A stretch of DNA of 64,000 nucleotides, from contig DATGLE010000066.1 of assembly GCA_035294325.1 (NCBI GenBank), positions 32,958 through 96,957 on the forward strand. The letters are read 5' to 3'. Below are positions 1 to 64,000 of this stretch, in pieces; positions within the stretch are counted from its first letter, which is position 1; every line of letters begins with the position of its first letter. Source of the DNA: Ktedonobacteraceae bacterium (GTDB lineage Bacteria > Chloroflexota > Ktedonobacteria > Ktedonobacterales > Ktedonobacteraceae). A program made the translations under genes and the position numbers. The notes under the pieces are model-generated. The model saw only the letters and a program-made list of their open reading frames with translations. It made no database searches and had not been told where the DNA came from.

Positions 1-597
1 ATCCTGAGCGGGATCATCAGGGTAGTACGCTTTGAGCCGGTACGCGTCGTCCTGGCGCTGGCCGCGCTGGCATTGATACTCTCGCACGACGTGAGTTCAG
101 CGAGCTGGAGCTATGTCTACACGCAGCACCCCACCTCCGCCCAGAACGACGCTTTGCTATGGATTCGCCAGCATGTGCCACGCAGCGATTTCATCGTTAT
201 TAACTCCTATCTCCTCACCGACCTGCGTGCGACGGGAGGTGAAGGCGTCGGCGATGGAGCGCCATATCCCTACGCAAACGTCTACTATAATGTCGTCAGC
301 GATCCAACCATACGCGATGCTATACTGCATCGCAACTGGAACAACATCGACTATATCGTGGTTGATCCGGCAATGCTGGCGGATATTCAGACCGGCATCA
401 CCGGCAATTATGGGCTGCTCAAGCAGGCGTTCGACCATTCTGTGAAGGTCGCGCAGTTCACGGCGCCCGATCACAACTATCAGACCAGCATCTTCATCTA
501 CAAGGTCATACATTCGCAGCAGCCACCGGCGGCGCTGGCTGGTGCAGCTTTGCCCGAAGGTACTACAATCATAGATAGGCGCTCGCTTATGGGATAG
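1..597 (+). CDS. hypothetical protein, C-terminal portion (open at the 5' window edge); hydrophobic N-terminal segment, soluble C-terminal domain
   Basis: Frame is open from nt 1 to stop at 597. The first in-window ATG is at 73. No recognisable catalytic motif. Confidence 0.35.
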   Translation: MLSGIIRVVRFEPVRVVLALAALALILSHDVSSASWSYVYTQHPTSAQNDALLWIRQHVPRSDFIVINSYLLTDLRATGGEGVGDGAPYPYANVYYNVVSDPTIRDAILHRNWNNIDYIVVDPAMLADIQTGITGNYGLLKQAFDHSVKVAQFTAPDHNYQTSIFIYKVIHSQQPPAALAGAALPEGTTIIDRRSLMG

Positions 598-771
598 CAT
601 TAGGAAGGGATTCTGAAAAACCAGGAGATGCTTTATGTTCGTAGCCGCACGATTTATCGCGCTTGAGGGCGCTCTACAGGTTGGCGCAGGCGCGATAAAT
701 TGCGCGACTACGAATATGGGATGCCCGTCTCAAATTGTTAAACTTGATAGAATATAAGGAATAAAAAATAT

Positions 772-1935
772 ATGCTAGCGACACAAACAAAGACCGATAC
801 AATTGCTATTACGCGCACATTTGATGGCATCGAAGAGGCCGCACATCGCGTCATCGAGCAAGTGGGGGGTATGGCGTCCGTCATCAATGGTGCAAAAATC
901 GCTATCCTCAAGCCTAACCTCGTTGCCGGGCGCAGCGCCGCCACCGGTTCTACTACCAGCTTCGCGCTGATGAAGGCCGTGGCCGAAGAGGTACGCGCAT
1001 GCGGTGCGGAGCCGGTACTCTGTGAGACGCCCGGCACCGAGTTTGACCGCGAGGCAACCTATACCATTCTCGGCATAGAGCAGTTCTGCGCGGAGAACGG
1101 TATCCGCATCCTGCGCATCGATCCTGAGGGCGGCGAGGCCGATTGGATGGAACTGCGGCCAGCGGGCGCGAGGAAATTGCGCCGCTTCCGCGTGCCGCGC
1201 ATTTTGCAGGAGGCACGGCTGATTAATCTGCCAGTACTCAAGACGCACGTTGTCTCTACAATGACGCTGAGCATGAAGAACCCGATGGGTATTCTACCCC
1301 GCCCGGATCGCCGCAGCATGCACACGCTGGGCATCGGCCAGTGCATCGTCGATATGAATTTCGGTATTAAGCCCGACCTGAATATCATCGATGGCAGCGT
1401 CGGCCAGGACGGCGAAGGCCCGCTCTACGGAGACAAGGCCGACCTTCAGGTGATGATCGCCGGGCGCGATAGCCTCGCTACCGATCTCGTCGCCTGCCAG
1501 CTTGTCGGTGTCAAGCCGCGCATGGTGCCACACCTCAAGCTGGCGCTGGAGCAGATGGGCAAACCATCCTGGCAGATCGTTGGCGAAGAGGTGGGCGTCA
1601 TCAAAAAGTTCCGCCTCCCCGAGCAGAAGGCGCTCTACCGCTTCATCTTCTGGATGATGTACCCGCTGGATTATCCCTACACCTGGATCGCCGAGCGCGG
1701 CAAGCATCTCTGCACTACGCTCTACAGCACCGGCCTGGTGGGCACACGCCCGCAGATCAACGAGGAGAAGTGCACACGCTGCGGCGTCTGCGTGGATACC
1801 TGCCCGCTGCCCAACGTGATCGACCTGAAAACGCTCAAGGTCAATCCCAAAACCTGCCAGCGCTGCCTGCTCTGCTACGAAGCCTGCCCGGAGAACGCTA
1901 TCAGCGTCAAGGGCTATTCGGGGGCGCGCCAATGA
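772..1935 (+). CDS. DUF362-family protein with C-terminal 2x[4Fe-4S] ferredoxin-type cysteine clusters
   Basis: 387 aa. Has the KPN motif typical of DUF362. The C-terminus carries CTRCGVCVDTCP and CQRCLLCYEACP (two CxxCxxCxxxCP motifs). AGGA-like RBS upstream. Confidence 0.7.
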   Translation: MLATQTKTDTIAITRTFDGIEEAAHRVIEQVGGMASVINGAKIAILKPNLVAGRSAATGSTTSFALMKAVAEEVRACGAEPVLCETPGTEFDREATYTILGIEQFCAENGIRILRIDPEGGEADWMELRPAGARKLRRFRVPRILQEARLINLPVLKTHVVSTMTLSMKNPMGILPRPDRRSMHTLGIGQCIVDMNFGIKPDLNIIDGSVGQDGEGPLYGDKADLQVMIAGRDSLATDLVACQLVGVKPRMVPHLKLALEQMGKPSWQIVGEEVGVIKKFRLPEQKALYRFIFWMMYPLDYPYTWIAERGKHLCTTLYSTGLVGTRPQINEEKCTRCGVCVDTCPLPNVIDLKTLKVNPKTCQRCLLCYEACPENAISVKGYSGARQ

Positions 1936-2915
1936 CGATACTGGTAACGGGCGCTACTGGCTTTCTCGGCTCGGCGCTGGTCACGGAACTGCTAAAACGA
2001 CAGGAGCCGGTCCGCATCCTGGCACGCGATGAGCGCAAGGCGCGCGCGCAATTCGGCGATGCGGTCACGATTATACGCGGCGAGATCACCGATGAGCGCC
2101 AGGTCCGGCAGGCGGTGGAGGGTGCAGAGATCATCTACCACCTGGTGGGGCGGCTCTATCATCCCAGCGTCCCGCCTGCGCTCTATCGCCAGACGCACGT
2201 CGAGGGGACGCGCATCCTGCTCGCCGCCTGCCAGGATCAGCCGCAGTTGCGCCGCATCGTGCATTGCAGCACGACGGGCGTGCATGGCGTTACGGGCAAC
2301 ACGCCGGCTGCGGAGGATGCGCCCTTCGCTCCCACCAACCCCTATGAGGCGACGAAGCTGGAAGGCGAGCTGCTGGCGCTTGAAGCACATCGCGAACGCG
2401 GACTGCCGGTGAGCGTCGCGCGGCCGGGCCTGGTCTACGGACCCGGCGATCTGCACCTGCTCGGCTTCTTCACCGCAATCAAAAAGGGACTGTTCCGCGT
2501 CATTGCTGGCGGAACGGCGCTCCTGCATCCCATCTATATCGACGACATGACCGCCGCATTCCTGCTCTGCGCCGAGAAGCCCGAGGCCATCGGACGCAGC
2601 TACAATATCGCAGGTGAACGGCCGGTCAGCATCCGCGAACTCGCCACGGCGATAGCCCATGCACAGGGCAAAGAGCTGCCGGCGCGCAGCTACCCGCTCT
2701 GGCTTGCCAATCTCGCCTCGGATATCTTCGCCGCCCTGCCCGGCTTCCAGGGCGAACGCGCGCCGCTCACACGCAGCCGCGTCAGATTCCTTACCGAGAG
2801 CCGCGTCTACAACACTGAGCGAGCACGTAAAGAACTGGGCTTTGCCCCCAGGACCGGCCTGGATGAGGGCATGCGCCTGACGGCGGCGTGGTACCAGAAA
2901 CACGGCTATCTTTAA
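1932..2915 (+). CDS. NAD-dependent epimerase/dehydratase (SDR family)
   Basis: Begins MTILVTGATGFLGSALV, the Rossmann GxxGxxG motif. Also has the YxxxK-type region (PYEATK). Start overlaps the upstream stop (ATGA), suggesting translational coupling. Confidence 0.8.
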   Translation: MTILVTGATGFLGSALVTELLKRQEPVRILARDERKARAQFGDAVTIIRGEITDERQVRQAVEGAEIIYHLVGRLYHPSVPPALYRQTHVEGTRILLAACQDQPQLRRIVHCSTTGVHGVTGNTPAAEDAPFAPTNPYEATKLEGELLALEAHRERGLPVSVARPGLVYGPGDLHLLGFFTAIKKGLFRVIAGGTALLHPIYIDDMTAAFLLCAEKPEAIGRSYNIAGERPVSIRELATAIAHAQGKELPARSYPLWLANLASDIFAALPGFQGERAPLTRSRVRFLTESRVYNTERARKELGFAPRTGLDEGMRLTAAWYQKHGYL

Positions 2916-2967
2916 GAACGCGCCGGCCTTCCACCACCGCTTTCGCGCGTCTACGGCACGCGTTTTT

Positions 2968-3022
2968 TATAATTTGTGGTGGGAAAAATGCGCGAAGCGC
3001 ATTTTTCCCACCACAAATTATA
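2968..3022. repeat. 55-bp near-perfect palindrome (tataatttgtggtgggaaaaatgcgc-gaa-gcgcatttttcccaccacaaattata); structural sibling at 53008-53064
   Basis: Read directly from the sequence. Sits 50 bp downstream of the SDR gene stop and upstream of the atp promoter. Could act as a terminator or a protein-binding palindrome. Confidence 0.6.
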
Positions 3023-3148
3023 TCCCCTGTGCGGCGGAGCCGCATGGATGTCCTGCGAGCCAGGATAAGGATCAGGCTTCCTTATTAGCACTCGCGAGGC
3101 AGCGCTGCCAGAAATGGCATCTGAAAGCCGGGGTAAATGTATCAACTG

Positions 3149-3178
3149 TTGCAAAATTTTCGTCCCGTATGCTATAAT
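3149..3178 (+). promoter_or_regulatory. sigma-70-like promoter of the ATP synthase operon (TTGCAA-18nt-TATAAT)
   Basis: TTGCAA at 3149-3154, 18-nt spacer, TATAAT at 3173-3178, about 43 nt upstream of the first atp-cluster ORF. Confidence 0.5.
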
Positions 3179-3220
3179 CCTAACGGTATAATTAAGAGGA
3201 GAAAACAGACGGGATCTAAG

Positions 3221-3442
3221 ATGAAGCAGAAGCCTCCGCCCTCTGTTTGGGGATCACTGGCATTAGTGGGAGAATTAGGATTCACTATTGCCATCCCCAT
3301 CGCTCTGCTTGCCATACTGGGAAGCTTTCTGGATGGCAAGTTACATACCGGACCGTGGTTGTTATTACTTGGGCTGCTGCTTGGCCTGATGTCTGGGGTA
3401 TACGGAGCCTACCGTTTATTGACACGCGAGCGCCTGCTATAA
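3221..3442 (+). CDS. AtpZ/AtpI-like small membrane protein preceding the F0F1 genes
   Basis: 74 aa, two predicted TM helices (LALVGELGFTIAIPIALLAILG ; PWLLLLGLLLGLMSGVYGAY). Position immediately upstream of atpB. RBS aagaggag. The longer ORF from 3137 would overlap the promoter, so the 3221 start is preferred. Confidence 0.5.
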   Translation: MKQKPPPSVWGSLALVGELGFTIAIPIALLAILGSFLDGKLHTGPWLLLLGLLLGLMSGVYGAYRLLTRERLL

Positions 3443-3556
3443 ACTTTTCGTTATAGATGGTGCACGGATCAGCTTCTTATCTGAGATTGCAATAAATATA
3501 TACCTCATAACTGATAGATTCCAGCAAGCAGGGCCTGATGCATAGGGAGGAGTCGC

Positions 3557-4477
3557 GTGCTCTGGAGACTTCCTGAAGTAACACTTGCGCCTGACGTGAT
3601 CTTTACGATCCCGGGCATTAATTTTCCAGTCACCAATACTCTGCTCTGCACCTGGTTATCGATTGTTGTACTGGTGCTCGTCTTCTACTTCGCTACTCGT
3701 CGCAGTGACCTTATTCCCAGAGGCTTTCAGAACTTCATGGAGTGGGTAATAGAACTGCTGCGTGGGCTGGTAGAGGGCGTATCGGGACGGGAGATGGGGA
3801 GGAAGTTCTTCCCGCTGGTAACAACCTTCTTCCTGTTCATTCTCGTTTCCAACGTACTCGACGTGTTTCCAGGCGTAGACACAGTGGGGGCCATCAACAC
3901 CGCTGGCATCCAGGCGATGCATACGAGCAGCCGGCCGGTGCTCGGCTTTCTGCTCTTTGGCGATATCTCGAACCAGATCATCCCCTGGATCCGGCCCGCC
4001 ACGACTGATCTGAACCTGAACATTGCGATGGCGCTGATCGCCGTAATCACGGCCCAGGTCTTCGGCTTCGTCACGCTGGGGACAGGTGCGCATCTCAGCA
4101 AGTACTTCAAGTTCAAGTCGCTGTTTACAAAGGGCGGCTTCATCGGCGTCGTCGAAGTCTTCCAGGGATTGCTGGAGATCATCAGCGAAATAGCGCGCAT
4201 CATCTCGCTGGCCTTCCGTCTCTTTGGGAATATCTTCGCGGGTACGATTGTGCTGGCGGTCTTCGCCTTCATCATTCCGTTCGTCGCGGATATCATCTTT
4301 ATTCCCTTTGAACTGTTCGTCTGCGCTGTACAGGCGTTCGTTTTCGGACTGCTGGCGCTGATCTATCTGCAACTGGCAGTCACGGGCCACGATGAACCCC
4401 ATGAGGCAGAAGAGACGCGCGAGCATACTGAAGAGGTGCGCTCGATTGAACAGAAAGAGGCTATCACGACGCCTTAG
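3557..4477 (+). CDS. atpB: F0F1 ATP synthase subunit a
   Basis: GTG start preceded by GGGAGGAG. Has the conserved a-subunit motif ISLAFRLFGNIFAGTIVL with the essential Arg. Multi-TM. Confidence 0.9.
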   Translation: MLWRLPEVTLAPDVIFTIPGINFPVTNTLLCTWLSIVVLVLVFYFATRRSDLIPRGFQNFMEWVIELLRGLVEGVSGREMGRKFFPLVTTFFLFILVSNVLDVFPGVDTVGAINTAGIQAMHTSSRPVLGFLLFGDISNQIIPWIRPATTDLNLNIAMALIAVITAQVFGFVTLGTGAHLSKYFKFKSLFTKGGFIGVVEVFQGLLEIISEIARIISLAFRLFGNIFAGTIVLAVFAFIIPFVADIIFIPFELFVCAVQAFVFGLLALIYLQLAVTGHDEPHEAEETREHTEEVRSIEQKEAITTP

Positions 4478-4626
4478 ATTCTGAACGCGCCTGTTCACAA
4501 CCGTACAGGCGCGGCAGCCGTTTACCAGAAACGGCCAGGGATTGAAACAAACAAATCAATGCTACTCGCAGGTATGCGCCCTGCGATTGCATATATCACT
4601 TGAGAAAACAAGATTTTTGTCCTTAA

Positions 4627-4863
<237 letters not shown>

Positions 4864-5017
4864 TAACACTGCTCCTCTCATTCGTAGTGCGTAGAGACGC
4901 CGCTCTTCATCCTCATCCTTTGCCAGTGTAAGTGAAGTAAGCCGGTCAGGGAGGAGAGACGATTTTGCTGCGTCTCCCACTACCATCAGAGGTCATGGCG
5001 CCAGTGAAGGCAGGGAC

Positions 5018-5100
5018 CAGCAGGCAGGGGCCAGCCCTGCCTCTACATGTGGAGATGGCGTCGATGAGGGCAGGGGCCAGCCCTGCCTCTACATGTGGAG
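5018..5100. repeat. two tandem copies of a REP-like GC-rich hairpin element (ggcaggggccagccctgcctctacatgtggagatgg) inside the atpE-atpF spacer
   Basis: Direct repeat visible at 5018-5055 and 5064-5100. Member of the dispersed ...ctctaca-hairpin family, also at 14418-14520, 29352-29490, 32745-32900 and 34090-34175. Confidence 0.7.
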
Positions 5101-5153
5101 ATGGAGCTTGCCTCCATCTTCATTGATGGGCGTCTTGAAAGGAGGGACCACCA

Positions 5154-5717
5154 ATGCACGAAGCAGTGCATACACTAATTATCGCCAGCGCGGCGCAGGG
5201 AGGAAGCGGAAGCATAGGCAGCGGACTCGGCATCAACGCCGTGGCCTTCATTTCTCAGCTTGTCAGCTTCGGCATCGTCTTTGTCCTGCTATGGAGATGG
5301 GGACTGCCCGCCATCACGCGAACTCTCGACAGGCGAGAGCGAGTGATCCGCGAGGGCATCGAGAACGCGGAACGCGCCAAACGTGATCTTGAAGAGGCCA
5401 ATCAGCGCGCCGAGCAAATTCTCGCCGATGCGCGCCGCCAGGCTCAGGAGACGGTAGAGCGTGCGTCGAAGGCCGCCCAGCAAGAAGCGAATCGCATACG
5501 GGAAGAGGCCCAGGCGCAGGCAGAACGCATCAGCCAGCAGCAGATTGCCCGCATCCAGCAAGAGGCCAACCGCGCACGCGCCGAACTGAGCCGCCTGGTT
5601 GTAAACCTCTCTATCGATGCCGCAAGCAGAGTCATTGGCAGATCGGTTGACAGCAAGGATAACCGCCGTCTGGTGGAAGAGTTTGTCACCACGAGTGACG
5701 GGGCGAGGAACAACTGA
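5154..5717 (+). CDS. atpF: F0F1 ATP synthase subunit b
   Basis: N-terminal TM helix followed by a long charged/Ala-rich coiled coil (AEQILADARRQAQETVERA...). Position in the operon. RBS AAAGGAGGGA. Confidence 0.85.
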   Translation: MHEAVHTLIIASAAQGGSGSIGSGLGINAVAFISQLVSFGIVFVLLWRWGLPAITRTLDRRERVIREGIENAERAKRDLEEANQRAEQILADARRQAQETVERASKAAQQEANRIREEAQAQAERISQQQIARIQQEANRARAELSRLVVNLSIDAASRVIGRSVDSKDNRRLVEEFVTTSDGARNN

Positions 5718-6370
5718 TGCTAAAGGGAGCAATAGCGCGTCGCTACGCCGGGGCGATCTTCGATCTTGCGCTCAAGCAAAATACGCTTGATCGCACCCTC
5801 GAAGACGTGAAAGAGATAGCGCAACTATTCGCACACCGCAAACTCGCCTATCTACTACGCGAGCCGAAAATCCCGGCGAAGCGCAAAGAGCAGGCCCTGC
5901 GCCAGGCGCTAGAATCCAGAGTCCTGCGCACGTCGCTCAATCTGGCCCTGCTGGTCGTCCAGCGCGAACTGGTTGACCTGATGCCCAATATCGCCAGAGA
6001 GTTAGAAATGCTTGTACTGGACTATAGGAACCAGGCCGTCGCCGAAGTGACGACGGCGATGCCCCTGGATCAGCGACAGAGCGCACGGGTAAAGCAGGCG
6101 CTCGAACAGAGAACAGGCAAAAATATCATCATGCAGACTCGGGTAGATCCCGCTATCCTGGGTGGGGTGGTAGCTCGCGTGGGAGATCAGGTCATCGATG
6201 GCAGTGTACGCTATCGTCTGACAGCCCTCCAGCAGCGATTGCTGTCAGGCGTCGCCAGCGCGAATATTGATTTTTTCGCTGAGGAAACCGCGCAGGCAGA
6301 CGGCGCCGGAAAAGCGGCCACACCGCCGCCCTCCACCGTCCCGAGTGCCAGTGTAAAGGATCGCGCCTAG
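5717..6370 (+). CDS. atpH: F0F1 ATP synthase subunit delta (OSCP)
   Basis: Begins MLKGAIARRYAGAIFDLA, the typical OSCP N-terminus. Start overlaps the atpF stop. Confidence 0.85.
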   Translation: MLKGAIARRYAGAIFDLALKQNTLDRTLEDVKEIAQLFAHRKLAYLLREPKIPAKRKEQALRQALESRVLRTSLNLALLVVQRELVDLMPNIARELEMLVLDYRNQAVAEVTTAMPLDQRQSARVKQALEQRTGKNIIMQTRVDPAILGGVVARVGDQVIDGSVRYRLTALQQRLLSGVASANIDFFAEETAQADGAGKAATPPPSTVPSASVKDRA

Positions 6371-6506
6371 ATGGGGTCCAGGGGGCAGGCGCCCCTGGCG
6401 GGAAGCGGGGTATCCCCGATTTTTCCTTCTCTTTGCACGGAAACCCCATCTGGCAAGTAACAAATAGTAAATAACGAAGCACCAGGAATCACTAGGAGGA
6501 ATAACG

Positions 6507-8105
6507 ATGGCATCTTGGGCTGATGAAATCAGCGCCATCATCGAGCAGAACATCGCAGGCTTCGGCGCGGATACCACCTCAACGGCCAGCGTCGGCACCG
6601 TGATCGCGGTGCAGGACGGCATCGCCCGCGTCTATGGCCTGCAAGATGTGAAGTATCTCGAACTGGTACACTTTCCTCGCACGGATCTGTACGGCCTGGC
6701 CTTTAACCTCGAAGAAGAGACGGTCAGTTGCCCGATCCTGGGCGAGTATTCCCATATTCGTGAAGATGATGAAGTGCGCACCACCGGACGTATCATCGAG
6801 GTGCCGGTAGGCGATGCCCTGCTGGGCCGCGTCGTCAATCCACTGGGCCAACCGCTGGATGACCGTGGGCCGATCAATACCGATAAGTTTCGCCCCGTCG
6901 AGCGCGTGGCCCCCGGCGTGATCTTGCGCCAGTCGGTGAATACGCCGGTGCAGACGGGCCTCAAGGCTATCGACAGCATGATCCCCATCGGACGCGGCCA
7001 GCGCGAACTCATCATCGGCGACCGCCAGACTGGCAAGACGGCCATTGCTATCGATACCATCATCAACCAGAAGGGGAAGGACCTCTTCTGCATCTACGTG
7101 GCTATCGGCCAGAAAAACTCTTCGGTGGCTCGCACGCAGGCCATTCTGGAGCAGTACGGCGCAATGGAATATACTACCATCGTCGTCGCCGGCGCCTCCG
7201 ACCCGGCTCCGCTGAAGTATCTCGCGCCATACGCCGGCTGTGCGATGGGCGAAGAGATTATGGAGTCAGGCCGCGACGCGCTTATCATCTACGACGACCT
7301 GACCAAGCACGCCGAAGCCTATCGCAATATCTCGCTGATTATTCGCCGCCCTCCCGGGCGCGAAGCCTATCCCGGCGATGTATTCTACCTGCATTCGCGC
7401 CTGCTGGAGCGCGCCGCGCGTATGAGCGACGATTACGGCGGCGGTTCGCTGACGGCCCTGCCGATCATCGAGACGAAGGCGAACGACATCTCGGCCTATA
7501 TTCCCACGAACGTTATCTCGATCACCGATGGGCAGATCTTCCTTGAGACCGACCTGTTCAACGCCGGTCAGCGTCCGGCCATGAACGTCGGCATCTCGGT
7601 CTCCCGCGTAGGCAGCAGCGCGCAGACCGCGGCCATGAAACAGGTCGCCGGGTCGCTGCGCCTCGATCTCTCGCAGTTCCGCGAACTCGCGGCTTTCGCG
7701 CAGTTCTCGTCCGATCTGGACCCGGCGACGCGTGCGCGTATTGATCGTGGCCGCCGCGTGACCGAAATTCTCAAGCAGCCGCAATACCAGCCCGTGCCGG
7801 TTGAGAAGCAGGTAATGATTATCTATGCAGCCACCAATGGCTACCTCGATGATGTTCCGCTTGAACTGGTGGGTGAGTGGGAATCGGCGCTCTATCGCTA
7901 TATGGACGCTAACCATCCAGAGATCGGTGAGGAGATTGTCGAGAAGTCGGTCAGAGCCAGAAACAAGATGAGTCCCGAACTGCTCCAGAACCTGCGCAAC
8001 GCCATCGAAGAGTTCAAGAAGACGGCCGAGCCACACGCTGAGGCACAGCCACAGAGCAGCGCAAGTCCTGAAGAGGCAGCCCGGACTGCCGCTCAGACAG
8101 CTTAA
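6507..8105 (+). CDS. atpA: F0F1 ATP synthase subunit alpha
   Basis: Walker A GDRQTGKT. Highly conserved alpha-subunit sequence throughout. RBS TAGGAGGAA. Confidence 0.97.
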
Positions 8106-8125
8106 AGGCAGCAGGAGGCAGGCTT

Positions 8126-9013
8126 ATGCCATCAACCCGCGAAATCCGGCGGCGTATCCGCTCGGTCAAAAATATGGCGCAGATCACCAAAGCTATGCAG
8201 ATGGTGGCAAGCAGCAAGATGCGCCGGGCGCAAGAACGAGTGCAGGAGGCTCGCCCCTACGCCGAGCAATTGCGCGGACTCGTCTCACGCCTCGCCCGAG
8301 CCTCGGAAGAGGATATCGGCAGCGAGGCGGTGCTGCTGGCCCAGCGTCCTGTGCGTAATATCGGGTATGTACTGCTCTCGCCAGATCGCGGACTCTGCGG
8401 CGCGCTGCCCAGTAATATCAATCGCCGGGCCGCAAGCAGCGCGCTGGAACAACAGCGCAAGGCAGCAGAGAACGGCGAGCGACCAGGAGTAGATTATATC
8501 GCTGTTGGTCGCAAGGGCCGCGATTTCATCGTGCGCACGCGCCAGCATCTGATCGCCGAATTCACGAACTATGGCGACAGGCCATCAATCACCGATGCCA
8601 GCGCTATCGCGCAGGTCGCCGTGGACGCCTTCGTGAAGGAGGAGGTCGATGTAGTCTACCTGGTGTACCCCAAATTTATTAACACGATGACGCAGCAGCC
8701 GGTAGTGGTGCAGCTTCTGCCCGTGCAGCCACCTGAGGGGGAAGGCCAGCCGGAGAAGATGGACTACATCTATGAGCCGGATCCCGCTCAGATCTTCCAG
8801 GCCCTGCTGCCACGCTACGTGGATGTGCAGGTATACCAGGCGCTTCTCGAAACCATCGCCAGCTTCTACTCGGCGCAGATGGTAGCGATGAAGAACGCAA
8901 CCGATAACGCGAACGAACTTATTCAGGACCTCACTTTGACATATAACAAGGCGCGCCAGGCTTCCATCACCACGCAGATCCTTGAGGTGGTGGCCGGCTC
9001 TCAGGCAACCTAG
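8126..9013 (+). CDS. atpG: F0F1 ATP synthase subunit gamma
   Basis: N-terminus IRRRIRSVKNMAQITKAMQMVASSKMRRAQ and C-terminus ITTQILEVVAGSQA are both canonical gamma. Confidence 0.95.
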   Translation: MPSTREIRRRIRSVKNMAQITKAMQMVASSKMRRAQERVQEARPYAEQLRGLVSRLARASEEDIGSEAVLLAQRPVRNIGYVLLSPDRGLCGALPSNINRRAASSALEQQRKAAENGERPGVDYIAVGRKGRDFIVRTRQHLIAEFTNYGDRPSITDASAIAQVAVDAFVKEEVDVVYLVYPKFINTMTQQPVVVQLLPVQPPEGEGQPEKMDYIYEPDPAQIFQALLPRYVDVQVYQALLETIASFYSAQMVAMKNATDNANELIQDLTLTYNKARQASITTQILEVVAGSQAT

Positions 9014-9210
9014 CGCGCTTGAGTTTTCGGGGATGCAGGGGGCGGCAGGCCCCCTCGGGGGGCGGCCGCCCCCTGGGCGGCGGTTGCCTCTCGCCAGGGC
9101 GACCGCAAGGGTCGCCCCTACATACACGCATCACAGGTATGACGGATATGGTAGAGGCGGGGCTGGCCTCCGCCCTCTCACCTGAATTCCCCTCCTTGAA
9201 GGAGAAATAG

Positions 9211-10641
<1,431 letters not shown>

Positions 10642-10644
10642 GCG

Positions 10645-11100
10645 ATGGCGACAGGCAACACTTTGCATGTCGAGGTAGTGACCGCCGAGCGCGAGTTGTA
10701 CAACGGCGAGGCCAGCATGGTGAGCGCGCCGGGGTCCGAGGGGCGCCTCGGCATCCTGCCACACCATGCCGCGCTGCTGGCCTTCCTGAAACCCGGCGCG
10801 CTGCGCATCGAACTGCGCGACGAGGAGGAGACGCTGTTCGTATCGGGCGGCTTCCTTGAGGTCTCCGACAACAACGTCACAGTGCTGGCCGATACTGCCG
10901 AGCACGCGGAGGAGATCGACCAGGCTCGCGCAGAGGCCGCGCGTCGCCGCGCCGAGGAGCGACTGGCACAGGCGCAATCCGAGGGAGAGCGCGCCGAACT
11001 CCAGGGTGCGCTTGAGCGGGCACTGAATCGCCTGCATGTTGCGGAAATGGCACGCCGCCGCGGCCGCCGCCGCATCGACATGCCTCCGCAGGGACAATAA
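10645..11100 (+). CDS. atpC: F0F1 ATP synthase subunit epsilon
   Basis: 151 aa, N-terminal beta-sandwich (LHVEVVTAERELY...) plus C-terminal helical hairpin. Last gene of the operon. Confidence 0.9.
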   Translation: MATGNTLHVEVVTAERELYNGEASMVSAPGSEGRLGILPHHAALLAFLKPGALRIELRDEEETLFVSGGFLEVSDNNVTVLADTAEHAEEIDQARAEAARRRAEERLAQAQSEGERAELQGALERALNRLHVAEMARRRGRRRIDMPPQGQ

Positions 11101-11142
11101 ATAAAAACCTGGCAGCAGTCGCACGACTGCTGCCAGGTTTTT
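11097..11142. terminator. bidirectional intrinsic terminator (14-bp GC stem cctggcagcagtcg/cgactgctgccagg, A-run upstream, T-run downstream)
   Basis: A perfect 14-bp stem with a 2-nt loop, flanked by aaataaaaa and ttttt. Lies between the convergent atpC (+) and TPM-domain gene (-). Confidence 0.85.
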
Positions 11143-11148
11143 ATGCAC

Positions 11149-12159
11149 TTAGAAATTGCTGCCGCCGCCACCTCCGGCGTCTCCGCCACCACCGCCAAAG
11201 TCTCCTCCTCCACCTCCACCCCAGTCTCCGCCAGCGCCACCGCCAAAGTCTCCCCCGCCGGAATCGCCGCCTCCGCCCCAATCAGCGCCGGCGCCACCGC
11301 CAAAGTCTCCTCCTCCAAAATTGCCCCCCTGGTCGCCCTGGTAATTCTCTCTCGCTTCGCGCTCACCCTGCTCTTTGCCCAGCTCGTAGCCCAGGAAACC
11401 GCCCGCCGCCGCGCCCAGCCCACCGGCGGCCCAGGGATTCATGCCCTGGTTGTAGCCGGGACCATAGTTGGGAGGATACGGCTGATTGTAGGGACCATAG
11501 GGTTGATTCGGGCCGTAGGGCGGGACGCCCCGGTTCCTGTTGAAGAAGCCCCCGAAACCGCCGAAGCCGGGGCGCGAACGGCGGCGCATAAAGGCGAAGA
11601 ACAGGATGCCAGCCAGCACCAGCAGGCCAATGCAGCACAGCGCGCCGTTGCCCAGACCAAACAGCCCGCCAGGCGCCGGCACAGCACCGCCGGAACCGCG
11701 CGAGCCGAGCGCGCCACGCAGCGAACTGAGCGCGCCAACTGTCGCACCGGTAAAATCGCGTCCATTGCTGCGCATGTCGCTGGCAAACGTGTTTGACGCC
11801 TGCTGGTAGTCGCTCGTCGTGAGCGGTACGCTGCTCCCGCCGGTAATATAGACATGCCCGGCCGTGTTGATCGCGATGACGATCATATTGCTGCTGGTAA
11901 CTTTACTCCTGGCTTCGGCATCAAAATTGGCGTTCGAGCCATTGTAGCCGTTGACAGTGTAAATGCTCACCGGGTACGGGAGCGATGACGCCTCCTGGCG
12001 CACCTGGGATTGATTGAGTACGCCGGCGTTATCATATATATTCACCGTGCTGGCGAATACGTTCACCGCAGCGCCGAGCAGCAGAGCCAGCGCGGTCATC
12101 AATGATAGCAGGCCAATGCCCAACCGTTTCATCAAAGTATCTCTGGTACTCATAGCCAC
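11149..12159 (-). CDS. TPM-domain (TLP18.3/Psb32/MOLO-1 family) membrane protein with a tandem Gly-rich C-terminal tail
   Basis: Signal/TM sequence, then the TPM-type YDNAGVL motif, a second TM helix (GALCCIGLLVLAGILFFAF), and C-terminal tandem repeats GGGDFGGGAGxDWGGGG. Confidence 0.65.
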   Translation of the reverse strand: MAMSTRDTLMKRLGIGLLSLMTALALLLGAAVNVFASTVNIYDNAGVLNQSQVRQEASSLPYPVSIYTVNGYNGSNANFDAEARSKVTSSNMIVIAINTAGHVYITGGSSVPLTTSDYQQASNTFASDMRSNGRDFTGATVGALSSLRGALGSRGSGGAVPAPGGLFGLGNGALCCIGLLVLAGILFFAFMRRRSRPGFGGFGGFFNRNRGVPPYGPNQPYGPYNQPYPPNYGPGYNQGMNPWAAGGLGAAAGGFLGYELGKEQGEREARENYQGDQGGNFGGGDFGGGAGADWGGGGDSGGGDFGGGAGGDWGGGGGGDFGGGGGDAGGGGGSNF

Positions 12160-12782
12160 CTTTCTTTTGCCTGGACAGCTTCACATACGCAAGGCAAGAA
12201 CACTGATAGCCACGCTCCTGCATATGTCCCTGTTCTCATACATCCCTGCACATCACACATAGATATACGTCGACCAATGGTTACTCTCCAATCGCAATTA
12301 CATGTGTAATACGCTCCGCAGGCAACACGGTTTCATGGATTTCCTTTGCACCTCTATACTGCCTGCTCTATCCTCATCACCACCTGCGAGCGATGGAACA
12401 GCTACACTTGATATATCGTGATCTATGAAACACTGGAAAAGTGGACGCGCTACTATTTCTCTGCGACCTGGAAGCATCCCGTTACAGGCAAGCTCCATTC
12501 TTTCTGTGAGGAAACCTGGAGGCCACAATCCGTACAGCGCAGGTATCCGCCAGGTTCACCGATAGTGATACTGCTGGATCCCGCCGCTCCTGAATTCTAT
12601 CTCATTCCAGATCTGCCAGGAGCAATAGGCGACTGATATTACGGCGGGGCTTATACAAATTGGAATTTCGACATATGTAATGCGCAAGCAAAAGTACTCC
12701 TGTTACCTTCTCTCGACGGGGCATGCTACAATGGGAATGCAATAATCTTGCGCATCAAGAATGTGGAGTAGCAGAGAGACGC

Positions 12783-14366
12783 ATGAGCACAACAGCTTCG
12801 GGGCGACCTCGCCCCTTTGTTTTGATTATCATGGATGGCTGGGGCATCAATCCCCGCAAAGAGGGCAACGCTATCGCACTGGCCCGCACGCCCAATATCG
12901 ACAACATTGCCCGGCGGTGGCCGCATACGGCGATCAAAACCTCCGGCGCGGCGGTTGGCCTGCCGGACGGCCAGATGGGTAACTCCGAGGTCGGGCATCA
13001 GAACATCGGCGCGGGCAAGCGCGTCCTGCAAGATTTTACGCGCGTGAGCGAGGCGATCAAGGACGGCACCTTTTTTCACAATCCGGCCTTCCTCAAGGCT
13101 ATCGAGCATGTCAGGCGTAATCAGTCGCAGTTGCATATCTGCGGGCTGCTGGGCAACGGCGGCGTGCATGCGCATGAGTCGCACCTGGAGGCTCTGCTGC
13201 GCCTGGCCCGCATGCACGATATCGAGCGCGTCTACGTCCATGCCTTCACCGATGGCCGCGATACATCACCTACGGGTGGGCTGGAGTTTATGCAGCGCTT
13301 GCAGGCGCGGGCGCGCGAGATCGGCGGCGATCATCCCGCGAAAGTGGCAACGGTGAGCGGGCGCTACTACGCGATGGACCGCGATAACCGCTGGGACCGT
13401 ACCGGCAGGACCTATTTCGCTATGACGCGCGCCGAAGGAGAGCACGCCGCTTCGGCCCTGGCCGCGATTCAGCAATCATACGATAAGAAAGTGACTGACG
13501 AATTTATTGTCCCGACAGTCGTGATGGAAGACAACCATCCGGTTGCCGTGGTCAAAGCGGGCGACGCCATCATTCACTACAACTTTCGTCCTGACCGCGC
13601 CCGCCAGCTTACCAAAGCCTTCGTCATGAAAGAGTTGCCGCCACAGGCCGAGGGCAAGTTTAATCGCGGGCCGCGTCTGGATGATCTGATCTACGTGATG
13701 ATGACCGAATACGAAGAGGGGCTTGATGCCGAGGTCGCCTATCGCGCCGACGAGGTTGAGATGCCACTGGCACGCGTCATCTCCGAGCACGGCCTGCGCC
13801 AGTTTCATACCGCCGAAACCGAGAAATACGCGCACGTCACCTACTTTATCAACGGACGCCGCGAGACGCCTTTTCCCGGCGAAGACCGCGTGCTGGTGCC
13901 ATCGCCCAAAGTGCCCACCTACGACCAGCAGCCGGAGATGAGCGCGGCGGGCGTGACCGATACCGCTATCGAGCATATCCGCAGTGGCAACTACGATCTG
14001 GTCATCATGAATTATGCGAACGCCGATATGGTCGGGCATACAGGCGTAATTGAAGCGGCAATCAAGGCCGTCGAGGCCGTAGATACGGGCGTGGGGCGCG
14101 TTGTGGAGGCTACTCTTGCCGTCGGCGGCGGTCTGATAATTACCGCCGATCATGGCAATGCGGAGCAGCTCATCGAGTACGATACCGGTAAGCCTTTCAC
14201 CGCCCACACTACCTATCCTGTGCCGCTCTACCTGGTCGTCCCGCAGTTCGCTCAGGCCCGTCTGCGCGGCGATGGCATCCTGGCGGATGTCTCGCCCACC
14301 ATCTTGCAGATCATGGGCATTCCACAGCCGAAGGATATGACGGGCCGCTCGCTCCTTCTACCCTGA
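12783..14366 (+). CDS. gpmI: 2,3-bisphosphoglycerate-independent phosphoglycerate mutase
   Basis: PFVLIIMDGWG N-terminus, the ADHGN metal-binding motif, overall iPGM conservation. Start chosen at the Met preceding RPRPFVLIIMDGWG. Confidence 0.9.
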   Translation: MSTTASGRPRPFVLIIMDGWGINPRKEGNAIALARTPNIDNIARRWPHTAIKTSGAAVGLPDGQMGNSEVGHQNIGAGKRVLQDFTRVSEAIKDGTFFHNPAFLKAIEHVRRNQSQLHICGLLGNGGVHAHESHLEALLRLARMHDIERVYVHAFTDGRDTSPTGGLEFMQRLQARAREIGGDHPAKVATVSGRYYAMDRDNRWDRTGRTYFAMTRAEGEHAASALAAIQQSYDKKVTDEFIVPTVVMEDNHPVAVVKAGDAIIHYNFRPDRARQLTKAFVMKELPPQAEGKFNRGPRLDDLIYVMMTEYEEGLDAEVAYRADEVEMPLARVISEHGLRQFHTAETEKYAHVTYFINGRRETPFPGEDRVLVPSPKVPTYDQQPEMSAAGVTDTAIEHIRSGNYDLVIMNYANADMVGHTGVIEAAIKAVEAVDTGVGRVVEATLAVGGGLIITADHGNAEQLIEYDTGKPFTAHTTYPVPLYLVVPQFAQARLRGDGILADVSPTILQIMGIPQPKDMTGRSLLLP

Positions 14367-14417
14367 CCACCGACCTGATCGGGGAATCAGTGATCCGGGA
14401 ATCAGTGACCCGGAAAT

Positions 14418-14520
14418 CAGAGACGGGGGCAAGCCCCGTCTCTACATCTCTATGACGCCAGGCGCCGGAAAAATGTAGAGACGGGGCTTGCCCCCGTCTC
14501 TACATCTCTAAGGTACCCCG
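14418..14520. repeat. pair of inverted REP-like hairpin elements (gagacgggggcaagccccgtctctacatctct ... tgtagagacggggcttgcccccgtctctacatctct)
   Basis: Two copies in opposite orientation about 25 bp apart, just downstream of gpmI. The arrangement resembles BIME. Confidence 0.75.
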
Positions 14521-14627
14521 TCTTCTGCGAAAAACCTGCCCTGATCGCGGGACATGTGAACACGCCTGTTTATCCACAAGCTGGCAGTAACTATGTGGAT
14601 AACTTTCGATGAATGTGGATAAACAGG

Positions 14628-15653
14628 CTAGCCGATGCGTTCTACCAGAGTGATCGGCACAACCAATATCGATCCGTCCTCAAGGTGAAGACGAACAGCA
14701 CGAGCGCGAATGCCAGAGGTAAAGCGCTGCTGGTAGGTAAAGAGGTAGTCGATGACGCCTATCGCTCCCTCGTGCTCACCGCCGCAGACGCGCACCTGCG
14801 CGCCAATGGTCGGCGTGGGATCGAGGATCGTTTCGCGGTGGTTGCTCTGCTTTTCTGACGCTGGCAGTGAGATCACCAGTTCGGGAAAGATCCCCTGACG
14901 CACGGAGGTGACGCCGGAGAGCAGCACGATTTCTCCCTGGTACTGGCTCAGCAGGTTCATGATACGCGCCGGCATGGCAGCCGTGCCCAGCCCTTCCGTC
15001 AGCAGCAGCGTCAACTGCGGCAGGTGATCCTGCATTTCCTCCACATCGCTGCTATCAATCAACTGCACAAGATCGACACGTAGAAAGCCCTCCAGGTCAC
15101 GAGCCGAGATACTGCTGGCAACGACTCCAGCGACACCCGAACTCAGAGCCTGGCGCAAAAGCGCGAAATTGAGCGGGCCGGGCACAACCAGGATAGCGCC
15201 GGGCGGGATCGACGCTATCCCCTGGCCGCTGGCCTGCCACATCGTGAGTACGCCGGCAACCTGATTGCCGGCCCCGATGGTCCCCTGAATCAGATCGGCC
15301 TGTCCCTCGATGATAACTCCTCCTCGCCCGGTAATATCCACGACGCGACCATGCATACCGGCGGGGACAACCTCAGGGCCACCCTTTGCGGAACTGGCTC
15401 CATTATGGACATCTTTCAGTTCCATTTTAGCCGTCGAAGAAATGCCAGGCAGTGAGAGCCGGGAGGGCATTTGAACGGCCTCCTGAGCTGGATCCGTGCC
15501 TTCGGGGCGTTCCAGCCGGAGCACAGGCTGATCGGGCAAAACTTCCTGGCCCGGATAGACCAGCGGCACAGCCTTTGTCTTAGGCCCACCCGGCCAGCGC
15601 TCTCTGCGCACCTGCGTATGTGTGATAACCGACCACCCGAGCGGATAGGTCAT
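14628..15653 (-). CDS. hypothetical protein with two KOW/SH3-like beta-barrel segments; last gene of the 19098-14628 minus-strand cluster
   Basis: 341 aa. Has the motifs GMHGRVVDITGRGGVIIEG and GAQVRVCGGEHEGAIGVIDYL (G-x-V-x-V-x-GG-x-G-x-G-x-V). No confident family assignment. Confidence 0.45.
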   Translation of the reverse strand: MTYPLGWSVITHTQVRRERWPGGPKTKAVPLVYPGQEVLPDQPVLRLERPEGTDPAQEAVQMPSRLSLPGISSTAKMELKDVHNGASSAKGGPEVVPAGMHGRVVDITGRGGVIIEGQADLIQGTIGAGNQVAGVLTMWQASGQGIASIPPGAILVVPGPLNFALLRQALSSGVAGVVASSISARDLEGFLRVDLVQLIDSSDVEEMQDHLPQLTLLLTEGLGTAAMPARIMNLLSQYQGEIVLLSGVTSVRQGIFPELVISLPASEKQSNHRETILDPTPTIGAQVRVCGGEHEGAIGVIDYLFTYQQRFTSGIRARAVRLHLEDGSILVVPITLVERIG

Positions 15654-15668
15654 AGCAACTGGCCCCCT

Positions 15669-17582
15669 TTACGATCCTAACGCCTGTGCCCATTGGAGCA
15701 GGCGGGCCTGGCGCTCTGTTTCATCGGTAGGAAGGGTCAGCGGCCTCCCACGGGCATCAATGACCAGCCCGACCAGGCCGCCATCGATCTGCTCGGCGGC
15801 GCGGGCGCGCTCGCCCGGGCCAAGCCCGACATCGACATCAGGCGCCGGGAAAAGCGTCAGCGCCGCCTGCTCGTTGGGCCGCAGAGGAATAACCTCGATA
15901 GAACCGGCCATCACTTCAACGTTTACCTGCCGTCCATTGCTATACTCAAGCCCGACGCGCAGCGCGAGTTGCCCCGGCTGCATGGCGCCAAAGGGGATGA
16001 CGCAGGTTCCCAGGCGATGCGATACGGCGTCATTTTCATTGACCTGCACAGCCGTGATTGGCGCGACTGTCGCCACAGCGCCAAGCTGACCCACAAGCAT
16101 AGCCTGATCCAGCGCCAGCGAAGTTACACCGCGCGGCTGGAGCGCGTCTAATAGCATAAGCATGACCTGCCCATACCTGGGCGTGTGCGCAAGAATACCA
16201 CCGGTAGCCAGGATCAGATCCGACATCTGCCATTGAGGGCTATTCTTCCTTGCCATCTCCATCGTTACGGCGATGGCTTCGCGCGCGAATGCCTGGCACA
16301 GTTCCAGCTCTCGCGGACTGGTGGGGATCACATGCGGGTGCAGCATACGATTGAGAACGAACTGGCGTACCTCTTCTTCGGTCACAGTGAATGGCAGCCA
16401 GCGCGCGATACGCTGCAACCCTACCCTTTGCAGGACGGCGCCCACGCCCGGCCCCACGCCCAGACCGGAATTGACGACAGGGATAAATTCGCCCTGTTCG
16501 CCCGCCAGCATGACCGTCGTCGTCGCCCCGCCAGCGTCCACGGCGGTGACGTTCATCGCGTAGTGCTGCGCCAGGAACCGCACCAGGCTGCTCAACGAAG
16601 TAGCGGTAGCGACAGGCGCCGCGCTCGACCATGAGCGGAGGCGATCATAGCCGGGAAGACGCTGCATGACCTCCCGCTCGTGCAGCGCACCAACACCTAT
16701 GCTGACCGGTCCAAGCTGCGCCGGCGAGACCAGGGCATCAACGCGGCTCACCTCGGCGACTCCCTGCAACAGACGCCGCACCGCCTCTACGTACTGGGGT
16801 GCCCCGGCATATAGCACCGGGCACTGCTGCGCGGCAATATCCTGGGGCGGCACCCCGGCAGAGGCGCTGGCCCTGCGCCGCTCGCTGAGTTCGCGTGACG
16901 CATTTATCAACATCTGGCACGCTTCCTGCAACGGAGTGGGACCCGCCGGCCCATCGGCCATGCCCACCATCAGCGCGGCCTGAGGCTGGAATTCGCGGAA
17001 GCGCCCCAACTGGCGCTCCCACTCCAGAGCCATACGCTCCTGGCTCCATGCGCCGCCGATACCAGGCGCGGAGGTGGGGCCGGCCATTGTCCCTGCCCCC
17101 ACAGAGACGGGGGACTGCGTGGTCGCGGCTATATATGCGGGAGACGGGATGGCCTGCATTTCAGCATATAAGCCGGATATGGCCTGCGCCACAAGCCTCT
17201 CAAGCTCCTGACTCACAGCACCCAGTACCGCCAGGCGCAGCGGGCCGCCGGCGCTGATCGTTGCGATAAACAGGTCCACACCGTCCCCGTCCGGCTGCTC
17301 AGGAGAGATGATACGCCCGTCGGCAACGAAACGACGACCAGTAATAAACTCTATGACATTGATTGCCTGGATAACGCCCGCAGTAATATCCTCCTGCGGA
17401 GGTGCTGTCGTTGTCGGCGCTTCCCCACGCGCCATCAGACGATACTGGCCCTCAACCAGTCCAAAGAGCGAGACCTTTGTAAATATGGTCCCACAATCAG
17501 CGACGAGGAGAGAGCTGGCAGGAGCCGGATTGCGACTCTGGCGCGGAACCTGCTCTCCCCCCGGGTAGGGTCGTGTACTCAT
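15669..17582 (-). CDS. actin-fold (ASKHA) ATPase-like protein, GlmL/MutL-family-like
   Basis: N-terminal LLVADCGTIFTKVSL resembles the DxGxT(F/Y)TKV phosphate-1 signature of GlmL-type actin-like proteins. There is a second Gly-rich ATGGILAHTP segment. Start set at the internal MSTRPYP Met to avoid a 74-bp overlap with the upstream gene. Confidence 0.45.
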   Translation of the reverse strand: MSTRPYPGGEQVPRQSRNPAPASSLLVADCGTIFTKVSLFGLVEGQYRLMARGEAPTTTAPPQEDITAGVIQAINVIEFITGRRFVADGRIISPEQPDGDGVDLFIATISAGGPLRLAVLGAVSQELERLVAQAISGLYAEMQAIPSPAYIAATTQSPVSVGAGTMAGPTSAPGIGGAWSQERMALEWERQLGRFREFQPQAALMVGMADGPAGPTPLQEACQMLINASRELSERRRASASAGVPPQDIAAQQCPVLYAGAPQYVEAVRRLLQGVAEVSRVDALVSPAQLGPVSIGVGALHEREVMQRLPGYDRLRSWSSAAPVATATSLSSLVRFLAQHYAMNVTAVDAGGATTTVMLAGEQGEFIPVVNSGLGVGPGVGAVLQRVGLQRIARWLPFTVTEEEVRQFVLNRMLHPHVIPTSPRELELCQAFAREAIAVTMEMARKNSPQWQMSDLILATGGILAHTPRYGQVMLMLLDALQPRGVTSLALDQAMLVGQLGAVATVAPITAVQVNENDAVSHRLGTCVIPFGAMQPGQLALRVGLEYSNGRQVNVEVMAGSIEVIPLRPNEQAALTLFPAPDVDVGLGPGERARAAEQIDGGLVGLVIDARGRPLTLPTDETERQARLLQWAQALGS

Positions 17583-17607
17583 CTCACAGATATCCTTCTT
17601 TCCCGCA

Positions 17608-19098
17608 CTAGCGGAAGAACAAGTCGCGGATCGCCTCGAAAAATCCGCGCTTTGCAGGTTTAGCACCTGCTCCCTGACCACCGCTCATTCCCGCTGCCCC
17701 CGGTCCGGGCGGCATACCTGGCGCCTGAGGAGGATAGAGCGGGGATCCGGCCTGCGGTGGCATCGTATAACTGCTCTGGGACGCAGTTTGATATCCAGCG
17801 CCATAGCCCCCCGGTCCATATGGCTGTGGCGCGGGACCGCTCATTCCTGATGGGGTGGCCGGTATCTGGCCTGGCATACCCTGCGGCGCTGCTGCATTAT
17901 TGTAAGGATTGGATTGCGCCTGCGTTCCTGGCATAGAGCCTGCCTGTGAGGGGAAATTCGGCGCAGCCGAGGCCACGCCCAGCATCGAAGCGAACACATT
18001 AGCAGCCGCTGCGCTATCGCCGGCAGGATTCAATTCACTACGTGGACGGTTCGGCACGCGCACGTTCTCCACGCGTGGCGGTCCCGCGTACACACCTGAT
18101 TGCTGGCCTCCCGGCGATCCCTGCGGGGCCGCTCCAGGGGAGCGCAGCCAATCGGGCAAAGAGTTGGTATCGATGAAAGAAGAGGCCGCAAGCTTCCCTC
18201 CGCTTCCGGCAATATTGCCGCCGGGGGCGTTATTAACTGGCGGCGCCTGCTGGGATTGATCGGGCAGAGGAGACCGGGCGGGCGGAGGAGGAAACGCGCT
18301 CCCTTTTTGCTCCTGACCGGGTTGACGCAGCCATGACGGAAGCGAATCTACGTCGAGCAGCGAGGAAGCCGGCATGCCAGTCTGCCCCGACGCGGCTCCC
18401 TGCCCCCTGTTTGCTGGCGTTATCGGTGGTGCGGATATTTGCCCGTTCAACTGCGACATCCACGGAGGCAACGATTGCTCGTCTATAAGATCATGCGCCG
18501 AAAAGCCCTGTGCCGGCGGGGCTGCATTAAAAGGCGGCGCGGGCTGTGCGGACCGGACCGGCCCTTCGGGACGAGGAGTGGAGGCTGGCGGTTGCATGCT
18601 CTGCAACCACTCCGGCAGACTATCGGGCTGCACCAGGCTCGACGCCTGGATCCCGGATTGACTTCCCTCAGCGCCTGACTGGCCGGCCTCACGCATCCAG
18701 GCAGGAAGCGATTGCTCGTCAATTAACGACCTGGCGGCAAGCCCTTGCGACGCGAATCCTCCATCGGTATCAGGCCCCGGGAGAGAGGAGGAACGCAGCG
18801 CCACATGGGGGCCGGTAACAGCGCTCTCGCTGCCCATGCGCTCCGCCTGCATCCAGCTCGGCAGCGCACCTTCTTCGATTAGATCAGCCGCAGAAAAGTT
18901 CGCCGCCCCAGACGGGGGCGCCGCCGGACGACTACCCGGACGCAAGGATTCCAGCCAGGCCGGCAGTTCTGGCTGCCCCCGCGTTCCCATATGTGCACCA
19001 GCATCATTCGCACCCTTGCTTGAGAGCGGCGCGCCACACCTCTGACAATTTACAGCGCCATCCTGGGACCTGTACCCACAACTGTTACACGTAATCAC
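17608..19098 (-). CDS. zinc-ribbon protein with a Pro/Gln-rich disordered region carrying six [DE]xxSLPxW[LM] repeats and a C-terminal amphipathic helix
   Basis: N-terminal CNSCGYRSQDGAVNCQRCG (CxxC-x10-CxxC). Six repeats of the form LIEEGALPSWM, LIDEQSLPAWM, VQPDSLPEWL, LIDEQSLPPWM, LDVDSLPSWL, IDTNSLPDWL. C-terminus KRGFFEAIRDLFFR. Confidence 0.6.
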   Translation of the reverse strand: MITCNSCGYRSQDGAVNCQRCGAPLSSKGANDAGAHMGTRGQPELPAWLESLRPGSRPAAPPSGAANFSAADLIEEGALPSWMQAERMGSESAVTGPHVALRSSSLPGPDTDGGFASQGLAARSLIDEQSLPAWMREAGQSGAEGSQSGIQASSLVQPDSLPEWLQSMQPPASTPRPEGPVRSAQPAPPFNAAPPAQGFSAHDLIDEQSLPPWMSQLNGQISAPPITPANRGQGAASGQTGMPASSLLDVDSLPSWLRQPGQEQKGSAFPPPPARSPLPDQSQQAPPVNNAPGGNIAGSGGKLAASSFIDTNSLPDWLRSPGAAPQGSPGGQQSGVYAGPPRVENVRVPNRPRSELNPAGDSAAAANVFASMLGVASAAPNFPSQAGSMPGTQAQSNPYNNAAAPQGMPGQIPATPSGMSGPAPQPYGPGGYGAGYQTASQSSYTMPPQAGSPLYPPQAPGMPPGPGAAGMSGGQGAGAKPAKRGFFEAIRDLFFR

Positions 19099-19259
19099 TT
19101 TTGCTCCTCACTTTCGCCAGGGCTTAATTCAGGGCAGTGTACCACTCTTTTCCCGGCTTGACAACAGCGATAATCTACACCATAAGACACGCTGATATGA
19201 TACAATACACACGGTGTCAACAACCCGAAAGTACTATATAGCTAGCTTCAGGAGATCTC

Positions 19260-19721
19260 ATGCAAGAGCCGCCTTCAGATAAAATTAGACCGCCCCGGGC
19301 GCCACTGGCACCACTACACCTGACACTTCCACTCCCTCCCAGCATCAATGAACAATATGCAACCGTTGACGGTCGCCGCGTCAGCACTGTCGCCGCCCGT
19401 CGTTTCAAGCAGCAGGTACGCACAATACTGCGCGATCTCGAACGAGAGGGAATATTGCATGATGGATTGCGTAAACATCTCCGCGAGCACTATCTGGCAC
19501 TCTTCCTGGACTTTTACTTTACCACTCCGCTCAAACGAGACCTCGACGGCGGCCTCAAGATTACACAGGACGCGCTCTGCGAAGGGCTGGGATTGAACGA
19601 CAACCGCATCGTTGACATTCATCTAACGAAACACATCAACCCGTTGCACCCCCATCTTTATGTTGAACTGGAAGCGATCATCGACTGGCATTTCGACAAG
19701 GAGTACATTCTTCTTACCTGA
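19260..19721 (+). CDS. rusA: RusA-family Holliday-junction resolvase (phage-type)
   Basis: LPLPPSINEQYA (the PPS-N motif), and DLDGGLKITQDALCEGLGLNDNRIVDIHLTK matching the RusA catalytic Asp/Lys region. Confidence 0.65.
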   Translation: MQEPPSDKIRPPRAPLAPLHLTLPLPPSINEQYATVDGRRVSTVAARRFKQQVRTILRDLEREGILHDGLRKHLREHYLALFLDFYFTTPLKRDLDGGLKITQDALCEGLGLNDNRIVDIHLTKHINPLHPHLYVELEAIIDWHFDKEYILLT

Positions 19722-19828
19722 ACGTACAGTTTGCGTCCCTCTCTCGTTGCCTTCACTTAGATAGAACTGATAATGAGGGCGTTCTGTAACAGCATTATTG
19801 CCTATTTTTTGCGAGGTACTAGTCAAGA

Positions 19829-20779
19829 ATGTCTAGCATAACTGATTTATTCCACAAGCGCAGGGGAGGAGTTTTATGGGGACATCTCATACCCCGACCT
19901 CCCCGTTCTGCTGGCAAATATTTGAGCGGCGCACCCGCCCGTTTCCTGCCGGGGCTATTTCTGAGCAGCGGCATCGGCCTGCTGGCCTACCGGCGGCGCT
20001 CGCTCAGCCGCAGCGGCATCGTGGGCGCGACCATCACCGGTACAACGATCTTTGGTATGGGCGGCTGGGGCTGGGGCGCGACGCTTGTCTTCTTCTTCGT
20101 CTCCTCCAGCCTCCTTTCCCACTTTCGTGCCAGAGATAAGGAGCGGACGGCAGCGGATAAGTTCAGCAAAGGTTCGCAGCGCGATCTGGGCCAGGTCGCG
20201 GCCAACGGGGGCATCGCAACACTGCTGGCGCTGGCCTACGGGTTGAGCAAGGCGCCGGCGCTGCGCGAGTTACTACAGGCTGGCTATGTGGGAGCACTGG
20301 CTACGGCAACCGCCGATACGTGGGCCACCGAGCTAGGAGTGCTGAGCACGCAGTCGCCGCGCCTGATTACCACGGGCAAGCCTACCGCGCCGGGAACCTC
20401 CGGCGGAGTGACGCTGCTCGGCAGCAGCGCGGCAGCGCTGGGCGCGCTGGCCCTGGGCCTGGTCTTCTGGCTCCTTCAGCGAGGTCGCGGCGCGCGCGCA
20501 ATATTGCCTTGCATCGGACTCATCAGCGGGCTGCTTGGCAGCCTCTTCGATAGTCTTCTGGGCGCGAGCGTGCAGGCCATGTACTACTGCCCGGACTGCG
20601 AAAAAGAGACGGAGCGTCGGCTGCACAACTGCGGCACAAGGACGCGCCTGCTGCGCGGCTACGAGTGGATCAATAACGACGTGGTGAATTTCCTGGCGAC
20701 GGCCGCCGGCGCGCTGGCTGCGACAGCGCTGGCCTCGGCAACACGCTCACCCTTTTTGCGGCAAAAAACGTGTCTCTAA
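19829..20779 (+). CDS. DUF92/TMEM19-family integral membrane protein with a C-terminal Cys4 insertion
   Basis: Multiple TM helices and Gly-rich GGWGWG and GTSGGVTLLG motifs. Contains CPDCEKETERRLHNCG near the C-terminus. Confidence 0.55.
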   Translation: MSSITDLFHKRRGGVLWGHLIPRPPRSAGKYLSGAPARFLPGLFLSSGIGLLAYRRRSLSRSGIVGATITGTTIFGMGGWGWGATLVFFFVSSSLLSHFRARDKERTAADKFSKGSQRDLGQVAANGGIATLLALAYGLSKAPALRELLQAGYVGALATATADTWATELGVLSTQSPRLITTGKPTAPGTSGGVTLLGSSAAALGALALGLVFWLLQRGRGARAILPCIGLISGLLGSLFDSLLGASVQAMYYCPDCEKETERRLHNCGTRTRLLRGYEWINNDVVNFLATAAGALAATALASATRSPFLRQKTCL

Positions 20780-21025
20780 ATAAAGAGAGTTCGTTGCTCA
20801 GCGTTTCTATCTCCCCTGCACAGTGCTGGCGCGATGAAGCCGTGCCAACGATGGATGAGAGTTATGTGGACAAATATACGACGAGCATTTGTCCACATAA
20901 CTCTCATCCATCGCGCGAGCGCCTGTGGCGCTCGCGCGATGATGCCGAAAACCGCTCTCTCTTAGAATTGAACAACTACCATCGAGAATGATCCATCCGT
21001 CAAAACAGGAGAAGGAAAGACAACC

Positions 21026-21505
21026 ATGAAGATTGCACGTAGCACTATTATTTCGCGTCACTGGCGCCCGGGGCAGGCTGTGCTGGCCGGTCTGCTTGCC
21101 ACGATTGCTTACAGCGTCGCGATGGAAGAAGACTACAAAGTGGTCGGCAATCGCTTCAACGACGTTGAATTTATCCAGGGATTGCTGGGGAAAGCGGGCC
21201 GCAGTGATGCAGGTCTGGCCCTCGCCTGGCTGATTCACCTGCTCAATGGTATAGCCCTGGCGCAGATCTACGGCGCGGTAGCGAAGCGTTTCCTCCCCGG
21301 CCCGAACTGGCTCAAAGGTGCCATCTTTTCCGAGGCATTTGTCTGCTCGGTCTGGTCCCTGGCACCCGTCGCCGACAAATATCACCCCCTGATTAAAGAG
21401 GGCGCAATGCCGAAGCTCGCTACCTGGCCCTCTTTCTGGCAAAATCTCCTGCGCCATCTCATCTTCGGGCTGACGCTGGGCCTGCTCTATAACGACAAAA
21501 ACTAA
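21026..21505 (+). CDS. hypothetical small membrane protein
   Basis: Three predicted TM helices. RBS AGGAGAAGGAAAG. The overlapping minus-strand ORF 20807-21457 is judged spurious. Confidence 0.5.
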   Translation: MKIARSTIISRHWRPGQAVLAGLLATIAYSVAMEEDYKVVGNRFNDVEFIQGLLGKAGRSDAGLALAWLIHLLNGIALAQIYGAVAKRFLPGPNWLKGAIFSEAFVCSVWSLAPVADKYHPLIKEGAMPKLATWPSFWQNLLRHLIFGLTLGLLYNDKN

Positions 21506-21837
21506 AAAAGATGAGAAGCGTCAGAGCCTCTCATCTACTAATGCAATTTAACGCGCCGGGCAAGTTTTCCTGACGGCTCACCGCTGCACGGTTCGCCAGG
21601 AGGGGGAGCCTGCGAGCACAGCGCCGCAGGTGCACTCTCAGGCGAGGAGCCTGCGGGCACAGCGCCGCAAACTCCCCCTCCTGGCGTGCCTGCGGCGCAC
21701 CCTCGGACGAGGAGTCTGCGGGCACAGCGCCTGCGGCGCTGTGCCCGCAGACTCCTCATAACAGGCGAGCCGCGCAGCGGTGAGCCGTCAGCGAAACATG
21801 CACATGGCGTTAAGATAATAATCCGAGCATAATGGAT

Positions 21838-21875
21838 GTGCGGAACCGCGCGCTTTAGTGCGCGGTTCCGCACAT
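21838..21875. terminator. 38-bp perfect palindrome (atgtgcggaaccgcgcgc-tttagt-gcgcgcggttccgcacat), likely bidirectional terminator
   Basis: A 16-bp GC-rich stem between convergent genes (21505+ / 21917-), followed by a T/A-rich tail. Confidence 0.55.
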
Positions 21876-21916
21876 GTAGAGTGTCCAACTTATATTTTTA
21901 AACTTCATTAATACGA

Positions 21917-22297
21917 TTATACCAGATAGCGCAACCAGCGGCTCACAAACGGCAGCCGGTAATCGGGGTGCAGCCAGGCCATAACCATCAACCATATCCA
22001 TAGCAGGATCCATACCCACCACAGGGCGCTCAGCAGCAGGCCCAGACCAAAATTCGTCAGCAGGCTGAGCAGCGGCACCCAGGCCAGCATGGCCTTCAAG
22101 ATACTCACCCCTGCCATCGCCACGGATAACGATCCGAACACGATTATTGATTGCGCTGCATGCCAACGCACATTCCGATTTTTCTCGAACACGAAGAGCA
22201 GGAGGCCCGATAACCAGAATAGACAGTAGGCCAGGACACGTTCCAGCCGCTCATCAAGTCCAAGAGTCGTCATTCTATGCATCATAACATGCCTCAT
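21917..22297 (-). CDS. hypothetical membrane protein (4 TM)
   Basis: Hydrophobic helices LAYCLFWLSGLLLFVF, SIIVFGSLSVAMAGV, LLSLLTNFGLGLLLSALWWVWILLWIWLMVMAWL. Confidence 0.5.
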   Translation of the reverse strand: MRHVMMHRMTTLGLDERLERVLAYCLFWLSGLLLFVFEKNRNVRWHAAQSIIVFGSLSVAMAGVSILKAMLAWVPLLSLLTNFGLGLLLSALWWVWILLWIWLMVMAWLHPDYRLPFVSRWLRYLV

Positions 22298-22664
22298 CCC
22301 TTCTGAGACGCAGCCCTCTTCGTTGAGGCGTTCGTCATTATTTTACTACTAACACATACTTATACGTAACGGCCCGAGACGGTGTTGCATTGTTCAGTCA
22401 AACCTCCACAGTTCTCCTGACGCCTCCTGACGCTCACCGGCCACTCGCGCGTCTGCGCCACGCGCTGCAATGGTATAGTGTGATGAGGGAAGGCGCGGCG
22501 CGCCTTCCCTCATCACACTATACAGAAGGCGAGCGTTACAGGGGCGAGCAAGCGCGTGCGAGGGCATCAGCCACCAGGCACCCCTCAACAAGGAGATACG
22601 GGTTAGGTCATGGCTTGCTGCCACCCGTGAATACGGAATACAATCAGGCAGTACACGCGAAAGG

Positions 22665-23450
22665 ATGAGGCGAGTTATGCAGTATAAAATCATCCACTTT
22701 CCCGGCGGCCAGCGCGCACGCGCGGTGAAAGCGTCCCCCGGCACGAGCGCCGATGCTGTTCTGGAGGCGCTCAGCATCGCGAAGCCAGAGGCGCTGCTGG
22801 TCCTGATAGGGGGCGCGAATAACCTGGAGCAGCAGCTCGTGGCCTCCCTCGTTCCATTATTCAGCCAGGGTATCGCGCCAGCAGCCGCGCATACCGGGGC
22901 AATGATTATCGACGGCGGCACATGTTCAGGCGTGATGGAGCTGATGGGCCAGGGAGTGGCCGCGCAGGGATACCCATCGACGCTGCTGGGCGTATCGGCT
23001 GCCGGCCTGGTAACGTACCCCGGCGCACCTGCTATTGAACGCCCCGACGATGCCACCGCGCTCGATCCCCATCACAGCCATTTCGTACTGGTGGATAGCC
23101 AGGAATGGGGCGGCGAGACAGAGATGCTCTTCGCGCTGGCCCGCGCCATTGCCAGGGACATTCCTGCCCTGGCAATCCTGGTTAACGGCGGCCCCATCGC
23201 CCGCAGCGAGGCATTGGAGGCTGTGCGCAGCAACTGGCCGCTGCTCGTCATCGAAGGTAGCGGGCGCGCAGCCGACGAAATCGCCACCCTCTGGCGCAAG
23301 CGTCCTGCCGCCGTCACGGACGAAAAGCAGCGCGAGATCATCGCGCGGGGCGCTATCTCCCTCTTCCCCCTGCACGGCGCCCCTGATGAACTGTTCCGGC
23401 GCATCGTTCGCCTGCTGGGAAAAGAGAGGGTTCAGGATGAGAGAGCTTAG
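22665..23450 (+). CDS. SLOG/LOG-like Rossmann-fold protein (DprA/LOG/Smf-like superfamily)
   Basis: Two Gly-rich phosphate-binding-like loops: LVLIGGANNLE ... IIDGGTCSGVMELM and ILVNGGPIARSEALE ... LLVIEGSGRAADEI. No catalytic residues could be assigned. Confidence 0.4.
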   Translation: MRRVMQYKIIHFPGGQRARAVKASPGTSADAVLEALSIAKPEALLVLIGGANNLEQQLVASLVPLFSQGIAPAAAHTGAMIIDGGTCSGVMELMGQGVAAQGYPSTLLGVSAAGLVTYPGAPAIERPDDATALDPHHSHFVLVDSQEWGGETEMLFALARAIARDIPALAILVNGGPIARSEALEAVRSNWPLLVIEGSGRAADEIATLWRKRPAAVTDEKQREIIARGAISLFPLHGAPDELFRRIVRLLGKERVQDERA

Positions 23451-24790
23451 GGAGCGACTTTATGATCCTCACTCCCACCTGCGCTGGCATCGAGAGGCGC
23501 CGGGGATATCGTGCTGACCTTCACCGCCCCTATCGCCTCCTCCTGCATCTCCATAGCGGCCTTTGCCTTCGTAACCATCGCGATCACCTCATCCAGATGC
23601 TCGATAGGATATTTACTCTCAGCCTCTTTTAAAAACGCGAGGCCATCGAGCACACTCTGAAAAACACCGGAGGCAGGCGTCAGCTCTATCGCCGCCTTGT
23701 AGGCAGCAACGGCGTCGCCCTTTTTGAGCACGAGTATTGCCATGCTCAGGTCATAGTAATCCCAGTAAGGTTCCTCCGAAGCTCTGGCGGCAATGCGTTT
23801 CTGCGCCGTCTCCATCGTCTGCTCGAAAGCCGGCAACGCAGTCTCTATGTCGCCTTCATGCAGCGCCAGGGCGGCAATGTTGCTGATGGCATAGGAGGAT
23901 TGAGGATTGGCCTTGCGGGCCAGCTTATAATAATCCAGCGCCAGGGCATACTGGTTCAAGCGGCGATAGGTCCCGGCAAGGCCAGCAATCGCCTCCTCAT
24001 AGTTGGGCAGCAGCTCGTTTGCCCGTCGGAAATGCTCTATAGCTCTGGTATATGCGCTAAAGCGTTTCTCCGCATCGTGTGTCCTTTGATACTCCCTATC
24101 AGCCTGAAGGCGATAAGCGAACCCCAGTTCCTTATGAGTTTGCGGTAGATCTGGATCAGCGGCGAGCGCGGCTGTAAGATGCTCGATGGACAGATCATAA
24201 GCGCCAATATCATTATAGATGCGGCCCAGAGCATAGTGAGCCTGCGGATCATGCTCCCGCAGCCGCAAGGCCGCCTGATACGCCTCGATAGCCTGGCCGT
24301 TTTTTCCCTTTTCTGCAAACTCGTTACCCAGAATCAGGAAGGCTATCGCCCGGCTGGTCTTCTCCACATCCCGCGTCAGCTTCTGGTGAAGTTCATCGAT
24401 CTCCTGCTTCTTTTTATCGATCTCTTTCTTCATTTCATCTATTTTTTCCAGGCTCCCGCTGCCCCTTTTCTCCAGATCTCGAAAGCTCCTGATACCGAAG
24501 TAGCCCAATATGCCAACCCCCACGCCTACCAGGATCGGAATGATGACAGAGAGATCATTAATCCAGCTCAGGAGGTTCGCCATCATTGCTGACTCTCGAT
24601 CAGCCTGGGACGCGGTTTGATTCGCTACAGTCACAGCCGTCGCCGCCTGATCGAGTATAGCATTGGCGTCGGGCGTCGGCGTGGGCTGCGCAACGCTCGC
24701 CCGTGCGCCAGAGGTAGACACTGCGAGCAACAGGATGGATAGGACGATGAGGAGCATTACGCTTACAATCAGAAACGGTTTGCGCGGCAT
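23447..24790 (-). CDS. membrane-anchored coiled-coil/TPR-repeat protein
   Basis: N-terminal TM helix (FLIVSVMLLIVLSILLLAV), second TM helix, a KKEIDKKKQEIDELHQKL coiled coil, then at least six TPR-like repeats (AIEAYQAALRL...). Start set at MPRKPF. Confidence 0.7.
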   Translation of the reverse strand: MPRKPFLIVSVMLLIVLSILLLAVSTSGARASVAQPTPTPDANAILDQAATAVTVANQTASQADRESAMMANLLSWINDLSVIIPILVGVGVGILGYFGIRSFRDLEKRGSGSLEKIDEMKKEIDKKKQEIDELHQKLTRDVEKTSRAIAFLILGNEFAEKGKNGQAIEAYQAALRLREHDPQAHYALGRIYNDIGAYDLSIEHLTAALAADPDLPQTHKELGFAYRLQADREYQRTHDAEKRFSAYTRAIEHFRRANELLPNYEEAIAGLAGTYRRLNQYALALDYYKLARKANPQSSYAISNIAALALHEGDIETALPAFEQTMETAQKRIAARASEEPYWDYYDLSMAILVLKKGDAVAAYKAAIELTPASGVFQSVLDGLAFLKEAESKYPIEHLDEVIAMVTKAKAAMEMQEEAIGAVKVSTISPAPLDASAGGSEDHKVAP

Positions 24791-24998
24791 AAGGTTCCCT
24801 CCCTGGACACGTAACAACATCAAACAATAATTACATGTAAAGGCATTATCCGCACTCATCATAGCACATCTTTGCCATTTTTACACCGTCTGAAAGAAAG
24901 CCAGGCGGCATAGCCCATATTGTCACAGTCGAAAGAACTGCCGTATAATTGAGATGAGTATAACACTACGATTTCGCTTTCAGGAGGCTCAGGTTCGT

Positions 24999-25370
24999 AT
25001 GCCTGCACTTATGGTAAATATAGGAGATCCCATCTTCATTGGAGATTTCTTTGGCGCACTGCTTGCCCTGCCCATATCGCTTTTTCTTGTCTTCTGGCTG
25101 AGCGCCGTTAAGAACCGCAAAGCGGTGGTGGCCGGCGGCTTTATCGGTGTCGTCCTCGGCTTCCTCATCATTCTTGGTTGGGCCGGAACGCTTATTTTTG
25201 ATACGCCGCTCCCCGGGGCCAACGGCGGTTCGGTATTCTTCGGCTCGGTGCTGTTCTGCTCGGCGCTTGGCCTGTCCGGCGGCATCCTCATGGACCTGCT
25301 TATCGCCCGCAAGAGCGCACGCGATTATCGCCGGCAGCAGGTTCTCCACCAGCAGCCCGCCCACGAATAG
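24999..25370 (+). CDS. hypothetical small membrane protein (3 TM)
   Basis: RBS CAGGAGG 12 nt upstream. TATAAT at 24943-24948. Three hydrophobic helices. Confidence 0.5.
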   Translation: MPALMVNIGDPIFIGDFFGALLALPISLFLVFWLSAVKNRKAVVAGGFIGVVLGFLIILGWAGTLIFDTPLPGANGGSVFFGSVLFCSALGLSGGILMDLLIARKSARDYRRQQVLHQQPAHE

Positions 25371-25383
25371 CGCTGCCAGGACC

Positions 25384-26442
25384 ATGTTTTATCTTCTGCA
25401 CGGCGACGACGAATTTACCAGCCGCGAGCAGTTGAAGCAACTGCGCCAGCAGGGCGGCTTCGATTATAACCAGGATACCTATAACGGCGCCGAGGTAGAC
25501 CTGAAAACGATCATCATGACCAGTAATACGCTGCCTTTCCTCACCGAACAGCGCCTGGTTGTCGTCGAGGGGCTGCCCAAAAAAAAGCGCTCCGAAGCAA
25601 CGGGCGCCGCCGCTGCATCTTCCTCCGAGGGGGAGGCAGCGGCCGCCGCGACGAAGGGGAGCAAGGCCAGAAAAGGAGGCAAAAAGAGCAGCAAGGGCAG
25701 CACGCTGAGCCGCGCTGGCTTCGAGAAGGCGCTGGCCGAACACGTCGCCACCATGCCGGAGACAACCATGCTTGTGCTGCTGGTCGATGAAGCGCTGGAG
25801 GCAGCGAATCCCCTGGTTAAAGCCGCCTCCCGGTACGGCAAGGTAATCCAGAGCACGTTGCCCAGAGGCGCCGCCCTGGAAAGCTGGATCGGCAGGCGGG
25901 CCAGAAGCATCCACACACGGATTACGCCGGAGGCAACGAAGATGCTGGCGAATTTCATTGGCAACAACCTGCGTCTACTGGCGAATGAACTCGATAAGCT
26001 GGCAACCTACGTTGGCCCGAATGGGACGATCAACGTCGAGGATGTGCGCCAGTTGTCCGCCCAGGTACAGGAGGCGCGCATCTTCGATCTGACCGACGCG
26101 CTGGCGCAGCGCAATCGCAAGCAGGCGATGAATATTCTGCACGATCTGCTCGCCGACGGTGAGCCGCCACTGAAGCTCCTCAGTACCATCACGACACACC
26201 TGCGCTCGCTGCTGCTGGTCAAGGAGCTGGCCCAGAAGGGGATGCGCGCGGCGCAGATCGCCTCTACGTTGAGCATGCAGCCCTTTCTGGCGGAAAAAGC
26301 GCTGCGCCAGAGTGGCAATTTCACCGCCGCGCAGCTGGAAGGCGCCTATCGCCAGTTGCTGGCAACCGATGCCGCACTCAAACGCAGCCGCCTGACTCCT
26401 GAAATGGCGCTCGACCTGCTAATCGCGCAATTCGGTACATGA
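25384..26442 (+). CDS. holA: DNA polymerase III subunit delta with a low-complexity Lys/Ala/Ser-rich insertion
   Basis: Begins MFYLLHGDDEF, the typical delta N-terminus. C-terminal helical domain present. Insertion KKKRSEATGAAAASSSEGEAAAAATKGSKARKGGKKSSKGS. Confidence 0.8.
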   Translation: MFYLLHGDDEFTSREQLKQLRQQGGFDYNQDTYNGAEVDLKTIIMTSNTLPFLTEQRLVVVEGLPKKKRSEATGAAAASSSEGEAAAAATKGSKARKGGKKSSKGSTLSRAGFEKALAEHVATMPETTMLVLLVDEALEAANPLVKAASRYGKVIQSTLPRGAALESWIGRRARSIHTRITPEATKMLANFIGNNLRLLANELDKLATYVGPNGTINVEDVRQLSAQVQEARIFDLTDALAQRNRKQAMNILHDLLADGEPPLKLLSTITTHLRSLLLVKELAQKGMRAAQIASTLSMQPFLAEKALRQSGNFTAAQLEGAYRQLLATDAALKRSRLTPEMALDLLIAQFGT

Positions 26443-26616
26443 AAAATTGGGGCGTCCTTTCGTCCGTAGCCGCGCGATGATGAACATGGACAACCAGGAT
26501 CGGCGATGTTCCCCGATGCGTAGCGGCGCGATTGATCGCGCCTCGTCCAGCCTGTCGAGCGGCTCCAGGCGCGATGAAGCGTACCGCCACGCACAGTTAT
26601 CAGCAATCGCAGTAAT

Positions 26617-27756
26617 ATGTCACCATTGCAACAAATAATTATAGAGCGCATCCGGCGCAACGGCCCCATCACCTTCGCCGACTATATGCGTATGGCCCTC
26701 TACGAGCCGGGCTATGGCTACTACGTCAGCGGGGCCTATAAAATGGGCTGGGAGGGAGACTACTACACCAGCAGCGATGTTTCGGACCTCTTCGCGCACT
26801 GCATGGGACGGCAGCTCTGCCAGATGTGGCAGCAGTTGGGACAACCCGCGCCGTTTGTCGTGCTGGAGCAAGGGGCGGGGCGCGGACAACTTGCTCAGGG
26901 AGTACGCACCTGGGCGGAGCAGGAGGCCCCCGCCTTTGGCGCCGCGCTCGACTACCGTGGTGAGGATATACGCTCCGGCCAGGATGCCAGCGCGCCGCAC
27001 GACGAAAAGGCTCCCTCGCCTTCCGTCATCCTCTCGAATGAACTGGTCGACGCCTTCCCCGTCCACATCGTCGAGAAGCGTGGCTCAAGACTATACGAAA
27101 TCTACGTGACGGAGCAGCAGGGGCACCTGTACGAAGTACTGGATGAGCCGGGCACGCCGGAGGTGGCCGGCTACCTGGACCGCTACAAGATCCCCTGGAC
27201 GACCTTCGACGATGGCTGGCGCGCGGAAATCAATCTGGATGCACTGCATTGGATAGAGCGCTGCGCTCGCTTCCTGCTCGGTTACACATCTCCGGTACGC
27301 CAGGATATGGCGGCGGCGCGGCGCGCGCGCAAAAGGCATGGCTTCCTCCTCACCATCGACTATGGCGATAAGGCGCGCGCGCTCTATACGCCCTACCGGC
27401 CTCGTGGCACGCTCGCCTGCTACTATCGCCATCGCTTGCTGGAGCAGCCGCTCATACACCCCGGTGAACAGGATATTACCGCGCACGTCAACTTTAGCGC
27501 GCTCATCGATGAGGGGCGGCGCCACGGTCTGCGCCTGCATACATTCACCACGCAGCGTCTCTGGCTCACCGCTATGGGAATCTACGAAGAGCTGGAGCGC
27601 ACACGCCAGCGCGACTTTGCCGTAATCGATAGCGAGCGCGGGAGTGATCGTGGACAGACGGCGCTGCTGCAATGGTATATGCTGCGCCAGCGCGTTTCCG
27701 CCCTCACCGAACCGGCGGGCATGGGCAACTTCAAAATACTCATCATGAAAGCCTGA
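26617..27756 (+). CDS. MidA/NDUFAF7-family (DUF185) SAM-dependent methyltransferase
   Basis: N-terminus ITFADYMRMALYEPGYGYY and a Gly-rich LEQGAGRG SAM motif. Typical length. Confidence 0.8.
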   Translation: MSPLQQIIIERIRRNGPITFADYMRMALYEPGYGYYVSGAYKMGWEGDYYTSSDVSDLFAHCMGRQLCQMWQQLGQPAPFVVLEQGAGRGQLAQGVRTWAEQEAPAFGAALDYRGEDIRSGQDASAPHDEKAPSPSVILSNELVDAFPVHIVEKRGSRLYEIYVTEQQGHLYEVLDEPGTPEVAGYLDRYKIPWTTFDDGWRAEINLDALHWIERCARFLLGYTSPVRQDMAAARRARKRHGFLLTIDYGDKARALYTPYRPRGTLACYYRHRLLEQPLIHPGEQDITAHVNFSALIDEGRRHGLRLHTFTTQRLWLTAMGIYEELERTRQRDFAVIDSERGSDRGQTALLQWYMLRQRVSALTEPAGMGNFKILIMKA

Positions 27757-28039
27757 TTTGCACACCTCGCCACCTCCGGTGACTCGCAGAGGGAGAGAGC
27801 GAGTGTCAGAGAGGCGCCGAATGGCGCCTCTCTGGCTCTCCTTAATAACTTTATGCGAAGCGCAGCAGGTGCCGAGGGATCAGAGAAAGGATGCCAGCGC
27901 ATAAAAAGATGCCTCTTCCCCGAAAAGGCCAGGGCGATTTAAAAGTCCTCTTCCGTGCGCAGCGGCGCGATGATGAGAAAAGATTGCTGATCTTGAATGG
28001 TACTGTTTATCATCGCGCCGCTGCGCGCAGTGAAGTCTC

Positions 28040-28214
28040 ATGCCGCGACTTTTCAATGGCCCGGGAAAAGGCCAGGACGATTTAATGCTCGCCAGAAGCG
28101 GGGGTCAAGGGGGCGGCCGCCCCCTTGCGGAGCGCGGGGTGTCCCCGCCCAAACTCTTCCTTTCGGGCGTGGGGTGGGGAGAGTTAAATAGCCCTGGGAA
28201 AAGGCAGGTGCCTC
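28040..28214. repeat. ~170-bp dispersed GC-rich repeat element (gcgatttaatgctcgccagaagcgggggtcaagggggcggccgcccccttgcgg...atagccctgg), copy A
   Basis: Near-identical copy at 44150-44258. Partial module (gaaaaggccagggcgatttaaaagtcc) at 27913-27940. Ends immediately before a -35 hexamer. Confidence 0.7.
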
Positions 28215-28244
28215 TTGACAGAGTTGTATCCCGGCGCTTATAAT
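28215..28244 (+). promoter_or_regulatory. consensus sigma-70 promoter (TTGACA-18-TATAAT) driving leader plus DAHP synthase
   Basis: TTGACA at 28215-28220 and TATAAT at 28239-28244, read directly. Confidence 0.55.
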
Positions 28245-28284
28245 CCCTGATGAGGTCACTCAATAAAAAAACAACGGGATAGCT

Positions 28285-28356
28285 ATGCTCAGCCATAAAA
28301 CCAGGCAACAGAATAGCAGCTTCTACTTTTATTACTGGTTTAGCCCTCCAGCATGA
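28285..28356 (+). CDS. 23-codon aromatic leader peptide MLSHKTRQQNSSFYFYYWFSPPA
   Basis: ATG at 28285 with GGGA 8 nt upstream. Seven consecutive Phe/Tyr/Trp codons at 28321-28341. Stop TGA lies inside hairpin arm A. Confidence 0.5.
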   Translation: MLSHKTRQQNSSFYFYYWFSPPA

Positions 28357-28404
28357 TGGTGGGCCTTTTGGGCTGAGCAAAAATTGACCACCAGCATGCT
28401 GGAG

Positions 28405-28435
28405 AAGCAGAGGAAATTAAACCTCTGCTTTTTTG
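28405..28435 (+). terminator. attenuator-type intrinsic terminator (gcagagg-aaattaaa-cctctgc-tttttt) 40 nt upstream of the DAHP synthase start
   Basis: 7-bp GC-rich stem, 8-nt loop, then a U6 tract. Preceded by segments A (28347-28364) and B (28388-28404), which are mutually complementary. Confidence 0.6.
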
Positions 28436-28474
28436 TTTCCCGAAATTATTAGAGAAGAGAGAGGAATTACGTTC

Positions 28475-29350
28475 ATGACTGATACGACACCGTACAAACT
28501 GGTCAGCAGGCTATTTCAACACGAGAATAGCAGCGTCCTTGTCGGCGACGCGCACGACTGTGATCCGGTCATTGTTGGCGGTACAACAGCATCTCCGGTC
28601 ATCATGGCTGGACCATGCGCTGTAGAGAGCAGAGAGCAACTGCTGGAGACAGCGTGGGCTGTGAAGCGCGCCGGCGCTCAGATCCTGCGCGGCGGCGCCT
28701 TCAAGCCGCGCACCTCACCGTACCAGTTCCAGGGACTCGGCCTCGACGGCCTGCATCTGCTCGCCGAAGCGCGCCGCGAGACCGGCCTGCCCATCGTCAC
28801 CGAGGTTATGGAGCCGGGAATGGTTGAGATTGTCGCCGAGCATGCCGACATACTACAGATTGGCAGTCGCAATATGCAGAACTTCCCCCTGCTGCGCGCA
28901 GCCGGACAACACAGCCAGCAACGGCCCGTGCTGCTCAAACGCGGGCTGGCGGCGACCATCGATGAGTGGTTACTGGCTGCGGAATACATCGTCTCCGCCG
29001 GCAATCCCAATGTCATCCTCTGCGAACGCGGCATCCGCAGCTACGACCCCCAGACGCGCAATGTCCTCGACCTCTCCTGCGTCCCCTTGCTCCACCAGCT
29101 TACCCACCTGCCGGTCATCGTTGATCCCAGTCACGGCACAGGCCGCAGCGAACTGGTACCCACCATGTCGCGCGCCAGTATCGCCGCCGGGGCCGAAGGG
29201 CTGATAATCGAAGTGCATCGCGATCCCGACAGCGCCCTCTGCGACGGGCGACAATCGATCACGCCAGCACAGTTGGCGACCATCGTGGGCGAGACGCGCG
29301 CGCTGACGCGCATCATGAGGGGAGAGGGCGATCTATCGCCCGTTGCCTAA
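28475..29350 (+). CDS. 3-deoxy-7-phosphoheptulonate (DAHP) synthase, type I-beta (AroF/KDO8PS-like fold)
   Basis: [18 protein letters not shown] and [14 protein letters not shown] are hallmark motifs of Bacillus/Thermotoga-type DAHP synthases. RBS GAGAGAGGAA. Confidence 0.85.
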
Positions 29351-29351
29351 A

Positions 29352-29490
29352 AACAAATGTAGAGACGGGGCTTGCCCCCGTCTGCCTGGCACCCGCCTGC
29401 CTGGCACCCCGTCTGGAGGATGGCGGCTTCCCATCCAATGGCGGGGTATAAAGAGACGAGGGCAAGCCTCGTCTCTACATCTCTGAACGC
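29352..29490. repeat. REP-like hairpin elements (truncated direct copy plus inverted copy) downstream of DAHP synthase
   Basis: aaatgtagagacggggcttgcccccgtct ... gagacgagggcaagcctcgtctctacatctct. Same family as 14418-14520. Confidence 0.7.
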
Positions 29491-29586
29491 CTATCGACTC
29501 AACCGGAACAGTATGATATACTTTTTAATATGTGGGGAGAGACATATCATTAAAGGTCAAAGAGACCGAGGCTTTGAGGTGCATAC

Positions 29587-30159
29587 ATGCCAACACGTAT
29601 TATTATTGCAGATGATGAAGCTATTCAGCGTATGGACCTGAAGGACGTGCTGTCCAAGCAGGGCTACCTCGTGATCGGGGAAGCGGGCGATGGGCAGAGC
29701 GCCGTCAATCTGGCGCGCGAACTGCGGCCAGATCTGGTTATGATGGACATCCGTATGCCTGACATGGATGGCATTGCCGCCGCCGAAACTCTGACGCAGG
29801 AAAAGATTGCACCAGTGTTGCTGCTGACCGCTTTCGGAGACCAGCCCCTTGTTGAACGGGCAAAAGAGGCTGGTGTTGTTAACTATATCGTCAAGCCATT
29901 GCGCGAGAGTGAAGTTGCCCCGGCGATTGAAGTTGCTCTGGCACGGTACAACGAATTCCGCGCGATGGAGGATAAGGCGCGGACACTCTCCGAACAACTG
30001 GAGACGCGTAAGGTCGTTGAACGGGCCAAAGGACTCTTGATGGAGAAGCAGGGGCTGAGCGAACAGGAAGCCTTCCGCAAGATCCAGAAGGCCAGCATGA
30101 ACAACCGTAAATCGATGCGGGAGGTAGCTGAAGCCATCCTGTTGACCAACGAAATGTAA
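29587..30159 (+). CDS. ANTAR-domain response regulator (REC + ANTAR, AmiR/NasT-like)
   Basis: Receiver domain with Asp pocket (DDEAIQRMDL...MMDIRMPDMDG). C-terminal ANTAR helix bundle (VVERAKGLLMEKQGLSEQEAFRKIQKASMNNRKSMREVAEAIL). Confidence 0.85.
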   Translation: MPTRIIIADDEAIQRMDLKDVLSKQGYLVIGEAGDGQSAVNLARELRPDLVMMDIRMPDMDGIAAAETLTQEKIAPVLLLTAFGDQPLVERAKEAGVVNYIVKPLRESEVAPAIEVALARYNEFRAMEDKARTLSEQLETRKVVERAKGLLMEKQGLSEQEAFRKIQKASMNNRKSMREVAEAILLTNEM

Positions 30160-30267
30160 GCGGATGCGCAGGGATGTAGCAATGAAGCTGCATCCTCTTC
30201 GCCTGCTGCACGCTCGACAGGCTTTTTGGGGAGACGAGAAGGTCCTAACCTGGGATTGAGAGTGAAC

Positions 30268-31239
30268 ATGTCATCGGCGACGACTACAGAAAAGACCGTT
30301 ACTATCGTCGGCATTCGCTTCCGGCCAGCAGGGCGTATCTACTATTTTGACCCGCAGGGACAAACCTTCACCAACGGTCAGTACGTGATCGTAGAAACGG
30401 TGCGAGGAGTCGAGGCGGGGCGTGTTGTTATTGCCTCAAAAAAAGTAGCCGAGGAAGACCTGACCGATCCACTCAAACCCGTTCTGCGCCTGGCTTCCGA
30501 GGATGAACTGCGTATGATGCTCTCCTTCAAGAGCAAAGAGAAGGAAGCCCTTGTTCGCTGCGCGGAACGCATTCGCCAGCACAACCTCCCCATGAAGCTC
30601 GTAGAGTCCGAATACACCTTTGATGGCAGTCGTCTGACCTTCTATTTCACAGCGGATGAGCGCGTTGATTTTCGCGCGCTGGTCCGTGATCTTGCTGCGA
30701 CCTTTCGCACCCGCATAGAATTGCGCCAGATTGGAGCGCGCGACCAGGCAAAGTTGCAGGGCGGCGTCGGTCCATGTGGCAAAACGCTCTGCTGCAGCTC
30801 ATGGATCACCGAATTCGGCATCGTTTCGATCAAGATGGCAAAAGAGCAGGGACTCCCTCTCAACCCTGCGAAAATCTCCGGCGTCTGTGGCCGCCTGTTG
30901 TGCTGCCTCTCTTACGAAAACGATAACTACATCCGTGCCAAGCAGCAGATGCCACAGATCGGAACCATGCTCAACACGCCCAGCGGGCCGGGCAAGGTCG
31001 TCTCCATCAATGTGCCGCGCAATTCAGTTGAGGTAATGCTGGAGAGCGGAGTCACGATCCAGATCCCGGTCAACCAGCTGGCGGAGAAGAAAAGCAGCGA
31101 GCGGTGCAGTTGTGGCAAAGAGAACTGCACCTGCGATCAGGGCGGTGGCTGCGGTACATGCTCACGAGCAGGCAACACAGGTAATCCGGGTGGTAGCAAG
31201 TGCTGTAACTCCTGTAGTTACAACAAGAAGAAATCTTGA
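30268..31239 (+). CDS. PSP1 C-terminal-domain protein (YaaT/RicT-like) with Cys-rich C-terminus
   Basis: N-terminus VGIRFRPAGRIYYFD is typical of the YaaT family. C-terminal CSCGKENCTCDQGGGCGTCS...CCNSCS Cys cluster. Confidence 0.8.
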   Translation: MSSATTTEKTVTIVGIRFRPAGRIYYFDPQGQTFTNGQYVIVETVRGVEAGRVVIASKKVAEEDLTDPLKPVLRLASEDELRMMLSFKSKEKEALVRCAERIRQHNLPMKLVESEYTFDGSRLTFYFTADERVDFRALVRDLAATFRTRIELRQIGARDQAKLQGGVGPCGKTLCCSSWITEFGIVSIKMAKEQGLPLNPAKISGVCGRLLCCLSYENDNYIRAKQQMPQIGTMLNTPSGPGKVVSINVPRNSVEVMLESGVTIQIPVNQLAEKKSSERCSCGKENCTCDQGGGCGTCSRAGNTGNPGGSKCCNSCSYNKKKS

Positions 31240-32744
31240 ACGAGAGGAAGGTATGTATGTCGTCTGACGGGAAGGAGCCGGGAGCCACATGGCAGGGGCC
31301 TGAGCAATCGGGCTGGCGCCGGTCTTTCGACCAGGAGGCGCAGGACGATCTACCAGCGCTCTCCGAGCAGCAGCGACAGGAAGAGGTGCTGCAATGGCAC
31401 ACCCCTGTGGCAGCGGAGGAGGACGAGCCGTATGCGGAGAGCGCAGAGGTAGCTTCGCCTCCCCCCGGCCTGCTGAGCCAGTTCAAGCAATATTTCACGC
31501 TCATGGTGGTGCCGCTGCTCTTCGGCGCACTTACCTGCCTGTTTGTCCTGCCGCTGGTGGCGACAGGACGCGCCCAGATCCCCTCGACGGGACTCTGGCT
31601 GGTAACGCTCGTCATTATTCTTATTGTGATAGCACAGGCCATCGCCATCTATTATGCTGGCGAGAATACCGGTCTGTGGGTGCTTACGACTGTGGGCGGC
31701 TTTTTCCTCTTCTTGCTGGTCGGCTGTTTTACCATCTTCGGCCTGACGCCGGGCATTACGCTTTTCGTGATCCTGGTCGCAATCTCCGTGGCTCTGGGTC
31801 GCCTCTACATCCGCTCCGTCCCCCAGGGCTACGTTGATCTCGTCTATACCTTTGGCAAGTACAGCCGCACCCTTTATCCCGGCTTCAACGTCCTTTTTCC
31901 CTGGGAAAAGGTGCGCCAGCACCTGCATGTGGAAGAAATACAATGGCTCTGCCCGGCGCAGAGGGTGCAGATGTCACGCGACGAGGACCTTATTCTGCGC
32001 GCGATCATCTCGTACCGCCTGCTCCCCGAAGATGCTCACCTGGCCGCGACCCAGGTTGACCACTGGGAAGAGCGCCTGCGCGAACTCTTCAAGACGGCCC
32101 TCCAGAGTATTGCCACGACCTTCACGCCCGACGATTTCATCCCCTGGCCGCATGGCCTGCATCAAGATACAACCGATACCACGCCGCGCTGGGAACGTGT
32201 GAATACCTACCTGCTCCACTATATGCAGGACCGCGTTGCGCTCTGGGGCGTGCAGATCAACCGGGTTCAGATACGCGATATCACGCTCGCTCCGCATGAT
32301 ACCTTTATGAGCGACACAGAACCGCTCAAGGAGCCGCCAATGCCGGATAGCAAGCCACCCTCACCCCCGGAGGTCTCCAGGCCCAGAGAACCCGAGCCGG
32401 TGCATCCGGTTCCTGCCCGTCAGCCCATGCCTGACAACGCCGTTCCGCCAGCCGAGCCGATCAAAGAAGAGGTGCTTATCAAGGCGTATAAAGAAGTGCA
32501 GAACGGCAATGTTACCGATCCCGAGACGATCCGCCGCCTGGCCCTGAAATTCGATGCCATTGCCAGAGATCCGCATGCCAGCCAGACCGTGAGCTTCGAT
32601 GCCGCGCGCGCCGCCCTTAACCTCTACCGTCAGGCCACCAGATACGAAGAGATATCCGGTGAGCAGGGCTTCCACGACGAGGCGACAAAGCCAGATTGGA
32701 GCATGCGCCGCGCCAGCGATGAAAACCTCATGGCCGGAGGATAA
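31236..32744 (+). CDS. SPFH/band-7 domain membrane protein with long disordered Pro-rich C-terminus
   Basis: Four TM helices, then an SPFH-like core (VDLVYTFGKYSRTLYPGFNVLFPWEKV ... QVDHWEERLRELFKTALQ). Start overlaps the PSP1 stop. The alternative start MSSDGKEP at 31257 is possible. Confidence 0.6.
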   Translation: MNERKVCMSSDGKEPGATWQGPEQSGWRRSFDQEAQDDLPALSEQQRQEEVLQWHTPVAAEEDEPYAESAEVASPPPGLLSQFKQYFTLMVVPLLFGALTCLFVLPLVATGRAQIPSTGLWLVTLVIILIVIAQAIAIYYAGENTGLWVLTTVGGFFLFLLVGCFTIFGLTPGITLFVILVAISVALGRLYIRSVPQGYVDLVYTFGKYSRTLYPGFNVLFPWEKVRQHLHVEEIQWLCPAQRVQMSRDEDLILRAIISYRLLPEDAHLAATQVDHWEERLRELFKTALQSIATTFTPDDFIPWPHGLHQDTTDTTPRWERVNTYLLHYMQDRVALWGVQINRVQIRDITLAPHDTFMSDTEPLKEPPMPDSKPPSPPEVSRPREPEPVHPVPARQPMPDNAVPPAEPIKEEVLIKAYKEVQNGNVTDPETIRRLALKFDAIARDPHASQTVSFDAARAALNLYRQATRYEEISGEQGFHDEATKPDWSMRRASDENLMAGG

Positions 32745-32900
32745 GAGGCAGGGTTTACCCCTGCCTCTACGTTCCTTGATGGCGAACGCCTCTGACCTGT
32801 AGAGATGGGGCTTGCCCCCATCTTCAGATCGATTGCGCTCCTGTTTCCACCAGCCCCCCACCTCGACCCGGAGAGATGGGGCTTGCCCCCATCTTCACAG
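32745..32900. repeat. three REP-like hairpin elements (ggcagggtttacccctgcctctac ; tagagatggggcttgcccccatcttca x2)
   Basis: Same hairpin family, with compensatory variation in the stems. Between convergent genes. Confidence 0.7.
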
Positions 32901-33986
32901 TTCCTCGATTAGCGGCACGATGGCCTCATTAGCCCCGGCATTCCAGCGCCGGTAAGCATTGACGGTTGCGGCCATCGTGTGCAGCTTCGCGCGATTAGCG
33001 AGCAGTTCTCCGAGCAGCGCAAACTGCTGCTCGGGCGCGCATGCAACCCATCCCAGCTTATGGCGCTGGATAAACTCCAGGTTTGCCTCTTCCTGGCCGG
33101 GAATCCAGGTCGTGGCGATAAATGGCTTGCCCAGCATCACTGCCTCAAAGAGCATGTTCGGCCCGGCTTTGCCCATAACTACATCAGAGGCCGCCATAAA
33201 AGGCGCAATCTCGGCGGTAAATGGCAGCGCATAGAGATTCTCCACACCCTGAAAGCGCGCCCATAAGCGACGATTTGTCCCCGTCGCCAGAATCACCTGT
33301 ACATCTCTGCCAGCAGCCAGCACCCGTTCCACCGTGCGGCTAAAACGGGCCGCGCCCTCCCCGCCCCCCTGCAAAAAAACCGTGAAGCGATCAGGAGAGA
33401 GGCCCAGCCCGGCGAGCGTCTGAGAGCGCTGCGCTTCGCTACAACGCGAGAACTGCCCGCGCACGGGCCAGCCGACGAGATGCAGCCGTTCGGGAGCGAT
33501 TCCGGAGGCGAGGGACTGCTCGTATGTCTCACGCGTGGGGACCAGTATGGCCGCCGCATGGCACTCGCTAAGCCAGGTCGCATGCACCTTGCCGGGATCG
33601 GCGAAAAGCGCCACAAACGGAACCTGTAGGCGTTCCCGCTTGAGTGCCTGCGTTACCTCATACGTAAGAAGCGGATAGGTAGTAATAATGAGATCGGGCC
33701 GCACACGTTGTAACAGGGAGACCAGCGAGCCACCGAGCAAGCGCGAAAAGGCGCGATGGGTGAGCAGCGCCGTCCTGGGCGTATCGCTCAGGCGGAATTC
33801 AGCCGACCAGAGCCAGAGCGCGTAGCGGCTCACCAGGCGATAGTGCAGGTGCAGGAAGTGCGGCTGCGGATCGACGATCTCAACATCGTGGATTGGCACG
33901 AGACGATCACGCAGAGCATGCGCCAGGCTGATATGGCCGCCGCCTGTGTAAGACGTGAGGATAAGAATGTTGCGTCGTTGCGCCAT
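32895..33986 (-). CDS. GT28-family glycosyltransferase, MGDG-synthase/UgtP-like diacylglycerol glycosyltransferase
   Basis: N-terminus ILILTSYTGGGHISLAHAL is the MGDG_synth motif. C-terminal GT-B domain. Confidence 0.75.
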   Translation of the reverse strand: MAQRRNILILTSYTGGGHISLAHALRDRLVPIHDVEIVDPQPHFLHLHYRLVSRYALWLWSAEFRLSDTPRTALLTHRAFSRLLGGSLVSLLQRVRPDLIITTYPLLTYEVTQALKRERLQVPFVALFADPGKVHATWLSECHAAAILVPTRETYEQSLASGIAPERLHLVGWPVRGQFSRCSEAQRSQTLAGLGLSPDRFTVFLQGGGEGAARFSRTVERVLAAGRDVQVILATGTNRRLWARFQGVENLYALPFTAEIAPFMAASDVVMGKAGPNMLFEAVMLGKPFIATTWIPGQEEANLEFIQRHKLGWVACAPEQQFALLGELLANRAKLHTMAATVNAYRRWNAGANEAIVPLIEEL

Positions 33987-34089
33987 AGATCGTCCTTGCG
34001 ACTGGCAATAGTTCTTGGCATAGACACAGCCATATGCTACAATGGTTGTAACATAAGATGACTATTTCTTTCTAACCCTGACCGCGCTT

Positions 34090-34175
34090 CGAGAATGAGC
34101 ACAAGGCAGGGGCAAGCCCTGCCTCTACACACCCACCCTCACGAGGCGTAATGTAGAGACGAGGCTTGCCCTCGT
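34090..34175. repeat. REP-like hairpin pair (ggcaggggcaagccctgcctctaca ... aatgtagagacgaggcttgccctcgtct)
   Basis: Same family. Sits in the divergent/upstream region of the alpha/beta hydrolase gene. Confidence 0.7.
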
Positions 34176-34218
34176 CTGGTTACATTCATGACCAAACGTT
34201 TATTAACGGGAAGTTACT

Positions 34219-35115
34219 ATGTTACGTTATCGGCTAGAAGGAAATGGAGCGCCGCTGCTCCTCATTCATGGCTGGGGGATGACCTACACAATATGGCAGA
34301 ATCTCGCTCCGCTGCTCCAACCATATTTTCAGCTTATCATGGTCGAATTGCCAGGACTCGGCGGTTCGCCGGAAATCAGCCCTGAGCAGCCCTACTACCC
34401 GGCCTGCGCCGAAGCTCTTGAAGAACTGCGCCAGACGCTAAACATCGGCCAGTGGTCCATTCTCGCCTACTCTTCGGGCACGCGCGCCGCCGAAGCATAC
34501 CTCCAGCGCTATGCGCAATATGTCAATAGAGCCGTCTTCCTGTGCCCCATTTACCTTACAGAAATATGCTCGCTCGGGATACGCCTGCTGCATGATGTCT
34601 ATCCCTTCCCCACGTTTACGCGCTGGCTCTTCTCAAAATGGCGCTTATACGGCCTGGTGCGCGCGCTCGGCTTCAACGGGCTGCACCACGATTACAGCCG
34701 CACCTGGAAGAACGAGATCGAACTCCAGCCCACCGATATTCTCGTGCGCTCGTTGTGTGAGCTTCCGGGACGCGGGCGCGCGCCTTTCAACCTGCCCGCC
34801 GTTCCCACACTCTTCGTCTGGGGGAGCCGGGATGCGCTGACAGCGCGCCCACGTCGCCCGCGCCCTAACGATGTGTTTATCCCCACCACCCACGGCGCGC
34901 CCATGCTGGCCGCATCCAGTATCGCGGCGGTAGTGGTGCCTTTTCTGGCTGAGGGGAAGCTGACCTCGGTCACGAGGCGCGACGATTGGGGACAGCGGCG
35001 CTTTAAAAGTCCCCTCCGTGGCCGTACAAGGATACGTTCGGGCGCGCAGCTTTTAAATCGCACGGAGCAAAAGGCGCGGCGCCTGCGCAGGACGCCCCCC
35101 GGGACGCGCACATGA
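34219..35115 (+). CDS. alpha/beta-fold hydrolase
   Basis: LLLIHGWG oxyanion motif and a nucleophile elbow AYSSGTRAA (GxSxG-like). Confidence 0.75.
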   Translation: MLRYRLEGNGAPLLLIHGWGMTYTIWQNLAPLLQPYFQLIMVELPGLGGSPEISPEQPYYPACAEALEELRQTLNIGQWSILAYSSGTRAAEAYLQRYAQYVNRAVFLCPIYLTEICSLGIRLLHDVYPFPTFTRWLFSKWRLYGLVRALGFNGLHHDYSRTWKNEIELQPTDILVRSLCELPGRGRAPFNLPAVPTLFVWGSRDALTARPRRPRPNDVFIPTTHGAPMLAASSIAAVVVPFLAEGKLTSVTRRDDWGQRRFKSPLRGRTRIRSGAQLLNRTEQKARRLRRTPPGTRT

Positions 35116-35149
35116 ACGGCGCCGCAAAAATATAGTAATCTATACCGCC

Positions 35150-35665
35150 CTACTGTGAGGCCATCAGTGCGGATTGCTCCGCTTTCTCATGCTCACCTAT
35201 CGAGCGCAGGCTCGCAAGCTCCTCGTCAGAGAGCGTCGCATTCGTTCTGGGATTGAACACAGCATCATCACGCCCACAATAGTACAGGCTGCGCCAGGCC
35301 GTCATCGCCCGGTCCCACGCCGGGTAGCGCAGTGTTGCCTCGTTATCGCCTTTGACTACGCGCTGGAAAGCGATAAAGCTCAATACCAGAGCTGTCAGGA
35401 TGCATGCCAGAATGATGCAGACGATTGCGATCTCACCGCCCAGGTCGAGGACACCGGTGCTCGCAATGACGATGATAGCAAAAGAGCCGATGCCAACAAG
35501 GAGAACGCTGATAAACATGTACAACAGCATGGGAACGTTTCTGGTCGGCATATCCGGCGGAGCACAGCGCGTCACTCCGGATTCGAAGGCGGCCTGCATC
35601 GTCCTGACGCGATCCGACTTATGGCACACCGGGCACGATGGTTTCTGGCTTTCAGCAGATGCCAT
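35150..35665 (-). CDS. hypothetical membrane protein with N-terminal CPVCH zinc-ribbon-like motif
   Basis: CPVCHKSDRV ... C, plus two TM helices. Confidence 0.4.
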   Translation of the reverse strand: MASAESQKPSCPVCHKSDRVRTMQAAFESGVTRCAPPDMPTRNVPMLLYMFISVLLVGIGSFAIIVIASTGVLDLGGEIAIVCIILACILTALVLSFIAFQRVVKGDNEATLRYPAWDRAMTAWRSLYYCGRDDAVFNPRTNATLSDEELASLRSIGEHEKAEQSALMASQ

Positions 35666-36020
35666 ATATCACAACCTCCTTATGATGCAACAAGGGTGAG
35701 ACCTTTTACGGTCCCGTTGATCTAAGCATAGCACGTTGTTGGCTTTTCGACAATGTTATAATCTTCATGACCATGGCTTTATAGTTTCTGGACATAGCCC
35801 CTGGTAGAAAGTTTGATTCTCAGCACTCTCGCTCGCTCTTCCCTGACACTCGCGCGGCTCCGCCGCGCAATAGAGTTTTTGAGTGGTGTGGGACAGGCGC
35901 TCCGCGCCTGTCCCACACCACTCAAAAACTAAGGCGAGCGCCGCAGGCGTGAGCAAGCGAGCAGTCCGGGGATCAGACATATTCTGACAACCACTGGAGA
36001 GTAAAGGATTTTTATTAGAT

Positions 36021-37532
36021 ATGACGACGGCAGCTATTACTATTCTGGGATTGGGGCCTGGCAGCATCAACGATCTTACCAGGCAGGCATACGACATACT
36101 ACAACAGGCAGCGCATAATAATCAGAGCGTCTATCTTCGCACCATCCTTCACCCCACAGTAGAGGACCTGCGGCGCGCGCTGCCCACTCTACACATCGAA
36201 TCGTTTGACAGCATCTACGATGAGTCGGAGGAGTGGGACACGCTCTACCGGCGTATCGCGGAGGAGGTTTGCCGGCAGGGCGAGCAGCAGCCCATCATCT
36301 ATGCTGTGCCGGGGCATCCACTGATCGGCGAAGCTACCGTGCAGCTCGTCCGGCAAATCGCACGCGAACGCGGCTTGAGCACAACCATTGTCGCGGGCCT
36401 CTCGTTTCTGGAGCCTGTCTGCACGCTGCTGGATCTCGATCCCTTCGCGGATGGCATGCAGCTCATCGATGCCACTATGCTCACGGGGATCGGGAGCGAC
36501 GAGATCGCGGGCAAGATTATTCCCACCCTCCCGCTGCTGGTCGCCCAGGTGTATAATCGCCGCTTCGCCAGCGCGGTAAAGCTGGCGCTGAGCGAGTGCT
36601 ATCCCGATGAATGGCCGGTGAAGCTGGTGCGGGCGGCGGGCCTGAGCAGCGAGGAAGCGGTCATCGAGATGCCGCTGTACGAGCTTGATCGCCACAGCCA
36701 CGCCAATCACCTCAGCACGCTCTACGTCCCGCCGCTCGGCCCGCTGGAGGCTCTGCGCCTCCCCGAAACGCTGCGCTACATCACCATGCGCCTGCGCCGC
36801 GATCCTGATGGCTGCCCGTGGGACCGCGAGCAGACGCACCAGAGCCTCATCCACTATGTGATTGAGGAGACCTACGAGGTTGTGGAGGCGCTGGAAGAAA
36901 ACGATATGGAGAAGCTGGCGGAGGAACTCGGCGATCTGCTGCTCCAGGTCTACCTGCACGCCGAGATCGCGCGGCAGGAAGGCGCTTTCGCCATCGGCGA
37001 CGTGTTCGAGCATGTGAATGCCAAGCTGATCCGCCGTCACCCCCATGTCTTCGGCGATGTCGAGGTCGAGAACGCCGGGCAGGTCGTACAGAACTGGGAG
37101 GCAATCAAACGCCAGGAGCGCATCAAAGCGGGCAAGGATGTGGAGCGGGAGAGCATACTTGACCGCATGCCGCTCGCGTCGCCCGCGCTGATCGTGGCAC
37201 AGGAGTACCAGAAGCGCGTCGCCAGAACCGGCTTTGAATTTACCACCATCGAGCGCGTCTATGCCAAGCTTGAGGAAGAACTGCGGGAATTGCGCGAGGC
37301 GACGACCCCGGAAGAGCAGATCGAAGAGGTCGGCGACCTTCTCTTCATGATCGCCAAAATCGCGCGCTGGCTGAAAGTAGACGCGGAAGAGGCTTTACGC
37401 CGGGCCAACCGCAAGTTTCGCCGGCGTTTCCAGGCGATGGAAGAATTCGCGCGCCAGGAGGGGCGCGCACTCTCCTCCTACAACTCGCAGGAGTGGAGCA
37501 CGCTGTGGCAGCGCGCTAAAAAAGAGGTGTAG
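36021..37532 (+). CDS. tetrapyrrole-methylase-like / MazG nucleoside triphosphate pyrophosphohydrolase fusion (YabN-type)
   Basis: N-terminus ITILGLGPGSINDLT is methylase-like. C-terminal MazG EExxE motifs (EETYEVVEALEE ... ELGDLLLQV ; second repeat EELRELREA...EEVGDLLFMI). Confidence 0.85.
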   Translation: MTTAAITILGLGPGSINDLTRQAYDILQQAAHNNQSVYLRTILHPTVEDLRRALPTLHIESFDSIYDESEEWDTLYRRIAEEVCRQGEQQPIIYAVPGHPLIGEATVQLVRQIARERGLSTTIVAGLSFLEPVCTLLDLDPFADGMQLIDATMLTGIGSDEIAGKIIPTLPLLVAQVYNRRFASAVKLALSECYPDEWPVKLVRAAGLSSEEAVIEMPLYELDRHSHANHLSTLYVPPLGPLEALRLPETLRYITMRLRRDPDGCPWDREQTHQSLIHYVIEETYEVVEALEENDMEKLAEELGDLLLQVYLHAEIARQEGAFAIGDVFEHVNAKLIRRHPHVFGDVEVENAGQVVQNWEAIKRQERIKAGKDVERESILDRMPLASPALIVAQEYQKRVARTGFEFTTIERVYAKLEEELRELREATTPEEQIEEVGDLLFMIAKIARWLKVDAEEALRRANRKFRRRFQAMEEFARQEGRALSSYNSQEWSTLWQRAKKEV

Positions 37533-37710
37533 CAGCTCCCCTTTTTGTCTTCACAGATAAAGATAACCGACTGGTCAGTTATTGACAGGGCGCCCCCTTT
37601 TCGTTACAATAATAACTGGCTGGTCAGTTATTATTGTTGTATTGAGCGCCGCCGTCGTATTTTCACTGCGGCAAGGAAACTAACGATAAGTCTGTCTATA
37701 AGGGGGTTTT

Positions 37711-38214
37711 ATGTCCGTGCAAATCAAAGAAATGCGTTCTCCGCGAGGCGTAGCCCGCCTCCTCTGGCGTCTGCCTATCTGGCTGTATCGCCTCCATCTC
37801 GGCTGGCTGCTCCAGAGCCGCTTTCTCCTGCTCACGCATACCGGTCGCAAGAGTGGTCGGCCGCGCAAAACGGTTCTGGAAGTGATTCATTCCGACAAGG
37901 CAGCAGGGGAATATACAGTGTTTTCTGGTTGGGGAAAGCAATCCGACTGGGTGAAAAACGTTGAGAAAACCCCGCAGGTAATCATTCAGGTGGGGCAGCG
38001 CTCTTTGCGCGCCCGGGCGACCCGTCCAGGGCCGGAGGAAGCTGAAACGATACTACTCGCGTATGCGCGCAAATATCCGCGTCTGATCCATTTCGTTTTC
38101 CGCTTGCTTGGCTATCGGAGCAATGGAACAGAGGAAGATATACGTGCCATAGCCCGTCAGAGCACCATCATCACCTTTAAAGTCCTCCCCGCTTGCGCCG
38201 CGGGCAGCGAATGA
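37711..38214 (+). CDS. DUF385/PNPOx-like deazaflavin(F420)-dependent nitroreductase-family protein
   Basis: WLLQSRFLLLTHTGRKSGRPRKTVLEV is the diagnostic DUF385 core. Confidence 0.7.
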   Translation: MSVQIKEMRSPRGVARLLWRLPIWLYRLHLGWLLQSRFLLLTHTGRKSGRPRKTVLEVIHSDKAAGEYTVFSGWGKQSDWVKNVEKTPQVIIQVGQRSLRARATRPGPEEAETILLAYARKYPRLIHFVFRLLGYRSNGTEEDIRAIARQSTIITFKVLPACAAGSE

Positions 38215-38275
38215 GAGAAAATAGGCAGCGAAGCAGGGTAGAGCGAATTCGGGCGCCCGCAGCGCAAGCAAAGAG

Positions 38276-38890
38276 TTGGAGGTAGGCATGTCTCCCCGTC
38301 CCGATGTGAGTGAGGAACGCAAAAGTCAAATACTGGAAGCGGCCATCGCGGTTTTCGCGCGGCTCGGCTTTCAGCAAACGCGCATGGATGATATCGCCAG
38401 CCAGGCGGGCCTCTCCAAAGGCACACTCTATCTCTATTACAAAAGCAAGGACGCGGTTATTGGCGCGCTGCTTAAATACTTCTTTACCCAGGAATTCAAG
38501 CGCCTGCAAAGTTTTCTCGAAGCTGAGCGTCAGGAGCCGATTGCCGAGCAGATTATCCTCCTGACGCGCCAGCTTGCCTCGGCGATGCAATGGATGCAGC
38601 GGCTGATGCCGATTGCCTTCGAGTTTTATGCGCTGGCCGGGCGCGACGGAGAAGTACGCCAGTTCTTGCAGCAGTATTTCAAGACTTTCCGAGAAGCTCT
38701 GGCTCGCCTGATCCAGCGCGGCATCGAGCGCGGCGAGTTCCGCTCCGTGGATACCGAGGCTACCGCAATTACGCTGACAGCCCTCTATGAAGGGACGGCG
38801 CTGTTATATTTTGTGGACCCACAAGGGCTTTCCTGGCCCGAGCAACTCGAATTCTCCGTGCACTCGCTGCTGGAGGGCATACGCGCGTAG
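38276..38890 (+). CDS. TetR/AcrR-family transcriptional regulator
   Basis: HTH ILEAAIAVFARLGFQQTRMDDIASQAGLSKGTLYLYYKSKD. Confidence 0.85.
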   Translation: MEVGMSPRPDVSEERKSQILEAAIAVFARLGFQQTRMDDIASQAGLSKGTLYLYYKSKDAVIGALLKYFFTQEFKRLQSFLEAERQEPIAEQIILLTRQLASAMQWMQRLMPIAFEFYALAGRDGEVRQFLQQYFKTFREALARLIQRGIERGEFRSVDTEATAITLTALYEGTALLYFVDPQGLSWPEQLEFSVHSLLEGIRA

Positions 38891-39009
38891 CCCCGTCCTG
38901 TGCGTAGCTGCGCGATGATGAGGGTAACGATCAAAAGTGGTAAGTAAGCATGTCATCCTGAGCGGAGGCGAAGGATTATGAGGGTTGAACGGATGTTGTA
39001 GAATAGGCT

Positions 39010-39474
39010 ATGCGCAACGAACTCTTATCCTGGTTTGCACGCGAGGGCCTGCTGCTGACGAGTGCAACGACGGCAGCGGAGGACCCGGAACATGACGAAA
39101 TCAAGATCACGGTCAGGCCGCCACTGGTAGCGCTCAGTCGCGCCAGCAGTGACTTTCGTGAGTGCCCTGATCCCGTACTCTTCGGCTATCCCGAGTCCAG
39201 CCTGGAGATGATGACGCTGCAAGATATGCACGAGTTCGTCCTGGCCTGGTTAGAGCAGGCCATCATGGCCGGCATGGCGCGCTGTTTCGTCTGCAACCGT
39301 GTTCTGGATATGGGTACGGAGAGGCCGTGGGACGCTGTTTTTATTACCAGTGACATATACTGCTGGCTGCTGGTTCACTTCGACTGCAAGCGCTATCTCA
39401 ACCGCGAGCTTAAAGGGCGCAATCCCTTCGAAGTTACCAGCAGCGCACCCGAATTTTTTGACCTGTTACCATAG
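39010..39474 (+). CDS. hypothetical protein
   Basis: 154-aa ORF with no recognisable motif. Weak. Confidence 0.3.
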   Translation: MRNELLSWFAREGLLLTSATTAAEDPEHDEIKITVRPPLVALSRASSDFRECPDPVLFGYPESSLEMMTLQDMHEFVLAWLEQAIMAGMARCFVCNRVLDMGTERPWDAVFITSDIYCWLLVHFDCKRYLNRELKGRNPFEVTSSAPEFFDLLP

Positions 39475-39748
39475 TTAACCCGATATGCACGTCCGGGGAC
39501 GCCGGCTACGGGTCCTCGATGGTGTGGTTTGTGGACACAATGCCAGCGGCGCTGTGTCCACAAACCACACAGGCGAACCGCTGCGCGGTTCGCCGTCAGC
39601 AAGACCTGCATAGTATTAGTTAACCCCATGTGCATGTTTTTGGGCGCCTGCGGCGCTGTGCCCGCAGGCTCTTCATCCTGGCGTGCGCCGCAGCGGTGAA
39701 CCATCAGCGAAACTTGCACATAGCATTAGTTAGAAGGCAGGGACCGGC

Positions 39749-41509
39749 ATGGATAAAAACCAGGTCGCTCAAATGCTAGAAGAAATCGCTGTGCTGCTAG
39801 AATTAAAGGAAGGCAGCAACATATATGAAGTGCGTGCCTATGACAACGCCGCTCGTACTATCGGCGCGCTCGACGGCGACATCGTAGAGATGGCGCACGA
39901 AGGCAGGCTCAAAGGCGTGCCGGGACTGGGATCAACGATTATCAAGCGCATCGAGGAGGCCGTAGACAGCGGGCATATCGAATTTCTCGATGAACTGCGG
40001 GCAAACACGCCCTCTATCAAGCTCGCCATGATGCGTATTCCTGGCGTCGGGCCAAAAAAGATCAATGCCATCTACAATCAACTGCACGTCACAAGCATAG
40101 ACGAACTGGAGCAGGCGTGCAAAGATGATCGCGTCGCACGCCTGCCCGGCTTTGGCAAGAAAACCCAGGACAAGATTCTGCAAGGCATCGCCTTCCTCGC
40201 GCAGCATGCTGACCGCGTACTGTACCCGCTGGCGGAGCGGGAATCCGAACGGCTGTGCGCCGCGCTGGCGACGCTGCCGGAGATTGTGCGCTTGCAAGTG
40301 GGAGGGAGCATACGGCGGCGGCGCGAAACGGTCAAGGATATCGATATCGTGGCAAGCGTTGACGACCAGGCCAGCAGCGAGGTGCGGAACGCGATCATGG
40401 ATTTCTTCACCGGACGGCCCGAGGTGCGCTCCATCACGGGCAAGGGCGAGACCAAAGCGAGCGTTGTACTTGGCAGCGGGCTGGCGGCGGACCTGCGCCT
40501 GGTCAACGATAGCCGCTTCCCCTACACGCTGCATCACTTTACCGGCTCACGCGAGCATCATATCGCGCTGCGCCGCCGTGCCCTGAGCATGAACATGACC
40601 ATCAACGACTACGGCCTCTTCAAAGTCAGGGACGGAGAAGAGGAACTTGTTCCGTGCCAGAACGAGGCCGATATCTATGCCGCTCTCGGCATGGCTTACA
40701 TCGAGCCGGAACTGCGTGAAGACATGGGCGAGATCGAGGCGGCCATCCGTGGCACGCTCCCCGTGCTGGTACAGGAAAGCGACCTGCGCGGTGTGCTGCA
40801 TGCCCACACGACGGCCAGTGACGGTCACAACACACTGCGCGAAATGGCCGAGGCATGCCTCGCGCGCGGCTTCTCCTATCTGGGCATTACCGATCATAGC
40901 CAGTCGGTTGCCTATGCGCATGGCCTCTCAGTAGACGACCTGCGCCGCCAGGGCGAGGAGATAGACCGTTTGAACGAGGAGTTCGCCGGGCGCTTTCGCA
41001 TCCTCAAGGGCACCGAGTGCGACATTATGCGCGATGGCTCACTCGACTACGATGACAGCGTGCTCGCGGAACTGGATTTTGTGATCGCCTCTATCCACAG
41101 CAACTTCAACCTCCCGCCGCAGGAGCAGACGCAGCGCATGCTGCGCGCCATCGCCAATCCCTACGTCGATATCATCGGGCACCCCACAGGGCGCCTCCTG
41201 CTCGAACGCGAAGGCTATAAGCTGGATATGGAGGCAGTGATCGAGGCTGCCAGCGTTCGCGGGACCTGCATCGAGATCAACGCGAATCCGTCGCGGCTGG
41301 ACCTGGACTGGCGGCTTGTGCACCGGGCACGCGAAAAAGGCGTCAAGATCCCCATCTGCCCGGATGCTCACACGCTTGCAGGTTTGGACGATATGCGTTA
41401 TGGTATAGGAGTCGCCCGCAAAGGCTGGTTACGAGCCGGGGACGTGCTTAATACCATGGATGCGGAGGCACTGTTAACCTTCTTTCGACAACGACGGCAT
41501 AAAGTGTAG
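39749..41509 (+). CDS. polX: family-X DNA polymerase with C-terminal PHP (3'-5' exonuclease) domain
   Basis: N-terminal lyase domain (MLEEIAVLLELKEG..YEVRAYDNAA), the GIGxK HhH motifs, the palm VGGSIRRRRETVKDIDIV, and PHP His motifs (HAHTTASDGH). Confidence 0.9.
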   Translation: MDKNQVAQMLEEIAVLLELKEGSNIYEVRAYDNAARTIGALDGDIVEMAHEGRLKGVPGLGSTIIKRIEEAVDSGHIEFLDELRANTPSIKLAMMRIPGVGPKKINAIYNQLHVTSIDELEQACKDDRVARLPGFGKKTQDKILQGIAFLAQHADRVLYPLAERESERLCAALATLPEIVRLQVGGSIRRRRETVKDIDIVASVDDQASSEVRNAIMDFFTGRPEVRSITGKGETKASVVLGSGLAADLRLVNDSRFPYTLHHFTGSREHHIALRRRALSMNMTINDYGLFKVRDGEEELVPCQNEADIYAALGMAYIEPELREDMGEIEAAIRGTLPVLVQESDLRGVLHAHTTASDGHNTLREMAEACLARGFSYLGITDHSQSVAYAHGLSVDDLRRQGEEIDRLNEEFAGRFRILKGTECDIMRDGSLDYDDSVLAELDFVIASIHSNFNLPPQEQTQRMLRAIANPYVDIIGHPTGRLLLEREGYKLDMEAVIEAASVRGTCIEINANPSRLDLDWRLVHRAREKGVKIPICPDAHTLAGLDDMRYGIGVARKGWLRAGDVLNTMDAEALLTFFRQRRHKV

Positions 41510-41575
41510 GGGCGCTGCGCGCGCTGCCGCGCTCGCAAGCCCGCCTGCCTGATAATATAGTAGAGAGGAAGTAAC

Positions 41576-42229
41576 ATGGCAAATAGAGTAGAACTGGAAA
41601 TCGCTCCCCGCACAGTGATGGGGAAAGCAGTGAAGCGCCTGCGGAAAGATGGCATTATCCCCGCGAATATCTTTGGACACAAGCAGGAGCCGGTAGCGGT
41701 ACAGGTCAAAGAGGCCGAGTACGACCACCTGCGGCGCTCACGCGGCACGAGGGGCATTCTTTCGCTGCATATGCCCGATGCTGCCCCGGAGACGGCATTG
41801 ATCCGTCATGTGCAGCGAGATCCGCGCACAGGCAAGATATTGCACATAGACTTCTTCCGTGTGAGCCTGAGCGAGCGCATCGAGGTGAAGATCCCGCTGC
41901 GTTTTGTCGGCGAGTCGCCGGCGGTAAAGAATGAGGGCGGCGTTCTGCTGCATCTGCTGGATGCGCTGGAAGTAGAGTGCCGTGCAGCGGATATCGTCGA
42001 AGCGCTGGAGGTCGATGTCTCTCCCATTACCCAGATCGACGGGGTAATCTACGCCCGGGAAGTGCAGCTTCCGCCTGATTATACGCTTGTTACCGATCCT
42101 GACGAGCCAGTGGCTAAGGTAGCCGTTACACGGGCCGAGGCCGCCGAGGAGGCTGCCGAGGCAGAGGGCGCGGAAGAGCCGGCCCCGGCTGCTCCCACTA
42201 CGGCTCCGAATACGGAGGAGGAATCGTAG
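41576..42229 (+). CDS. rplY: 50S ribosomal protein L25 / general stress protein Ctc form
   Basis: RTVMGKAVKRLRKDGIIPANIFG plus a C-terminal acidic tail. Confidence 0.9.
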   Translation: MANRVELEIAPRTVMGKAVKRLRKDGIIPANIFGHKQEPVAVQVKEAEYDHLRRSRGTRGILSLHMPDAAPETALIRHVQRDPRTGKILHIDFFRVSLSERIEVKIPLRFVGESPAVKNEGGVLLHLLDALEVECRAADIVEALEVDVSPITQIDGVIYAREVQLPPDYTLVTDPDEPVAKVAVTRAEAAEEAAEAEGAEEPAPAAPTTAPNTEEES

Positions 42230-42397
42230 GCGCGTCGCTGCGTGATGATGAATGTTGCCAATCAAGATCGGTAACACAGGATGCTGGTAGGGGCAGAATT
42301 TATCTGCCCCCTCCTGAAGCCGATCCGCTCCAATCTGGCGGGCGGATAAATCCTGCCCTTACCGAGAATCATTAAGAGAGAGAAGCGAGCGGCAGAC

Positions 42398-43744
42398 ATG
42401 CGCATTATGATTGTGACCGACCAGTATCCCCCGATGCTGGGAGGTGTACCAACGATAACGCACGATCTCGCTATCGATTTTGCGAATCGAGGCCATCAGG
42501 TATGGGTTGCAGCTCCCAGCTATGGCCCTCACAACGTGCGCCGCCTGGAACAGAAAGTGCGCGTATACCGCTTCTCTTCCTTCGAGTGGCCCGCCTATGA
42601 GGGGCTGCGCATCGCTTTTCTGCCCTTCGTCGCGCTGCGTAACCTGCTCAAGAAGAGCGATCCCGACATTATCCACATTCACTCGCCTATCGTGCTGGGC
42701 AACATCGCGCAAATCCTGGCCGGCGGCCTGCGCAAGCCGGTCATCGCTACCAATCACTACATGCCCATCAATATGAACCCGACGCTGCTGTCCGATCCAC
42801 TGATTGGCAAGCCGTTCAGCGATGTGACCTACAGCTACCTGGTGCATTTTTGCAACCGCTGTGAGTATGTGACCGCGCCAACAAAAACGGCGCTTAATCT
42901 GCTCTATGAGCACGGGCTGCGCGCGCCCGCCCGGGCGATCTCTAACGGCATCGATCTGAAGAAGTATTCGCCGGGAGAGCGCGATCCAGAAATCTTGCGG
43001 CGCTTCCACCTGCCCGTAGATCGACCTCTGGCGCTGCATGTGAACCGCCTCAGCCCGGAAAAGCGCGTGGATGTCCTGCTGGACGCTGCTGCCAGGCTAC
43101 AGAGCAACGCATTCATCGCTATAGCCAGCACCGGTCCGGCCGAGGCGCAACTGCACGCTCAGGCCAGGCGCTTGAATCTGGAAGACCGTGTGCGCTTTCT
43201 GGGCTATGTTAATGATGCCGACCTGCTGGCCCTGCGCCGCTCGGCGGACATGTTCGTGATACCATCGGAAGCCGATCTTCAGAGTCTGGCAACGATGGAG
43301 GCCATGGCCTGCGGCCTGCCGGTGATCGCGGCCAACGCCTACGCCTTGCCGGAGCTGGTCCATGCCGGGGAGAATGGCTTTCTGTTCAAGCCCGGCGCTA
43401 GCGATGAACTGGCGCGGCAGATCGACCAGATGGCGAACGACGAAGATATGCGCAGGCGCATGGGAGCGGAGAGCCTCAAGCTTATCACCGGCCATGATCG
43501 TGCGCGAGTATTGGAAGAATGGGAGGAGTTATATCGCCGCCTGGCGATTGAATTTAAGGAGGCGAAAGAGCGCCGCCAGCGCCTGCGCATGGAGCGCAAA
43601 TACCCGGGCCGTTTTCCACGGGATATTCAGCAGCCGGGCCTGCCGCACATCAGGCGCACAGGCGATCTCTCGCCCGATCAGCCAAAAGCCGATGCGACCT
43701 GGCTGCGCGGCCTCATCAATAGGGATTCGCACCCCGCCGATTGA
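42398..43744 (+). CDS. GT4-family glycosyltransferase
   Basis: N-terminus MRIMIVTDQYPPMLGGV and the C-terminal E-x7-E region (EADLQSLATMEAMACGLPVIA). Confidence 0.85.
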   Translation: MRIMIVTDQYPPMLGGVPTITHDLAIDFANRGHQVWVAAPSYGPHNVRRLEQKVRVYRFSSFEWPAYEGLRIAFLPFVALRNLLKKSDPDIIHIHSPIVLGNIAQILAGGLRKPVIATNHYMPINMNPTLLSDPLIGKPFSDVTYSYLVHFCNRCEYVTAPTKTALNLLYEHGLRAPARAISNGIDLKKYSPGERDPEILRRFHLPVDRPLALHVNRLSPEKRVDVLLDAAARLQSNAFIAIASTGPAEAQLHAQARRLNLEDRVRFLGYVNDADLLALRRSADMFVIPSEADLQSLATMEAMACGLPVIAANAYALPELVHAGENGFLFKPGASDELARQIDQMANDEDMRRRMGAESLKLITGHDRARVLEEWEELYRRLAIEFKEAKERRQRLRMERKYPGRFPRDIQQPGLPHIRRTGDLSPDQPKADATWLRGLINRDSHPAD

Positions 43745-44149
43745 TCCAACGACGGTGGAAAAGTCGGGCCAGGCTGCGCTCAATGTCCCAGCGCACCTGA
43801 ATGCTGTGGTAGCGCACCCATGCTGTACAGATCTGCCACCACGAAATCTGCTCCACAGGTGGCTGCTGTGGCCGCTCATGGGGATCACGCGCATAGACCG
43901 GAACGAGCAATCTCACACCGGGCCATCTCCCGTCGAAGAACCCTTTACGTCCACCAGGAGAAGAGGAGGTCACAGAATCAGGCTTCTTTCCTGCATGCAT
44001 GCAGCGCTATGCTCCCTGGAGATACTATGATACATCACACCTCATTACTCGCATAGTTTTAGTATAGACGCTGATTCCCCGTTTGTCCAGAGTACCGCCC
44101 CGGGTGTCGTACCCCTCGCACCCGCGCAGCGGGTCAGAACTCATACTCT

Positions 44150-44258
44150 AAGCGGCGCCAGGGCGATTTAATGCTCGCCAGAAGCGGGGGTCAAGGGGGC
44201 GGCAGCCCCCTTGCGGGGCGGGGGGTGGGGAGAATTACATAGCCCTGGAGCGGCGCTG
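44150..44258. repeat. ~170-bp dispersed repeat element, copy B (same family as 28040-28214)
   Basis: cgatttaatgctcgccagaagcgggggtcaagggggcggcagcccccttgcggggcgggggg...atagccctgg. Followed at 44266-44294 by TTGACA-17-TATACT. Confidence 0.7.
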
Positions 44259-44265
44259 GATTTTG

Positions 44266-44294
44266 TTGACAAGCGACGAGCATTCCAGTATACT
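44266..44294 (+). promoter_or_regulatory. sigma-70-like promoter (TTGACA-17-TATACT) upstream of the KGG stress-protein gene
   Basis: Read directly. Positioned immediately after repeat copy B, in the same relative position as the promoter after copy A. Confidence 0.45.
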
Positions 44295-44440
44295 GCGCAT
44301 CAGTCGACATCATAAGGGCATCTTCTCGCAGATGCCCTATTTTTGGAATCCGGGTAAAAAACCCGCACAGGCGTTTGCTCGTGTTGCAGAGATCGTCAAA
44401 CGCCTCTTATTTTTTTAATGAACCGGGAAAGGGGATAGTT

Positions 44441-44779
44441 ATGTTGAAAGAAGACGAGGAGAAGCCCGTTCCCACACCGCAGGCGGAAGAGGGTAGCAAG
44501 AGGGGAAGGACCATCCGCGCCAGGTATGGCGAAGACTACTTTCACCGCATCGGCACGAAGGGTGGCAACACGCTCAAGGAGAAACGGGGCAGCGAATATT
44601 ACCGCACGATTGCCGAGAAAGGCGGCAAAGCCAATATGAACAAGTACGGCCCAAGCCATTTTTCAGAAATGGGTAAGCGCGGCGGCAATACGACCCGAGA
44701 GCGCCAGGACGCCGACTTTTATCGGCGCATCGGGCAAAAGGGAGGAGAAGCGAGGCGTCGCAAAAAAGAAGGAAAATAG
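44441..44779 (+). CDS. KGG-repeat general stress protein (YciG/GsiB-like)
   Basis: Repeated Y-x-x-IG-x-KGG-x-x and EKRG-x-EYYR units. Highly basic. Confidence 0.6.
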   Translation: MLKEDEEKPVPTPQAEEGSKRGRTIRARYGEDYFHRIGTKGGNTLKEKRGSEYYRTIAEKGGKANMNKYGPSHFSEMGKRGGNTTRERQDADFYRRIGQKGGEARRRKKEGK

Positions 44780-44827
44780 AAGATGCTAAAGAAGCAGCGA
44801 GCTGCGCTCGCTGCTTCTTTAGCATCT

Positions 44828-45865
44828 TCACTGGACTTCTGCCTGTTGAGTTCCCAGTTTTGCCAGCCCTTCGGCGATGGCCGGAGCAACGCCCGTCTCC
44901 GCCGTCTGACGGGCCACGCGTAGAGCATTCTTGATCGCCTTCGCGTTCGAGCGGCCGTGCGCAACGATGGCCGAGCCGTTGATGCCCAGCAGTGGCAGCC
45001 CGCCATATTCAGCATAGTCCAGCCGTTTGAAAACTTTGCGCAGGCTGGGACGCAGCACAGCGGCGGCGAGCTTGTTAATGAGCGAGCCGGTCATCTCGGC
45101 GCGCATCAGTTCGAGAATGGTCTCGGCAAGTCCTTCACTGAGCTTGAGTACGACGTTGCCCAGGAAGCCATCGCAGACGACGACATCCGCGCTGCCCGCC
45201 GGAATATCGTGCCCCTCGACGTTACCAATAAAGTTCAGGCCAAGCGTTGCGGCGTTGGCTTTAAGAAGCTGATGCGTCTCTATCACCTGCTGGTTGCCTT
45301 TGCTCTCTTCCTCTCCGTTCGCCAGCAGGCCGATACGCGGAGCCTGCACATGAAAGAGTCGCTGCATGTAAATAGATCCCATGAGCGCGAACTGGAGCAG
45401 ATATTCGGGCTTGCAATCTGTGTTGGCACCCATATCGATGATGAGGCAGGGCTTGTCTTTGGTAGGAAAGACGAGGCCAAGCGCGGGGCGCTCAACGCCG
45501 GGAATACGCTTGAGCGTGAAGAGCGAGGCCGCCATCATAGCCCCGCTATTGCCCGCCGAGACCGCACCGACAGCAGCGCCATCGCGCACCTGCTGCAAGG
45601 CCAGGATCATCGAGGCGTTTTTCTTGCGGCGCACAGCATTGGCCGGATGCTCGTCCATCTCGATCACCTCGTCGGTGTGGATGATCGGTAGATCAAGCCC
45701 GGCGGTATCATGGCGCGCCAGTTCCGCGCGGATCACATCCTCGCGCCCGACGAGATAGACACCTATGCCATACTCGCGCGCGGCCTGGACGGCTCCCAGC
45801 ACAGTTTCGCCGGGAGCTTTATCGCCGCCCATCGCATCGAGAGCGACACGAATAGAGGCGCTCAT
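44828..45865 (-). CDS. plsX: phosphate acyltransferase PlsX
   Basis: N-terminus IRVALDAMGGDKAP is the PlsX signature. Confidence 0.9.
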   Translation of the reverse strand: MSASIRVALDAMGGDKAPGETVLGAVQAAREYGIGVYLVGREDVIRAELARHDTAGLDLPIIHTDEVIEMDEHPANAVRRKKNASMILALQQVRDGAAVGAVSAGNSGAMMAASLFTLKRIPGVERPALGLVFPTKDKPCLIIDMGANTDCKPEYLLQFALMGSIYMQRLFHVQAPRIGLLANGEEESKGNQQVIETHQLLKANAATLGLNFIGNVEGHDIPAGSADVVVCDGFLGNVVLKLSEGLAETILELMRAEMTGSLINKLAAAVLRPSLRKVFKRLDYAEYGGLPLLGINGSAIVAHGRSNAKAIKNALRVARQTAETGVAPAIAEGLAKLGTQQAEVQ

Positions 45866-46236
45866 GCAGGTTCTCCAATAGTTGTTTTGACCAGTTCGAC
45901 GAGCTTTTCAAGATCGAAGGGCTTATACACGATGTGGGCGACGCCCGCCTCGCGGAACTCTTTCTCCTCGCTGGCTGCACCGAGGAAGGCGGTGACGACG
46001 ATGACCGGGATCTGTTTGTCCACACCCATCGCCATGAGCTTGAGTTCGTCGCGCCCATCCAGGTAGGGCATCATCAGGTCGAGCAACACAAGGTCGGGCT
46101 TATGCTCACGTACAGCGTCGTAGAAGCGCAGGCTCTGCGTCGTCATATACGTTTCATACCCCTCATCGGCCAGCGCCTCGGTTAGCAGGTCAGCGATGGT
46201 CGGATCATCATCCATAATCAGTATCTTTTTCGCCAT
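45862..46236 (-). CDS. single-domain CheY-like response regulator receiver
   Basis: KILIMDDDP ... LDLMMPYLDG ... VVTA...K. 4-bp ATGA overlap with plsX. Confidence 0.8.
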   Translation of the reverse strand: MAKKILIMDDDPTIADLLTEALADEGYETYMTTQSLRFYDAVREHKPDLVLLDLMMPYLDGRDELKLMAMGVDKQIPVIVVTAFLGAASEEKEFREAGVAHIVYKPFDLEKLVELVKTTIGEPA

Positions 46237-46773
46237 ATTACCAGCATTCCCCTCATCTAAAAAGGTGCCGGGGCCACGCCCCTGAAAGTATGCCTATCCT
46301 CGGCGCCTTCCCTCGCGCGCGGCTTCGCCGCACCGGGGATATGGTTTATATGGCAAGACAATGGGCGAAGCGCATTGTCTTGCCATATAAACCATATACA
46401 GCGAGCGCCGCAGGCGCGAGCAGTGATTGGGGCAGCGATCAGGCACACTCTGACAACCCCGATCTTCAAAATGATACAAGCCTATTATAGCATTATGCCA
46501 CACAGAATGTACGGCGAAAAAGGCAGCTCAGGCTCAGAGATAGGACCATAAGGGCTTGACAAGCCCTCATGTTTGTACTACTGTACAGCCGAAGCCGCCG
46601 TTTAGTACAAATATTCAGGGCTGTCGCGCGGCGGAGCCGCGCATGGAATGGAGAGTGTGATACGGAAGGCTGTGCGAAGCGCAACCTTCCGTATCACACT
46701 CTCCATAGAGCAAGCGCCGCAGGCGCGAGCACGCGATGAGATCGGAAATCAGACAACCCATCAGGAAAGAATC

Positions 46774-48768
46774 ATGACGCTTTCTGCTCCTCTCTTCTGC
46801 GACAGGTGCGGCGCGGCAAACCGGGCGCAGGCGCTGTACTGCCGCGTATGTGGGCAGGCGCTTGGCGCCTCCTCTGGAGGAACCAACAGCGTCAGTTCCA
46901 CGCTCACCGGGCTGCTGAACCGCCAGCATGTGCTCAAGCAGCGCTACGTCATTCTCGGCCAGGCGGGACGGGGCGGCTTCGGCGCCGTCTACAAGGCGTC
47001 GGATACCCAGTTCGGCAACCGGCTCGTAGCGATCAAGGAGATGAGCCAGAGCAATCTTGATGCGCAGGAACTGCGGGAGGCGAGCGAGGCATTCAAGCGC
47101 GAGGCGCTTTTGCTCGCTGGCCTGACGCACCCGAACCTGCCGCGCATCTACGAGCAGTTTACCGATAGTGGGCGTTCATATCTGGTGATGGATTTCATCG
47201 AAGGCGAGACGCTGGAGGAGCATCTGACCGGCCTGGCCGGTAAACGGCTCCCGGTTGATCGCGCACTCGATATCGCCCTCCAGCTCTGCTCGGTACTCCA
47301 TTACCTGCATACGCGCCAGCCGCCGATCATCTTTCGCGACCTCAAGCCCGCGAACGTCATGCTCACTCCTGGCGGCCACGCCTATTTGATCGATTTCGGC
47401 ATCGCGCGCCACTTCAAGCCGGGGCAGAGCAAAGATACCACCGCGCTGGGTTCATCGGGCTACGCCGCGCCGGAGCAGTACGGCAAGGCGCAGAGCACGC
47501 CCGCCGCCGATATCTACGCTCTGGGTGCGACGCTGCACCAGTTGCTAAGCGGCGATGATCCCGCAGAAACTCCTTTTCATTTCGCTCCGCTGAACCTGCA
47601 AAACCAGTCCGCGCTGCAAGGGCTGGATACGCTAGTAATGAGTATGGTGAGCGTGAATATCGCGCAGAGGCCGGCCAGCGTTGCCGCCGTGAAGCAGGAG
47701 TTGGAGCGCATTGCCATGCAGTACAGGCTGGGGCAGACGCTGCCACTGCGCAGCGCCGTGCCGAACATCTACCAGGCGCCCGCGCAGCCAGGCGCGAAGC
47801 GAACCCGGCCGGCGGTCTCGCAGATCCAGCCACAGAAGAATACGCTTTTTATTTGCAGCGGCCACAGCAGCCGCATCACGGCGTTAGCATGGTCGCCCGA
47901 CGGCAAGCGCATCGCCTCGGCCGGGTACGATAAGACCGTTCAGTTATGGGACGCTGCCAACGGCAATAAGCTGCTGGCCTACAGGAGACATCTCGGGCAT
48001 GTGAACGCGCTGGCATGGTCGCCCGATAGCAAGCGCATCGCCTCGGCCAGCGCCGATGGCAGCGTTCAATTATGGGAGGCCGATACAGGGAAGCTGCTCC
48101 ACACGTATAGCGAGCACCAGGGACCACTCTACGCCGTGGCATGGTCGCCCGATGGCGAGTACATTGCTTCGGCGGGTGAGGATACCACCGTACAGGTCTG
48201 GCGCGCAAAGACGGGACTGCGCCTGTTTACCTGCCGCAACCACTCCAGCAAGGTCTGCGCCCTGGCGTGGTCGCCCGACGGCAAGCGCATCGCCTCGGCA
48301 GGTGAGGGCCGCAGGATCGAGATCTGGGAGCCGGTCAAGGATCGCCAGCAAAAACGCTCCCTGCTCGGCTCGCTGACGCTCATGCTGGCGCTCAATCGCG
48401 GGCAGATGGTGCTTTCCGGTCACTATAAACGCATCAATGCGCTGGCATGGTCGCCCGATGGCAAACGCGTGGCTTCGGCCAGCAGCGATCACCGCGTGCT
48501 GGTATGGGATCTACTGATGGGCAGGCCAGTATTTCAGGCAGGCGGCTCCGCAACAAAGAATGCGCTGGCATGGTCGCCTGCCAGCACACATCTCGCGGTT
48601 GGCGGCAACGACAAGGCCGTAGAGATCTGGAACACAACGAGCAGGACACTGGCCTCAACCTATCACGGGCATCGTGGTTATGTGATGGCGCTGGCATGGT
48701 CGCCCGACGGGACGCGCCTGGCCTCGGCGGGCGTTGACCGCACCTTGCAGGTGTGGCAGGCGACCTGA
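46774..48768 (+). CDS. Ser/Thr protein kinase with N-terminal zinc ribbon and C-terminal WD40 beta-propeller
   Basis: CDRCGAANRAQALYCRVCG. Kinase motifs GRGGFGAVYKA, AIKEM, HRDLKPANVML and DFGIA. At least 7 WD repeats (ALAWSPDGKRIASAG x several). Confidence 0.85.
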   Translation: MTLSAPLFCDRCGAANRAQALYCRVCGQALGASSGGTNSVSSTLTGLLNRQHVLKQRYVILGQAGRGGFGAVYKASDTQFGNRLVAIKEMSQSNLDAQELREASEAFKREALLLAGLTHPNLPRIYEQFTDSGRSYLVMDFIEGETLEEHLTGLAGKRLPVDRALDIALQLCSVLHYLHTRQPPIIFRDLKPANVMLTPGGHAYLIDFGIARHFKPGQSKDTTALGSSGYAAPEQYGKAQSTPAADIYALGATLHQLLSGDDPAETPFHFAPLNLQNQSALQGLDTLVMSMVSVNIAQRPASVAAVKQELERIAMQYRLGQTLPLRSAVPNIYQAPAQPGAKRTRPAVSQIQPQKNTLFICSGHSSRITALAWSPDGKRIASAGYDKTVQLWDAANGNKLLAYRRHLGHVNALAWSPDSKRIASASADGSVQLWEADTGKLLHTYSEHQGPLYAVAWSPDGEYIASAGEDTTVQVWRAKTGLRLFTCRNHSSKVCALAWSPDGKRIASAGEGRRIEIWEPVKDRQQKRSLLGSLTLMLALNRGQMVLSGHYKRINALAWSPDGKRVASASSDHRVLVWDLLMGRPVFQAGGSATKNALAWSPASTHLAVGGNDKAVEIWNTTSRTLASTYHGHRGYVMALAWSPDGTRLASAGVDRTLQVWQAT

Positions 48769-48866
48769 GCGCAGCCATATCATCCTGAGCGCGACATGTC
48801 ATCCTTCGTTACGCTCTGGATGACATGTCGCGCTCGCGATGATATGCTGTCAAAGGAATATCCCCC

Positions 48867-49643
48867 TCAACCTTTCGTGGCCGTGACTATACGCACAGGC
48901 GGGTAGATCTGGAAGCTGAGGCCGGAGACATGCACGTTCCGCATACCGCAGGCCGCCAGATCTTGCGCATATTGCCTGGTATGCGCGATATCAAGCAGCG
49001 CTACCTGTCCCTGCGGCTTCAAGACGCGCACAATCTCCTGGATTGCCCTGCGCCGCTCCTCGCGATTGGAAATGTTATGGATAGAGAGGCTCGCAACAAC
49101 GGCATCGAAGGCAGCATCTTCAAAGGGCATATGACGCATATCGCCGTCAATCACCTCGACACGATCCGCCACACCCTCGGCCTCCGCATTCGCCAGCGTC
49201 GCCGCCGGGCAGTTGTCGCTCTGATCGGCACTGGACCAGAGATCGATGCCCACGGCGCGACCATGCGGCAGGCGTTTAGCTGCCCCGATGAGCAGGAGAC
49301 CGTGGCCGCAGCCAACATCGAGCACCTTTTCGTCTCCGCGCAGGTGCAGATTATCAAGCAAGCGATCACGCAAACGAAACTTGCCAACAAAGCTGCTCCT
49401 GAACATCAGCAGCGCCGTGGGAATCATCCAGCAGGCGTTGATGAGCGCCAGTATGACGATAATGTTTACAATCACAACAACGAGCAGGCTTGCGTGCGCC
49501 AGCAGCGTATTCCCGACAACGATCAACACCAGCGCCAGCGCCAGCAGCGCTATGCCCCCCCGGAGACATGTCTTGACGAACCCCGGTGCATCCAATCCAT
49601 AGTCTGCTCGTGAGCGCGTCACCATGTTTTTTCCCGCTATCAT
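48867..49643 (-). CDS. class I SAM-dependent methyltransferase with N-terminal membrane helices
   Basis: VLDVGCGHGLL SAM motif I. Two TM helices precede it. Start chosen at MIAGKN, which has a GGAAGTGAGAG RBS. Confidence 0.65.
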   Translation of the reverse strand: MIAGKNMVTRSRADYGLDAPGFVKTCLRGGIALLALALVLIVVGNTLLAHASLLVVVIVNIIVILALINACWMIPTALLMFRSSFVGKFRLRDRLLDNLHLRGDEKVLDVGCGHGLLLIGAAKRLPHGRAVGIDLWSSADQSDNCPAATLANAEAEGVADRVEVIDGDMRHMPFEDAAFDAVVASLSIHNISNREERRRAIQEIVRVLKPQGQVALLDIAHTRQYAQDLAACGMRNVHVSGLSFQIYPPVRIVTATKG

Positions 49644-49944
49644 ATAGCTCTCACTTCCAGGAAAAATGTCTTTTTGATAGGCAAATTTTGTTACTTTAAT
49701 GTTAATATTATGATATCTTTTCGATTTCGTCAAGGCAAACAGCTAAAAATGGTTTATTATCTGGAGGTATTTGATAGGGAGAGAGTGAAATATGATTTTT
49801 TCGAACCCAGATCGGTAAGCATCAGGAAGAACGAGTCAGCCTGTCATGCTTAGCGACAGTGCGGGATCTGCGTATCCAGCCTCCCAGCTCCTGCGCTGTC
49901 GCTGAGCATGACATTGCCGAACGTGTTCGTTACACTATATCATT

Positions 49945-50319
49945 TCAAGCCAGGGGCGCAAGCATCCAGCGCCCGTATACGATAAAGAGCGCCAGCACCA
50001 GCAGCACCACATTTATCGAAACAGGCGAGTATTCCCGCCTGGATGCATGAAAGACGGCGGCGCAAACCATGACCAGCGCGAGGCCAACGGCGGCCGCTAT
50101 CGTCAACCACGGCAGAACATGTGTGAGCGCAGGCAAAATGAGGCCAATTGCTCCCAGCATTTCGCTGACGCCGATAAAGCGTGTCAGCCCCTGCGGAACA
50201 ACTTTCACCCACCCCATCCTTCCGGCCAACCTGTCTAATGGTTGGGTAGCTTTACTGAAACCGGCGAACAGGAATGCCAGGGCTAGCAAAGCCTGGACCA
50301 CCCAGAGCGCAACATTCAT
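49945..50319 (-). CDS. DoxX-family membrane protein
   Basis: 124 aa with 4 TM helices. Strong RBS AAAAGGAGAG. Divergent from an HxlR regulator, which is the canonical pairing. Confidence 0.75.
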   Translation of the reverse strand: MNVALWVVQALLALAFLFAGFSKATQPLDRLAGRMGWVKVVPQGLTRFIGVSEMLGAIGLILPALTHVLPWLTIAAAVGLALVMVCAAVFHASRREYSPVSINVVLLVLALFIVYGRWMLAPLA

Positions 50320-50425
50320 ATGTCTTCTCTCCTTTTTGATTTCCCAAACGATATTTATTTCCTTATCGGAAGCAATTATACATAGGGAAATAAAGGATGT
50401 CAAGAATGGAGGCATATGATATACT

Positions 50426-50833
50426 TTGAGCATGGATACGATAGACCAGGCCAACCCATCCGACCATACTGAGCCGCATAAGCCCTCATCGATAGCCGAG
50501 CAGATCCACTCTGGCGGCTGCGACATCGAGCAGATCCTGAGGCTGATCGCCGATAAGTGGACCTTGATGATCGTCTACATTTTGCTGAGCGGGGCCAGGC
50601 GCTTCGGCGAACTGCTGGAGGCGATGGGCAGTGTCAGCCCCAAAACGGTTTCGCAGCGGCTCAAGATGTTGGAAGAGGCGAAGCTGGTAGAGCGGCAGGC
50701 ATATGCCGAGATTCCGCCGCGCGTCGAGTACCGCCTTACCGAGAAAGGGGAGGCACTGGCAGACATCCTCAAAGCTATTGAGTCCTTCGGCGAACGCTAC
50801 TTCGCCAGCGCCGGGTCGCCTAAGCACACATAG
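50426..50833 (+). CDS. HxlR-family (DUF24, MarR-like) winged-helix transcriptional regulator
   Basis: CDIEQILRLIADKWTLMIVYIL ... RFGEL ... ISPKTVSQRLKMLEEAKLVERQ. Confidence 0.8.
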   Translation: MSMDTIDQANPSDHTEPHKPSSIAEQIHSGGCDIEQILRLIADKWTLMIVYILLSGARRFGELLEAMGSVSPKTVSQRLKMLEEAKLVERQAYAEIPPRVEYRLTEKGEALADILKAIESFGERYFASAGSPKHT

Positions 50834-51031
50834 CCGCGCGATAATGAAGATTAAGATAGTCAATGTAACTCTTCAAACCCCTTTGCCACCTCCAGCGGCT
50901 TGTTCGGGAAGAGTGGGTGTATGGGGGACGGGCGGCGTCCGCCCTCCATACACTCACTCTTCCCCTTGCGCGGCGTCGGAGGCGCCGCGCAAGGGGAAGA
51001 GGGGACTCGAATAGTTACCAATCAAGATCTG

Positions 51032-51985
51032 TCAGGACAGGTTATCTACCAGGCGGCGAGCAGCGTGCAGCCACTCTTCGGGATTATCGTCGGGGATAGA
51101 GCAGCCATTGGCGAGGATGAGTCGCCTGCCACCGACCTGCGAGACCGACGAGAGCATCTCGTTTTTCAGTTCCGCCTCGCTGCCATGCGTTAGCGCCCCA
51201 CGCTCCCATAGACCGGCCATCAATGCCTTGCTGGTAGAATTTGCCGCCTCGGCCAGACTCGGCCCCGTCAGCCGATCACTCCAGCTTATGACCTGCACGG
51301 GGTAGCGATCAAAGAACTCGAAATAGATCTGATCGCTGGTCTGATCTGGATCGGCATGAACATGGACGATATTCAGCCATCCCTGCTCCGCCCCCCGCAG
51401 CGCCTCAACATCGTAGGGATAGGCATGCTGGCTGTACTCGTCGAGCGTCAGATCGGCGGTTGTCGCCCCCATGCAGGAGAAAAAGATGCCACTGGCGCCT
51501 TCATTGATCGCCGCTTCCATCAGGCGGCGCAGATTCGAGGCGATGGTGCCCATCCCTTCCTCGATGGGGCCGGCATCGGCGCGCAGTGCCGCGATGGCGC
51601 GCTGCTTGCCCATGAAGCGCAGCACATACGTAAAGGGGCTGAACAGCGTCAGGATCAAGGGATAATCGTTACCTATGCGCTGCCGCACGCTGCGAATGCA
51701 GACAAGTTGCTCGCGAAATGCGGGCACATCGAGGTCAAGTTTAGGCAGGAGCCGTATATGTGAGACATCGACGACATCCTCATCTGGCCCAGGATAAGGA
51801 AGATCGGGCATGATTTTGGCGATATCCAGCTTAAAGGTATCGACGAAGAAGTTAATGGTGAACTCGGCCAGCTTCTCACCCGACCCTTCTGGTTTGAAGT
51901 GATGCCAGAAGACAAGGGGGACACGATCTACCGCCTCTCCCTTTACTGCCGCGCGAACGCGCTCACCCGGTGTCATTGTACTCAT
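51032..51985 (-). CDS. uroporphyrinogen-decarboxylase (URO-D) family protein (MtaA/CmuA-like)
   Basis: N-terminus RVRAAVKGEAVDRVPLVFWHHF and a TIM-barrel-length sequence. Confidence 0.7.
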   Translation of the reverse strand: MSTMTPGERVRAAVKGEAVDRVPLVFWHHFKPEGSGEKLAEFTINFFVDTFKLDIAKIMPDLPYPGPDEDVVDVSHIRLLPKLDLDVPAFREQLVCIRSVRQRIGNDYPLILTLFSPFTYVLRFMGKQRAIAALRADAGPIEEGMGTIASNLRRLMEAAINEGASGIFFSCMGATTADLTLDEYSQHAYPYDVEALRGAEQGWLNIVHVHADPDQTSDQIYFEFFDRYPVQVISWSDRLTGPSLAEAANSTSKALMAGLWERGALTHGSEAELKNEMLSSVSQVGGRRLILANGCSIPDDNPEEWLHAARRLVDNLS

Positions 51986-52121
51986 GGCTATTCCTTAAAA
52001 AAAGAAAAACTGTGGTAACGGACATTGCCGACCAGGATCGGCAACATTTCAGGTTGCGTAGCCACGCGATATCGTGCCGCTATGCACAATCGGAGTTTAC
52101 GCGCTTCCTGCCAGAATTATA

Positions 52122-52748
52122 TCACTTTCCAGTGGAGTAGCTTCCCGGCAGAGGAGTAATCGGAGGCGCTGGCACCAGTGTGGGCCATGCGGGCGGAAGT
52201 TGCAACGCATATTTTTGCGCAAGCAGCGCAGCCTGTTCCAGAATGCGCCTGATATCGCGCAGCGATTTCTCAGGGGGAACCTGCCCCCAGAAGAGCAGCA
52301 CAGCCATTTGCGAAACATCCGGCGGCGCGACATTCTGCACAAAATAGCCATTGCAATAGTTCAGGCCGTAGCGCTTGAGTACGGCGGCCTGGTGTTCTGA
52401 GAATATGCCGGCGCCGTCCCGCAGCGGAATATCGCGCCGCATCTCCATCACATGCTCGGCTACCGCCACCACCCGCTCGTTCACGAGCACCGGCCCGACC
52501 AGTCGTTCGTTCTGGCACTCCAATGCTCGCAACATCAGAGACGAGGATGCAGCGCTATCGCCGGGCGTCACCCAGAACTGCGCGACCCGCACATGATAGT
52601 GGCATACAAGGGCGCGGGCCAGCCCTTCGAACAACTCATCGAGATCACGTATGAACGGAGCCTGTCGCAACAAGCGGGCAATAATCAGCAGTTGCATATT
52701 GCGAACTGCTGGCTGGAATAGATCTTGAGTAGAGGCACTTTTTATCAT
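52122..52748 (-). CDS. hypothetical protein
   Basis: 208-aa ORF divergent from the SWIM gene. No recognisable motif. Confidence 0.35.
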   Translation of the reverse strand: MIKSASTQDLFQPAVRNMQLLIIARLLRQAPFIRDLDELFEGLARALVCHYHVRVAQFWVTPGDSAASSSLMLRALECQNERLVGPVLVNERVVAVAEHVMEMRRDIPLRDGAGIFSEHQAAVLKRYGLNYCNGYFVQNVAPPDVSQMAVLLFWGQVPPEKSLRDIRRILEQAALLAQKYALQLPPAWPTLVPAPPITPLPGSYSTGK

Positions 52749-53007
52749 GTTATCTTTCCCCCTTTGCTATCTTCCACCCATCGATAGGATAGGTTCCTGG
52801 CATAACAGCCGGAAATACTATACTCGATTTTTGCCGGTGATGTGTTAAAAAGTTATTAAAAATCATTGGAAGATATAAATATTCTGTTGCACAGGAATTT
52901 ACACAAGAAATGTGTCATACTTTGTTTATGCCGCCATGAAGTGTGGCAAATCTTGCAGTACTTGCTTCCCAGCGCCAGCGCTTGCGAGTACCTGCGGCGC
53001 TCACCTT

Positions 53008-53064
53008 TATAATTTGTTTTATGAGAAAATGCGCTGTACGCATTTTCTCATAAAACAAATTATA
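53008..53064. repeat. 57-bp palindrome (tataatttgttttatgagaaaatgcg-ctgta-cgcattttctcataaaacaaattata), sibling of 2968-3022
   Basis: Shares the outer arms (tataatttgt ... acaaattata) and the inner aaaatgcg/cgcatttt with copy 1. The middle stem differs, but the difference is compensatory. Confidence 0.6.
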
Positions 53065-53182
53065 AGCAATATACAACAGAAAGAGTGAGATGCGCATGGT
53101 TTCGGAGCGATTGACCGGACGCCCGCGTCGTGCTATCATAACTCAACATAGCTCAATGTAGATTCGTAATGGCAGAAGTTCT

Positions 53183-55606
53183 ATGGAAAATGTTGTACCC
53201 GGCGCCCTGCAACGCCTGCGCGCCGCTGATATCATGCGCATAGCGGGGCTGACGGCAGCATCGCAAGGGCAGGAGTATTGTCGCACAGGAGCAGTACAGA
53301 ACCCACAGCGTCAGGGAGCCAGAATCAGCGGAATTGTTGTTCATATCCCCCGGACCGGCACGCCTGTATCGCCCCAGAGCGTAGCTGAGGAGCCATTCGC
53401 AGCCGACCAGCATTCCTATCCCGTTGAGGTTGAGATACAGAGCGCGACAGCATGGGAGAGCAACTGCCTATGTGGCGAGGCTTCTTCTGCCCGGCTTTGT
53501 CCCCACGCAGCGGCTCTCCTCTACTACTGGCTCGCACATCCCGAGGCTTTTGCCACCCCCGGCGAGACCTCCTCTTCTAACACAATGCGTGCAAGCGGCG
53601 GCACGTACAGAAAATCAACGGCAGCAACGACGCCCACACCGGAGCCAGCGCCACCTCTATCGCTGCGTTCGATGACCGTCACGCGCGGGTCGGAGCCACT
53701 CGATAGTCTTGAGGACGTTCTGAGCCAGATGGGAGTGAGCGAACTGCGCAGCATCGCGCGCGAATATGATATCGTCACCAACGGCATGAGCAAACAAGCG
53801 CTGGCGCACACTATTCTGGAGACCGTGAGCCGGCCCGAAGCGGTGCGACGCGCCGCGGCGACGCTGGAGAAGTCCCAGCGCCAGTTGCTGGCCGCATTGA
53901 CATTGGCGGGGGGCGCGATGACCGACGAGGATCTGCGCGGCCTCTACGAACGCTTTGGCCTGGGCCACCCCAGCCAGTTCCAGAGCGCCATCGTCGCCCT
54001 CCAGAGCAAATTTTTGATCTTCCGCACCAGCCTGGAGAGTCCTTTACAGACGCGCATAGGTTTGAGCGGTTCGCTATCCGATATTGGCTGGTGCGTGCCG
54101 GAGGAGGTGCAGGCAGCTCTGCGCGTGACCGTCCCGATCACCACGTTCAATATCGAGAAAAGTACCGATGTCACGCACATCCAGGAGGCCGAACCCTATA
54201 GCCTGCTGGCGGATCTGCTTCTCGTAGCGCGCGCCCTGGATAATTACCGGCTCTCCGCCAGCGATACCTGGCAGGAACGGAGCGTGCCCGGGCGTTCATA
54301 TGATACAGCATCCCCTTCTCGCCCGCCGATCACCTTCTCGCCCGATGGCTCCGTTGCCATCCCTCCGCCCGGCGATACGCCCTCGCCATCGCTGCTTGAA
54401 ACGTTGCGGAACATCGTCCCTCGCTCGCCCGCGTTTTTGCGCTTCGCCGTTCGCCTCCTGCGGCTGGCAGATATCCTGCATCAAGATGACAGTGGCACTC
54501 CATACCTGCGTGTTCTACCTAACGCTGCTGAATTGCTGTTAGGGCCGGCACGCGCCGATATAGCGCACGAACTGTTTGAACTCTGGCTGCGGCAATCCTC
54601 CTACGATGATCTGTTCGAGTTACAGGAAGAAGGGCTGCGCCTGCGCTGCCGTGCGACTGCGCTCAATCTTCCTGCCCTGCGCAGCGGAGAATTGGAGGCG
54701 GAGAATAGCGAGGCCAGGCAATTTCTACTTGCACTGCTGGCTGAGGCTCCGCTTGAGCAGTGGATCAGCTTCCCGGCCTTCGCGCGCTTCGTCTATCGCT
54801 TGAACCCGCTCTTTTTGCAGAAGCGGCAGCGGCTCTACTCCTCGCCGCACTGGTGGATAGAGCGCGAGGAAGGGCGTCCCCTGCGCCCCTTACAGCAGCA
54901 CGACTGGTCACAGGCGGAGGCCCACTACATCGCGCGTCTCCTGCACGAACCGCTGCACTGGTGGGGCATATGTGATACCGCGTTTTCTGCCGACGGGCGT
55001 TTGCTCGCGTTCCGCCTCACGGCGCTCGCCGGATGGTTCTTCAGCCACCTGTCCCCCGTCGCAGAGGAACCGCCCGCGCAGAGTTCTCCGCCGAGCGCCG
55101 GAGCGTTGATTGTGACCGGCCCTGGAGAAATACGCGTTGCCTGTGCTCCGGCTCTGTGGCCGACGATTGCGCTACTGGAAACCTTCACGGAGAGCGCCGG
55201 TGTGCACGATGGCTGCCTCTGCTATCGCCTGACGCCGCGAGCACTGAGCACCGCGCTGAGCCAGGGACACCGCCCGGGGCGATTGCTGGAGCTGTTGCGA
55301 CTTGCAGCCTCCACAGAGACGGAACCAGATGGCCCGGCGGCACGCCTGGTGGCTCAGCTTGAACGCTGGGCCGCAAGCTATGGCCGTATGCGTATCTACA
55401 CCGGCGTCGCGCTGCTTGAGGCGGCGGATAGTATGGTCATGCGCGAACTTTCCGCGACAACCTCGTTAGACGGCCAGATTGTAAAGGCTATCCAGCCCAC
55501 TCTGCTCATTCTTAATAAGCCGGGAGCGGAACTTGTCAGCGACGAACTGAAGCGGCGCGGCCAGTCTCCTCTCCTGCACGACGAGGAATTGTATGGAACA
55601 GAGTGA
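53183..55606 (+). CDS. SWIM zinc-finger-containing large protein of unknown function
   Basis: 807 aa. Residues ~100-125 read CLCGEASSARLCPHAAALLYYW, matching the SWIM CxCx(n)CxH pattern. The rest is Leu/Ala/Arg-rich helical sequence without enzymatic motifs. Confidence 0.65.
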   Translation: MENVVPGALQRLRAADIMRIAGLTAASQGQEYCRTGAVQNPQRQGARISGIVVHIPRTGTPVSPQSVAEEPFAADQHSYPVEVEIQSATAWESNCLCGEASSARLCPHAAALLYYWLAHPEAFATPGETSSSNTMRASGGTYRKSTAATTPTPEPAPPLSLRSMTVTRGSEPLDSLEDVLSQMGVSELRSIAREYDIVTNGMSKQALAHTILETVSRPEAVRRAAATLEKSQRQLLAALTLAGGAMTDEDLRGLYERFGLGHPSQFQSAIVALQSKFLIFRTSLESPLQTRIGLSGSLSDIGWCVPEEVQAALRVTVPITTFNIEKSTDVTHIQEAEPYSLLADLLLVARALDNYRLSASDTWQERSVPGRSYDTASPSRPPITFSPDGSVAIPPPGDTPSPSLLETLRNIVPRSPAFLRFAVRLLRLADILHQDDSGTPYLRVLPNAAELLLGPARADIAHELFELWLRQSSYDDLFELQEEGLRLRCRATALNLPALRSGELEAENSEARQFLLALLAEAPLEQWISFPAFARFVYRLNPLFLQKRQRLYSSPHWWIEREEGRPLRPLQQHDWSQAEAHYIARLLHEPLHWWGICDTAFSADGRLLAFRLTALAGWFFSHLSPVAEEPPAQSSPPSAGALIVTGPGEIRVACAPALWPTIALLETFTESAGVHDGCLCYRLTPRALSTALSQGHRPGRLLELLRLAASTETEPDGPAARLVAQLERWAASYGRMRIYTGVALLEAADSMVMRELSATTSLDGQIVKAIQPTLLILNKPGAELVSDELKRRGQSPLLHDEELYGTE

Positions 55607-57986
55607 CCTCGATCTGCTGCGCACGGCACCGGCCTATCATCTACAAACATTGCTCAGAACCAGGCACATAGCCATTGCGCAGGACGAATTACGCTCTGAT
55701 CCTTCCCCTTCCTCAGTCTCTATCATTACGCCGGAAATCGCGCAATCTCTCCTGGATCCGTCGGCTATAAGCGAGGCGCTGAAAGATCTCGATAAGGTGG
55801 AGATAGCGATATTGCGCGAGCTGGTCGCATGCGGCGGGCGCGCCAATAGTCGCGATCTCGCTTTGTATCTCACCGGTGCCGGCCTGCTCTCGCCCGGCAA
55901 GAAAGGCGAGACGGCACCCGCGCGCGAATCCCCGGCGCGTGTGCAGGATATCTTTCGCGCATCACAGCCACTCATGGCCCCGGAATATCCCGTTGCTCAC
56001 CCCCACGGCATTTTTGAGCAGGGTCTGCGACACCTGCTCATCGCGGGACTCGTGTTCTGGGGAAAACAGACGGGTTTCACGGGGCGCGAACGTGACTACG
56101 CCGCTGGCACCCATGATGGTACGCTGATCGTTCCTGTTGCCGTGCAGAAGGCAGTACGCAGCGCATGGGAACTGGAAGAGGTCTCGCCGGGCACGCAGGG
56201 CCAGCAGGGCACCGGCGAAGGGGAACAGGAATTGCAGCGCACGCTCTATCTCTACTGGTCCCTGGTGGCCGCCACGCGCGAGGGCCTTCCTCTCCTGACC
56301 AGCGGCCTGCTTGCACGCTCCGCTCTGCGGCAGGTGACGGATGGGATGGGCGACAGGCTGCATATCGAGCAGGCGAGGCAGGAGAATGAGGTTCCGCGCT
56401 TATTGTTTATCCGGCTCCTCCTGATGAAGCTGGGCCTGCTGCTCGAACGAGATGGAACGCTGCGCGCGGCTCCGGCGGAGCCATTTTTCTCACTACCGCT
56501 GGTCGAGCGCGTCCGTCGCTGCCGCCGCCTTTATGTCGAAACCCCCTTCTGGAATGAAATGCTTTATCTGCCAGAGGTAAGCGTGCGTCCAGGCCCGGCG
56601 CCGCTCGAAGAGGCCCACGCGGAAGTCGTCAACGCGCGCCGCCAGGTCATCGAACGTCTATTGCACGAACCGCGCGAGGAGTGGCGCAACCTCTCTACTT
56701 TTATCGCGCGTTGCAAGCTGCACATACCAAATCTGCTCTTTCCGCGCCAGTATGGACCGCGCGCCGAGCGCTATTCCAGCGAGAGCAACCCCTACGGCTG
56801 GGATTTCCGGCTGCGCCGTGGCTGGCTGATGCCGCGCGAGGGATGGCACATGATCGAGGGCGGCTTTATTCGCGCCGTCGTCGGCGGCCCGCTGTACTGG
56901 CTGGGCCTGGTGGAGCTTGATCACGCCGAAAATCCCACCGCATTTCGTCTTACGCCCGACATTGATACGGTGATGAGCGACGCCCCTTTAGCGAGTGACG
57001 AGCCGGTCTGGGGACGACTCATTGTACAGCCAAATTTCGAACTGGTGGCTCTGGCTCCCGTCTCCGAAGCATTGCTCGTCAGCCTTGATCGCTTCGCCGA
57101 GCGCGTCAGCCTGGAACATATCGCGCAGTACCGGCTGACGAAGGCCAGCGTCACGCGCGCTATCCAGACGGGGCTGCATGCCGGGGAGATTCAGGAGATG
57201 TTGGAGCGCGCAGCAGGCGGCGATTTGCCGCAGAATGTGCGCTACTCTCTGGTCGAGTGGGAGCGGCAGGCCAGGCGCGTTGAGATGTGGCGCGATGCCA
57301 CGCTCTTCGAGGTCGATGAGGCAGCGCTGCTGGATGCGCTGTTTGCGGATGAAGCGACGCGGCCATTGCTCAGGCGACGCCTGGCTCCAACGCTGGCGGA
57401 GGTCGCGCCACAACATCTATCAGAGCTACAGAATTTGCTCTGGCAGCGCGGCTACCTGCCCGCGCTCGCCTCTGCTCCCGAACAGCACGCTTTATCCGAG
57501 GGTGGCCGCCTGGTCGAACGCGAACCACAGTGGCGGCTGCACAATGATGGCCTGTTGCAGCCCTTCTATGCCGTGCTCGATCTCTACCTGGCGGCGGAAG
57601 TCCAGCGCTTCACGGAACGCGACGAGCCGACGGGCTGGCCGCGCATCACTCCCACGTCCCTGCGGCAAGCGCTGGAGCGCGATATGACGCTCACTGACAT
57701 TATACGCTTCTTGCAGCGCTATTGTGGGGGCGGCATCCCTGGCTCTCTGCTGATCCGTCTCAAGCTGTGGGGCGGCGGCTACGAAGGCGGCCAGGAGGTA
57801 CGCGTCGAACATGCGCCCATGCTGCGCCTCTCAGAAGCGGTACTGCGCGATTTGCAGGCCGACGAAGAGATCGGCCCACTGCTCGGCGCCGAGGTTGAGC
57901 AGCGCAGCCGGCTGGTGCGCGTAGAGGGGGATAACCTGGCGCGGGTAATGGAACTGCTGCGCGAGCGCGGCTTCCCCCTGGCATGA
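55593..57986 (+). CDS. large hypothetical protein translationally coupled to the SWIM protein
   Basis: 797 aa. Start overlaps the upstream stop by 14 nt and has a GAGGAA RBS. No Walker A or DExH motifs were found on inspection. Helical and Arg/Leu-rich. Confidence 0.55.
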   Translation: MEQSDLDLLRTAPAYHLQTLLRTRHIAIAQDELRSDPSPSSVSIITPEIAQSLLDPSAISEALKDLDKVEIAILRELVACGGRANSRDLALYLTGAGLLSPGKKGETAPARESPARVQDIFRASQPLMAPEYPVAHPHGIFEQGLRHLLIAGLVFWGKQTGFTGRERDYAAGTHDGTLIVPVAVQKAVRSAWELEEVSPGTQGQQGTGEGEQELQRTLYLYWSLVAATREGLPLLTSGLLARSALRQVTDGMGDRLHIEQARQENEVPRLLFIRLLLMKLGLLLERDGTLRAAPAEPFFSLPLVERVRRCRRLYVETPFWNEMLYLPEVSVRPGPAPLEEAHAEVVNARRQVIERLLHEPREEWRNLSTFIARCKLHIPNLLFPRQYGPRAERYSSESNPYGWDFRLRRGWLMPREGWHMIEGGFIRAVVGGPLYWLGLVELDHAENPTAFRLTPDIDTVMSDAPLASDEPVWGRLIVQPNFELVALAPVSEALLVSLDRFAERVSLEHIAQYRLTKASVTRAIQTGLHAGEIQEMLERAAGGDLPQNVRYSLVEWERQARRVEMWRDATLFEVDEAALLDALFADEATRPLLRRRLAPTLAEVAPQHLSELQNLLWQRGYLPALASAPEQHALSEGGRLVEREPQWRLHNDGLLQPFYAVLDLYLAAEVQRFTERDEPTGWPRITPTSLRQALERDMTLTDIIRFLQRYCGGGIPGSLLIRLKLWGGGYEGGQEVRVEHAPMLRLSEAVLRDLQADEEIGPLLGAEVEQRSRLVRVEGDNLARVMELLRERGFPLA

Positions 57987-58080
57987 GATGTGCCCGGTTT
58001 TAAATATCAGTGGTGAAACTGTTGACAAACCGCCAAAGCTATGATATCTTAGTAACGCAAACCGGATATGACAGTTTAAG

Positions 58081-58155
58081 CGGGAGTGGCTCAGTGGTAG
58101 AGCGCTTCCTTGCCAAGGAAGATGTCGCGGGTTCGAATCCCGTCTCCCGCTCCAT
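58081..58155 (+). tRNA. tRNA-Gly (GCC)
   Basis: Cloverleaf readable directly: acceptor gcgggag/ctcccgc, anticodon loop ttGCCaa, T-loop ggttcgaatcc, encoded CCA. Confidence 0.9.
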
Positions 58156-58168
58156 TGCCCCATTCAAG

Positions 58169-58242
58169 GCGACGTAGCCAAGTGGTAAGGCACGGCTCTG
58201 CAAAAGCTGCACCAGCGGTTCGAATCCGCTCGTCGCCTCCAG
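58169..58242 (+). tRNA. tRNA-Cys (GCA)
   Basis: Acceptor ggcgacg/cgtcgcc, anticodon loop ctGCAaa, T-loop ggttcgaatcc, encoded CCA. Confidence 0.9.
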
Positions 58243-58285
58243 AGACGTGATTGTGCATCACGTCTTTTCTTGTTTTCAGGACCAC

Positions 58286-59101
58286 CACATGCGACAGCAA
58301 CGTAGCTACTCCACCGAGGCCGTCATCCTCAAACATACCGATCTGGGTGAAGCTGATCGGATCCTGACGCTGCTCACCCCCTACAAAGGGAAAATGCGTG
58401 TGGTGGCTAAAGGCGCGCGCCGCCCCATCAGCAGAAAGACAGGCCACCTGGATCTGCTCTGCCATAGCCAGTTGCAGATGGCGCTGGGCCGCAACCTCGA
58501 TATCGTGACCCAGGCCCAGGCTATAGAAAACTTCCTGCACCTGCGCGCAGAACTCTGGCATATGACCTGCGGCTTCTACCTCGCCGAACTGATTGACCGC
58601 TTCATCGAGGATGACACGCGCCACCTCGATGTATACAACCTGCTGCTGGAGGCACTGCGTGCCCTCGATGCCGATGCCCTGGAGCTACAACACAACCGCG
58701 AGCAAGGCGTGGCTCCCACCGGCTACGAGCGCAGTCGCAGCCAGTTGCTGCTGCGCTACGTCGAGCTTAACCTGCTCTCTTACATCGGCTATGAACCGGC
58801 GCTGCGCACCTGCGCGCACTGCCACAGCGAACTGGAGCCAGTACAGAACGGCTTCTCGCCGCCGCTCGGTGGCGCGCTCTGCCCCAACTGCTCGCACCTC
58901 TGGGCACAGTCACTCTCAATGAATGCCCTGAAAGTCCTGCGCCTGCTACAGCGCAGCGAGTGGACGCAGGTGCCGCGCCTGCGCCTTGATGCCCGCCTCC
59001 ACACCGAGGTCGAGGGGGCCATGCACAGCCTCTTGCGCTTTCACCTCGAACGCGATCTCAAGTCGTGGAGCTTCCTGGAGATGCTGAATATCAAGCAGTA
59101 A
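58286..59101 (+). CDS. recO: DNA repair protein RecO
   Basis: N-terminal OB fold (EAVILKHTDLGEADRILTLLTPYKGKMRVVAKGARR). C-terminal CAHCHSELEP...CPNC zinc motif. Confidence 0.85.
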   Translation, partial: HMRQQRSYSTEAVILKHTDLGEADRILTLLTPYKGKMRVVAKGARRPISRKTGHLDLLCHSQLQMALGRNLDIVTQAQAIENFLHLRAELWHMTCGFYLAELIDRFIEDDTRHLDVYNLLLEALRALDADALELQHNREQGVAPTGYERSRSQLLLRYVELNLLSYIGYEPALRTCAHCHSELEPVQNGFSPPLGGALCPNCSHLWAQSLSMNALKVLRLLQRSEWTQVPRLRLDARLHTEVEGAMHSLLRFHLERDLKSWSFLEMLNIKQ

Positions 59102-59186
59102 ATATTGTCACAGCCACGAGAATCCGCTATACTGAACAGCATAAGAAGCGTTTCCTATGTCTATCTACTGGAGAAGGGCGATACGC

Positions 59187-59555
59187 ATGACAGAAGAAAA
59201 GGATATGGATGATGTATTTTACTACGGCATTCAACAGCCCGTTCGCGCAGCCGGCTTTCTATGTGAACGCGTTGACCAGGAAGCTTTCCTGGGGGATATC
59301 CTTGACCGCGTTAAACAGAAAATCGAGACCGCAGCCGTTGTAATTGCGGAGCTAACCGGCGCGAATCCTAACGTCTATCTTGAGATCGGCTACGCCTGGG
59401 GCAAGGGCGTGCCTGCACTGCTGCTATTAAAAGACGGACAGGAACTGCGTTTCGACGTGCGCGGGCAGAGATGCTTGAAATACGAAAGAATACGCGATCT
59501 GGAGGAGTCTCTCGCAAAAGAGCTACAGGAGCTTAAATCTCAAGGGCTTATTTAG
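59187..59555 (+). CDS. small protein with nucleoside 2-deoxyribosyltransferase-like motif
   Basis: NPNVYLEIGYAWGKGVPALLL resembles the Ndt-family E-x-G-x-A-x-x-G-K-P-V core and VFYYG resembles the N-terminal aromatic strand. Tentative. Confidence 0.35.
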   Translation: MTEEKDMDDVFYYGIQQPVRAAGFLCERVDQEAFLGDILDRVKQKIETAAVVIAELTGANPNVYLEIGYAWGKGVPALLLLKDGQELRFDVRGQRCLKYERIRDLEESLAKELQELKSQGLI

Positions 59556-59617
59556 ATGCAATGCGCAAGTTTTTCCCAATGTTATACCAACCATGCGCGG
59601 GCTTGCTCGCTGCCGCT

Positions 59618-59810
59618 CGCAGCGCCCCTACTGCATTTCAATGGGTCCCCTCAAAAAACATGATTGCTCATGCCCTTCTATCGCAGCGCCCCTACTGCAT
59701 TTCAACGGGTCCCTTCAACAACAAGATCGCTCATGCCTCCTATCTCAGCGCCCCTACAGCATTTCAACGGGTCCCTTCAAAAAAACAAGATTGCTTATGC
59801 CCTCCTATCT
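59618..59810. repeat. three tandem copies of a 64-bp unit (cgcagcgcccctactgcatttcaa[ct]gggtccc[ct]tcaa...gattgct[ct]atgcc...tat)
   Basis: Units at 59618-59681, 59682-59745 and 59746-59810 are >85% identical and adjacent with no spacers. Confidence 0.85.
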
Positions 59811-60406
59811 GGCCTGATGTTGCGATGATTGAAGACAGGATGGCTTGCCACCAGGTTCCCGGCGCGATCATAGAGTTCGGCCTGGAGTGGCAATTCTACA
59901 CCATGTTCGCACACGAAGAGCACGATCCCATCATCGACGGTATCTTCCAGCACGGTGCCATCGTTCGAGACCAGGCGCACGCGCGCTATATCGAGGCCAT
60001 TGTCGCTCACGCGGCCCCCGGCATACAGATAATCACGCCAGCCACCGCCGAGGTTCGCCCACGGCTGTGCCCGCACGGGATTGGGACCACTGCCGCCAGC
60101 AAAGCCTTCGAAATGCCAGTCGCCACACTCATCCTGAGTCACATAACACGTACCATGCCATGAGATGCCATCATCATCCTCAAAAGTGACATAGTGAACC
60201 TGGTGGCATGGAATCGCCCGCTCTTTGTGAAATTTGATCGTCTCCGCCTTTGCATCGTGGCCGCCTGTGGAGACTTTGCCTCGCCATCTTTTACTCTCTG
60301 GCACGTCTGGATCATTGGGTGCGGGCAAAGTGACAGGATCGGGGACGGGGATGCTCGGCTGAATGAGATAGTTGATGATGGCCTGTCGGGGAGCTTGATT
60401 TGCCAT
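59795..60406 (-). CDS. hypothetical protein
   Basis: 203-aa ORF. Gly/Asp/Trp-rich with possible beta structure. No motif recognised. Confidence 0.4.
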   Translation of the reverse strand: MANQAPRQAIINYLIQPSIPVPDPVTLPAPNDPDVPESKRWRGKVSTGGHDAKAETIKFHKERAIPCHQVHYVTFEDDDGISWHGTCYVTQDECGDWHFEGFAGGSGPNPVRAQPWANLGGGWRDYLYAGGRVSDNGLDIARVRLVSNDGTVLEDTVDDGIVLFVCEHGVELPLQAELYDRAGNLVASHPVFNHRNIRPDRRA

Positions 60407-60547
60407 AACATATTTCCCTTCGTCGCTGGCGATGGCGATGAATGGCTATACAACGGCCTTCTTAATATGGTATGGTACGCATAGATTATCGCTCGTTAGC
60501 CAGCTCACGTCAATTGTTTATTTTATCCTCATCGTGGAGGTCTATGC

Positions 60548-61975
60548 ATGGGTGAAATCGCATCCTCTGGCGTGCCCGATATCAACACCTCCCGGCGCGC
60601 CAATTATGCCCGCTATGTCTTCTGGATTATGACCATTATTGGCATGCTCGACTACCTGGATCGCTATATCTTCATCGGCGCCGCCGACGTAATCGGCAAA
60701 GAACTTCACTTCAACCTCAGCGGCATTGGCTATATCACCTCGGCATTCCTCGTCGTGCTCACGCTGAGCGCCATTCCGCTCGGCGCCTGGGCTGATCGCG
60801 GTAGTCGCAAGAATATCGTCGCACTCTGCGTCGCCATCTGGAGCGCCACCACGTCGCTCACTGCGCTGGCGATCAACTTCGGGACGCTTTTTCTCTCGCG
60901 CATGATCCTGGGTATCGGCCAGGCCGGCTATTTCCCCGCCGGGACCGCCCTGCTCAGTGACTACTACAGCCGCGAGAAGCGTTCGCGCATCATGAGCTGG
61001 TGGAGCGCGGGCCAGCTTTTCGGCATCCTGGGCGGCTATTTCATTGGCGGCGCCGTCGCGGGCCTCTATTTCGGAAGCTGGCGCCTGGCCTTCCTCATCA
61101 CAGGCATCCCCGGGCTGGTGCTGGCGTATCTTATGTGGCGTGTGCGCGAGCCTCGACGCAACGAGGCCGACGAAGAGGCAGAGACGAGCCTGGCAGAAGT
61201 CCTCAAAGAGCCAGAGGTCATTGAAGCGGAGGAGCGGACGCATACCTTTGTGGTACCGCGTGGCGTATTCTCCCAGTTTTTTGCCCTGCTGCGCGTCAGA
61301 ACGATGGTCGTACTGATTGTGATGCAGATCTTTGCCTTTTTCGTGACAGGAGTCAGCACGACCTTCTTACCCACCTACATGCAGCAGAAGGATACCTTCG
61401 GCCTCAGTTCGGGCCTGGCGGGCCTCTATTCCGGCGGCATTATCGTCCTGGCGGGCGTGGCCGGTACGATAGTCGGCGGCTACATGGCCGACTACCTGAA
61501 CCGCCGCCACCGGGGCGCGCGCGTGCTGGTCTGCGGCATCGGCTTCCTGATCGGCGCGCCTTCGTTCGCCTGCGCCGTGCTTTTCCACAATCTGGCCGTC
61601 TTCACTATCTTCTTCATCACCAGCGCCTTTCTGCTCACCATTTATAACGGTCCCTGCACCGCCGCGACGCAGGATGTCGCGCCATCGATGTTGCGCGCCT
61701 CGGCGGTGGCGATCAGCCTGTTGATCGCGCATCTCTTTGGCGATGCCTTCGCGCCATCTATCGTCGGCGTCATCGCCACGGCCCTCGATCCGACACACGG
61801 CATGCATTTTCTGACCGACACCGCCGGCCACGACCTGAGCCTCGCCCTGCTCTTTACAGGAACGCCAGCGCTGCTCATCGCGGGCCTGGTCGGCATCTTT
61901 GGCTCGCGCTGGATGGCCGCCGATGTCACAGCAGCAGCAAACGCTGACCGCCTGATGAAGGAGGCGCAGGCATAG
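60548..61975 (+). CDS. MFS transporter
   Basis: 12-14 predicted TM helices and the MFS signature region GAWADRGSRKNI (G-x-x-x-D-R-x-G-R-K). Confidence 0.85.
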   Translation: MGEIASSGVPDINTSRRANYARYVFWIMTIIGMLDYLDRYIFIGAADVIGKELHFNLSGIGYITSAFLVVLTLSAIPLGAWADRGSRKNIVALCVAIWSATTSLTALAINFGTLFLSRMILGIGQAGYFPAGTALLSDYYSREKRSRIMSWWSAGQLFGILGGYFIGGAVAGLYFGSWRLAFLITGIPGLVLAYLMWRVREPRRNEADEEAETSLAEVLKEPEVIEAEERTHTFVVPRGVFSQFFALLRVRTMVVLIVMQIFAFFVTGVSTTFLPTYMQQKDTFGLSSGLAGLYSGGIIVLAGVAGTIVGGYMADYLNRRHRGARVLVCGIGFLIGAPSFACAVLFHNLAVFTIFFITSAFLLTIYNGPCTAATQDVAPSMLRASAVAISLLIAHLFGDAFAPSIVGVIATALDPTHGMHFLTDTAGHDLSLALLFTGTPALLIAGLVGIFGSRWMAADVTAAANADRLMKEAQA

Positions 61976-62089
61976 AGCAGGGCTATAGGGAGCCAGCATA
62001 TAGACAACGCGGCGAGCTTTATCATAATATGTATTCAGGAAGGGTTGTTAACGAATTTGACACCCTCCATTGTTAAGAAATGTTTCTGT

Positions 62090-62175
62090 GGGCCGGCCTT
62101 GTGCCGGCCCCTACGGTAGCACCGACCAGGCTGCCGCGAATCGGACCACTGTAGGGGCCGGCCTTGTGCCGGCCC
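62090..62175. repeat. two copies of a 21-bp self-complementary hairpin (gggccggccttgtgccggccc) flanked by inverted ctac/gtag, 40 bp upstream of hisD
   Basis: Copies at 62090-62110 and 62155-62175. Intervening 44 nt. Read directly. Confidence 0.7.
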
Positions 62176-62212
62176 ATGTATTTATCATCTGAATTTCTGT
62201 GAGGAATCCTGA

Positions 62213-63547
62213 ATGGTCCATTTTTACGAACTGGCGCGGCTTGACGCGAGCCAGCGCGCACGTCTGCTGCGCCGCGCCGAAATTGAGATCGACAGCCTCA
62301 TCGAATATGTACGCCCCATCGTGCAGGCTGTTCGCGAGCGGGGCGACGCGGCGCTGATCGAGTTTATGGCGCGTTTTGACCACGTACAACTCACGCCCGA
62401 ACAACTGCGCGTGGGCCGCGAGGAGATCGCACGCGCACACGAGACGCTGGATAAAGATGTCTACAATGCTATCAAGCATGCCATACATAACGTGCGCATC
62501 TTTCACGAGCGGCAGATGCCGCATGAGCAATGGTTTACACAGGTGGCGCCGGGAGTGATGGCCGGGGAGAAGATCACGCCGATTAGCAGCGTCGGCCTGT
62601 ATGTGCCGCGCGGCAAAGGCGCGTTCCCGTCGGTGATGTATATGCTTGCCACGCCGGCCAGCATTGCCGGGGTGCCGCGCATCGTCGTCTGCACGCCGCC
62701 AGGGCCGGATGGCGCCGTTGATGCGGCCTCGCTGGTCGCCGCTGACCTGTGCGGTGTACATGAAATCTACCGCATTGGAGGCGCCCAGGCTATTGCCGCG
62801 CTCGCCTACGGCACGGAGACTATAGCGCGCGTGCGCAAGATTACCGGGCCGGGCAATCCCTATGTCTCCGCCGCGAAACGGCTGCTTTACGGCACGCTGG
62901 ACGTGGGCCTGCCGGCAGGCCCCAGCGAATCGATCCTGCTGGCCGACGAGAGTGCCGACGCGGATCTTGTCGCGCGCGATCTCTTGATCGAGGCCGAGCA
63001 CGGGCCAGACTCGTCGAGCCTGCTCGTCACCGATAGCCGCGCACTGGTCGATGCGGTGCTGCCGCTGCTCTCAGAGAAGATAGCGGCCCTGCCAGAATGG
63101 CGCCGCGAGTTCTGCCGCAGCGGCTTCGAGGGCGAGAAGGGCACGGGCGGCATCGTGCTGGCCGCCAGCATGCGCGACGCCATCGATTTCGTCAATGAAT
63201 ATGCGCCCGAGCATCTTGAAGTGCAGGTACGCGAGCCGTTCGCGATCCTGCCAGCACTGAAGAACGCCGGCGAAATCCTGCTCGGCCCATATACTCCTGT
63301 CTGTACCGGAAACTACAGCCTGGGCACCAACGCCATTCTGCCAACCGGCGGCTTCGCTCACACCTTCTCCTGCACCTCGGTCTACGACTTTCTCAAGCGC
63401 ACGGGCATCGGCTATCTTACCGCCGAGGGCTATGCATCGCTGAGCGAGACGACGCGCCGCCTGGCGGAATTTGAGGGCTTCCCCGCGCACGCTAATGCCG
63501 TAAAGGAGCGCCATATAACGCCGCCATCGTCAAAAACATCACCATAA
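62213..63547 (+). CDS. hisD: histidinol dehydrogenase
   Basis: Conserved HisD regions (IYRIGGAQAIAALAYGTETI ; EAEHGPDSS ; GPYTPVCTGNYSLGTNAILPTGG). Confidence 0.9.
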   Translation: MVHFYELARLDASQRARLLRRAEIEIDSLIEYVRPIVQAVRERGDAALIEFMARFDHVQLTPEQLRVGREEIARAHETLDKDVYNAIKHAIHNVRIFHERQMPHEQWFTQVAPGVMAGEKITPISSVGLYVPRGKGAFPSVMYMLATPASIAGVPRIVVCTPPGPDGAVDAASLVAADLCGVHEIYRIGGAQAIAALAYGTETIARVRKITGPGNPYVSAAKRLLYGTLDVGLPAGPSESILLADESADADLVARDLLIEAEHGPDSSSLLVTDSRALVDAVLPLLSEKIAALPEWRREFCRSGFEGEKGTGGIVLAASMRDAIDFVNEYAPEHLEVQVREPFAILPALKNAGEILLGPYTPVCTGNYSLGTNAILPTGGFAHTFSCTSVYDFLKRTGIGYLTAEGYASLSETTRRLAEFEGFPAHANAVKERHITPPSSKTSP

Positions 63548-64000
63548 ACAAACTTGCCTGATAGTGTCTGGTATGTGGGCAAATGCAGTTCGTTCATATA
63601 CCAGACACTACCACTTGCAAAGCTCCGCAGGCGCGCGCAAGCGTGGGTATAGGCCATATGGCTAGTACTATCAACCTGCATAGTATTCCGTTTGTTACTC
63701 GCGGGTATACCCCGGCGTACCAGAACGCGGACGGGATCAATGCACGCGCCTTTTGACTGTCCTTCCACGGTCCCTCCACAGCGTGTTATCTCCGCCACTG
63801 GATGATAGTTGAATCGACTACTGCTCACACGCAGAAAGATGTGTTATAATGCCCCCAACATAAAAGCTAATTTTGCAGGCGTAGAAAGATAGGTTTCCTG
63901 GTCTCTCATGTGACAACAAATATCAGGTATCGACCAGGTAGCGGAGTCCAGGTAGTATAAAGTGGTGTTTTAAACGTATGGCTAGCAACTATCCAATTGA

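Follow-up and report, generated by a model that had tools for sequence, protein, structure and literature searches.

GTAG-tagged REP hairpins, mostly in inverted doublets, form a dispersed family in Ktedonobacteria DNA

Introduction

What kind of element is the GC-rich hairpin that recurs between the genes of this DNA, and how does it spread and persist? REPs and REPINs are best known from Proteobacteria. The GTAG-tagged REP superfamily, defined by Di Nocera, De Gregorio and Rocco in 2013, comprises palindromic stem-loops of 20-40 bp with a stem of 5-13 bp and a loop of 2-20 nt; head-to-head dimers predominate, heterodimers occur, and unidirectional or convergent spacers are preferred (PMC3733652). 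Thermomicrobium roseum GTAG-23 is the only Chloroflexi example in that survey (PMC3733652). The founding REPIN is the GI REP of Pseudomonas fluorescens SBW25, which comes with a RAYT of its own (PMC3116915, PMC2817692).

The window (the whole 64,000-nt stretch of DNA analysed here, from an uncultured soil Ktedonobacteraceae bacterium) was originally predicted to carry a dispersed REP/BIME-like hairpin family at five loci. Its host was placed by gene content: AtpD shares a 90%-identity cluster with a protein of a 'Ktedonobacteraceae bacterium' MAG and is 89% identical to AtpD of Ktedonosporobacter rubrisoli, and the gene order near the atp operon and gpmI is as in K. rubrisoli. Several soil metagenomes contain contigs near-identical to the window. 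In this study, the anatomy, placement and turnover of the hairpin family are described, and the explanations for it are weighed.

Materials and methods

The window was searched with the pattern GTAGAGRYNNNGCTTGCCNNNRYCT, with up to two mismatches allowed, and with a covariance model that was built from 44 distinct variants and run with filters off. Metagenomes were scanned with the full pattern, in which four stem positions were free and four half-free; the 115 loci recovered were reduced to 108 distinct REP sites. The pattern used to scan the genome collection was one C shorter than the window element and matched the sister family of Acidobacteriaceae described below. RAYT genes were sought by six-frame regular expressions for the HUH and Y motifs, by tblastn with an acidobacterial RAYT (locus L091), and in the Pfam lists of neighbouring genes.

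Results

Anatomy and copies of the element

The repeat is a GC-rich hairpin of 25-33 nt with a GTAG tag, present in about 15 copies in the 64-kb window. It has the form 5'-(T)GTAGAG-[8-10 bp stem]-CTTGC-[stem']-3', with the own-strand consensus 5'-(T)GTAGAG-RY-NNNG-CTTGC-CNNN-RY-CT-3'. The pattern search returned 12 matches in the window, against 0.03 in dinucleotide-preserving shuffles, and the covariance model returned 15-16 elements at seven intergenic sites. The latter set consists of the eleven copies known from the original prediction, the copy at 5095-5119, the pair 9097-9121/9151-9175, and a GTAG-GGGCCGGC-CTTGT pair at 62090-62175. The copies are as follows.

5003..5021, minus strand: degenerate half-REP (arm plus loop, GGCAGGGACCAGC), adjoining the copy at 5022-5046
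5022..5046, minus strand: REP with stem GC-AGGG and loop CTGGC (GTAGAGGCAGGGCTGGCCCCTGCCT), between atpE and atpF
5068..5092, minus strand: REP of the subtype with stem GC-AGGG and loop CTGGC, head-to-head with 5095-5119
5095..5119, plus strand: REP with tag GTGG and stem AT-GGAG (GTGGAGATGGAGCTTGCCTCCATCT), ending 35 nt before the atpF start
9097..9121, minus strand: REP with a distinct stem (GTAG-GGGCGACC-CTTGC-GGTCGCCC), in the atpG-atpD spacer
9151..9175, plus strand: REP GTAGAGGCGGGGCTGGCCTCCGCCC, in the atpG-atpD spacer; the relative L244 has this subtype in the orthologous spacer
14421..14445, minus strand: REP master copy (GTAGAGACGGGGCTTGCCCCCGTCT), 52 nt past the gpmI stop
14475..14503, plus strand: 'double-foot' REP with a 14-bp stem (palindrome 14473-14505, ATGTAGAGACGGGG-CTTGC-CCCCGTCTCTACAT), partner of 14421-14445
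29359..29383, plus strand: REP master copy, 8 nt past the DAHP synthase stop, tail-to-tail with 29454-29478
29454..29478, minus strand: REP with stem AC-GAGG
32746..32770, minus strand: REP with stem GC-AGGG and loop GTAAA; the hairpin 32744-32768 begins at the last base of the SPFH stop codon
32799..32823, plus strand: REP with stem AT-GGGG
32870..32894, plus strand: REP with degenerate tag GGAG, abutting the stop of the convergent glycosyltransferase gene (32895-33986, minus strand)
34104..34128, minus strand: REP with stem GC-AGGG, in a divergent spacer
34153..34177, plus strand: REP with stem AC-GAGG, head-to-head with 34104-34128
62090..62114, minus strand: second copy of the related GTAG subfamily of 62151-62175, a weak model match (E=0.8) with a perfect 8 bp hairpin and a CTAC foot
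62151..62175, plus strand: REP of the related GTAG subfamily (GTAG-GGGCCGGC-CTTGT-GCCGGCCC), just upstream of the histidinol dehydrogenase gene

The seven sites and the genes around them are as follows.

5022-5119: atpE to atpF, co-directional, within the atp operon
9097-9175: atpG to atpD, co-directional, within the atp operon
14421-14503: gpmI facing an unknown ORF, convergent
29359-29478: DAHP synthase to ANTAR response regulator, co-directional
32746-32894: SPFH gene facing glycosyltransferase, convergent
34104-34177: glycosyltransferase and hydrolase pointing away from each other, divergent
62090-62175: upstream of histidinol dehydrogenase, co-directional

The element is present at all five loci first named. 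The list was incomplete in that it lacked the atpG-atpD pair at 9097-9121(-)/9151-9175(+), and the two copies given for 5018-5100 are three (5018-5120), the third being the GTGG-tagged copy at 5095-5119. In the window, the tag is GTAG in 14 of 16 copies, GTGG in one and GGAG in one. The GT[AG]G tag always lies 5' on the strand whose loop reads CTTGC (variants CTGGC and GTAAA), so that the element is asymmetric. Window copies have stems of 7-14 bp and a 5-nt loop, in keeping with the short stem-loop that characterises the GTAG superfamily. About one third of the 44 perfect window hairpins with a stem of at least 7 bp and a loop of 4-6 nt belong to the family.

The folding energy of single units is -15 to -18 kcal/mol as RNA and about -9 as DNA; with the double-foot copy included, the RNA range is -15 to -25 kcal/mol. 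That copy (14473-14505) is tagged on both sides (TGTAGAG...CTCTACA), and its stem is 14 bp long, with a folding energy of -25 kcal/mol; 'double-foot' is the term of Quentin et al. for a REP of this kind (PMC6006769). The copies cluster in the 5-35 kb region and at 62 kb of the window, and a further 19 kb of flank is without copies. Outside the window, the repeat was recovered from 55 distinct Ktedonobacteria-like metagenome loci. Extrapolated from the 15-16 copies at seven sites counted within 64 kb and 19 kb of flank, the genome-wide copy number would be high. At gathering score and at E<=1, Rfam had no family for the REPs, and a doublet gave a spurious match to a miRNA hairpin, below threshold. 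In the window, only two adjacent tRNA genes, at 58080-58151 and 58168-58238, match Rfam at gathering score.

Inverted pairs

Inverted pairs predominate, as originally predicted, but their spacing differs from the 20-50 bp proposed: five of the six clear window pairs are head-to-head, with tags facing and 0-29 nt apart, and the pair 29359/29454 is tail-to-tail, 70 nt apart. In Ktedonobacteria-like metagenome loci, 26 pairs are head-to-head, 3 tail-to-tail and 16 head-to-tail, and the commonest head-to-head spacer is 2 nt. The like-stem pairs 14419-14505 and 29359-29478 each form one long hairpin (z = -9 to -13). As RNA, the former folds at -68 and -80 kcal/mol on the two strands and the latter at -84.5 kcal/mol. 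Both are inverted doublets foldable as a single long hairpin, which is one of the features of REPIN-RAYT systems (PMC3116915). Doublets of unlike stems yield two separate hairpins, and four of the six window pairs combine unlike stem types. No shared linker motif was found between paired REPs, whose spacers are short or variable.

Pairing and stem variation

All stem variants quoted in the original prediction occur in the window and are fully complementary. Among the 44 unique variants, 94.9% of cells were paired, compared with 79.3% in column shuffles and 45-60% when the partner column was slid. Double-sided changes were seen at 7 of 8 stem pairs, in 58 cells against 14.9 expected. Despite the free positions in the search pattern, nearly all metagenome matches are fully complementary, and they represent more than 12 distinct stems. 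This stem-preserving covariation is strong evidence of a constraint on pairing, and it is compatible with action as RNA or as single-stranded DNA. The asymmetry between G.U and A.C mismatches, which bears on RNA versus DNA selection, was not significant (14 vs 9).

One caveat bears on the proposal that selection acts on the hairpin rather than on its sequence. Whole inner stems have been swapped between strains with identical flanks; at least part of the 'compensatory' pattern thus reflects copying or recombination among subfamilies, and not stepwise mutation.

Genomic placement

By tetranucleotide profile, 51 of the metagenome loci are Ktedonobacteria-like and 39 Acidobacteria-like; 16 of these 39 have long blastn matches, mostly at 75-86% identity, to Acidobacteriaceae MAG loci. 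The Ktedonobacteria-like loci came from Centralia soil samples. REP location is almost wholly extragenic, and most of the 14 calls that fell within genes reflect ORFs whose start was over-extended, or read-through at their ends. From crude in-house GC3-based ORF calls, 23 spacers among the 108 distinct metagenome loci were typed as convergent, 40 as co-directional and 6 as divergent, which corresponds to enrichment of convergent spacers (33% vs 19% background, p=0.006) and depletion of divergent ones (9% vs 20-27% background, p=0.02 to 0.0003). Of the two outcomes that would have refuted the original prediction, a lack of enrichment at gene 3' ends and a lack of covariation, neither was observed. 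Copies in co-directional spacers are closer to the stop codon of the upstream gene. No bias was seen in orientation relative to transcription (18 same vs 15 opposite).

In the window, copies do lie just 3' of gpmI, the DAHP synthase gene and the SPFH gene, as had been described; the rule does not extend to every locus, since 34104-34177 is divergent and lies at 5' ends, and two further loci lie inside the ATP synthase operon. In one metagenome contig (L217), two intergenic blocks of 1.4-1.9 kb (1563-2669 and 7163-8261) hold 14 REPs and flank a 1283-aa gene, an arrangement that resembles the 'large block' of T. roseum GTAG-23.

Turnover between strains and relatives

Six strain contigs, 99.6-99.9% identical to the window, differ from it mainly at repeats. 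Two of them (L124 and L125) are without one 46-nt REP unit at 5023-5068, and another (L126) has one REP after gpmI where the window has two (14419-14505). Further pairs of strains differ by changes in tandem units, by deletions between REP arms, or by a whole inner stem that has been replaced between identical flanks. None of the strain differences compared shows a clean insertion or excision footprint, and all can be explained by slippage or recombination between repeats. At a greater distance, the atp operon of the sister species L242, at 92% nucleotide identity, is free of REPs, where the window has five; in the relative L244 (77%), the atpG-atpD spacer carries the subtype found there in the window; and the K. 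rubrisoli region compared has none.

Tandem duplications of one arm plus loop (e.g. GGCAGGGGCAA-GGCAGGGGCAAGCCCTGCC) were observed at 5003-5021 of the window and in metagenome contigs L152 (~1590-1620), L198 (~420-470) and L209 (~5150-5240). Because they recur at independent loci, slippage at the hairpin is their likely origin. The first REP of the gpmI site is preceded by a 15-bp tandem repeat, ccgggaatcagtgat, that continues into it (14380-14424); the window has three units and strain L126 (11600-11790) about twelve.

Transposase search

Neither the window with 10 kb on each side of it nor ~0.9 Mb of REP-bearing metagenome loci yielded a Y1/HUH transposase ORF, and in the same sampled DNA no RAYT was found beside REPs of the GTAGAGAC type. 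Viral contigs and plasmids had no copy of the GTAG REP. An Acidobacteriaceae MAG carries a RAYT/TIRYT-like Y1 transposase gene (L091, 7095-7765). It is flanked by GGGGTGCCCCACTCATTCGC-type inverted repeats, which differ from the GTAG REPs described here, and small palindromic insertions interrupt its reading frame.

Comparison with known systems

The family shares with the GTAG superfamily the GTAG stem-loop, head-to-head dimers, heterodimers, the spacer preference and occasional read-through at ORF ends. At the level of sequence, all the features tested fit that superfamily. The survey covered no Ktedonobacteria, and the host class here differs (PMC3733652). T. roseum GTAG-23, compared by its description only, is clustered in a few large blocks, whereas the copies here are dispersed.

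The P. fluorescens GI REP and the present family have in common the core GGGGCTTGCCCC(C) with a 5' GT[AG]G, and GI REP GTGGGAGGGGGCTTGCCCCCGAT has nearly the same core as GTAGAGACGGGGCTTGCCCCCGTCT. Both systems form inverted doublets that fold into one long hairpin, and both exist as a within-genome 'population' of variants. The present family differs in its phylum, in a 5-nt loop with an extra C and in a mode spacer of 2 nt; moreover, GI REP has a cognate RAYT, and none was found in the DNA sampled here. The E. coli REP/BIME system (Y, Z1, Z2; TnpA-REP structure 4ER8, PMC3479197) resembles the present family in intra-operonic as well as 3' locations, in a GTAG guide at the foot of the hairpin and, apparently, in the alternating orientation of two REP types within a cluster. 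In E. coli, the stems are longer and bulged, and defined linkers bind IHF or gyrase; no such linkers were seen here.

Acidobacteriaceae and Terriglobales MAGs (L001-L120) carry an abundant sister REP, GTAGAGACGCGGCTTGCCGCGTCT, which also occurs with GGGG/CCCC stems and has a 4-nt loop. Tag, outer stem (AGAC/GTCT) and loop core are the same as here. This REP belongs to another phylum, is mostly one C shorter, which makes it a perfect palindrome, and is mostly found in tail-to-tail pairs or as singletons. No published description of it was found in the REP literature cited here.

Discussion

The dispersed REP/BIME-like family that had been predicted is borne out by its tag, inverted pairs, extragenic placement and covariation. 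We regard it as a GTAG-tagged REP family, mostly in inverted doublets of the REPIN/BIME-like kind and presumably mobilised by a RAYT, and give this reading a probability of about 0.65. The units would be non-autonomous DNA elements: a RAYT whose gene lies elsewhere in the genome would copy them in the form of single-stranded DNA hairpins. Such an enzyme, a REP-associated tyrosine transposase of the Y1/HUH type, would recognise the GTAG tag together with the shape of the hairpin, and for that reason tag, loop and pairing would be kept while the stem letters vary. As no RAYT was found in the DNA sampled, mobilisation by one is argued from analogy. Slippage or recombination between repeats is the likely process behind the changes in copy number and stem. 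Copies would survive at sites where their presence costs little, 3' of genes and in operons, with selection probably behind the placement bias. Where transcribed, the units should form very stable RNA hairpins (-15 to -25 kcal/mol; doublets -68 to -84 kcal/mol), which probably act, in a secondary role, as 3'-exonuclease barriers or pause sites for the upstream message.

The main competitor, which we consider unlikely, is that a RAYT once spread the family and has since been lost, so that the REPs are orphans that change only by slippage, unequal recombination and gene conversion. The result of the transposase search agrees with this, as do the strain polymorphisms, all of which are changes in unit number, direct-repeat deletions or arm swaps, and the partial duplications of arm plus loop, which are typical of hairpin slippage; genomes with REPs but without tnpA-REP are also known (PMC3733652, PMC6006769). 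However, the window lineage has gained the atpE-atpF REP cluster since its split from the 92%-identical relative, and identical master copies lie at unrelated sites, both of which argue for recent dispersal beyond slippage alone. The atpG-atpD pair, too, is absent from the 92% relative, but as the 77% relative shares the subtype, loss would explain this equally well. The sampled DNA, moreover, amounts to ~1 Mb of a genome type that probably has 8-11 Mb.

It is quite improbable that the hairpins are immobile RNA elements kept by host selection for their structure, as 3' stabilisers or U-less 'I-shaped' terminators. Their enrichment downstream of genes, at 0-55 nt from the stop in several cases, would suit such a role, as would the very stable RNA hairpins with covarying pairs and the two clusters after atpE and atpG in the ATP synthase operon, where differential mRNA stability would be useful. 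Against it, the asymmetric GTAG tag and the loop have no obvious RNA role and are a hallmark of RAYT substrates, both orientations to transcription occur at 18 same vs 15 opposite, and one window locus and 6 of 69 metagenome loci lie in divergent (promoter) spacers. The elements are also dispensable, because orthologous spacers in a close relative are without them. The terminator role put forward in the original prediction is not supported in the canonical sense: the sequences 3' of the stems (CTACATCTC, TCAGATCG, GGTTACAT and similar) contain no T-run, and a terminator scan flagged none of the REPs in the sense of the upstream gene. Hairpins without a U-tract are not classical intrinsic terminators, and this identity was rejected; canonical A-tract/T-tract palindromes do exist elsewhere in the window. 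Repeated double-stranded binding sites for a host protein (operators, nucleoid or gyrase sites) are hardly credible. E. coli BIMEs do bind IHF, gyrase and Pol I (PMC6006769), and the elements here are likewise palindromic and intergenic, but duplex sites would keep their stem letters. Here, the letters vary freely while complementarity is kept, which points to an extruded single-stranded hairpin. The anatomy likewise led us to reject CRISPR, attC and operator identities, since spacer arrays are absent and the stems differ in sequence yet remain paired.

As a GTAG-tagged REP family, the repeat is new for the Ktedonobacteria lineage and is otherwise an ordinary case of the well-known REP/REPIN kind. 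It extends the host range of GTAG REPs to large-genome, actinomycete-like Chloroflexota, which are absent from the published REP surveys compared. The exact 25-mer GTAGAGACGGGGCTTGCCCCCGTCT also occurs in contigs 80-86% identical to Acidobacteriaceae MAG loci, which tentatively suggests that one REP sequence is common to two soil phyla, through inter-phylum transfer of REP/RAYT or through a conserved RAYT 'recognition code' on GT[AG]G plus GGGGCTTGCCCC. This idea is possible, though we lean against it, and it includes the case that the family spreads in Ktedonobacteria without a dedicated RAYT. The shared 25-mer makes the family a test case for the crossing of phyla by REP/RAYT. Between strains at 99.7% identity, REP sites form the main hotspots of indels and could therefore serve as strain-typing markers for soil metagenomes. 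In annotation, REP hairpins account for ORFs that are spuriously extended and for small ORFs called at the ends of genes.

Other repeats and sites in the window

A long-range hairpin lies just 3' of atpE at 4877-4992 (GTAGTGCGTAGAGACGC...(about 60 nt)...GCGTCTCCCACTAC). It is kept in 4 of 4 Ktedonobacteria compared, with an invariant GAGACG/CGTCTC core. Its stem is REP-like and its outer pairs covary, with double changes at 8 of 32 pairs; it may be a processing or stability element of the atp mRNA.

Perfect palindromes other than REPs, with stems of 14-27 bp, occur at 2968-3022, 11101-11144, 20909-20941, 21709-21757, 22473-22523, 35874-35930, 44779-44829, 50957-51001 and 53007-53065. Several of these very long palindromes have a GC-rich centre between an A-run and a T-run, as if a longer inverted repeat enclosed a bidirectional intrinsic terminator. 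Another family of GC-rich hairpin repeats, (C)AGGGGGCGGC(A/C)GCCCCCT(TG), was found at 9028-9061, 28071-28141 and 44157-44227; the two 71-nt copies are 94% identical, and the AGGGGGCGGC family is also present in the atpG-atpD spacer of L242, the sister species without GTAG REPs. More dispersed GC-rich repeats (GCGCCTGCGGCGCTGTGCCCGCAG; GAGCGCCGCAGGCGCGAGCA) lie at 21588-21812, 39540-39728, 46396-46735 and 35929-35959. Strains L121 and L122 have an indel of ~100 bp relative to the window at 21629-21729.

Between gpmI and the convergent ORF 14628-15653, three perfect DnaA-box motifs (TTATCCACA) lie within 53 nt, at 14570-14578(+), 14594-14602(-) and 14614-14622(-). The window has 4 perfect DnaA boxes, against 0.23 expected. 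The trio may be a DnaA-titrating or regulatory site, and its three-box arrangement is kept 3' of gpmI in K. rubrisoli (L245, about 17300-17345).

Follow-up and report, generated by a model that had tools for sequence, protein, structure and literature searches.

A conserved, uncharacterised three-gene module of Chloroflexota built on a divergent GlmL-family protein

Three minus-strand open reading frames, here called P1, P2 and P3, were confirmed where the initial annotation had placed them in the window, that is, the whole 64,000-nucleotide stretch of Ktedonobacteraceae DNA analysed. All features described below are on the minus strand. P1 (17608–19098) encodes 496 residues comprising a putative zinc ribbon, a disordered region with Trp-containing motifs (W motifs) and a C-terminal amphipathic helix; it starts with GTG, has a GAGGAG ribosome-binding site 6 nt upstream, and its orthologues are found upstream of P2. 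P2 (15669–17582) encodes a 637-residue protein of the GlmL/MutL family (ASKHA), extended at its C-terminus by a domain of ~120 residues, and P3 (14628–15653) a 341-residue partner with three domains. The gap between P1 and P2 measures 25 bp, not 26 bp as first reported, and that between P2 and P3 15 bp. A consensus scan indicated a promoter-like site 5′ of P1 (19136–19164; TTGTCA-17-TACACT with TG) and two terminator-like hairpins 3′ of P3 (14477–14554). Because of the short gaps, the promoter-like site before and the terminator-like sites after the genes, P1, P2 and P3 are predicted to be one operon. The start of P2 was taken as the ATG at 17582, which gives a protein of the same length as all orthologues. 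A longer form of 670 residues, starting at a GTG and overlapping P1, was rejected because the orthologues are all of 620–640 residues, with 100% coverage of the 637-residue form. PADLOC returned no defence-system match for P1, P2, P3 or their Eisenbacteria relatives, and a role in anti-phage defence was therefore dropped.

The middle protein, initially described as a GlmL-type actin-like ATPase of ~640 residues, is placed by Pfam in the GlmL/MutL family (PF13941 MutL; E = 8.1e-42; 144 bits against a cut-off of 27; model positions 2–448 of 450). MutL was the sole Pfam family matched at E ≤ 1, and by sequence P2 belongs to none of the filament-forming actin-like families (Actin, MreB, FtsA, ParM, MamK). 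The ASKHA fold of P2 is predicted from this membership and from weak matches of its relatives to Hydantoinase_A, Hydant_A_N and BcrAD_BadFG, and within the superfamily P2 is assigned by sequence to the GlmL/hydantoinase-like branch and not to that of Actin, MreB, FtsA or ParM. Searches of PDB sequences with P2, a P2 profile and a canonical relative gave nothing meaningful. The motif DCGTIFTK (residues 29–36; 17475–17498), rightly recognised earlier as phosphate-1, aligns with DCGSTTTK of canonical relatives, and an adenosine-type motif, ATGGILAH (residues 459–466; 16185–16208), aligns with their GSGGVLSHAP. The phosphate-2 motif DAGGATTT (residues 349–356; 16515–16538) is degenerate, Thr replacing the terminal Asp of DIGGATTD. 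Canonical DxGGxTxD was found in 26 of 26 loci of other phyla and in none of the 56 Chloroflexota loci; P2 thus departs from the phosphate-2 pattern that would be expected of a catalytically competent ASKHA ATPase. The C-terminal domain, past the Pfam MutL model, carries a family-wide signature, GLVIDARGRP (residues 605–614; 15741–15770), in which D609, R611, G612, R613 and P614 are invariant (alignment A2), and this peptide served as the pattern in the genome scan for the family. In total, 1877 cluster representatives were recovered (E < 1e-3; clusters at 50% identity), and the family is present in at least 582 species-level genomes of Chloroflexota, Armatimonadota, Eisenbacteria and Poribacteria; the P2–P3 system can be regarded as an abundant dark-matter system.

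P3 had been described as containing two KOW/SH3-like barrels. One such barrel is present, at the C-terminus (residues 284–340; 14634–14804), and matches KOW (PF00467); the remainder consists instead of a probable N-terminal, reduced barrel-sandwich hybrid domain (residues ~8–50 and 94–140), part of which is replaced by a disordered loop (residues 57–90), and a swivelling β/β/α domain (residues ~150–265). The AF2 model of P3 was built from 58 diverse sequences, an earlier model from 35 close homologues having been discarded (pLDDT 56.7). Foldseek comparison of the model with the PDB revealed no full-length analogue, and a P3 sequence search of the PDB returned noise only. Among 22 P3 relatives, Pfam identified RnfC_N in 14 and KOW in 12. 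The swivelling domain contains an invariant TEGxG motif (residues 219–223; 14985–14999): T219, E220, G221 and G223 are invariant in 22 diverse sequences (alignment A3), as are T219, G221 and G223, with E220 nearly so, in 58 sequences (alignment A4). The mobile domains of PEP-utilizers (Enzyme I, rifampin phosphotransferase, pyruvate kinase C-terminal domain) differ in having a conserved His; as this is missing from P3 and PF00391 is matched by none of the 22 family members, the P3 domain is not considered a phosphotransfer domain. Compared with the N-terminal barrel-sandwich hybrid of NqrA/RnfC, the one predicted in P3 is reduced, and among the partners of P2–P3 there is no match to a family of Rnf/Nqr membrane subunits. 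P2 and P3 together have the domain inventory of DdrA, the large subunit of diol-dehydratase reactivase (PDB 2d0o), which likewise combines an ATPase with a swivelling domain. In P2–P3, however, the swivelling domain is carried by a polypeptide of its own, or one fused C-terminally, between the hybrid barrel and the KOW barrel, neither a DdrB-like small subunit nor a B12 enzyme was seen, and the system is predicted to be membrane associated.

The N-terminal Cys4 pattern noticed in P1 (residues 2–25; 19024–19095; CxxC-x10-CxxC) involves Cys 4, 7, 18 and 21 and is kept in the Ktedonobacteria orthologues. In a comparison with the zinc-ribbon families (PF13248, PF13240, PF12773), its Pfam matches are below the cut-off (Zn_ribbon_3, E = 0.005; 16.7 bits against 27); zinc-ribbon relatives in Anaerolineae and at a Chloroflexia locus, L080, exceed the DZR/Zn_Ribbon_1 cut-offs. 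The low-complexity region also reported initially is composed to 64% of P, G, S, Q and A (residues 31–480), and contains an array of LPxW[LM] short linear motifs (18142–19002). Six evenly spaced copies had been claimed, but the motif search found seven, at residues 45, 79, 131, 161, 210, 253 and 314 (cores at 18952–18966, 18850–18864, 18694–18708, 18604–18618, 18457–18471, 18328–18342 and 18145–18159), and with distances of 34, 52, 30, 49, 43 and 61 residues they are unevenly spaced. The extended unit reads G-[FLI]-S-A-[SA]-S-L-I-D-x-x-[AS]-L-P-x-W-[ML]-[RQK], a pattern of acidic-aliphatic-Pro-x-aromatic-Leu/Met-basic residues. All seven Trp of P1 fall within the motifs. Shuffled P1 sequences (100,000 shuffles) never had more than two copies, and outside P1 the ORF segments from all six frames of the window (47,445 residues) gave a single match. 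Averaged over 32 orthologues, the motif windows are 67% and the linkers 33% identical to the window sequence, and an origin of the motifs from DNA-level tandem repeats was ruled out, such repeats being absent from the window; on these grounds the W motifs are judged to be under selection. P1-like proteins carry between 2 and 40 or more copies, those of Anaerolineae up to 40 or more; multivalency is kept while the number varies.

Downstream of the array, P1 has a single-copy conserved island (residues 342–383; 17950–18075; RVENVRVPNRPRSE...AANVFASMLGVAS) that is near-invariant in 32 Ktedonobacteria P1 proteins and was overlooked in the initial annotation. The protein ends in a basic amphipathic helix, KRGFFEAIRDLFFR (17611–17652), a putative membrane-targeting sequence. 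The amphipathic character noted earlier was borne out, RGFFEAIRDLF having the top helical hydrophobic moment of the protein (0.81), and the orthologues end in a conserved K[RK]G[FL][FL]xxI[RL]xxF terminus. In Anaerolineae P1-like proteins, a transmembrane helix takes the place of the amphipathic helix. FtsA and MinD have C-terminal amphipathic membrane-targeting helices, and the tail of P1 likewise follows a long flexible linker and resembles them in the sequence features that can be compared, being C-terminal, basic and aromatic, of high moment and conserved. P1 has the unusual build of a disordered, putatively tail-anchored adaptor, specific to Chloroflexota, in which zinc ribbon, highly repeated short motif and membrane anchor are conserved.

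Gene neighbourhoods were examined in the best 80 of at least 582 loci by score, a sample skewed to relatives of the query because the best-scoring loci were taken. The trio proved to be syntenic as far as Anaerolineae, where P2 identity is about 35%. A P3-like gene adjoins P2 in 54 of 56 Chloroflexota loci, spanning several classes of the phylum, in all four Eisenbacteria loci and in two of nine from Armatimonadota; in Poribacteria and most Armatimonadota, P2 has no adjoining P3. P2 is preceded by a P1-like gene in 31 of 34 loci of core Ktedonobacteria, 4 of 5 of deep Ktedonobacterales and 9 of 17 of other Chloroflexota, and P1-like proteins are confined to Chloroflexota (44/56 loci versus 0/26 loci of other phyla). 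Presence of P1 and the degenerate phosphate-2 motif of P2 correlate perfectly at clade level. Gene fusions were observed as well. P3 can be aligned with the C-terminal portion of P0293 (E = 9e-18) and P0355 (E = 3e-17), P2+P3 fusions of ~1000 residues from other bacteria; a single 821-residue ORF at L080 combines a double zinc ribbon, 'TPAWLEDLPP' and a MutL domain; and P0268 is a P2 with a tail bearing three [IM]PPWLL motifs. Given the synteny to Anaerolineae and the fusions of P2 with P3, with zinc ribbon and W motif, and with a W-motif tail, P1, P2 and P3 are supported as a conserved functional unit. Literature searches found no published description of this module, which is a real, conserved and uncharacterised one of Chloroflexota.

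Attachment to the membrane, proposed initially for P1, is predicted to recur in the family by way of long flexible regions: besides the amphipathic or transmembrane ends of P1, eight P2 representatives have a tail of their own ending in KRGFFRKK, KRGWFGRKKK or similar basic-aromatic residues, with W motifs absent altogether, and P0275, P0284 and P0305 have transmembrane anchors N-terminal to the MutL domain. The operon partners of P2 in relatives are also membrane proteins (families f2, f4, f5, f6 and f11), f4 being DUF6754 (E = 8e-110). P2–P3 is defined here as a conserved pair, and its membrane partners (DUF6754 and others) form a larger set. Searched with HMMs, the five families were absent both from the 64-kb window and from the region up to 6 kb away from P2 at every Ktedonobacteria locus, so that the Ktedonobacteria P2 is tied to the wider system by homology only.

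We propose, with moderate confidence, that P1 serves a P2–P3 nucleotide-switch complex as a multivalent scaffold or membrane tether, in a membrane-associated module built on a divergent GlmL-family ASKHA protein. P2 and P3 would form an obligate pair and a physical complex, joining an ASKHA nucleotide-binding core to a hybrid-barrel/swivelling/KOW partner. P1 would be a largely disordered cytoplasmic scaffold, held at the membrane by its C-terminal helix, and by displaying seven Trp motifs and the single-copy island it may bring several P2–P3 units, or a client of these, together at the membrane's inner face. The ancestor, of the form seen in Eisenbacteria, Armatimonadota and other phyla, presumably combined a canonical ATPase site with DUF6754 and several multi-pass membrane proteins, and the Chloroflexota branch would have lost the phosphate-2 acidic residue and gained the P1 adaptor. 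P2 is here probably a nucleotide-binding switch or slow ATPase, not a fast hydrolase, and the module may illustrate in nature how an active ASKHA ATPase became a probable pseudo-ATPase or switch concurrently with the gain of a multivalent scaffold. The P2–P3 contact, the membrane binding, the reader of the W motif and the biochemical output are what we infer. As candidate receptors of the motif, P3, the P1 island or an outside partner are equally possible as P2; since P0268 and L080 combine W motifs and P2 in cis, a receptor other than P2 fits at least as well.

That P1 adjoins a functionally unrelated P2–P3 pair by chance was already disfavoured and is hardly credible. The entire neighbourhood is syntenic within Ktedonobacteria, which makes adjacency there weak evidence, but P1-like genes are still upstream of P2 in Anaerolineae, where the remaining neighbourhood differs, P1 is limited to the clade with degenerate P2, and the L080 fusion and the W tail of P0268 also speak against chance. 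Another reading, in which P2 is an ordinary GlmL-type reactivating chaperone of a coenzyme-B12-dependent mutase, draws on the Pfam MutL match, on the public annotation 'glutamate mutase L' and on the resemblance of the P3 swivelling domain to that of the reactivase DdrA. GlmL/MutL (PF13941; NF040745, TIGR01319), the accessory/reactivating protein of glutamate mutase, is regarded as a reactivation chaperone (PMC4682846), and it has phosphate-1 and adenosine motifs in common with P2. The scores of P2 are nevertheless far under the NCBIfam cut-offs (21.9 bits against 475 for GlmL NF040745; TIGR01319 unmatched), and its canonical relatives, which match NCBIfam GlmL at E = 1e-71, are also below all three GlmL cut-offs (242 against 475 for NF040745 and 188 against 204 for TIGR01319). 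No mutase or B12-binding genes were present among the annotated neighbours at L001, L002 and L083, nor were glmS/glmE-type Pfam families near P2 at these loci; families of either kind were also absent among those enriched around P2 in 48 distant loci. P2 differs further by the extra ~120-residue domain with its invariant IDARGRP, past the 450-position Pfam model, by the loss of the phosphate-2 Asp in Chloroflexota, and by its partners, which are P3, P1 and membrane proteins. We consider a mutase chaperone very improbable, and the public label for the P2 family is unsupported by present evidence.

More weight, while still on the unlikely side, is given to a scheme in which the W motifs bring in, instead of P2, an outside partner that may be polymeric or multivalent, and P2–P3 docks on the zinc ribbon or the island (residues 342–383) of P1. 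With its acidic-aliphatic-Pro-x-aromatic-Leu/Met-basic pattern, the W motif bears a possible resemblance to the C-terminal peptide of FtsZ (D-[IL]-P-x-[FY]-L-[RK]), which FtsA, SepF, ZipA and others read. The near-invariant single-copy island suits 1:1 docking, and W motifs in cis with P2 (P0268, L080) are as expected if the motif targets P2 elsewhere. Conversely, no candidate receptor was found, FtsZ and FtsA genes are absent from the window (regular expressions matched neither the FtsZ signature nor FtsZ-CTP-like peptides there, nor any canonical ASKHA phosphate-2 motif), and the KRGFF-ended P2 representatives have tails devoid of W motifs. A cytoskeletal reading, raised by the initial annotation and here specified with P2 as a filament-forming actin-like protein and P1 as anchor and nucleator offering one motif per protomer, appears improbable. 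It would agree with the ASKHA membership of P2 and with a membrane tether bearing 7 to 40 or more motifs, and a polymer could gain stability from weakened hydrolysis. By analogy with FtsZ and FtsA, whose interaction involves the FtsZ C-terminal peptide, an actin-fold protein might have a short Pro-x-aromatic-Leu peptide as its ligand; in P1, however, tether and motif are on a separate scaffold, the motif is repeated 7 to 40 or more times, and P2 is not an FtsA family member. The tandem WH2 repeats of actin nucleators (Spire, Cobl, VopL/VopF) offer a further analogy, as each short motif of a disordered array could engage one actin-fold protomer, but a sequence relationship is absent. Against filaments, P2 sits in the GlmL/hydantoinase-like branch, with Actin, MreB, FtsA and ParM unmatched at E ≤ 1, and the obligate P3 and the membrane-protein partners of relatives resemble an enzyme- or transport-type complex more. 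Polymerisation is not known for any member of that branch. A broader and rather doubtful proposal is that the module is a new membrane-organising system, in which FtsZ-tail-like Trp motifs (7 to 40 or more) on a membrane-anchored disordered protein nucleate or cluster an ATP-binding, hydrolysis-impaired actin-fold protein; with the swivel/KOW partner, this protein would build a polymer, lattice or condensate along the Chloroflexota cytoplasmic membrane. If true, bacteria would have a cytoskeletal or scaffold element of a new kind, with an enzyme-like machine of the GlmL family as its ancestor.

Glycine-cleavage genes located upstream of the module in Eisenbacteria were rejected as a functional clue, being lineage-specific neighbours. 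The Ktedonobacteria neighbourhood is also syntenic for RusA-like, DUF92, iPGM and ATP synthase genes.

In the window, which is DNA of an uncultured member of the Ktedonobacteraceae (Chloroflexota), three genes lie head to tail on the minus strand: P1 (19098-17608), encoding a zinc-ribbon protein with repeated tryptophan motifs; P2 (17582-15669), encoding a protein of the GlmL/MutL family; and P3 (15653-14628), encoding a 341-residue partner. The best-supported reading is that their products form a membrane-associated module. The intergenic gaps are 25 bp (P1-P2) and 15 bp (P2-P3), and consensus scans alone placed a promoter-like site 5' of the cluster and terminator-like hairpins 3' of it. P1 starts at a GTG with GAGGAG ahead of it. 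The P2 start was set at the ATG at 17582, because all orthologues are 620-640 aa long and align over 100% of the 637-aa form. Public entries that match P3 and P2 exactly or at 97% identity are labelled 'hypothetical protein' and 'glutamate mutase L'.

Scanning a single genome for each species gave at least 582 genomes with a P2 relative. The best 80 of these at least 582 loci were compared, covering Ktedonobacteria, Anaerolineae, Caldilineae, Chloroflexia, Armatimonadota, Eisenbacteria and Poribacteria. P1-like genes were defined by two or more [LIMVA]PxW[LMIVF] motifs, and most also begin with a zinc ribbon. The initial annotation had treated the three genes as one module, and their co-conservation in related genomes was borne out in Chloroflexota, where a P3-like gene adjoins P2 at 54 of 56 loci and a P1-like gene lies upstream at 44 (31/34 in core Ktedonobacteria, 4/5 in deep Ktedonobacterales and 9/17 at other loci). 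None of these 56 loci encodes a canonical phosphate-2 motif in the P2 nucleotide site. The motif is canonical at all loci of Eisenbacteria (four), Armatimonadota (nine), Poribacteria (nine) and unclassified origin (four); a P1-like gene was found upstream at none of them, and P3-like genes adjoin P2 at four, two, zero and zero loci, respectively. The P1-like proteins of Anaerolineae have a double zinc ribbon above the Pfam cut-offs, 2-21 motifs, and a C-terminal transmembrane helix in place of an amphipathic one. One of 1,126 aa (L067:1906-5286) has 21 motifs, and a tail-anchored giant of 2,599 aa from GCA_023151115.1 (L083:1-7390, plus strand) has at least 40 [LIMVA]PxW[LMIVF] motifs within the 2,462 aa that the locus covers.

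Residues 4-21 of P1 carry the CxxC-x10-CxxC pattern of a putative zinc ribbon, and P, G, S, Q and A make up 64% of a ~450-residue region. The evenly spaced SLPxW repeats described earlier stand as a repeat array, with seven LPxW[LM] copies that take up every tryptophan of P1; the copies lie 30-61 aa apart and are therefore not even. Shuffled P1 never gave more than two copies (100,000 shuffles), and outside P1 there is a single match in the window (47,445 aa of six-frame ORF segments). Among Ktedonobacteria P1 proteins, 228 instances define an extended unit of ~17 residues, G-[FLI]-S-A-[SA]-S-L-I-D-x-x-[AS]-L-P-x-W-[ML]-[RQK]; the first copy in P1 (QPELPAWLESLR) resembles the simpler E-[LVI]-P-D-W-L-x-x-L-x-P form of other Chloroflexota. 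The repeat motif is conserved in orthologues: compared with the window sequence, 32 of them show 67% identity within motif windows, 60% over the last 16 residues, 51% over the zinc ribbon and 33% over the rest of the protein. No DNA-level tandem repeat underlies the motifs in the window, and it is therefore at the peptide level that the copies are maintained. In Ktedonosporobacter the copies number 11, after expansion of an 81-bp unit. The C-terminal helix (KRGFFEAIRDLFFR) is a putative membrane-binding segment; its RGFFEAIRDLF stretch is the peak of helical hydrophobic moment in P1 (0.81), and orthologues keep the end K[RK]G[FL][FL]xxI[RL]xxF. Absent from the initial annotation is a single-copy, moderately hydrophobic island at aa 342-383 (17950-18075, minus strand; RVENVRVP[SN]RPR...AANVFASMLGVAS), nearly invariant throughout the 32 P1 proteins of Ktedonobacteria. 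It may serve for docking, lie peripherally on the membrane, or be what is left of the transmembrane helix seen in P1-like proteins of Anaerolineae. In Ktedonosporobacter rubrisoli (CP035758), an in-frame zinc ribbon (ITCNQCGNLVPAGAVQCQKCG) lies at L001:6100-6195, just upstream of the publicly annotated start of the P1 orthologue, at 6196, and is thus left out of the gene call.

P2 matches MutL/GlmL (PF13941) over the whole Pfam model (E 8e-42), and we infer from this family membership that it has an ASKHA fold. It lies far from GlmL proper, scoring 21.9 bits against NCBIfam GlmL (cut-off 475). An exhaustive search gave 1877 cluster representatives at E<1e-3 and 514 at E<1e-30, mostly of ~580-610 aa, or ~120 aa beyond the 450-position Pfam model; the added C-terminal domain bears the family-wide signature G[LIV][IV][IV]D[AT]RGRP. 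P2 sequences from 80 of the loci that gave enough sequence, aligned with 12 fusion proteins, split into two subfamilies. Armatimonadota, Poribacteria, Eisenbacteria and the fusion proteins have the canonical phosphate-1, phosphate-2 and adenosine motifs DCGSTTTK, DIGGATTDVFS and GSGGVLSHAP. This subfamily matches NCBIfam GlmL at E 1e-71, yet under its cut-offs, and gives weak Hydantoinase_A, Hydant_A_N and BcrAD_BadFG matches. P2 of the window has DCGTIFTK, DAGGATTT and ATGGILAH, and the terminal acidic residue of phosphate-2 is missing from it as from all Chloroflexota P2 proteins. In related ASKHA proteins, Hsp70 and FtsA among them, the corresponding position is the Asp of DxGGGTxD, which is involved in catalysis. 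In Chloroflexota P2, hydrolysis is therefore probably weakened, and nucleotide binding may persist.

P3 combines a putative barrel-sandwich hybrid, a swivelling domain and a KOW barrel. Among 22 diverse relatives, matches were obtained to RnfC_N (14/22, best 9e-7), NQRA_N (4/22), Biotin_lipoyl (5/22) and KOW (12/22, best 4e-5); the KOW match of the window protein is sub-threshold only. In an AF2 model built on 58 aligned sequences (pLDDT 78.4, pTM 0.69), residues 57-90 form a disordered loop; Foldseek bore out the KOW barrel (TM 0.69-0.85) and returned no full-length PDB analogue. In the swivelling domain, T219, G221 and G223 are invariant in both alignments (22 and 58 sequences), and E220 is invariant in the 22 and nearly so in the 58. 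Neither alignment has a conserved His there, and it is therefore not a phosphohistidine domain.

Gene fusions connect the parts of P1, P2 and P3. Two P2-family representatives, P0293 and P0355, have a region resembling P3 after P2 (BLASTP E 9e-18 and 3e-17). At L080, a single 821-aa ORF joins a double zinc ribbon, a linker with TPAWLEDLPP and a MutL domain, with P3 next, and P0268 is a P2 whose tail bears three [IM]PPWLL motifs. Eight P2 representatives have a low-complexity tail of their own, ending in KRGFFRKK, KRGWFGRKKK, KRGLFGFGKKR and similar. P0275, P0284 and P0305 have transmembrane segments N-terminal to the P2/MutL domain, two of them with large ectodomains ahead of P2 (bacterial TSP3 repeat or M1 peptidase; Peptidase_M1 E 7e-19), an architecture that points to transmembrane signalling or coupling. 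P2 and P3 also belong to a larger conserved operon, ordered f5 - f4 - f6 - P1-like - f2 - P2 - P3 in Anaerolineae and Chloroflexia (L038, L053, L063, L067, L077, L081) and f11 - f5 - P2 - P3 - f4 - f6 - (TM-globular-TM protein) - f2 in Eisenbacteria (L043, L050, L052, L073). Of these accessory families, f4 is DUF6754 (PF20539, E 8e-110), f2 and f6 are multi-pass and f5 and f11 small membrane proteins; the two multi-pass families of the larger operon measure ~205 and ~225 aa. None of the five is encoded in the 64-kb window, and all were absent within 6 kb of P2 at every Ktedonobacteria locus examined.

In such a membrane-associated module, the P2-P3 pair, whose ASKHA core and swivelling domain correspond to the domain set of the reactivase DdrA, would be brought to the cytoplasmic membrane face, in Chloroflexota by P1 acting as a tail-anchored, disordered, multivalent scaffold. 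At clade level the gain of P1 coincides with the loss of the phosphate-2 acid, and this suggests that what was an ATP-hydrolysing engine has moved towards being a nucleotide-dependent switch or assembly. A W-motif receptor other than P2 fits at least as well as docking on P2 itself, given that P0268 and L080 have W motifs in cis with P2; the P1 island is a putative alternative docking site. The cytoskeleton proposed initially is improbable; nothing positive speaks for it, and P2 falls outside the filament-forming families.

Public annotation implies the role of GlmL, a glutamate-mutase chaperone (PMC4682846); scores, gene context and architecture all stand against this for P2. We found no support for a defence role of the module and, within the literature searched, no publications on PF13941, DUF6754 or the W motif in this context. 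The GlmL family is known; what is new is a set of undescribed partners and a multivalent adaptor of a GlmL-family ASKHA protein.

Divergent from P1 is a RusA-like Holliday-junction resolvase gene (19260-19721, plus strand; Pfam E 1.3e-5) adjoining a DUF92 membrane protein; its position is kept in Ktedonosporobacter and Dictyobacter, and it thus belongs to the stable chromosomal surroundings and is not prophage cargo. Elsewhere in the window, a SLOG/LSDAT_prok domain protein (22665-23450, plus strand; Pfam E 5.5e-54) is convergent, with a few-base overlap, with a membrane-anchored TPR protein (23447-24862, minus strand). In a 336-aa protein (11149-12159, minus strand), a signal/TM segment precedes and another TM segment follows a globular domain without Pfam match, and GGGDFGGG units recur in the Gly-rich C-terminal tail; a protein of similar size occupies its position in Dictyobacter and Ktedonosporobacter. 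Genes for tRNA-Gly(GCC) and tRNA-Cys(GCA) lie side by side at 58080-58241 (plus strand).

Follow-up and report, generated by a model that had tools for sequence, protein, structure and literature searches.

The window, a stretch of 64,000 nucleotides (64 kb) from a Ktedonobacteraceae bacterium, carries a gene for 3-deoxy-7-phosphoheptulonate (DAHP) synthase preceded by a promoter and a structured leader. The leader holds two overlapping short open reading frames (ORF1 and ORF2), the two arms of a helix that we call A:B, and an intrinsic terminator. The features are the following:

28215-28244, plus strand: sigma-70-type promoter, with TTGACA at 28215-28220, an 18-nt spacer and TATAAT at 28239-28244.
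28276-28279, plus strand: GGGA, possible Shine-Dalgarno sequence of ORF1, 5 nt 5' of its AUG (as read from the sequence).
28285-28356, plus strand: leader ORF1, 23 codons, encoding MLSHKTRQQNSSFYFYYWFSPPA, with a UGA stop at 28354-28356.
28286-28294, plus strand: segment S, UGCUCAGCC, overlying the leader start codon and pairing with Y.
28321-28341, plus strand: seven aromatic codons, UUC UAC UUU UAU UAC UGG UUU, the presumed sensor codons.
28346-28362, plus strand: helix arm A (RNAfold), holding the ORF1 stop and ORF2 start codons.
28353-28376, plus strand: ORF2, MMVGLLG then stop, whose AUG overlaps the ORF1 stop (AUGA) and whose stop lies in the apical loop, 30 nt 5' of the terminator.
28371-28379, plus strand: segment Y, GGCUGAGCA, within the A-B loop, able to pair with S or with segment X (28338-28346) and containing the ORF2 stop.
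28388-28404, plus strand: helix arm B (RNAfold).
28405-28438, plus strand: intrinsic terminator, stem AAGCAGAGG / CCUCUGCUU, 8-nt loop, tail UUUUUUGUUU.
28461-28464, plus strand: GAGG, probable Shine-Dalgarno sequence of the DAHP synthase gene, from reading the sequence.
28475-29350, plus strand: DAHP synthase, type I-beta, catalytic core only (PF00793, NF006421, TIGR01361).

A sequence-only reading of this DNA had already described the promoter, a 23-codon ORF with seven aromatic codons in a row and a stop inside arm A, and a hairpin with a U-run shortly before a DAHP synthase gene, and each of these elements is in the sequence. The promoter is the sole 12/12 match to TTGACA-18-TATAAT in an 18-kb promoter scan, and TTGACA-N17/18-TATAAT also lies 5' of the leader in related loci. 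ORF1 is the only small ORF of the window with at least five aromatics per seven residues followed by a hairpin and a T-run, and no further copies of the leader were found within the 64 kb. The leader is more stable than its shuffled versions (z = -4.3 and -4.7). An Rfam search of the whole window at gathering thresholds returned two tRNAs and no leader family, and a search of 28150-28520 at E values up to 10 gave four weak matches, all to unrelated families. With no Rfam match, we ruled out a T-box, a riboswitch and the known leader families (Phe_leader, Trp_leader, His_leader). The earlier reading was silent on the overlapping ORF2, on the S:Y pairing over the leader start codon and on the enzyme's missing N-terminal regulatory domain.

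The assignment of the downstream gene is borne out by profile searches, in which its product matches PF00793 at 1.1e-78, NF006421 over profile positions 66-334 of 338, and TIGR01361. The N-terminal ferredoxin-like domain (PF18152) is present in relatives and missing in the window enzyme. Because this allosteric domain is missing, an attenuator in the leader may be the main control of the enzyme.

The leader is found 5' of DAHP synthase genes in 38 of 80 protein-anchored related genome loci and in about 105 metagenome loci, with hosts mostly in the Chloroflexota. The conserved form is present at about 150 loci, before DAHP synthase genes and before tyrA-DAHPS and aroH-DAHPS operons; of the 91 metagenome loci whose downstream sequence reaches 700 nt or more, 78 have a DAHP synthase within 1.5 kb. 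The aromatic-rich short ORF that the sequence-only reading proposed to look for upstream of orthologues is conserved there, together with the terminator. A literature search found no prior description of the leader family in Chloroflexota, and this widespread family, with no Rfam match, is apparently undescribed.

The U-run ends 40 nt 5' of the ATG at 28475, and this gap is about 35-45 nt in many relatives. Across loci, hairpin and enzyme start codon are separated by about 30 to 190 nt of unconserved sequence. By eye, we saw no plausible -35/-10 pair between the terminator and the ATG, and a separate DAHP synthase promoter 3' of the terminator was dropped on this ground, its absence being judged from spacing. 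It is well supported, from sequence features, that transcription would start at the 28215-28244 promoter and that the sole polymerase route to the DAHP synthase gene would run through the 28405-28438 terminator. The same arrangement could instead delimit a stand-alone small gene, for a protein or an sRNA, with DAHP synthase expressed by constitutive leak through the terminator. The unit does begin with a perfect promoter of its own and end in a strong terminator that is predicted always to form, and attenuator-derived sRNAs and trans-acting leader peptides exist (peTrpL/rnTrpL). Yet in three operon contexts aromatic biosynthesis genes lie in strict linkage with the leader and in its orientation, no promoter room is seen between terminator and gene, and what is conserved is the geometry of aromatic run, A:B and terminator, not the N-terminal two thirds of the peptide. 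We regard a stand-alone gene as highly improbable.

ORF1 bears the marks of a translated frame. Between its AUG box and its SPPA box, relatives show seven different spacings, all multiples of three, and frame 0 is stop-free in 35/35 relatives, whereas the other two frames hold stops in 16/35 and 35/35. The aromatic run is kept throughout the family with a Phe/Tyr/Trp make-up that differs by lineage, and at least three aromatic residues stand in the run of 114 of the 125 leaders (DAHP synthase itself is 3.4% aromatic). These patterns make translation of ORF1 well supported. Attenuation is likewise well supported, since the leader recurs, changes its length by whole codons, keeps a single frame open and always retains the aromatic run. 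Phe, Tyr and Trp codons all occur in each leader of the Ktedonobacteraceae type, which makes it plausible that in the window one leader senses all three aromatic aminoacyl-tRNA pools.

The end of the peptide invites another explanation, in which ORF1 would encode a TnaC-type arrest peptide: a free aromatic amino acid would block release at Pro-Ala-UGA and keep the ribosome on A, leading to termination, and at low amino acid the ribosome would exit quickly and let A:B form. The ORF ends in UGA in 103/105 short leaders, most of which place the last aromatic at -5 in [FYW]-x-x-P-A-stop, and the Ala codon is GCA, GCU, GCC or GCG depending on lineage, hinting at selection on the peptide. However, twenty leaders keep P-A and read on for about 10 more codons, two (L006 and L053) have no UGA, and one (L077) stops right after the aromatic run but retains the RNA box. 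The number and kind of aromatics vary freely, as expected of hunger codons and not of a ligand pocket. Moreover, A:B and X:Y between them pair every nucleotide of the S-P-P-A codons, and RNA constraints can thus account for most of the conservation seen there. An arrest peptide is, in our view, very unlikely.

RNAfold pairs 28346-28355 with 28395-28404 and 28357-28362 with 28388-28393, giving a 16-bp A:B helix round one A/G mismatch, at about -31 kcal/mol. The helix and its 3' segment (28388-28404) agree with the sequence-only reading; the 5' segment had been placed at 28347-28364, one base off, the string quoted for it lying at 28346-28363. In relatives, 97.5% of the alignment cells of arms A and B are paired, with two compensatory pairs. 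The helix is kept between lineages although its sequence is wholly different: 112 of 125 leaders have an equivalent closing helix of other sequence, against 26% of shuffles. Its position is also conserved. Arm A begins 1-8 nt past the last aromatic codon with the stop codon 7-14 nt inside the arm, and, in 123 of the 129 distinct leaders, 0-4 nt separate the 3' end of arm B from the terminator.

Segment S, over the leader start, can form eight to nine base pairs with Y (28286-28294 with 28371-28379), a pairing seen in alternative minimum free energy structures. For its eight core pairs, the 32 relatives show 14 one-sided changes, all of which preserve pairing through wobble, and a single disruption. 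An AUG overlaps the UGA (AUGA) in 97 of the 105 short leaders and opens the second mini-ORF. The next stop in this frame falls 23-36 nt before the terminator in 83/105 short leaders versus 6/105 in a control frame, and in 103/125 leaders ORF2, or a single long ORF, ends 23-37 nt short of the terminator. About 20% of short leaders lack ORF2 or have one that extends through the terminator. When a ribosome was masked onto the window with ViennaRNA, the probability of A:B was 0.00 with the ribosome at the stop codon and 0.41-0.99 with it on the first to fifth aromatic codons. In this folding model, the position of the ribosome, on the sensor codons or at the stop, would select between alternative RNA structures.

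The terminator consists of AAGCAGAGG (28405-28413), a loop (28414-28421), CCUCUGCUU (28422-28430) and a U-run followed by G and UUU to 28438, with a stability of -13.5 kcal/mol. A simple terminator scan did not list the 28405-28438 hairpin, though it falls within that scan's stated rules. With ribosome masks at the aromatic codons or the stop, ViennaRNA predicts that the terminator forms with a probability of 1.00 in the window; for 115 leaders the values are 0.93-0.99. Its formation gains 8-10 kcal/mol in most states and 6.6-10.2 kcal/mol over all groups and states, and so depends little on the position of the ribosome. The sequence-only reading had likened the layout to trpL/pheL/hisL attenuation and proposed folding with a stalled-ribosome footprint. 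In that fold, stalling does let A:B form, yet no anti-terminator is exposed, and A:B shares no strand with the terminator core. Masks, forced single-stranded arms, truncated transcripts and RNAduplex scans gave no state-specific overlapping antiterminator sharing a terminator strand, and no conserved partner was found for the terminator arms, the 5' arm having no consistent one. A classical overlapping antiterminator was rejected for the lack of a state-specific competitor in these folding tests.

Three other candidate pairings were considered. CUUCUACUUU resembles CCUCUGCUUU at 8/10 positions, and the pairing of Phe-Tyr-Phe codons with the terminator 5' arm is thermodynamically real in high-GC leaders; we discarded this pairing as the switch, since it is not universal and would lie under a stalled ribosome, inverting the logic. 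A pseudoknot between the apical loop and the terminator 5' arm (CCUUUG with CAGAGG) has modest support in the Ktedonobacteraceae type (z = -2.0) and none elsewhere (z = -0.4 in other types). Extension of the stem by pairing of the purine flank with the U-run is not conserved in sequence and was kept only as a possible contributor.

All leaders found have the identical stem GCAG[A/G]GG / CCTCTGC, including 22 detected without the use of the stem sequence. The UUUUUUGUUU tail (U6GU3) is also invariant, in contrast to the leader peptide, to A:B and to the hairpin loop, which is 4 to 9 nt long and of variable sequence. The stem shows no compensatory changes among leaders. The 5' flank of the terminator is purine-rich, and 89% of leaders have A, and 10% have G, at position -1 of the hairpin. 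The invariance of the stem is unexplained by the attenuator model.

A trans-acting factor, protein or other RNA, might read this hairpin, with the leader ORF as a second input or a tuner of access. An unvarying stem and tail amid variable surroundings, the lack of compensatory stem changes and of any RNA partner that accounts for the invariance, and a structure that by itself predicts constitutive termination all point in this direction. However, no gene for a candidate factor accompanies the leader from lineage to lineage, and this explanation would give no role to the aromatic ORF or to its fixed geometry with A:B. The gene of an ANTAR response regulator lies downstream, but it is syntenic within Ktedonobacteraceae only and was dropped as an antiterminator for that reason. 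ANTAR-regulated terminators have two tandem hairpins with hexanucleotide loops, overlapping the terminator; the variable loop of 4-9 nt is unlike these or other loop-reading targets. We consider a trans-acting factor rather unlikely.

Control might also be mainly translational: the CCUCU of the hairpin arm would mask the GAGG of the DAHP synthase gene unless held in the hairpin, and leader translation would set enzyme translation. The 3' arm does resemble an anti-Shine-Dalgarno sequence and the 5' arm a Shine-Dalgarno sequence, and aroR of Corynebacterium glutamicum is called a translational regulatory leader peptide in PMC7356990. This seems scarcely credible here given the variable and unconserved stretch between hairpin and start codon and the invariant U6-G-U3 tail, which is the signature of a terminator and not of a sequestering hairpin.

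We conclude that a ribosome-mediated transcription attenuator probably controls the DAHP synthase gene, which is most likely switched on when Phe, Tyr and Trp run short. With plentiful Phe-, Tyr- and Trp-tRNAs, the ribosome would enter arm A and halt at the UGA inside it, probably restart at the overlapping AUG, translate the seven-codon ORF2 and finish in the apical loop, some 30 nt short of the terminator. With A covered and B single-stranded, the terminator would work and transcription would end. When an aromatic aminoacyl-tRNA is scarce, the ribosome would stall in 28321-28341, just 5' of A, and A would pair with B as B emerges. The closed helix, its base adjoining the terminator, would lower termination and let the polymerase read into the DAHP synthase gene; we infer the direction of this effect from physiological logic. 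The S:Y pairing would probably shut the leader start codon after the first ribosome and disfavour A:B when nothing is translated.

The helix could act in two ways. The rigid helix, with the stalled ribosome at its base, may sterically block the last terminator pairs inside RNA polymerase. In a reported system, a ribosome 5 nt from a terminator lowered termination from about 90% to below 10%, with about 90% retained at 28 nt (PMC4824070). Alternatively, the helix may tie up the purine-rich sequence 5' of the hairpin, with its conserved A at -1, that would otherwise aid termination; termination rises when an A or G immediately precedes a terminator hairpin (bioRxiv 10.64898/2026.07.06.736697). 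With the ribosome stalled at the first aromatic codon, the linker before the terminator is 2-8 nt in high-GC relatives, which weakens a purely steric model. As a tentative and rather doubtful proposal, this would be a leader attenuator wired without base competition: A:B would close only on stalling, pressing ribosome and duplex onto the terminator edge and blocking its completion in RNA polymerase, and the AUGA/ORF2 relay would park the unstalled ribosome in the apical loop with the helix open, the whole serving as a phylum-wide signal of an aromatic regulon in Chloroflexota.

Regulation in Chloroflexota is almost uncharted, and the leader offers a concrete cis-regulatory element for the entry into aromatic amino-acid synthesis, one shared by well over 100 genomes and metagenome contigs. 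The family lends itself to testing the idea of an intrinsic terminator switched off without base-pair competition, a question that bears on the mechanism of terminators and on the design of synthetic attenuators. Its addition to RNA-family libraries could improve annotation.

Like trpL, pheL and hisL, the leader has a run of end-product codons in a short ORF, a stop inside a helix arm and an intrinsic terminator before the structural gene. The pairing over the leader start region also resembles the self-limiting leader translation of trpL. In the classical systems, however, segment 3 belongs to both the antiterminator (2:3) and the terminator (3:4), whereas A:B shares no core base with the terminator. 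A locus of a Faecalibacterium metagenome-assembled genome (L064) likewise has a small ORF with 5 Tyr per 8 residues and a terminator before a type I-beta DAHP synthase, here with a ferredoxin-like domain. Its sequence is unrelated and, as read from that sequence, it has an overlapping classical antiterminator in which CAGGGC at the ORF end pairs with GCCCUG in the terminator 5' arm.

Leader-peptide control of a DAHP synthase, which the sequence-only reading did not know of in characterised systems, is already known from C. glutamicum, where the aroR leader peptide (Phe-Tyr-Phe) is described upstream of aroF, whose expression rises on ribosome stalling (Neshat et al. 2014 via PMC11802643; PMC7356990). 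Both leaders place consecutive aromatic residues directly 5' of a DAHP synthase gene. By description, they differ in phylum and in DAHP synthase class, and aroR-aroF is reported to respond to Phe and not Tyr limitation, whereas the window leader has Phe, Tyr and Trp codons. The cited sources describe no second ORF, abutting helix or invariant terminator. It was also too strong to call such attenuation unusual outside Proteobacteria and Firmicutes, as leader-peptide attenuators have been described in Actinobacteria (PMC1262725); for Chloroflexota, our search found no description. The closest parallels to the proposed mechanism are ribosome-proximity terminator repression (PMC4824070) and pyrBI-type attenuation, in which a ribosome near the hairpin prevents termination. 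There the closeness is along the RNA chain; here, on our hypothesis, it would be through space via A:B. The kind of switch is known, and it is apparently the wiring of this leader family that is unusual.

A leader peptide together with a terminator probably controls the DAHP synthase gene of the window. The promoter, leader ORF, aromatic codons, helix, terminator and DAHP synthase listed in the sequence-only reading can all be read in the sequence; its two helix segments, A and B, do pair, and the coordinates given for segment A were one base off.

Leader elements in the window
28215-28244, + strand: promoter (TTGACA 28215-28220, 18-nt spacer, TATAAT 28239-28244), from the sequence
28285-28356, + strand: leader ORF (ORF1), encoding MLSHKTRQQNSSFYFYYWFSPPA and a stop
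28321-28341, + strand: aromatic codons of the leader ORF, from the sequence
28353-28376, + strand: second mini-ORF (ORF2), encoding MMVGLLG and a stop
28346-28362 with 28388-28404, + strand: helix A:B (RNAfold: 16 bp, one mismatch, about -31 kcal/mol)
28405-28413 with 28422-28430, + strand: terminator (RNAfold: -13.5 kcal/mol), then U-run, G, UUU; directly 3' of A:B
28475-29350, + strand: type I-beta DAHP synthase gene, from profile matches

The promoter is the sole 12/12 match in the 18 kb scanned, and the leader as a whole folds more stably than shuffled versions of it (z = -4.3 and -4.7). Within the 64 kb searched, no second small ORF combines an aromatic run with a terminator-like site after it. 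A simple terminator scan omitted the hairpin and U-run at 28405-28438 despite their apparent fit to its rules; RNAfold detects the hairpin. Upstream lies a 21-nt direct repeat, GAAAAGGCCAGGRCGATTTAA (27922-27942, 28065-28085), with a partial third copy just 5' of the -35 box (28193-28205; spacings of 143 and 133 nt); the two full copies flank a perfect 18-nt inverted repeat (27957-27974 / 28009-28026). Elsewhere in the window, two tRNA genes are adjacent on the + strand (58080-58151, 58168-58238).

The enzyme search assigns the window to the Ktedonobacteraceae (Chloroflexota), with best relatives 73-79% identical, and the same leader is found in 15 of the 15 closest loci. As the sequence-only reading had proposed, we compared the upstream regions of related DAHP synthases: the aromatic-rich short ORF is conserved, and 38 of the 80 protein-anchored genome loci carry the leader, including high-GC Chloroflexota (Limnocylindria, Thermomicrobiales and Anaerolineae-labelled MAGs). 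Beyond this phylum, it occurs in one Acidobacteriota MAG (L020) and one "Actinobacteria" MAG (L023). Mis-binning or recent transfer is possible for the latter, because its leader region is a single indel apart from that of a Chloroflexi MAG (L022). Searching metagenomes with the terminator sequence gave at least 119 loci. Among the matches listed, 91 loci extend 700 nt or more downstream, and 78 of these have DAHP synthase within 1.5 kb. In 12 of 119, among them L091, L092 and L186, a hairpin with exactly identical stem sequence and U-run is an ordinary terminator ending an unrelated gene. The leader precedes a prephenate dehydrogenase-DAHP synthase operon in L003 (1674-2736), and in L117 an operon of AroH-type chorismate mutase and DAHP synthase, with the mutase gene first. 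The leader is a conserved family and no chance arrangement.

In 35 leaders of the Ktedonobacteraceae type, conservation is confined to the two ends of the ORF: AUG CUC AGC at the start, and the aromatic run followed by S-P-P-A-stop at the end. These two boxes lie 48, 51, 54, 57, 60, 66 or 72 nt apart, seven spacings that are each a multiple of three, and stops are found in 0/35 leaders in frame 0, 16/35 in frame 1 and 35/35 in frame 2. Translation of the leader ORF is well supported by these comparative patterns. Family-wide, the peptide follows the pattern [variable]-[aromatic run]-x-x-P-A. Phe, Tyr and Trp are all present in 31/31 Ktedonobacteraceae-type leaders; high-GC leaders mostly have Phe and Tyr only (e.g., MSPTFYFRCPA), and in some leaders two Phe are the only aromatic residues. 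This lineage-varying run has the look of hunger codons, and that of the window, with seven aromatic codons against the usual five, is among the longest. The high-GC ORF would be almost leaderless, because a -10 box (TACCGT or TATGGT) lies only ~12 nt 5' of its AUG or GUG and no Shine-Dalgarno is present (e.g., L032, L040, L113).

The RNA architecture is equally widespread. Folding predicts a counterpart of the A:B closing helix for 112 of 125 distinct leaders (26% of shuffles; mean MFE z-score of the leaders -5.2), and its sequence is wholly different across lineages (CUCCAGCAUGAUGGUGG, GCCCGGCAUGA, UCGCGGCUUGGGCG and others). In the Ktedonobacteraceae type, 97.5% of A:B cells are paired, with compensatory changes at two pairs, and a further helix, S:Y, joins the start-codon region (28286-28294) to 28371-28379 in the A-B loop. 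Across relatives, its eight core pairs are disrupted once and carry 14 one-sided changes, each of which leaves a wobble pair. Over S:Y, A:B and the terminator, 96.1% of cells are paired in this type, against 29-53% in slid controls. The 5' arm of A:B starts 1-8 nt past the last aromatic codon, the ORF stop sits 7-14 nt into this arm, and the 3' arm ends 0-4 nt from the terminator in 123/129 sequences; the geometry of aromatic run, A:B and terminator is fixed.

Of the 105 short leaders, 103 use UGA as the stop, and in 97 an AUG overlaps it (AUGA) and opens ORF2. The next stop in the frame of that AUG falls 23-36 nt 5' of the terminator in 83/105, versus 6/105 in the other frame. ORF2 peptides have 5-7 codons and are diverse (more than 37 different in the high-GC type), and their stops are located in apical-loop motifs of differing sequence. 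Twenty further leaders have a single long ORF whose stop falls in this same region, 23-37 nt 5' of the terminator. ORF2 is presumably translated. From these stop positions, an unstalled ribosome would end in the A:B apical loop in about 82% of leaders, covering arm A and leaving arm B bare.

Of special interest is how a stalled ribosome would prevent termination. Terminator core and A:B have no base in common. When a ribosome footprint was masked over any one aromatic codon or over the stop, the terminator kept a ViennaRNA probability of 1.00 in the window and of 0.93-0.99 across 115 leaders; its formation gains 8-10 kcal/mol in most states (range 6.6-10.2). A search for other partners of the terminator arms (aromatic codons, apical loop pseudoknot, arm A) gave no conserved candidate. 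The trpL-type layout proposed earlier is therefore absent. We infer that closed A:B opposes termination, because expression of a biosynthetic enzyme has to go up on starvation and the leader is arranged for an unstalled ribosome to hold A:B open. Published work fits two mechanisms. Termination is abolished by a ribosome 5 nt from a terminator and not by one at 28 nt (PMC4824070); closed A:B may put the stalled ribosome within a few nt of the terminator through space, and the ORF2 stop, ~30 nt off, would be just far enough to spare termination. This steric version is strained by the high-GC leaders, because their linker is only 2-8 nt when the ribosome stalls at the first aromatic codon. Alternatively, the abutting A:B helix may withhold the purines at -1/-2: a purine directly 5' of the hairpin promotes termination (bioRxiv 10.64898/2026.07.06.736697), and position -1 is A and position -2 a purine in 89% of leaders each.

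Unlike the terminator loop, the A:B helix and the peptide, the terminator stem (GCAG[A/G]GG / CCUCUGC) and tail UUUUUUGUUU are identical in every leader, including 22 found by the aromatic ORF alone; the metagenome sample, selected on the terminator sequence, is no evidence for this invariance. The sole stem change, an A-to-G substitution at position 5, still leaves a G-U pair. If only a hairpin were needed, compensatory swaps would be tolerated, so either something reads the sequence of the stem or both arms have further partners missed by the partner searches.

In all relatives with the leader, DAHP synthase has an N-terminal extension of ~65-90 residues, and in L027 this extension matches the ferredoxin-like domain PF18152. 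The window enzyme, whose start is only 40 nt downstream of the terminator, begins just past the PF18152 region and matches NF006421 only from profile position 66. The ferredoxin-like domain is the source of Tyr/Phe feedback inhibition in Thermotoga-type enzymes. If it confers such inhibition here, the window enzyme, which has no such domain, may rely on the attenuator for control. The genes 3' of DAHP synthase (29587-32744) encode an ANTAR response regulator, a PSP1-domain protein and an SPFH/Band 7 protein; this gene order is shared by Ktedonobacteraceae relatives alone. In nearly all of these relatives, identity is 90-95% for the ANTAR regulator, versus 69-80% for DAHP synthase.

Rfam 15 holds no model for the leader family, and our literature search found no description of it in Chloroflexota. 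What is new is a widespread Chloroflexota family and its wiring, namely a helix that abuts the terminator, a relay of stop and restart, and a terminator of invariant sequence. The earlier attenuator reading has good support at the level of a leader peptide and terminator acting on DAHP synthase. Its suggestion that the concept is new for this enzyme is wrong, since leader-peptide control of DAHP synthase is established for aroR-aroF of Corynebacterium glutamicum (PMC11802643, PMC7356990). Leader-peptide attenuators have also been described in Actinobacteria (PMC1262725). A Faecalibacterium MAG (L064, 2647-2721) likewise has an ORF, MKEDAGMLMARYAYYYVLYGKCRA (5 Tyr in 8), and a terminator before DAHP synthase. 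It is unrelated to the window leader and carries a classical overlapping antiterminator (CAGGGC versus GCCCUG).

What the first reader, a model, noticed from the sequence alone, without database searches (positions are those of the whole stretch)
53183..57986. Translationally coupled pair of ~800-aa proteins, the first with a SWIM zinc finger, of unknown function
Two very large ORFs (807 and 797 aa) overlap by 14 nt (55593 start vs 55606 stop), with a GAGGAA RBS inside the upstream gene. This implies obligate co-expression. The first protein carries a clear SWIM pattern (C-L-C-x8-C-P-H at ~aa 100-115) in an otherwise helical Arg/Leu/Ala-rich sequence. Bacterial SWIM proteins are usually partnered with SNF2-type helicases. 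On inspection the partner here shows no Walker A (GxxxxGKT/S) or DExH box, so this is not the standard SWIM-SNF2 module. The pair is preceded by a 57-bp palindrome (53008-53064), a possible operator, and followed directly by tRNA-Gly and tRNA-Cys, a frequent landmark for integrated or accessory DNA. It could be a nucleic-acid-targeting or defence-related two-component machine not yet described.
Basis: partly seen in the sequence, partly recalled or inferred. Interest (0 to 1): 0.7.

Follow-up and report, generated by a model that had tools for sequence, protein, structure and literature searches.

The report
Helicase-less XPB accessory protein pair
These two overlapping genes in a soil Chloroflexota bacterium encode non-enzymatic partner proteins of the DNA-repair helicase XPB, one of them related to the human TFIIH subunit p52; no paper found here describes such bacterial partners, and in this lineage the pair sits without the helicase gene.

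Summary
Two ORFs of 807 aa (P1) and 797 aa (P2) overlap by 14 nt, with a GAGGAA ribosome-binding site. P1 has a SWIM zinc finger whose four ligands are invariant in 50 homologues. P2 has no helicase core. A perfect palindrome lies upstream and tRNA-Gly and tRNA-Cys lie downstream.

In other Chloroflexota, their orthologues are genes 2 and 3 of an operon headed by a genuine XPB helicase (5 loci). A variant operon has a mini-P1 ORF, a P2 fused to a WYL domain, then XPB.

In Ktedonobacterales the pair is core-genome: P1 directly precedes P2 in 79 of 80 species loci and RecO often follows, but canonical XPB is never within 10 kb.

The palindrome is one of 13 in the window and is not conserved upstream of orthologues. 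The tRNAs are conserved synteny. There is no defence, phage or full-length plasmid signal.

Best reading: a P1–P2 complex that recruits or regulates an XPB-type translocase. Whether this genome encodes XPB elsewhere was not testable.

The parts
53111..53139 (+). Likely sigma-70-type promoter of the pair (TTGACC, 17-nt spacer, TATCAT with an upstream TG)
   Evidence: It matches the consensus at 10 of 12 positions. The words GATTGACC and (T)GCTATCATA recur in 24 to 30 of the 65 upstream regions examined. Function is inferred.
53183..55606 (+). P1, 807 aa: SWIM, SAP-like motif, winged-helix array and one clutch (Helicase_C_3) domain. Orthologue of gene 2 of the XPB operons.
53183..53557 (+). P1 SWIM zinc-finger domain (aa 1-125). 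The ligands C95, C97, C106 and H108 are encoded at 53465-53506.
53708..53860 (+). P1 SAP/Rho_N-like helical motif (aa 176-226), a putative DNA-binding element
   Evidence: Pfam Rho_N scores 19.5 bits, below the cut-off. The A1 profile matches the FAN1 SAP region at E 0.013. The evidence is weak.
53870..55102 (+). P1 winged-helix array (aa 230-640)
55106..55555 (+). P1 clutch domain (aa 642-791), the XPB-NTD/p52-type fold. Its last ~60 aa is the module that persists as a mini-ORF in variant operons.
55583..55606 (+). Coupling junction: GAGGAA RBS (55583-55588), P2 ATG (55593) and P1 TGA (55604-55606)
   Evidence: The junction is conserved across the order.
55593..57986 (+). P2, 797 aa: SAP-like/winged-helix N-terminus, winged-helix array and two clutch domains. 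A p52/Tfb2-like protein and orthologue of gene 3 of the XPB operons.
57018..57473 (+). P2 clutch domain 1 (aa 476-627)
   Evidence: Pfam Helicase_C_3 scores 107 bits over 476-598, and Tfb2 scores 26.4 bits over 436-541. The A2 profile matches Tfb2 chains at E 0.19.
57531..57965 (+). P2 clutch domain 2 (aa 647-791)
   Evidence: This is the second Helicase_C_3 stretch. The A2 profile over 656-758 matches the human XPB NTD at E 0.023.
58080..58241 (+). tRNA-Gly(GCC) and tRNA-Cys(GCA): conserved neighbours, not part of the system
   Evidence: The same pair follows P2 in 33 of 69 orthologous loci.
58247..59101 (+). recO: a conserved downstream neighbour and the only functional hint from local context
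   Evidence: Pfam RecO_N and RecO_C. It lies downstream of P2 in 47 of 80 Ktedonobacterales loci and in L001.
53007..53065 (.). 59-bp perfect hairpin palindrome. Real, but a genome-wide feature and not an operator of the pair.

Best explanation
P1 and P2 are the two non-catalytic accessory subunits of a bacterial XPB-helicase module. Here they are encoded without the helicase gene. Both are chains of winged-helix domains that end in the 'clutch' fold shared by the XPB N-terminal domain and TFIIH p52. P1 adds an N-terminal SWIM zinc finger and a SAP-like motif. P2 carries two clutch domains. In TFIIH, the p52 clutch and the XPB NTD pair through their beta-sheets as a pseudo-symmetric dimer, and this recruits XPB and stimulates it (PMC6422496). 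I infer a similar scheme here. P1 and P2 are made together and pair through clutch domains. P2's spare clutch domain docks the N-terminal clutch domain of an XPB-type translocase. The SWIM, SAP-like and winged-helix parts hold DNA or select the substrate, most likely in a DNA-repair or DNA-opening reaction. What is shown: domain content, folds, paralogy, conserved coupling, orthology to XPB-operon genes, and core-genome status. What is inferred: P1-P2 binding, XPB docking, DNA binding, and a repair role. What is unknown: whether this genome has XPB elsewhere.
Against: No canonical XPB lies within the 64-kb window or within 10 kb of the pair in any of 80 Ktedonobacterales loci. I could not search whole genomes, so XPB may be absent from this lineage. 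The nearest outgroup locus, L091, also has the pair without XPB on a 7.7-kb contig. The Tfb2 score is below Pfam's cut-off (26.4 against 34.5), and the PDB profile E-values are weak (0.02-0.2). No multimer model or interaction data exist. The P1 clutch domain is only at threshold, and part of it (aa 739-775) is modelled with low confidence. Repair-gene neighbours are circumstantial, and no SOS box was found.
Confidence: 0.6

Rival explanations
1. The pair acts on its own in Ktedonobacterales. It descends from XPB accessory proteins but now works without XPB, for example as a DNA-binding scaffold, a nucleoid or repair-site organiser, or a regulator built from winged-helix, SAP-like and SWIM modules.
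For: XPB is absent from the window and from all 80 flanks of +/-10 kb. The pair also stands alone in L091. Both proteins remain strongly conserved along their whole length. They contain many DNA-binding-type winged-helix domains.
Against: All three clutch domains, whose only known role is pairing with another clutch domain, are retained and conserved, including P2's second copy. Unlinked genes for subunits of one complex are common in large genomes. Seven of the eight distinct loci sampled outside Ktedonobacterales that could be scored keep XPB adjacent; L092 was not scorable.
Confidence: 0.25
2. The pair is a new two-component anti-phage or anti-plasmid defence system that targets nucleic acids.
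For: SWIM proteins and WYL domains do occur in some defence contexts (my own knowledge, not tested here). Some P2 relatives carry a WYL domain. No catalytic function has been assigned.
Against: There is no PADLOC match. Neither protein has a nuclease, ATPase or other effector domain. The pair sits at a fixed locus next to recO, tRNAs and an MFS gene across an order. No relative was found in 2.9 million viral contigs or 50,697 phage records. Only a truncated fragment was found among 72,556 plasmids. The neighbours are housekeeping genes.
Confidence: 0.04
3. The pair is an ordinary SWIM plus SNF2-type helicase module whose helicase motifs have degenerated.
For: A SWIM finger is present in gene 1.
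Against: P2 has no ResIII, SNF2, DEAD or Helicase_C domain and no Walker A or DExH motif. Its fold is winged-helix plus clutch, with no RecA-like domain. The 'Helicase_C_3' name refers to the non-catalytic XPB N-terminal domain.
Confidence: 0.01

Closest known systems
TFIIH XPB-p52 (Tfb2) 'clutch' submodule of eukaryotes
   Different: There are two partners instead of one. P2 has two clutch domains. P1 has a SWIM finger and a SAP-like motif. No p34-, p44-, p62- or XPD-like genes lie nearby. No p8 counterpart could be shown. The Tfb2 score is below Pfam's cut-off. In this window the XPB gene is not linked.
Bacterial XPB helicases (for example Mycobacterium tuberculosis XPB, PMC3353954)
   Same: The operon relatives encode this kind of XPB: Helicase_C_3 NTD, ResIII, ERCC3_RAD25_C and the RED motif.
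   Different: P1 and P2 have no helicase core. That paper states that no p52 homologue and no partner complex had been found in bacteria.
Archaeal XPB-Bax1 helicase-nuclease complex
   Same: It is an XPB helicase with an operon-encoded partner protein (PMC13024598).
   Different: Bax1 is a nuclease that binds the XPB thumb motif and HD2. P1 and P2 have no nuclease domain and resemble the XPB NTD and p52 instead.
Bacterial SWIM zinc-finger proteins paired with SNF2 helicases
   Same: There is an N-terminal CxCxnCxH SWIM finger in a protein encoded beside a helicase-related gene.
   Different: The partner here is not a helicase. The associated helicase in relatives is XPB, not SNF2. SWIM is optional in the family: the L091 P1-like protein lacks it.
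WYL-domain nucleic-acid sensors (for example PafBC-type regulators; my own knowledge)
   Same: Some P2-family members end in a WYL domain that scores above Pfam's cut-off.
   Different: The window's P2 has no WYL domain.

Membership tests
Pfam PF13625 Helicase_C_3 (XPB-NTD/p52 clutch domain) proteins | Domain score at or above the curated cut-off of 34.2 bits | tested here: met
TFIIH p52/Tfb2 (PF03849) | Pfam Tfb2 score at or above 34.5 bits | tested here: not met
   P2 scores 26.4 bits (E 4e-6), covering only model positions 250-356 of 358. TIGR00625 scores 14 bits against a cut-off of 321. P2 resembles p52 but is not a member by the curated thresholds.
TFIIH p52/Tfb2 (PF03849) | p52-like fold: a winged-helix array followed by a clutch domain | tested here: met
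TFIIH p52/Tfb2 (PF03849) | Binds the XPB NTD and a small p8/Tfb5 subunit | not testable with these tools
   No multimer prediction was available. A p8-like signal for the mini-P1 module (E about 0.9) vanished with a sharper profile.
XPB/ERCC3/Rad25 helicase | SF2 helicase core (ResIII, Helicase_C, ERCC3_RAD25_C, Walker A, DExH, RED motif) | tested here: not met
   No such domains or motifs occur in P1 or P2. tblastn of XPB against the window matches only P2's clutch region.
XPB - SWIM protein - p52-like protein operon of Chloroflexota (defined here) | P1 and P2 are orthologous to genes 2 and 3, with the same order, strand and tight junction | tested here: met
XPB - SWIM protein - p52-like protein operon of Chloroflexota (defined here) | An XPB gene adjacent to the pair | tested here: not met
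   There is none in the window and none within 10 kb in 80 Ktedonobacterales loci.
SWIM zinc finger (PF04434) | CxCxnCxH ligands and the SWIM fold | tested here: met
SWIM-SNF2 helicase module | The partner gene encodes an SNF2-family ATPase | tested here: not met
Known anti-phage defence systems (PADLOC-DB 2.0) | A match to any defence-protein model | tested here: not met
   There were no hits at E up to 1 for either protein.
Archaeal XPB-Bax1 | A Bax1-type nuclease partner | tested here: not met
   Pfam and NCBIfam give no nuclease or Bax1 hit.

The most novel reading that the evidence does not exclude
Bacteria have a true counterpart of the TFIIH XPB-p52 clutch partnership. The P2 family would be the prokaryotic homologue of p52, working with a second, SWIM-bearing clutch protein (P1). 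In Ktedonobacterales the pair has been detached from the helicase gene and may act without XPB. If so, the way XPB is recruited in eukaryotic transcription and repair either predates eukaryotes or was exchanged with bacteria. It would also give the long-unexplained bacterial XPB its missing partners.
Probability: 0.4. Interest if true: 0.75.

Novelty: new variant of a known kind. Interest (0 to 1): 0.55.

Why it matters
The role of XPB in bacteria is unresolved. The papers I could search say that bacteria have no p52 homologue and no known XPB partner complex (PMC3353954; PMC13024598 calls the bacterial role elusive). These results point to two specific partner proteins. They are encoded with XPB in several Chloroflexota lineages, and one of them resembles p52 in both sequence and fold. 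That makes the question directly testable with pull-downs, ATPase stimulation assays and multimer models. It also bears on where the TFIIH XPB-p52 interface came from. The Ktedonobacterales pair, conserved at one locus without the helicase gene, is a natural test of whether these proteins need XPB at all. For the scan itself, a 'mystery defence pair' becomes a conserved, chromosomal, helicase-associated module.

Tried and rejected
1. Palindrome as operator: rejected. It is one of 13 long hairpins in the window. L001 has none upstream. Only 6 of 65 upstream regions have a long hairpin, all with unrelated sequences. They do not form one sequence family and match no Rfam family.

2. tRNAs as an island border: rejected.

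3. SOS regulation: GAAC-N4-GTTC occurs in 1 of 65 upstream regions, and there are no CTGT-N8-ACAG sites.

4. Defence or mobile element: no PADLOC hit, no viral contig, no phage record, and one truncated fragment next to an IS66 element on a plasmid.

5. The mini-P1 module as a p8/Tfb5 counterpart: profile A5 hit TFB5 chains over their full length at E about 0.9. The sharper profile A6 lost them entirely. Not supported by sequence.

6. The XPB-core-like 479-aa helicase near the pair in L059 and L078 as the local partner: rejected. It lacks the clutch NTD and the RED motif. In 80 metagenome loci carrying its relatives (803 kb in total), none has P1, P2 or an XPB NTD nearby.

7. Searching for XPB in Ktedonobacteria through XPB homologues: the best 120 hits were all of the Anaerolineae type, so this was uninformative.

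8. Family alignments A3 and A4 were too divergent for the genome scan.

9. The AFDB50 fold library was not available.

10. Single-sequence PDB searches found nothing useful.

11. Literature searches for Helicase_C_3, Rv0862c, XPB with SWIM, and Ktedonobacter with XPB gave no description of these proteins.

Full report
OBSERVATION. The two ORFs are as described: P1 at 53183..55606 (807 aa) and P2 at 55593..57986 (797 aa), both on the + strand. P2's ATG (55593) lies 14 nt before the end of P1's TGA (55604-55606). A GAGGAA sits at 55583-55588, inside P1. P1 carries CLCGEASSARLCPH at aa 95-108. Neither protein has a Walker A or DExH/D motif. The upstream palindrome is real: 53007-53065, with 27-nt perfect arms and a 5-nt loop. 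tRNA-Gly(GCC) and tRNA-Cys(GCA) follow at 58080-58241, and recO follows them at 58247-59101. The pair has slightly higher GC content (62.4%) than the window as a whole (58.8%).

WHAT THE PROTEINS ARE. Pfam finds Helicase_C_3 (PF13625) in both proteins. P2 scores 107 bits in two stretches. P1 scores 34.3 bits, just above the cut-off of 34.2. P2 also gives a sub-threshold Tfb2 (TFIIH p52) match (26.4 bits, E 4e-6). P1 gives weak Rho_N/SAP and SWIM matches. NCBIfam gives only partial matches to the N-terminus of XPB. Despite its name, Helicase_C_3 is the non-catalytic N-terminal domain of XPB. The same fold forms the p52 'clutch' domain, and in TFIIH the two pair through their beta-sheets as a pseudo-symmetric dimer that recruits XPB (PMC6422496).

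Profiles built from 50 homologues each (A1 and A2) were searched against PDB sequences. P2 residues 656-758 match the human XPB NTD (E 0.023) and residues 463-542 match Tfb2 (E 0.19). P1 residues 163-224 match the FAN1 SAP region (E 0.013). These E-values are weak.

The SWIM ligands C95, C97, C106 and H108 are invariant in all 50 P1 homologues. P1 and P2 are distant paralogues. BLASTP gives 26% identity over 304 aa (E 6e-12). hhalign aligns P1 434-801 with P2 284-628 at 97.8% probability.

The resulting domain maps are as follows. P1 has a SWIM domain (1-125), a disordered linker, a SAP-like motif (176-226), a winged-helix array, and one clutch domain (642-791). P2 has a SAP-like/winged-helix N-terminus, a winged-helix array, clutch domain 1 (476-627) and clutch domain 2 (647-791).

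DISTRIBUTION AND CONTEXT. Close homologues of both proteins come from Ktedonobacteria (Chloroflexota). Public records call them 'helicase-associated domain-containing protein' or 'hypothetical protein'. A scan of one genome per species found 80 loci, all from Ktedonobacterales. They include cultured Ktedonosporobacter, Dictyobacter, Tengunoibacter and Ktedonospora.

P1 lies directly upstream of P2 on the same strand in 79 of 80 loci; the exception is cut by a contig end. recO lies downstream in 47 of 80. The junction is the identical 14-nt overlap in 48 of 78 scorable loci and lies between -6 and +20 nt in 73 of 78, with GAGGA-type sites. tRNA-Gly plus tRNA-Cys directly follow P2 in 33 of 69 loci with enough flank. 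L001 shows the same layout. This is core-genome synteny, not an island.

A search of 1.84 billion cluster representatives found 378 clusters with E at or below 1e-30. Most are 740-810 aa and align over their full length. The members I could trace to a source name are from Chloroflexota.

THE KEY RESULT. In more distant relatives the pair belongs to an operon with a genuine XPB helicase. That helicase has a Helicase_C_3 NTD, ResIII, ERCC3_RAD25_C, Helicase_C and the RED motif.

Five loci (L002, L085, L086, L087, L089) read XPB, then a 625-751-aa protein, then a 754-807-aa protein, with overlapping or abutting genes. The third gene is P2's orthologue, at 27-32% identity over most of its length and E down to 5e-79. 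The second gene is P1's orthologue, with E down to 8e-29. It carries a SWIM motif in all five loci. In L085 the motif lies just upstream of the called start.

A second arrangement is found in L003/L004 and L090. A 66-67-aa ORF is followed by a P2-like protein with a C-terminal WYL domain (Pfam 23.7 bits against a cut-off of 21.8), and then by XPB. The small ORF aligns to the last ~60 aa of P1-type proteins, which end in a conserved 'GYTPR' motif. In those lineages P1 is therefore reduced to this single module.

L088 has a similar small ORF and a P2-WYL gene, but no XPB in the available flank. L092 was not scorable because P2 lies at the contig edge. The nearest outgroup to Ktedonobacterales, L091, has a P1-like gene without SWIM followed by a P2-like gene, and no XPB on a 7.7-kb contig. 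One metagenome protein, P0244 (1346 aa), is a P1-P2 fusion. It is a single observation.

WHAT IS MISSING HERE. The window contains no XPB core. tblastn of XPB matches only P2's own clutch region. No canonical XPB lies within 10 kb of the pair in any of the 80 Ktedonobacterales loci.

Two MAGs (L059, L078) have a 479-aa XPB-superfamily helicase 2.5 kb downstream. It lacks the clutch NTD and the RED motif. In 80 metagenome loci carrying its relatives, none has P1, P2 or an XPB NTD nearby. I treat that adjacency as coincidental. I could not search whole Ktedonobacterales genomes, so whether they encode XPB elsewhere remains open. This is the main weakness of the model.

MECHANISM (INFERRED). The clutch fold's one established role is pairing with another clutch domain (PMC6422496). 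P1, P2 and XPB together hold four such domains: one, two and one. That fits two pseudo-symmetric pairs, with P2 as the bridge between P1 and XPB.

Several observations suggest that P1 and P2 act as a complex. The coupled translation is conserved. A fusion protein exists. The P1 C-terminal module survives as a stand-alone mini-protein. Part of the P1 clutch domain (aa 739-775) is modelled with low confidence when predicted alone, although that has other possible causes.

The SWIM finger, the SAP-like motif and the winged-helix arrays are plausible DNA- or substrate-binding elements. A repair role is suggested only by neighbours: recO here, uvrC near L002 and a UDG gene near L089. No SOS box was found.

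REGULATION. The palindrome is one of 13 long hairpins in the 64-kb window. It is absent upstream of the pair in L001. Long hairpins occur in only 6 of 65 upstream regions, each with an unrelated sequence. They do not form a single sequence family. What is conserved is a promoter-like pair of words, GATTGACC and (T)GCTATCATA, found in 24 to 30 of 65 upstream regions. These match the window's TTGACC-17-TATCAT at 53111-53139, which lies downstream of the palindrome.

COMPARISON WITH KNOWN SYSTEMS. The pair works like, and is partly homologous to, the XPB-p52 part of TFIIH. It is not a member of the Tfb2 family by Pfam's cut-off, and no other TFIIH-like genes are nearby. It is not a SWIM-SNF2 module, not an XPB-Bax1 complex and not a known defence system. 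It is also absent from viral, phage and plasmid collections, apart from one truncated fragment.

The searchable literature gave no description of these partner proteins. A 2012 paper on M. tuberculosis XPB states that p52 homologues had not been found in bacteria. A 2026 review still calls bacterial XPB function elusive. The library does not cover most subscription journals, so an earlier computational description cannot be excluded. Databases already flag the domain.

VERDICT. This is a conserved chromosomal pair of XPB-associated, p52-like scaffold proteins, seen here in a lineage where the helicase gene is not linked to it. It is a new variant of a known kind and of moderate interest. The whole-genome XPB check is the next decisive step.

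Noticed in passing
window 2968-3022, 11101-11144, 14419-14501, 20849-20913, 21709-21757, 22473-22523, 35855-35949, 39522-39570, 44779-44829, 46287-46449, 46648-46706, 48776-48846, 53007-53065: There are thirteen long, mostly perfect hairpin palindromes (arms of 21-80 nt, loops of 1-13 nt) in 64 kb, about one per 5 kb. They do not form one sequence family. Only 2968-3022 and 53007-53065 share arm ends (TATAATTTGT...AAAATGCG). Some lie between convergent genes like terminators, and others lie between divergent genes. Equally long, unrelated hairpins occur upstream of P1 in five other Ktedonobacterales loci. No Rfam family matches them.
   Followed up: partly
L003 9804-12778, L004 627-3601, L090 3358-6269, L088 1585-4508: In a variant XPB operon, the P2-like protein carries a C-terminal WYL domain and is preceded by a 66-94-aa ORF. 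That ORF is homologous only to the last ~60 aa of P1-type proteins. The layout formally parallels XPB-p52-p8, but a sequence link to p8/Tfb5 was not supported.
   Followed up: partly
P0244 (JGI metagenome contig of 38,690 bp): A single 1346-aa protein fuses a complete P1 to P2 from about residue 205 onward. It could be a real fusion or an assembly or frame artefact. It was seen once.
   Followed up: no
L078 15856-17295 (-) and L059 15766-16917 (-): This is a 479-aa XPB-superfamily helicase (ResIII, ERCC3_RAD25_C, Helicase_C) with no clutch NTD and no RED motif. It has at least 480 relatives in metagenomes. It is often next to a Ser/Thr kinase (20 of 80 loci) and never next to P1 or P2.
   Followed up: yes
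window 51032-51985 (-) and 48867-49733 (-); L003 14638-15588 and 18017-18817: A URO-D-like gene and a class I methyltransferase lie near the pair in the window. The same two gene types lie just downstream of the XPB operon in L003 and L004. This may be residual synteny or chance.
   Followed up: no
window 46648-48768 (+): This is a 706-aa Ser/Thr protein kinase fused to a WD40 beta-propeller. The listed ATG start lies inside a 28-nt-arm palindrome (46648-46706), so the true start may be further downstream.
   Followed up: no
window 52122-52748 (-): This 208-aa ORF, divergent from P1, has no Pfam match and no counterpart next to the pair in any of the 80 orthologous loci. It is lineage-specific or not a gene.
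   Followed up: partly
L093 6770-7798 (Singulisphaera acidiphila plasmid pSINAC01): The only plasmid hit to P2 is a short 'helicase-associated domain-containing protein' directly beside an IS66 transposase. It is probably a truncated remnant, in a Planctomycetota organism.
   Followed up: partly
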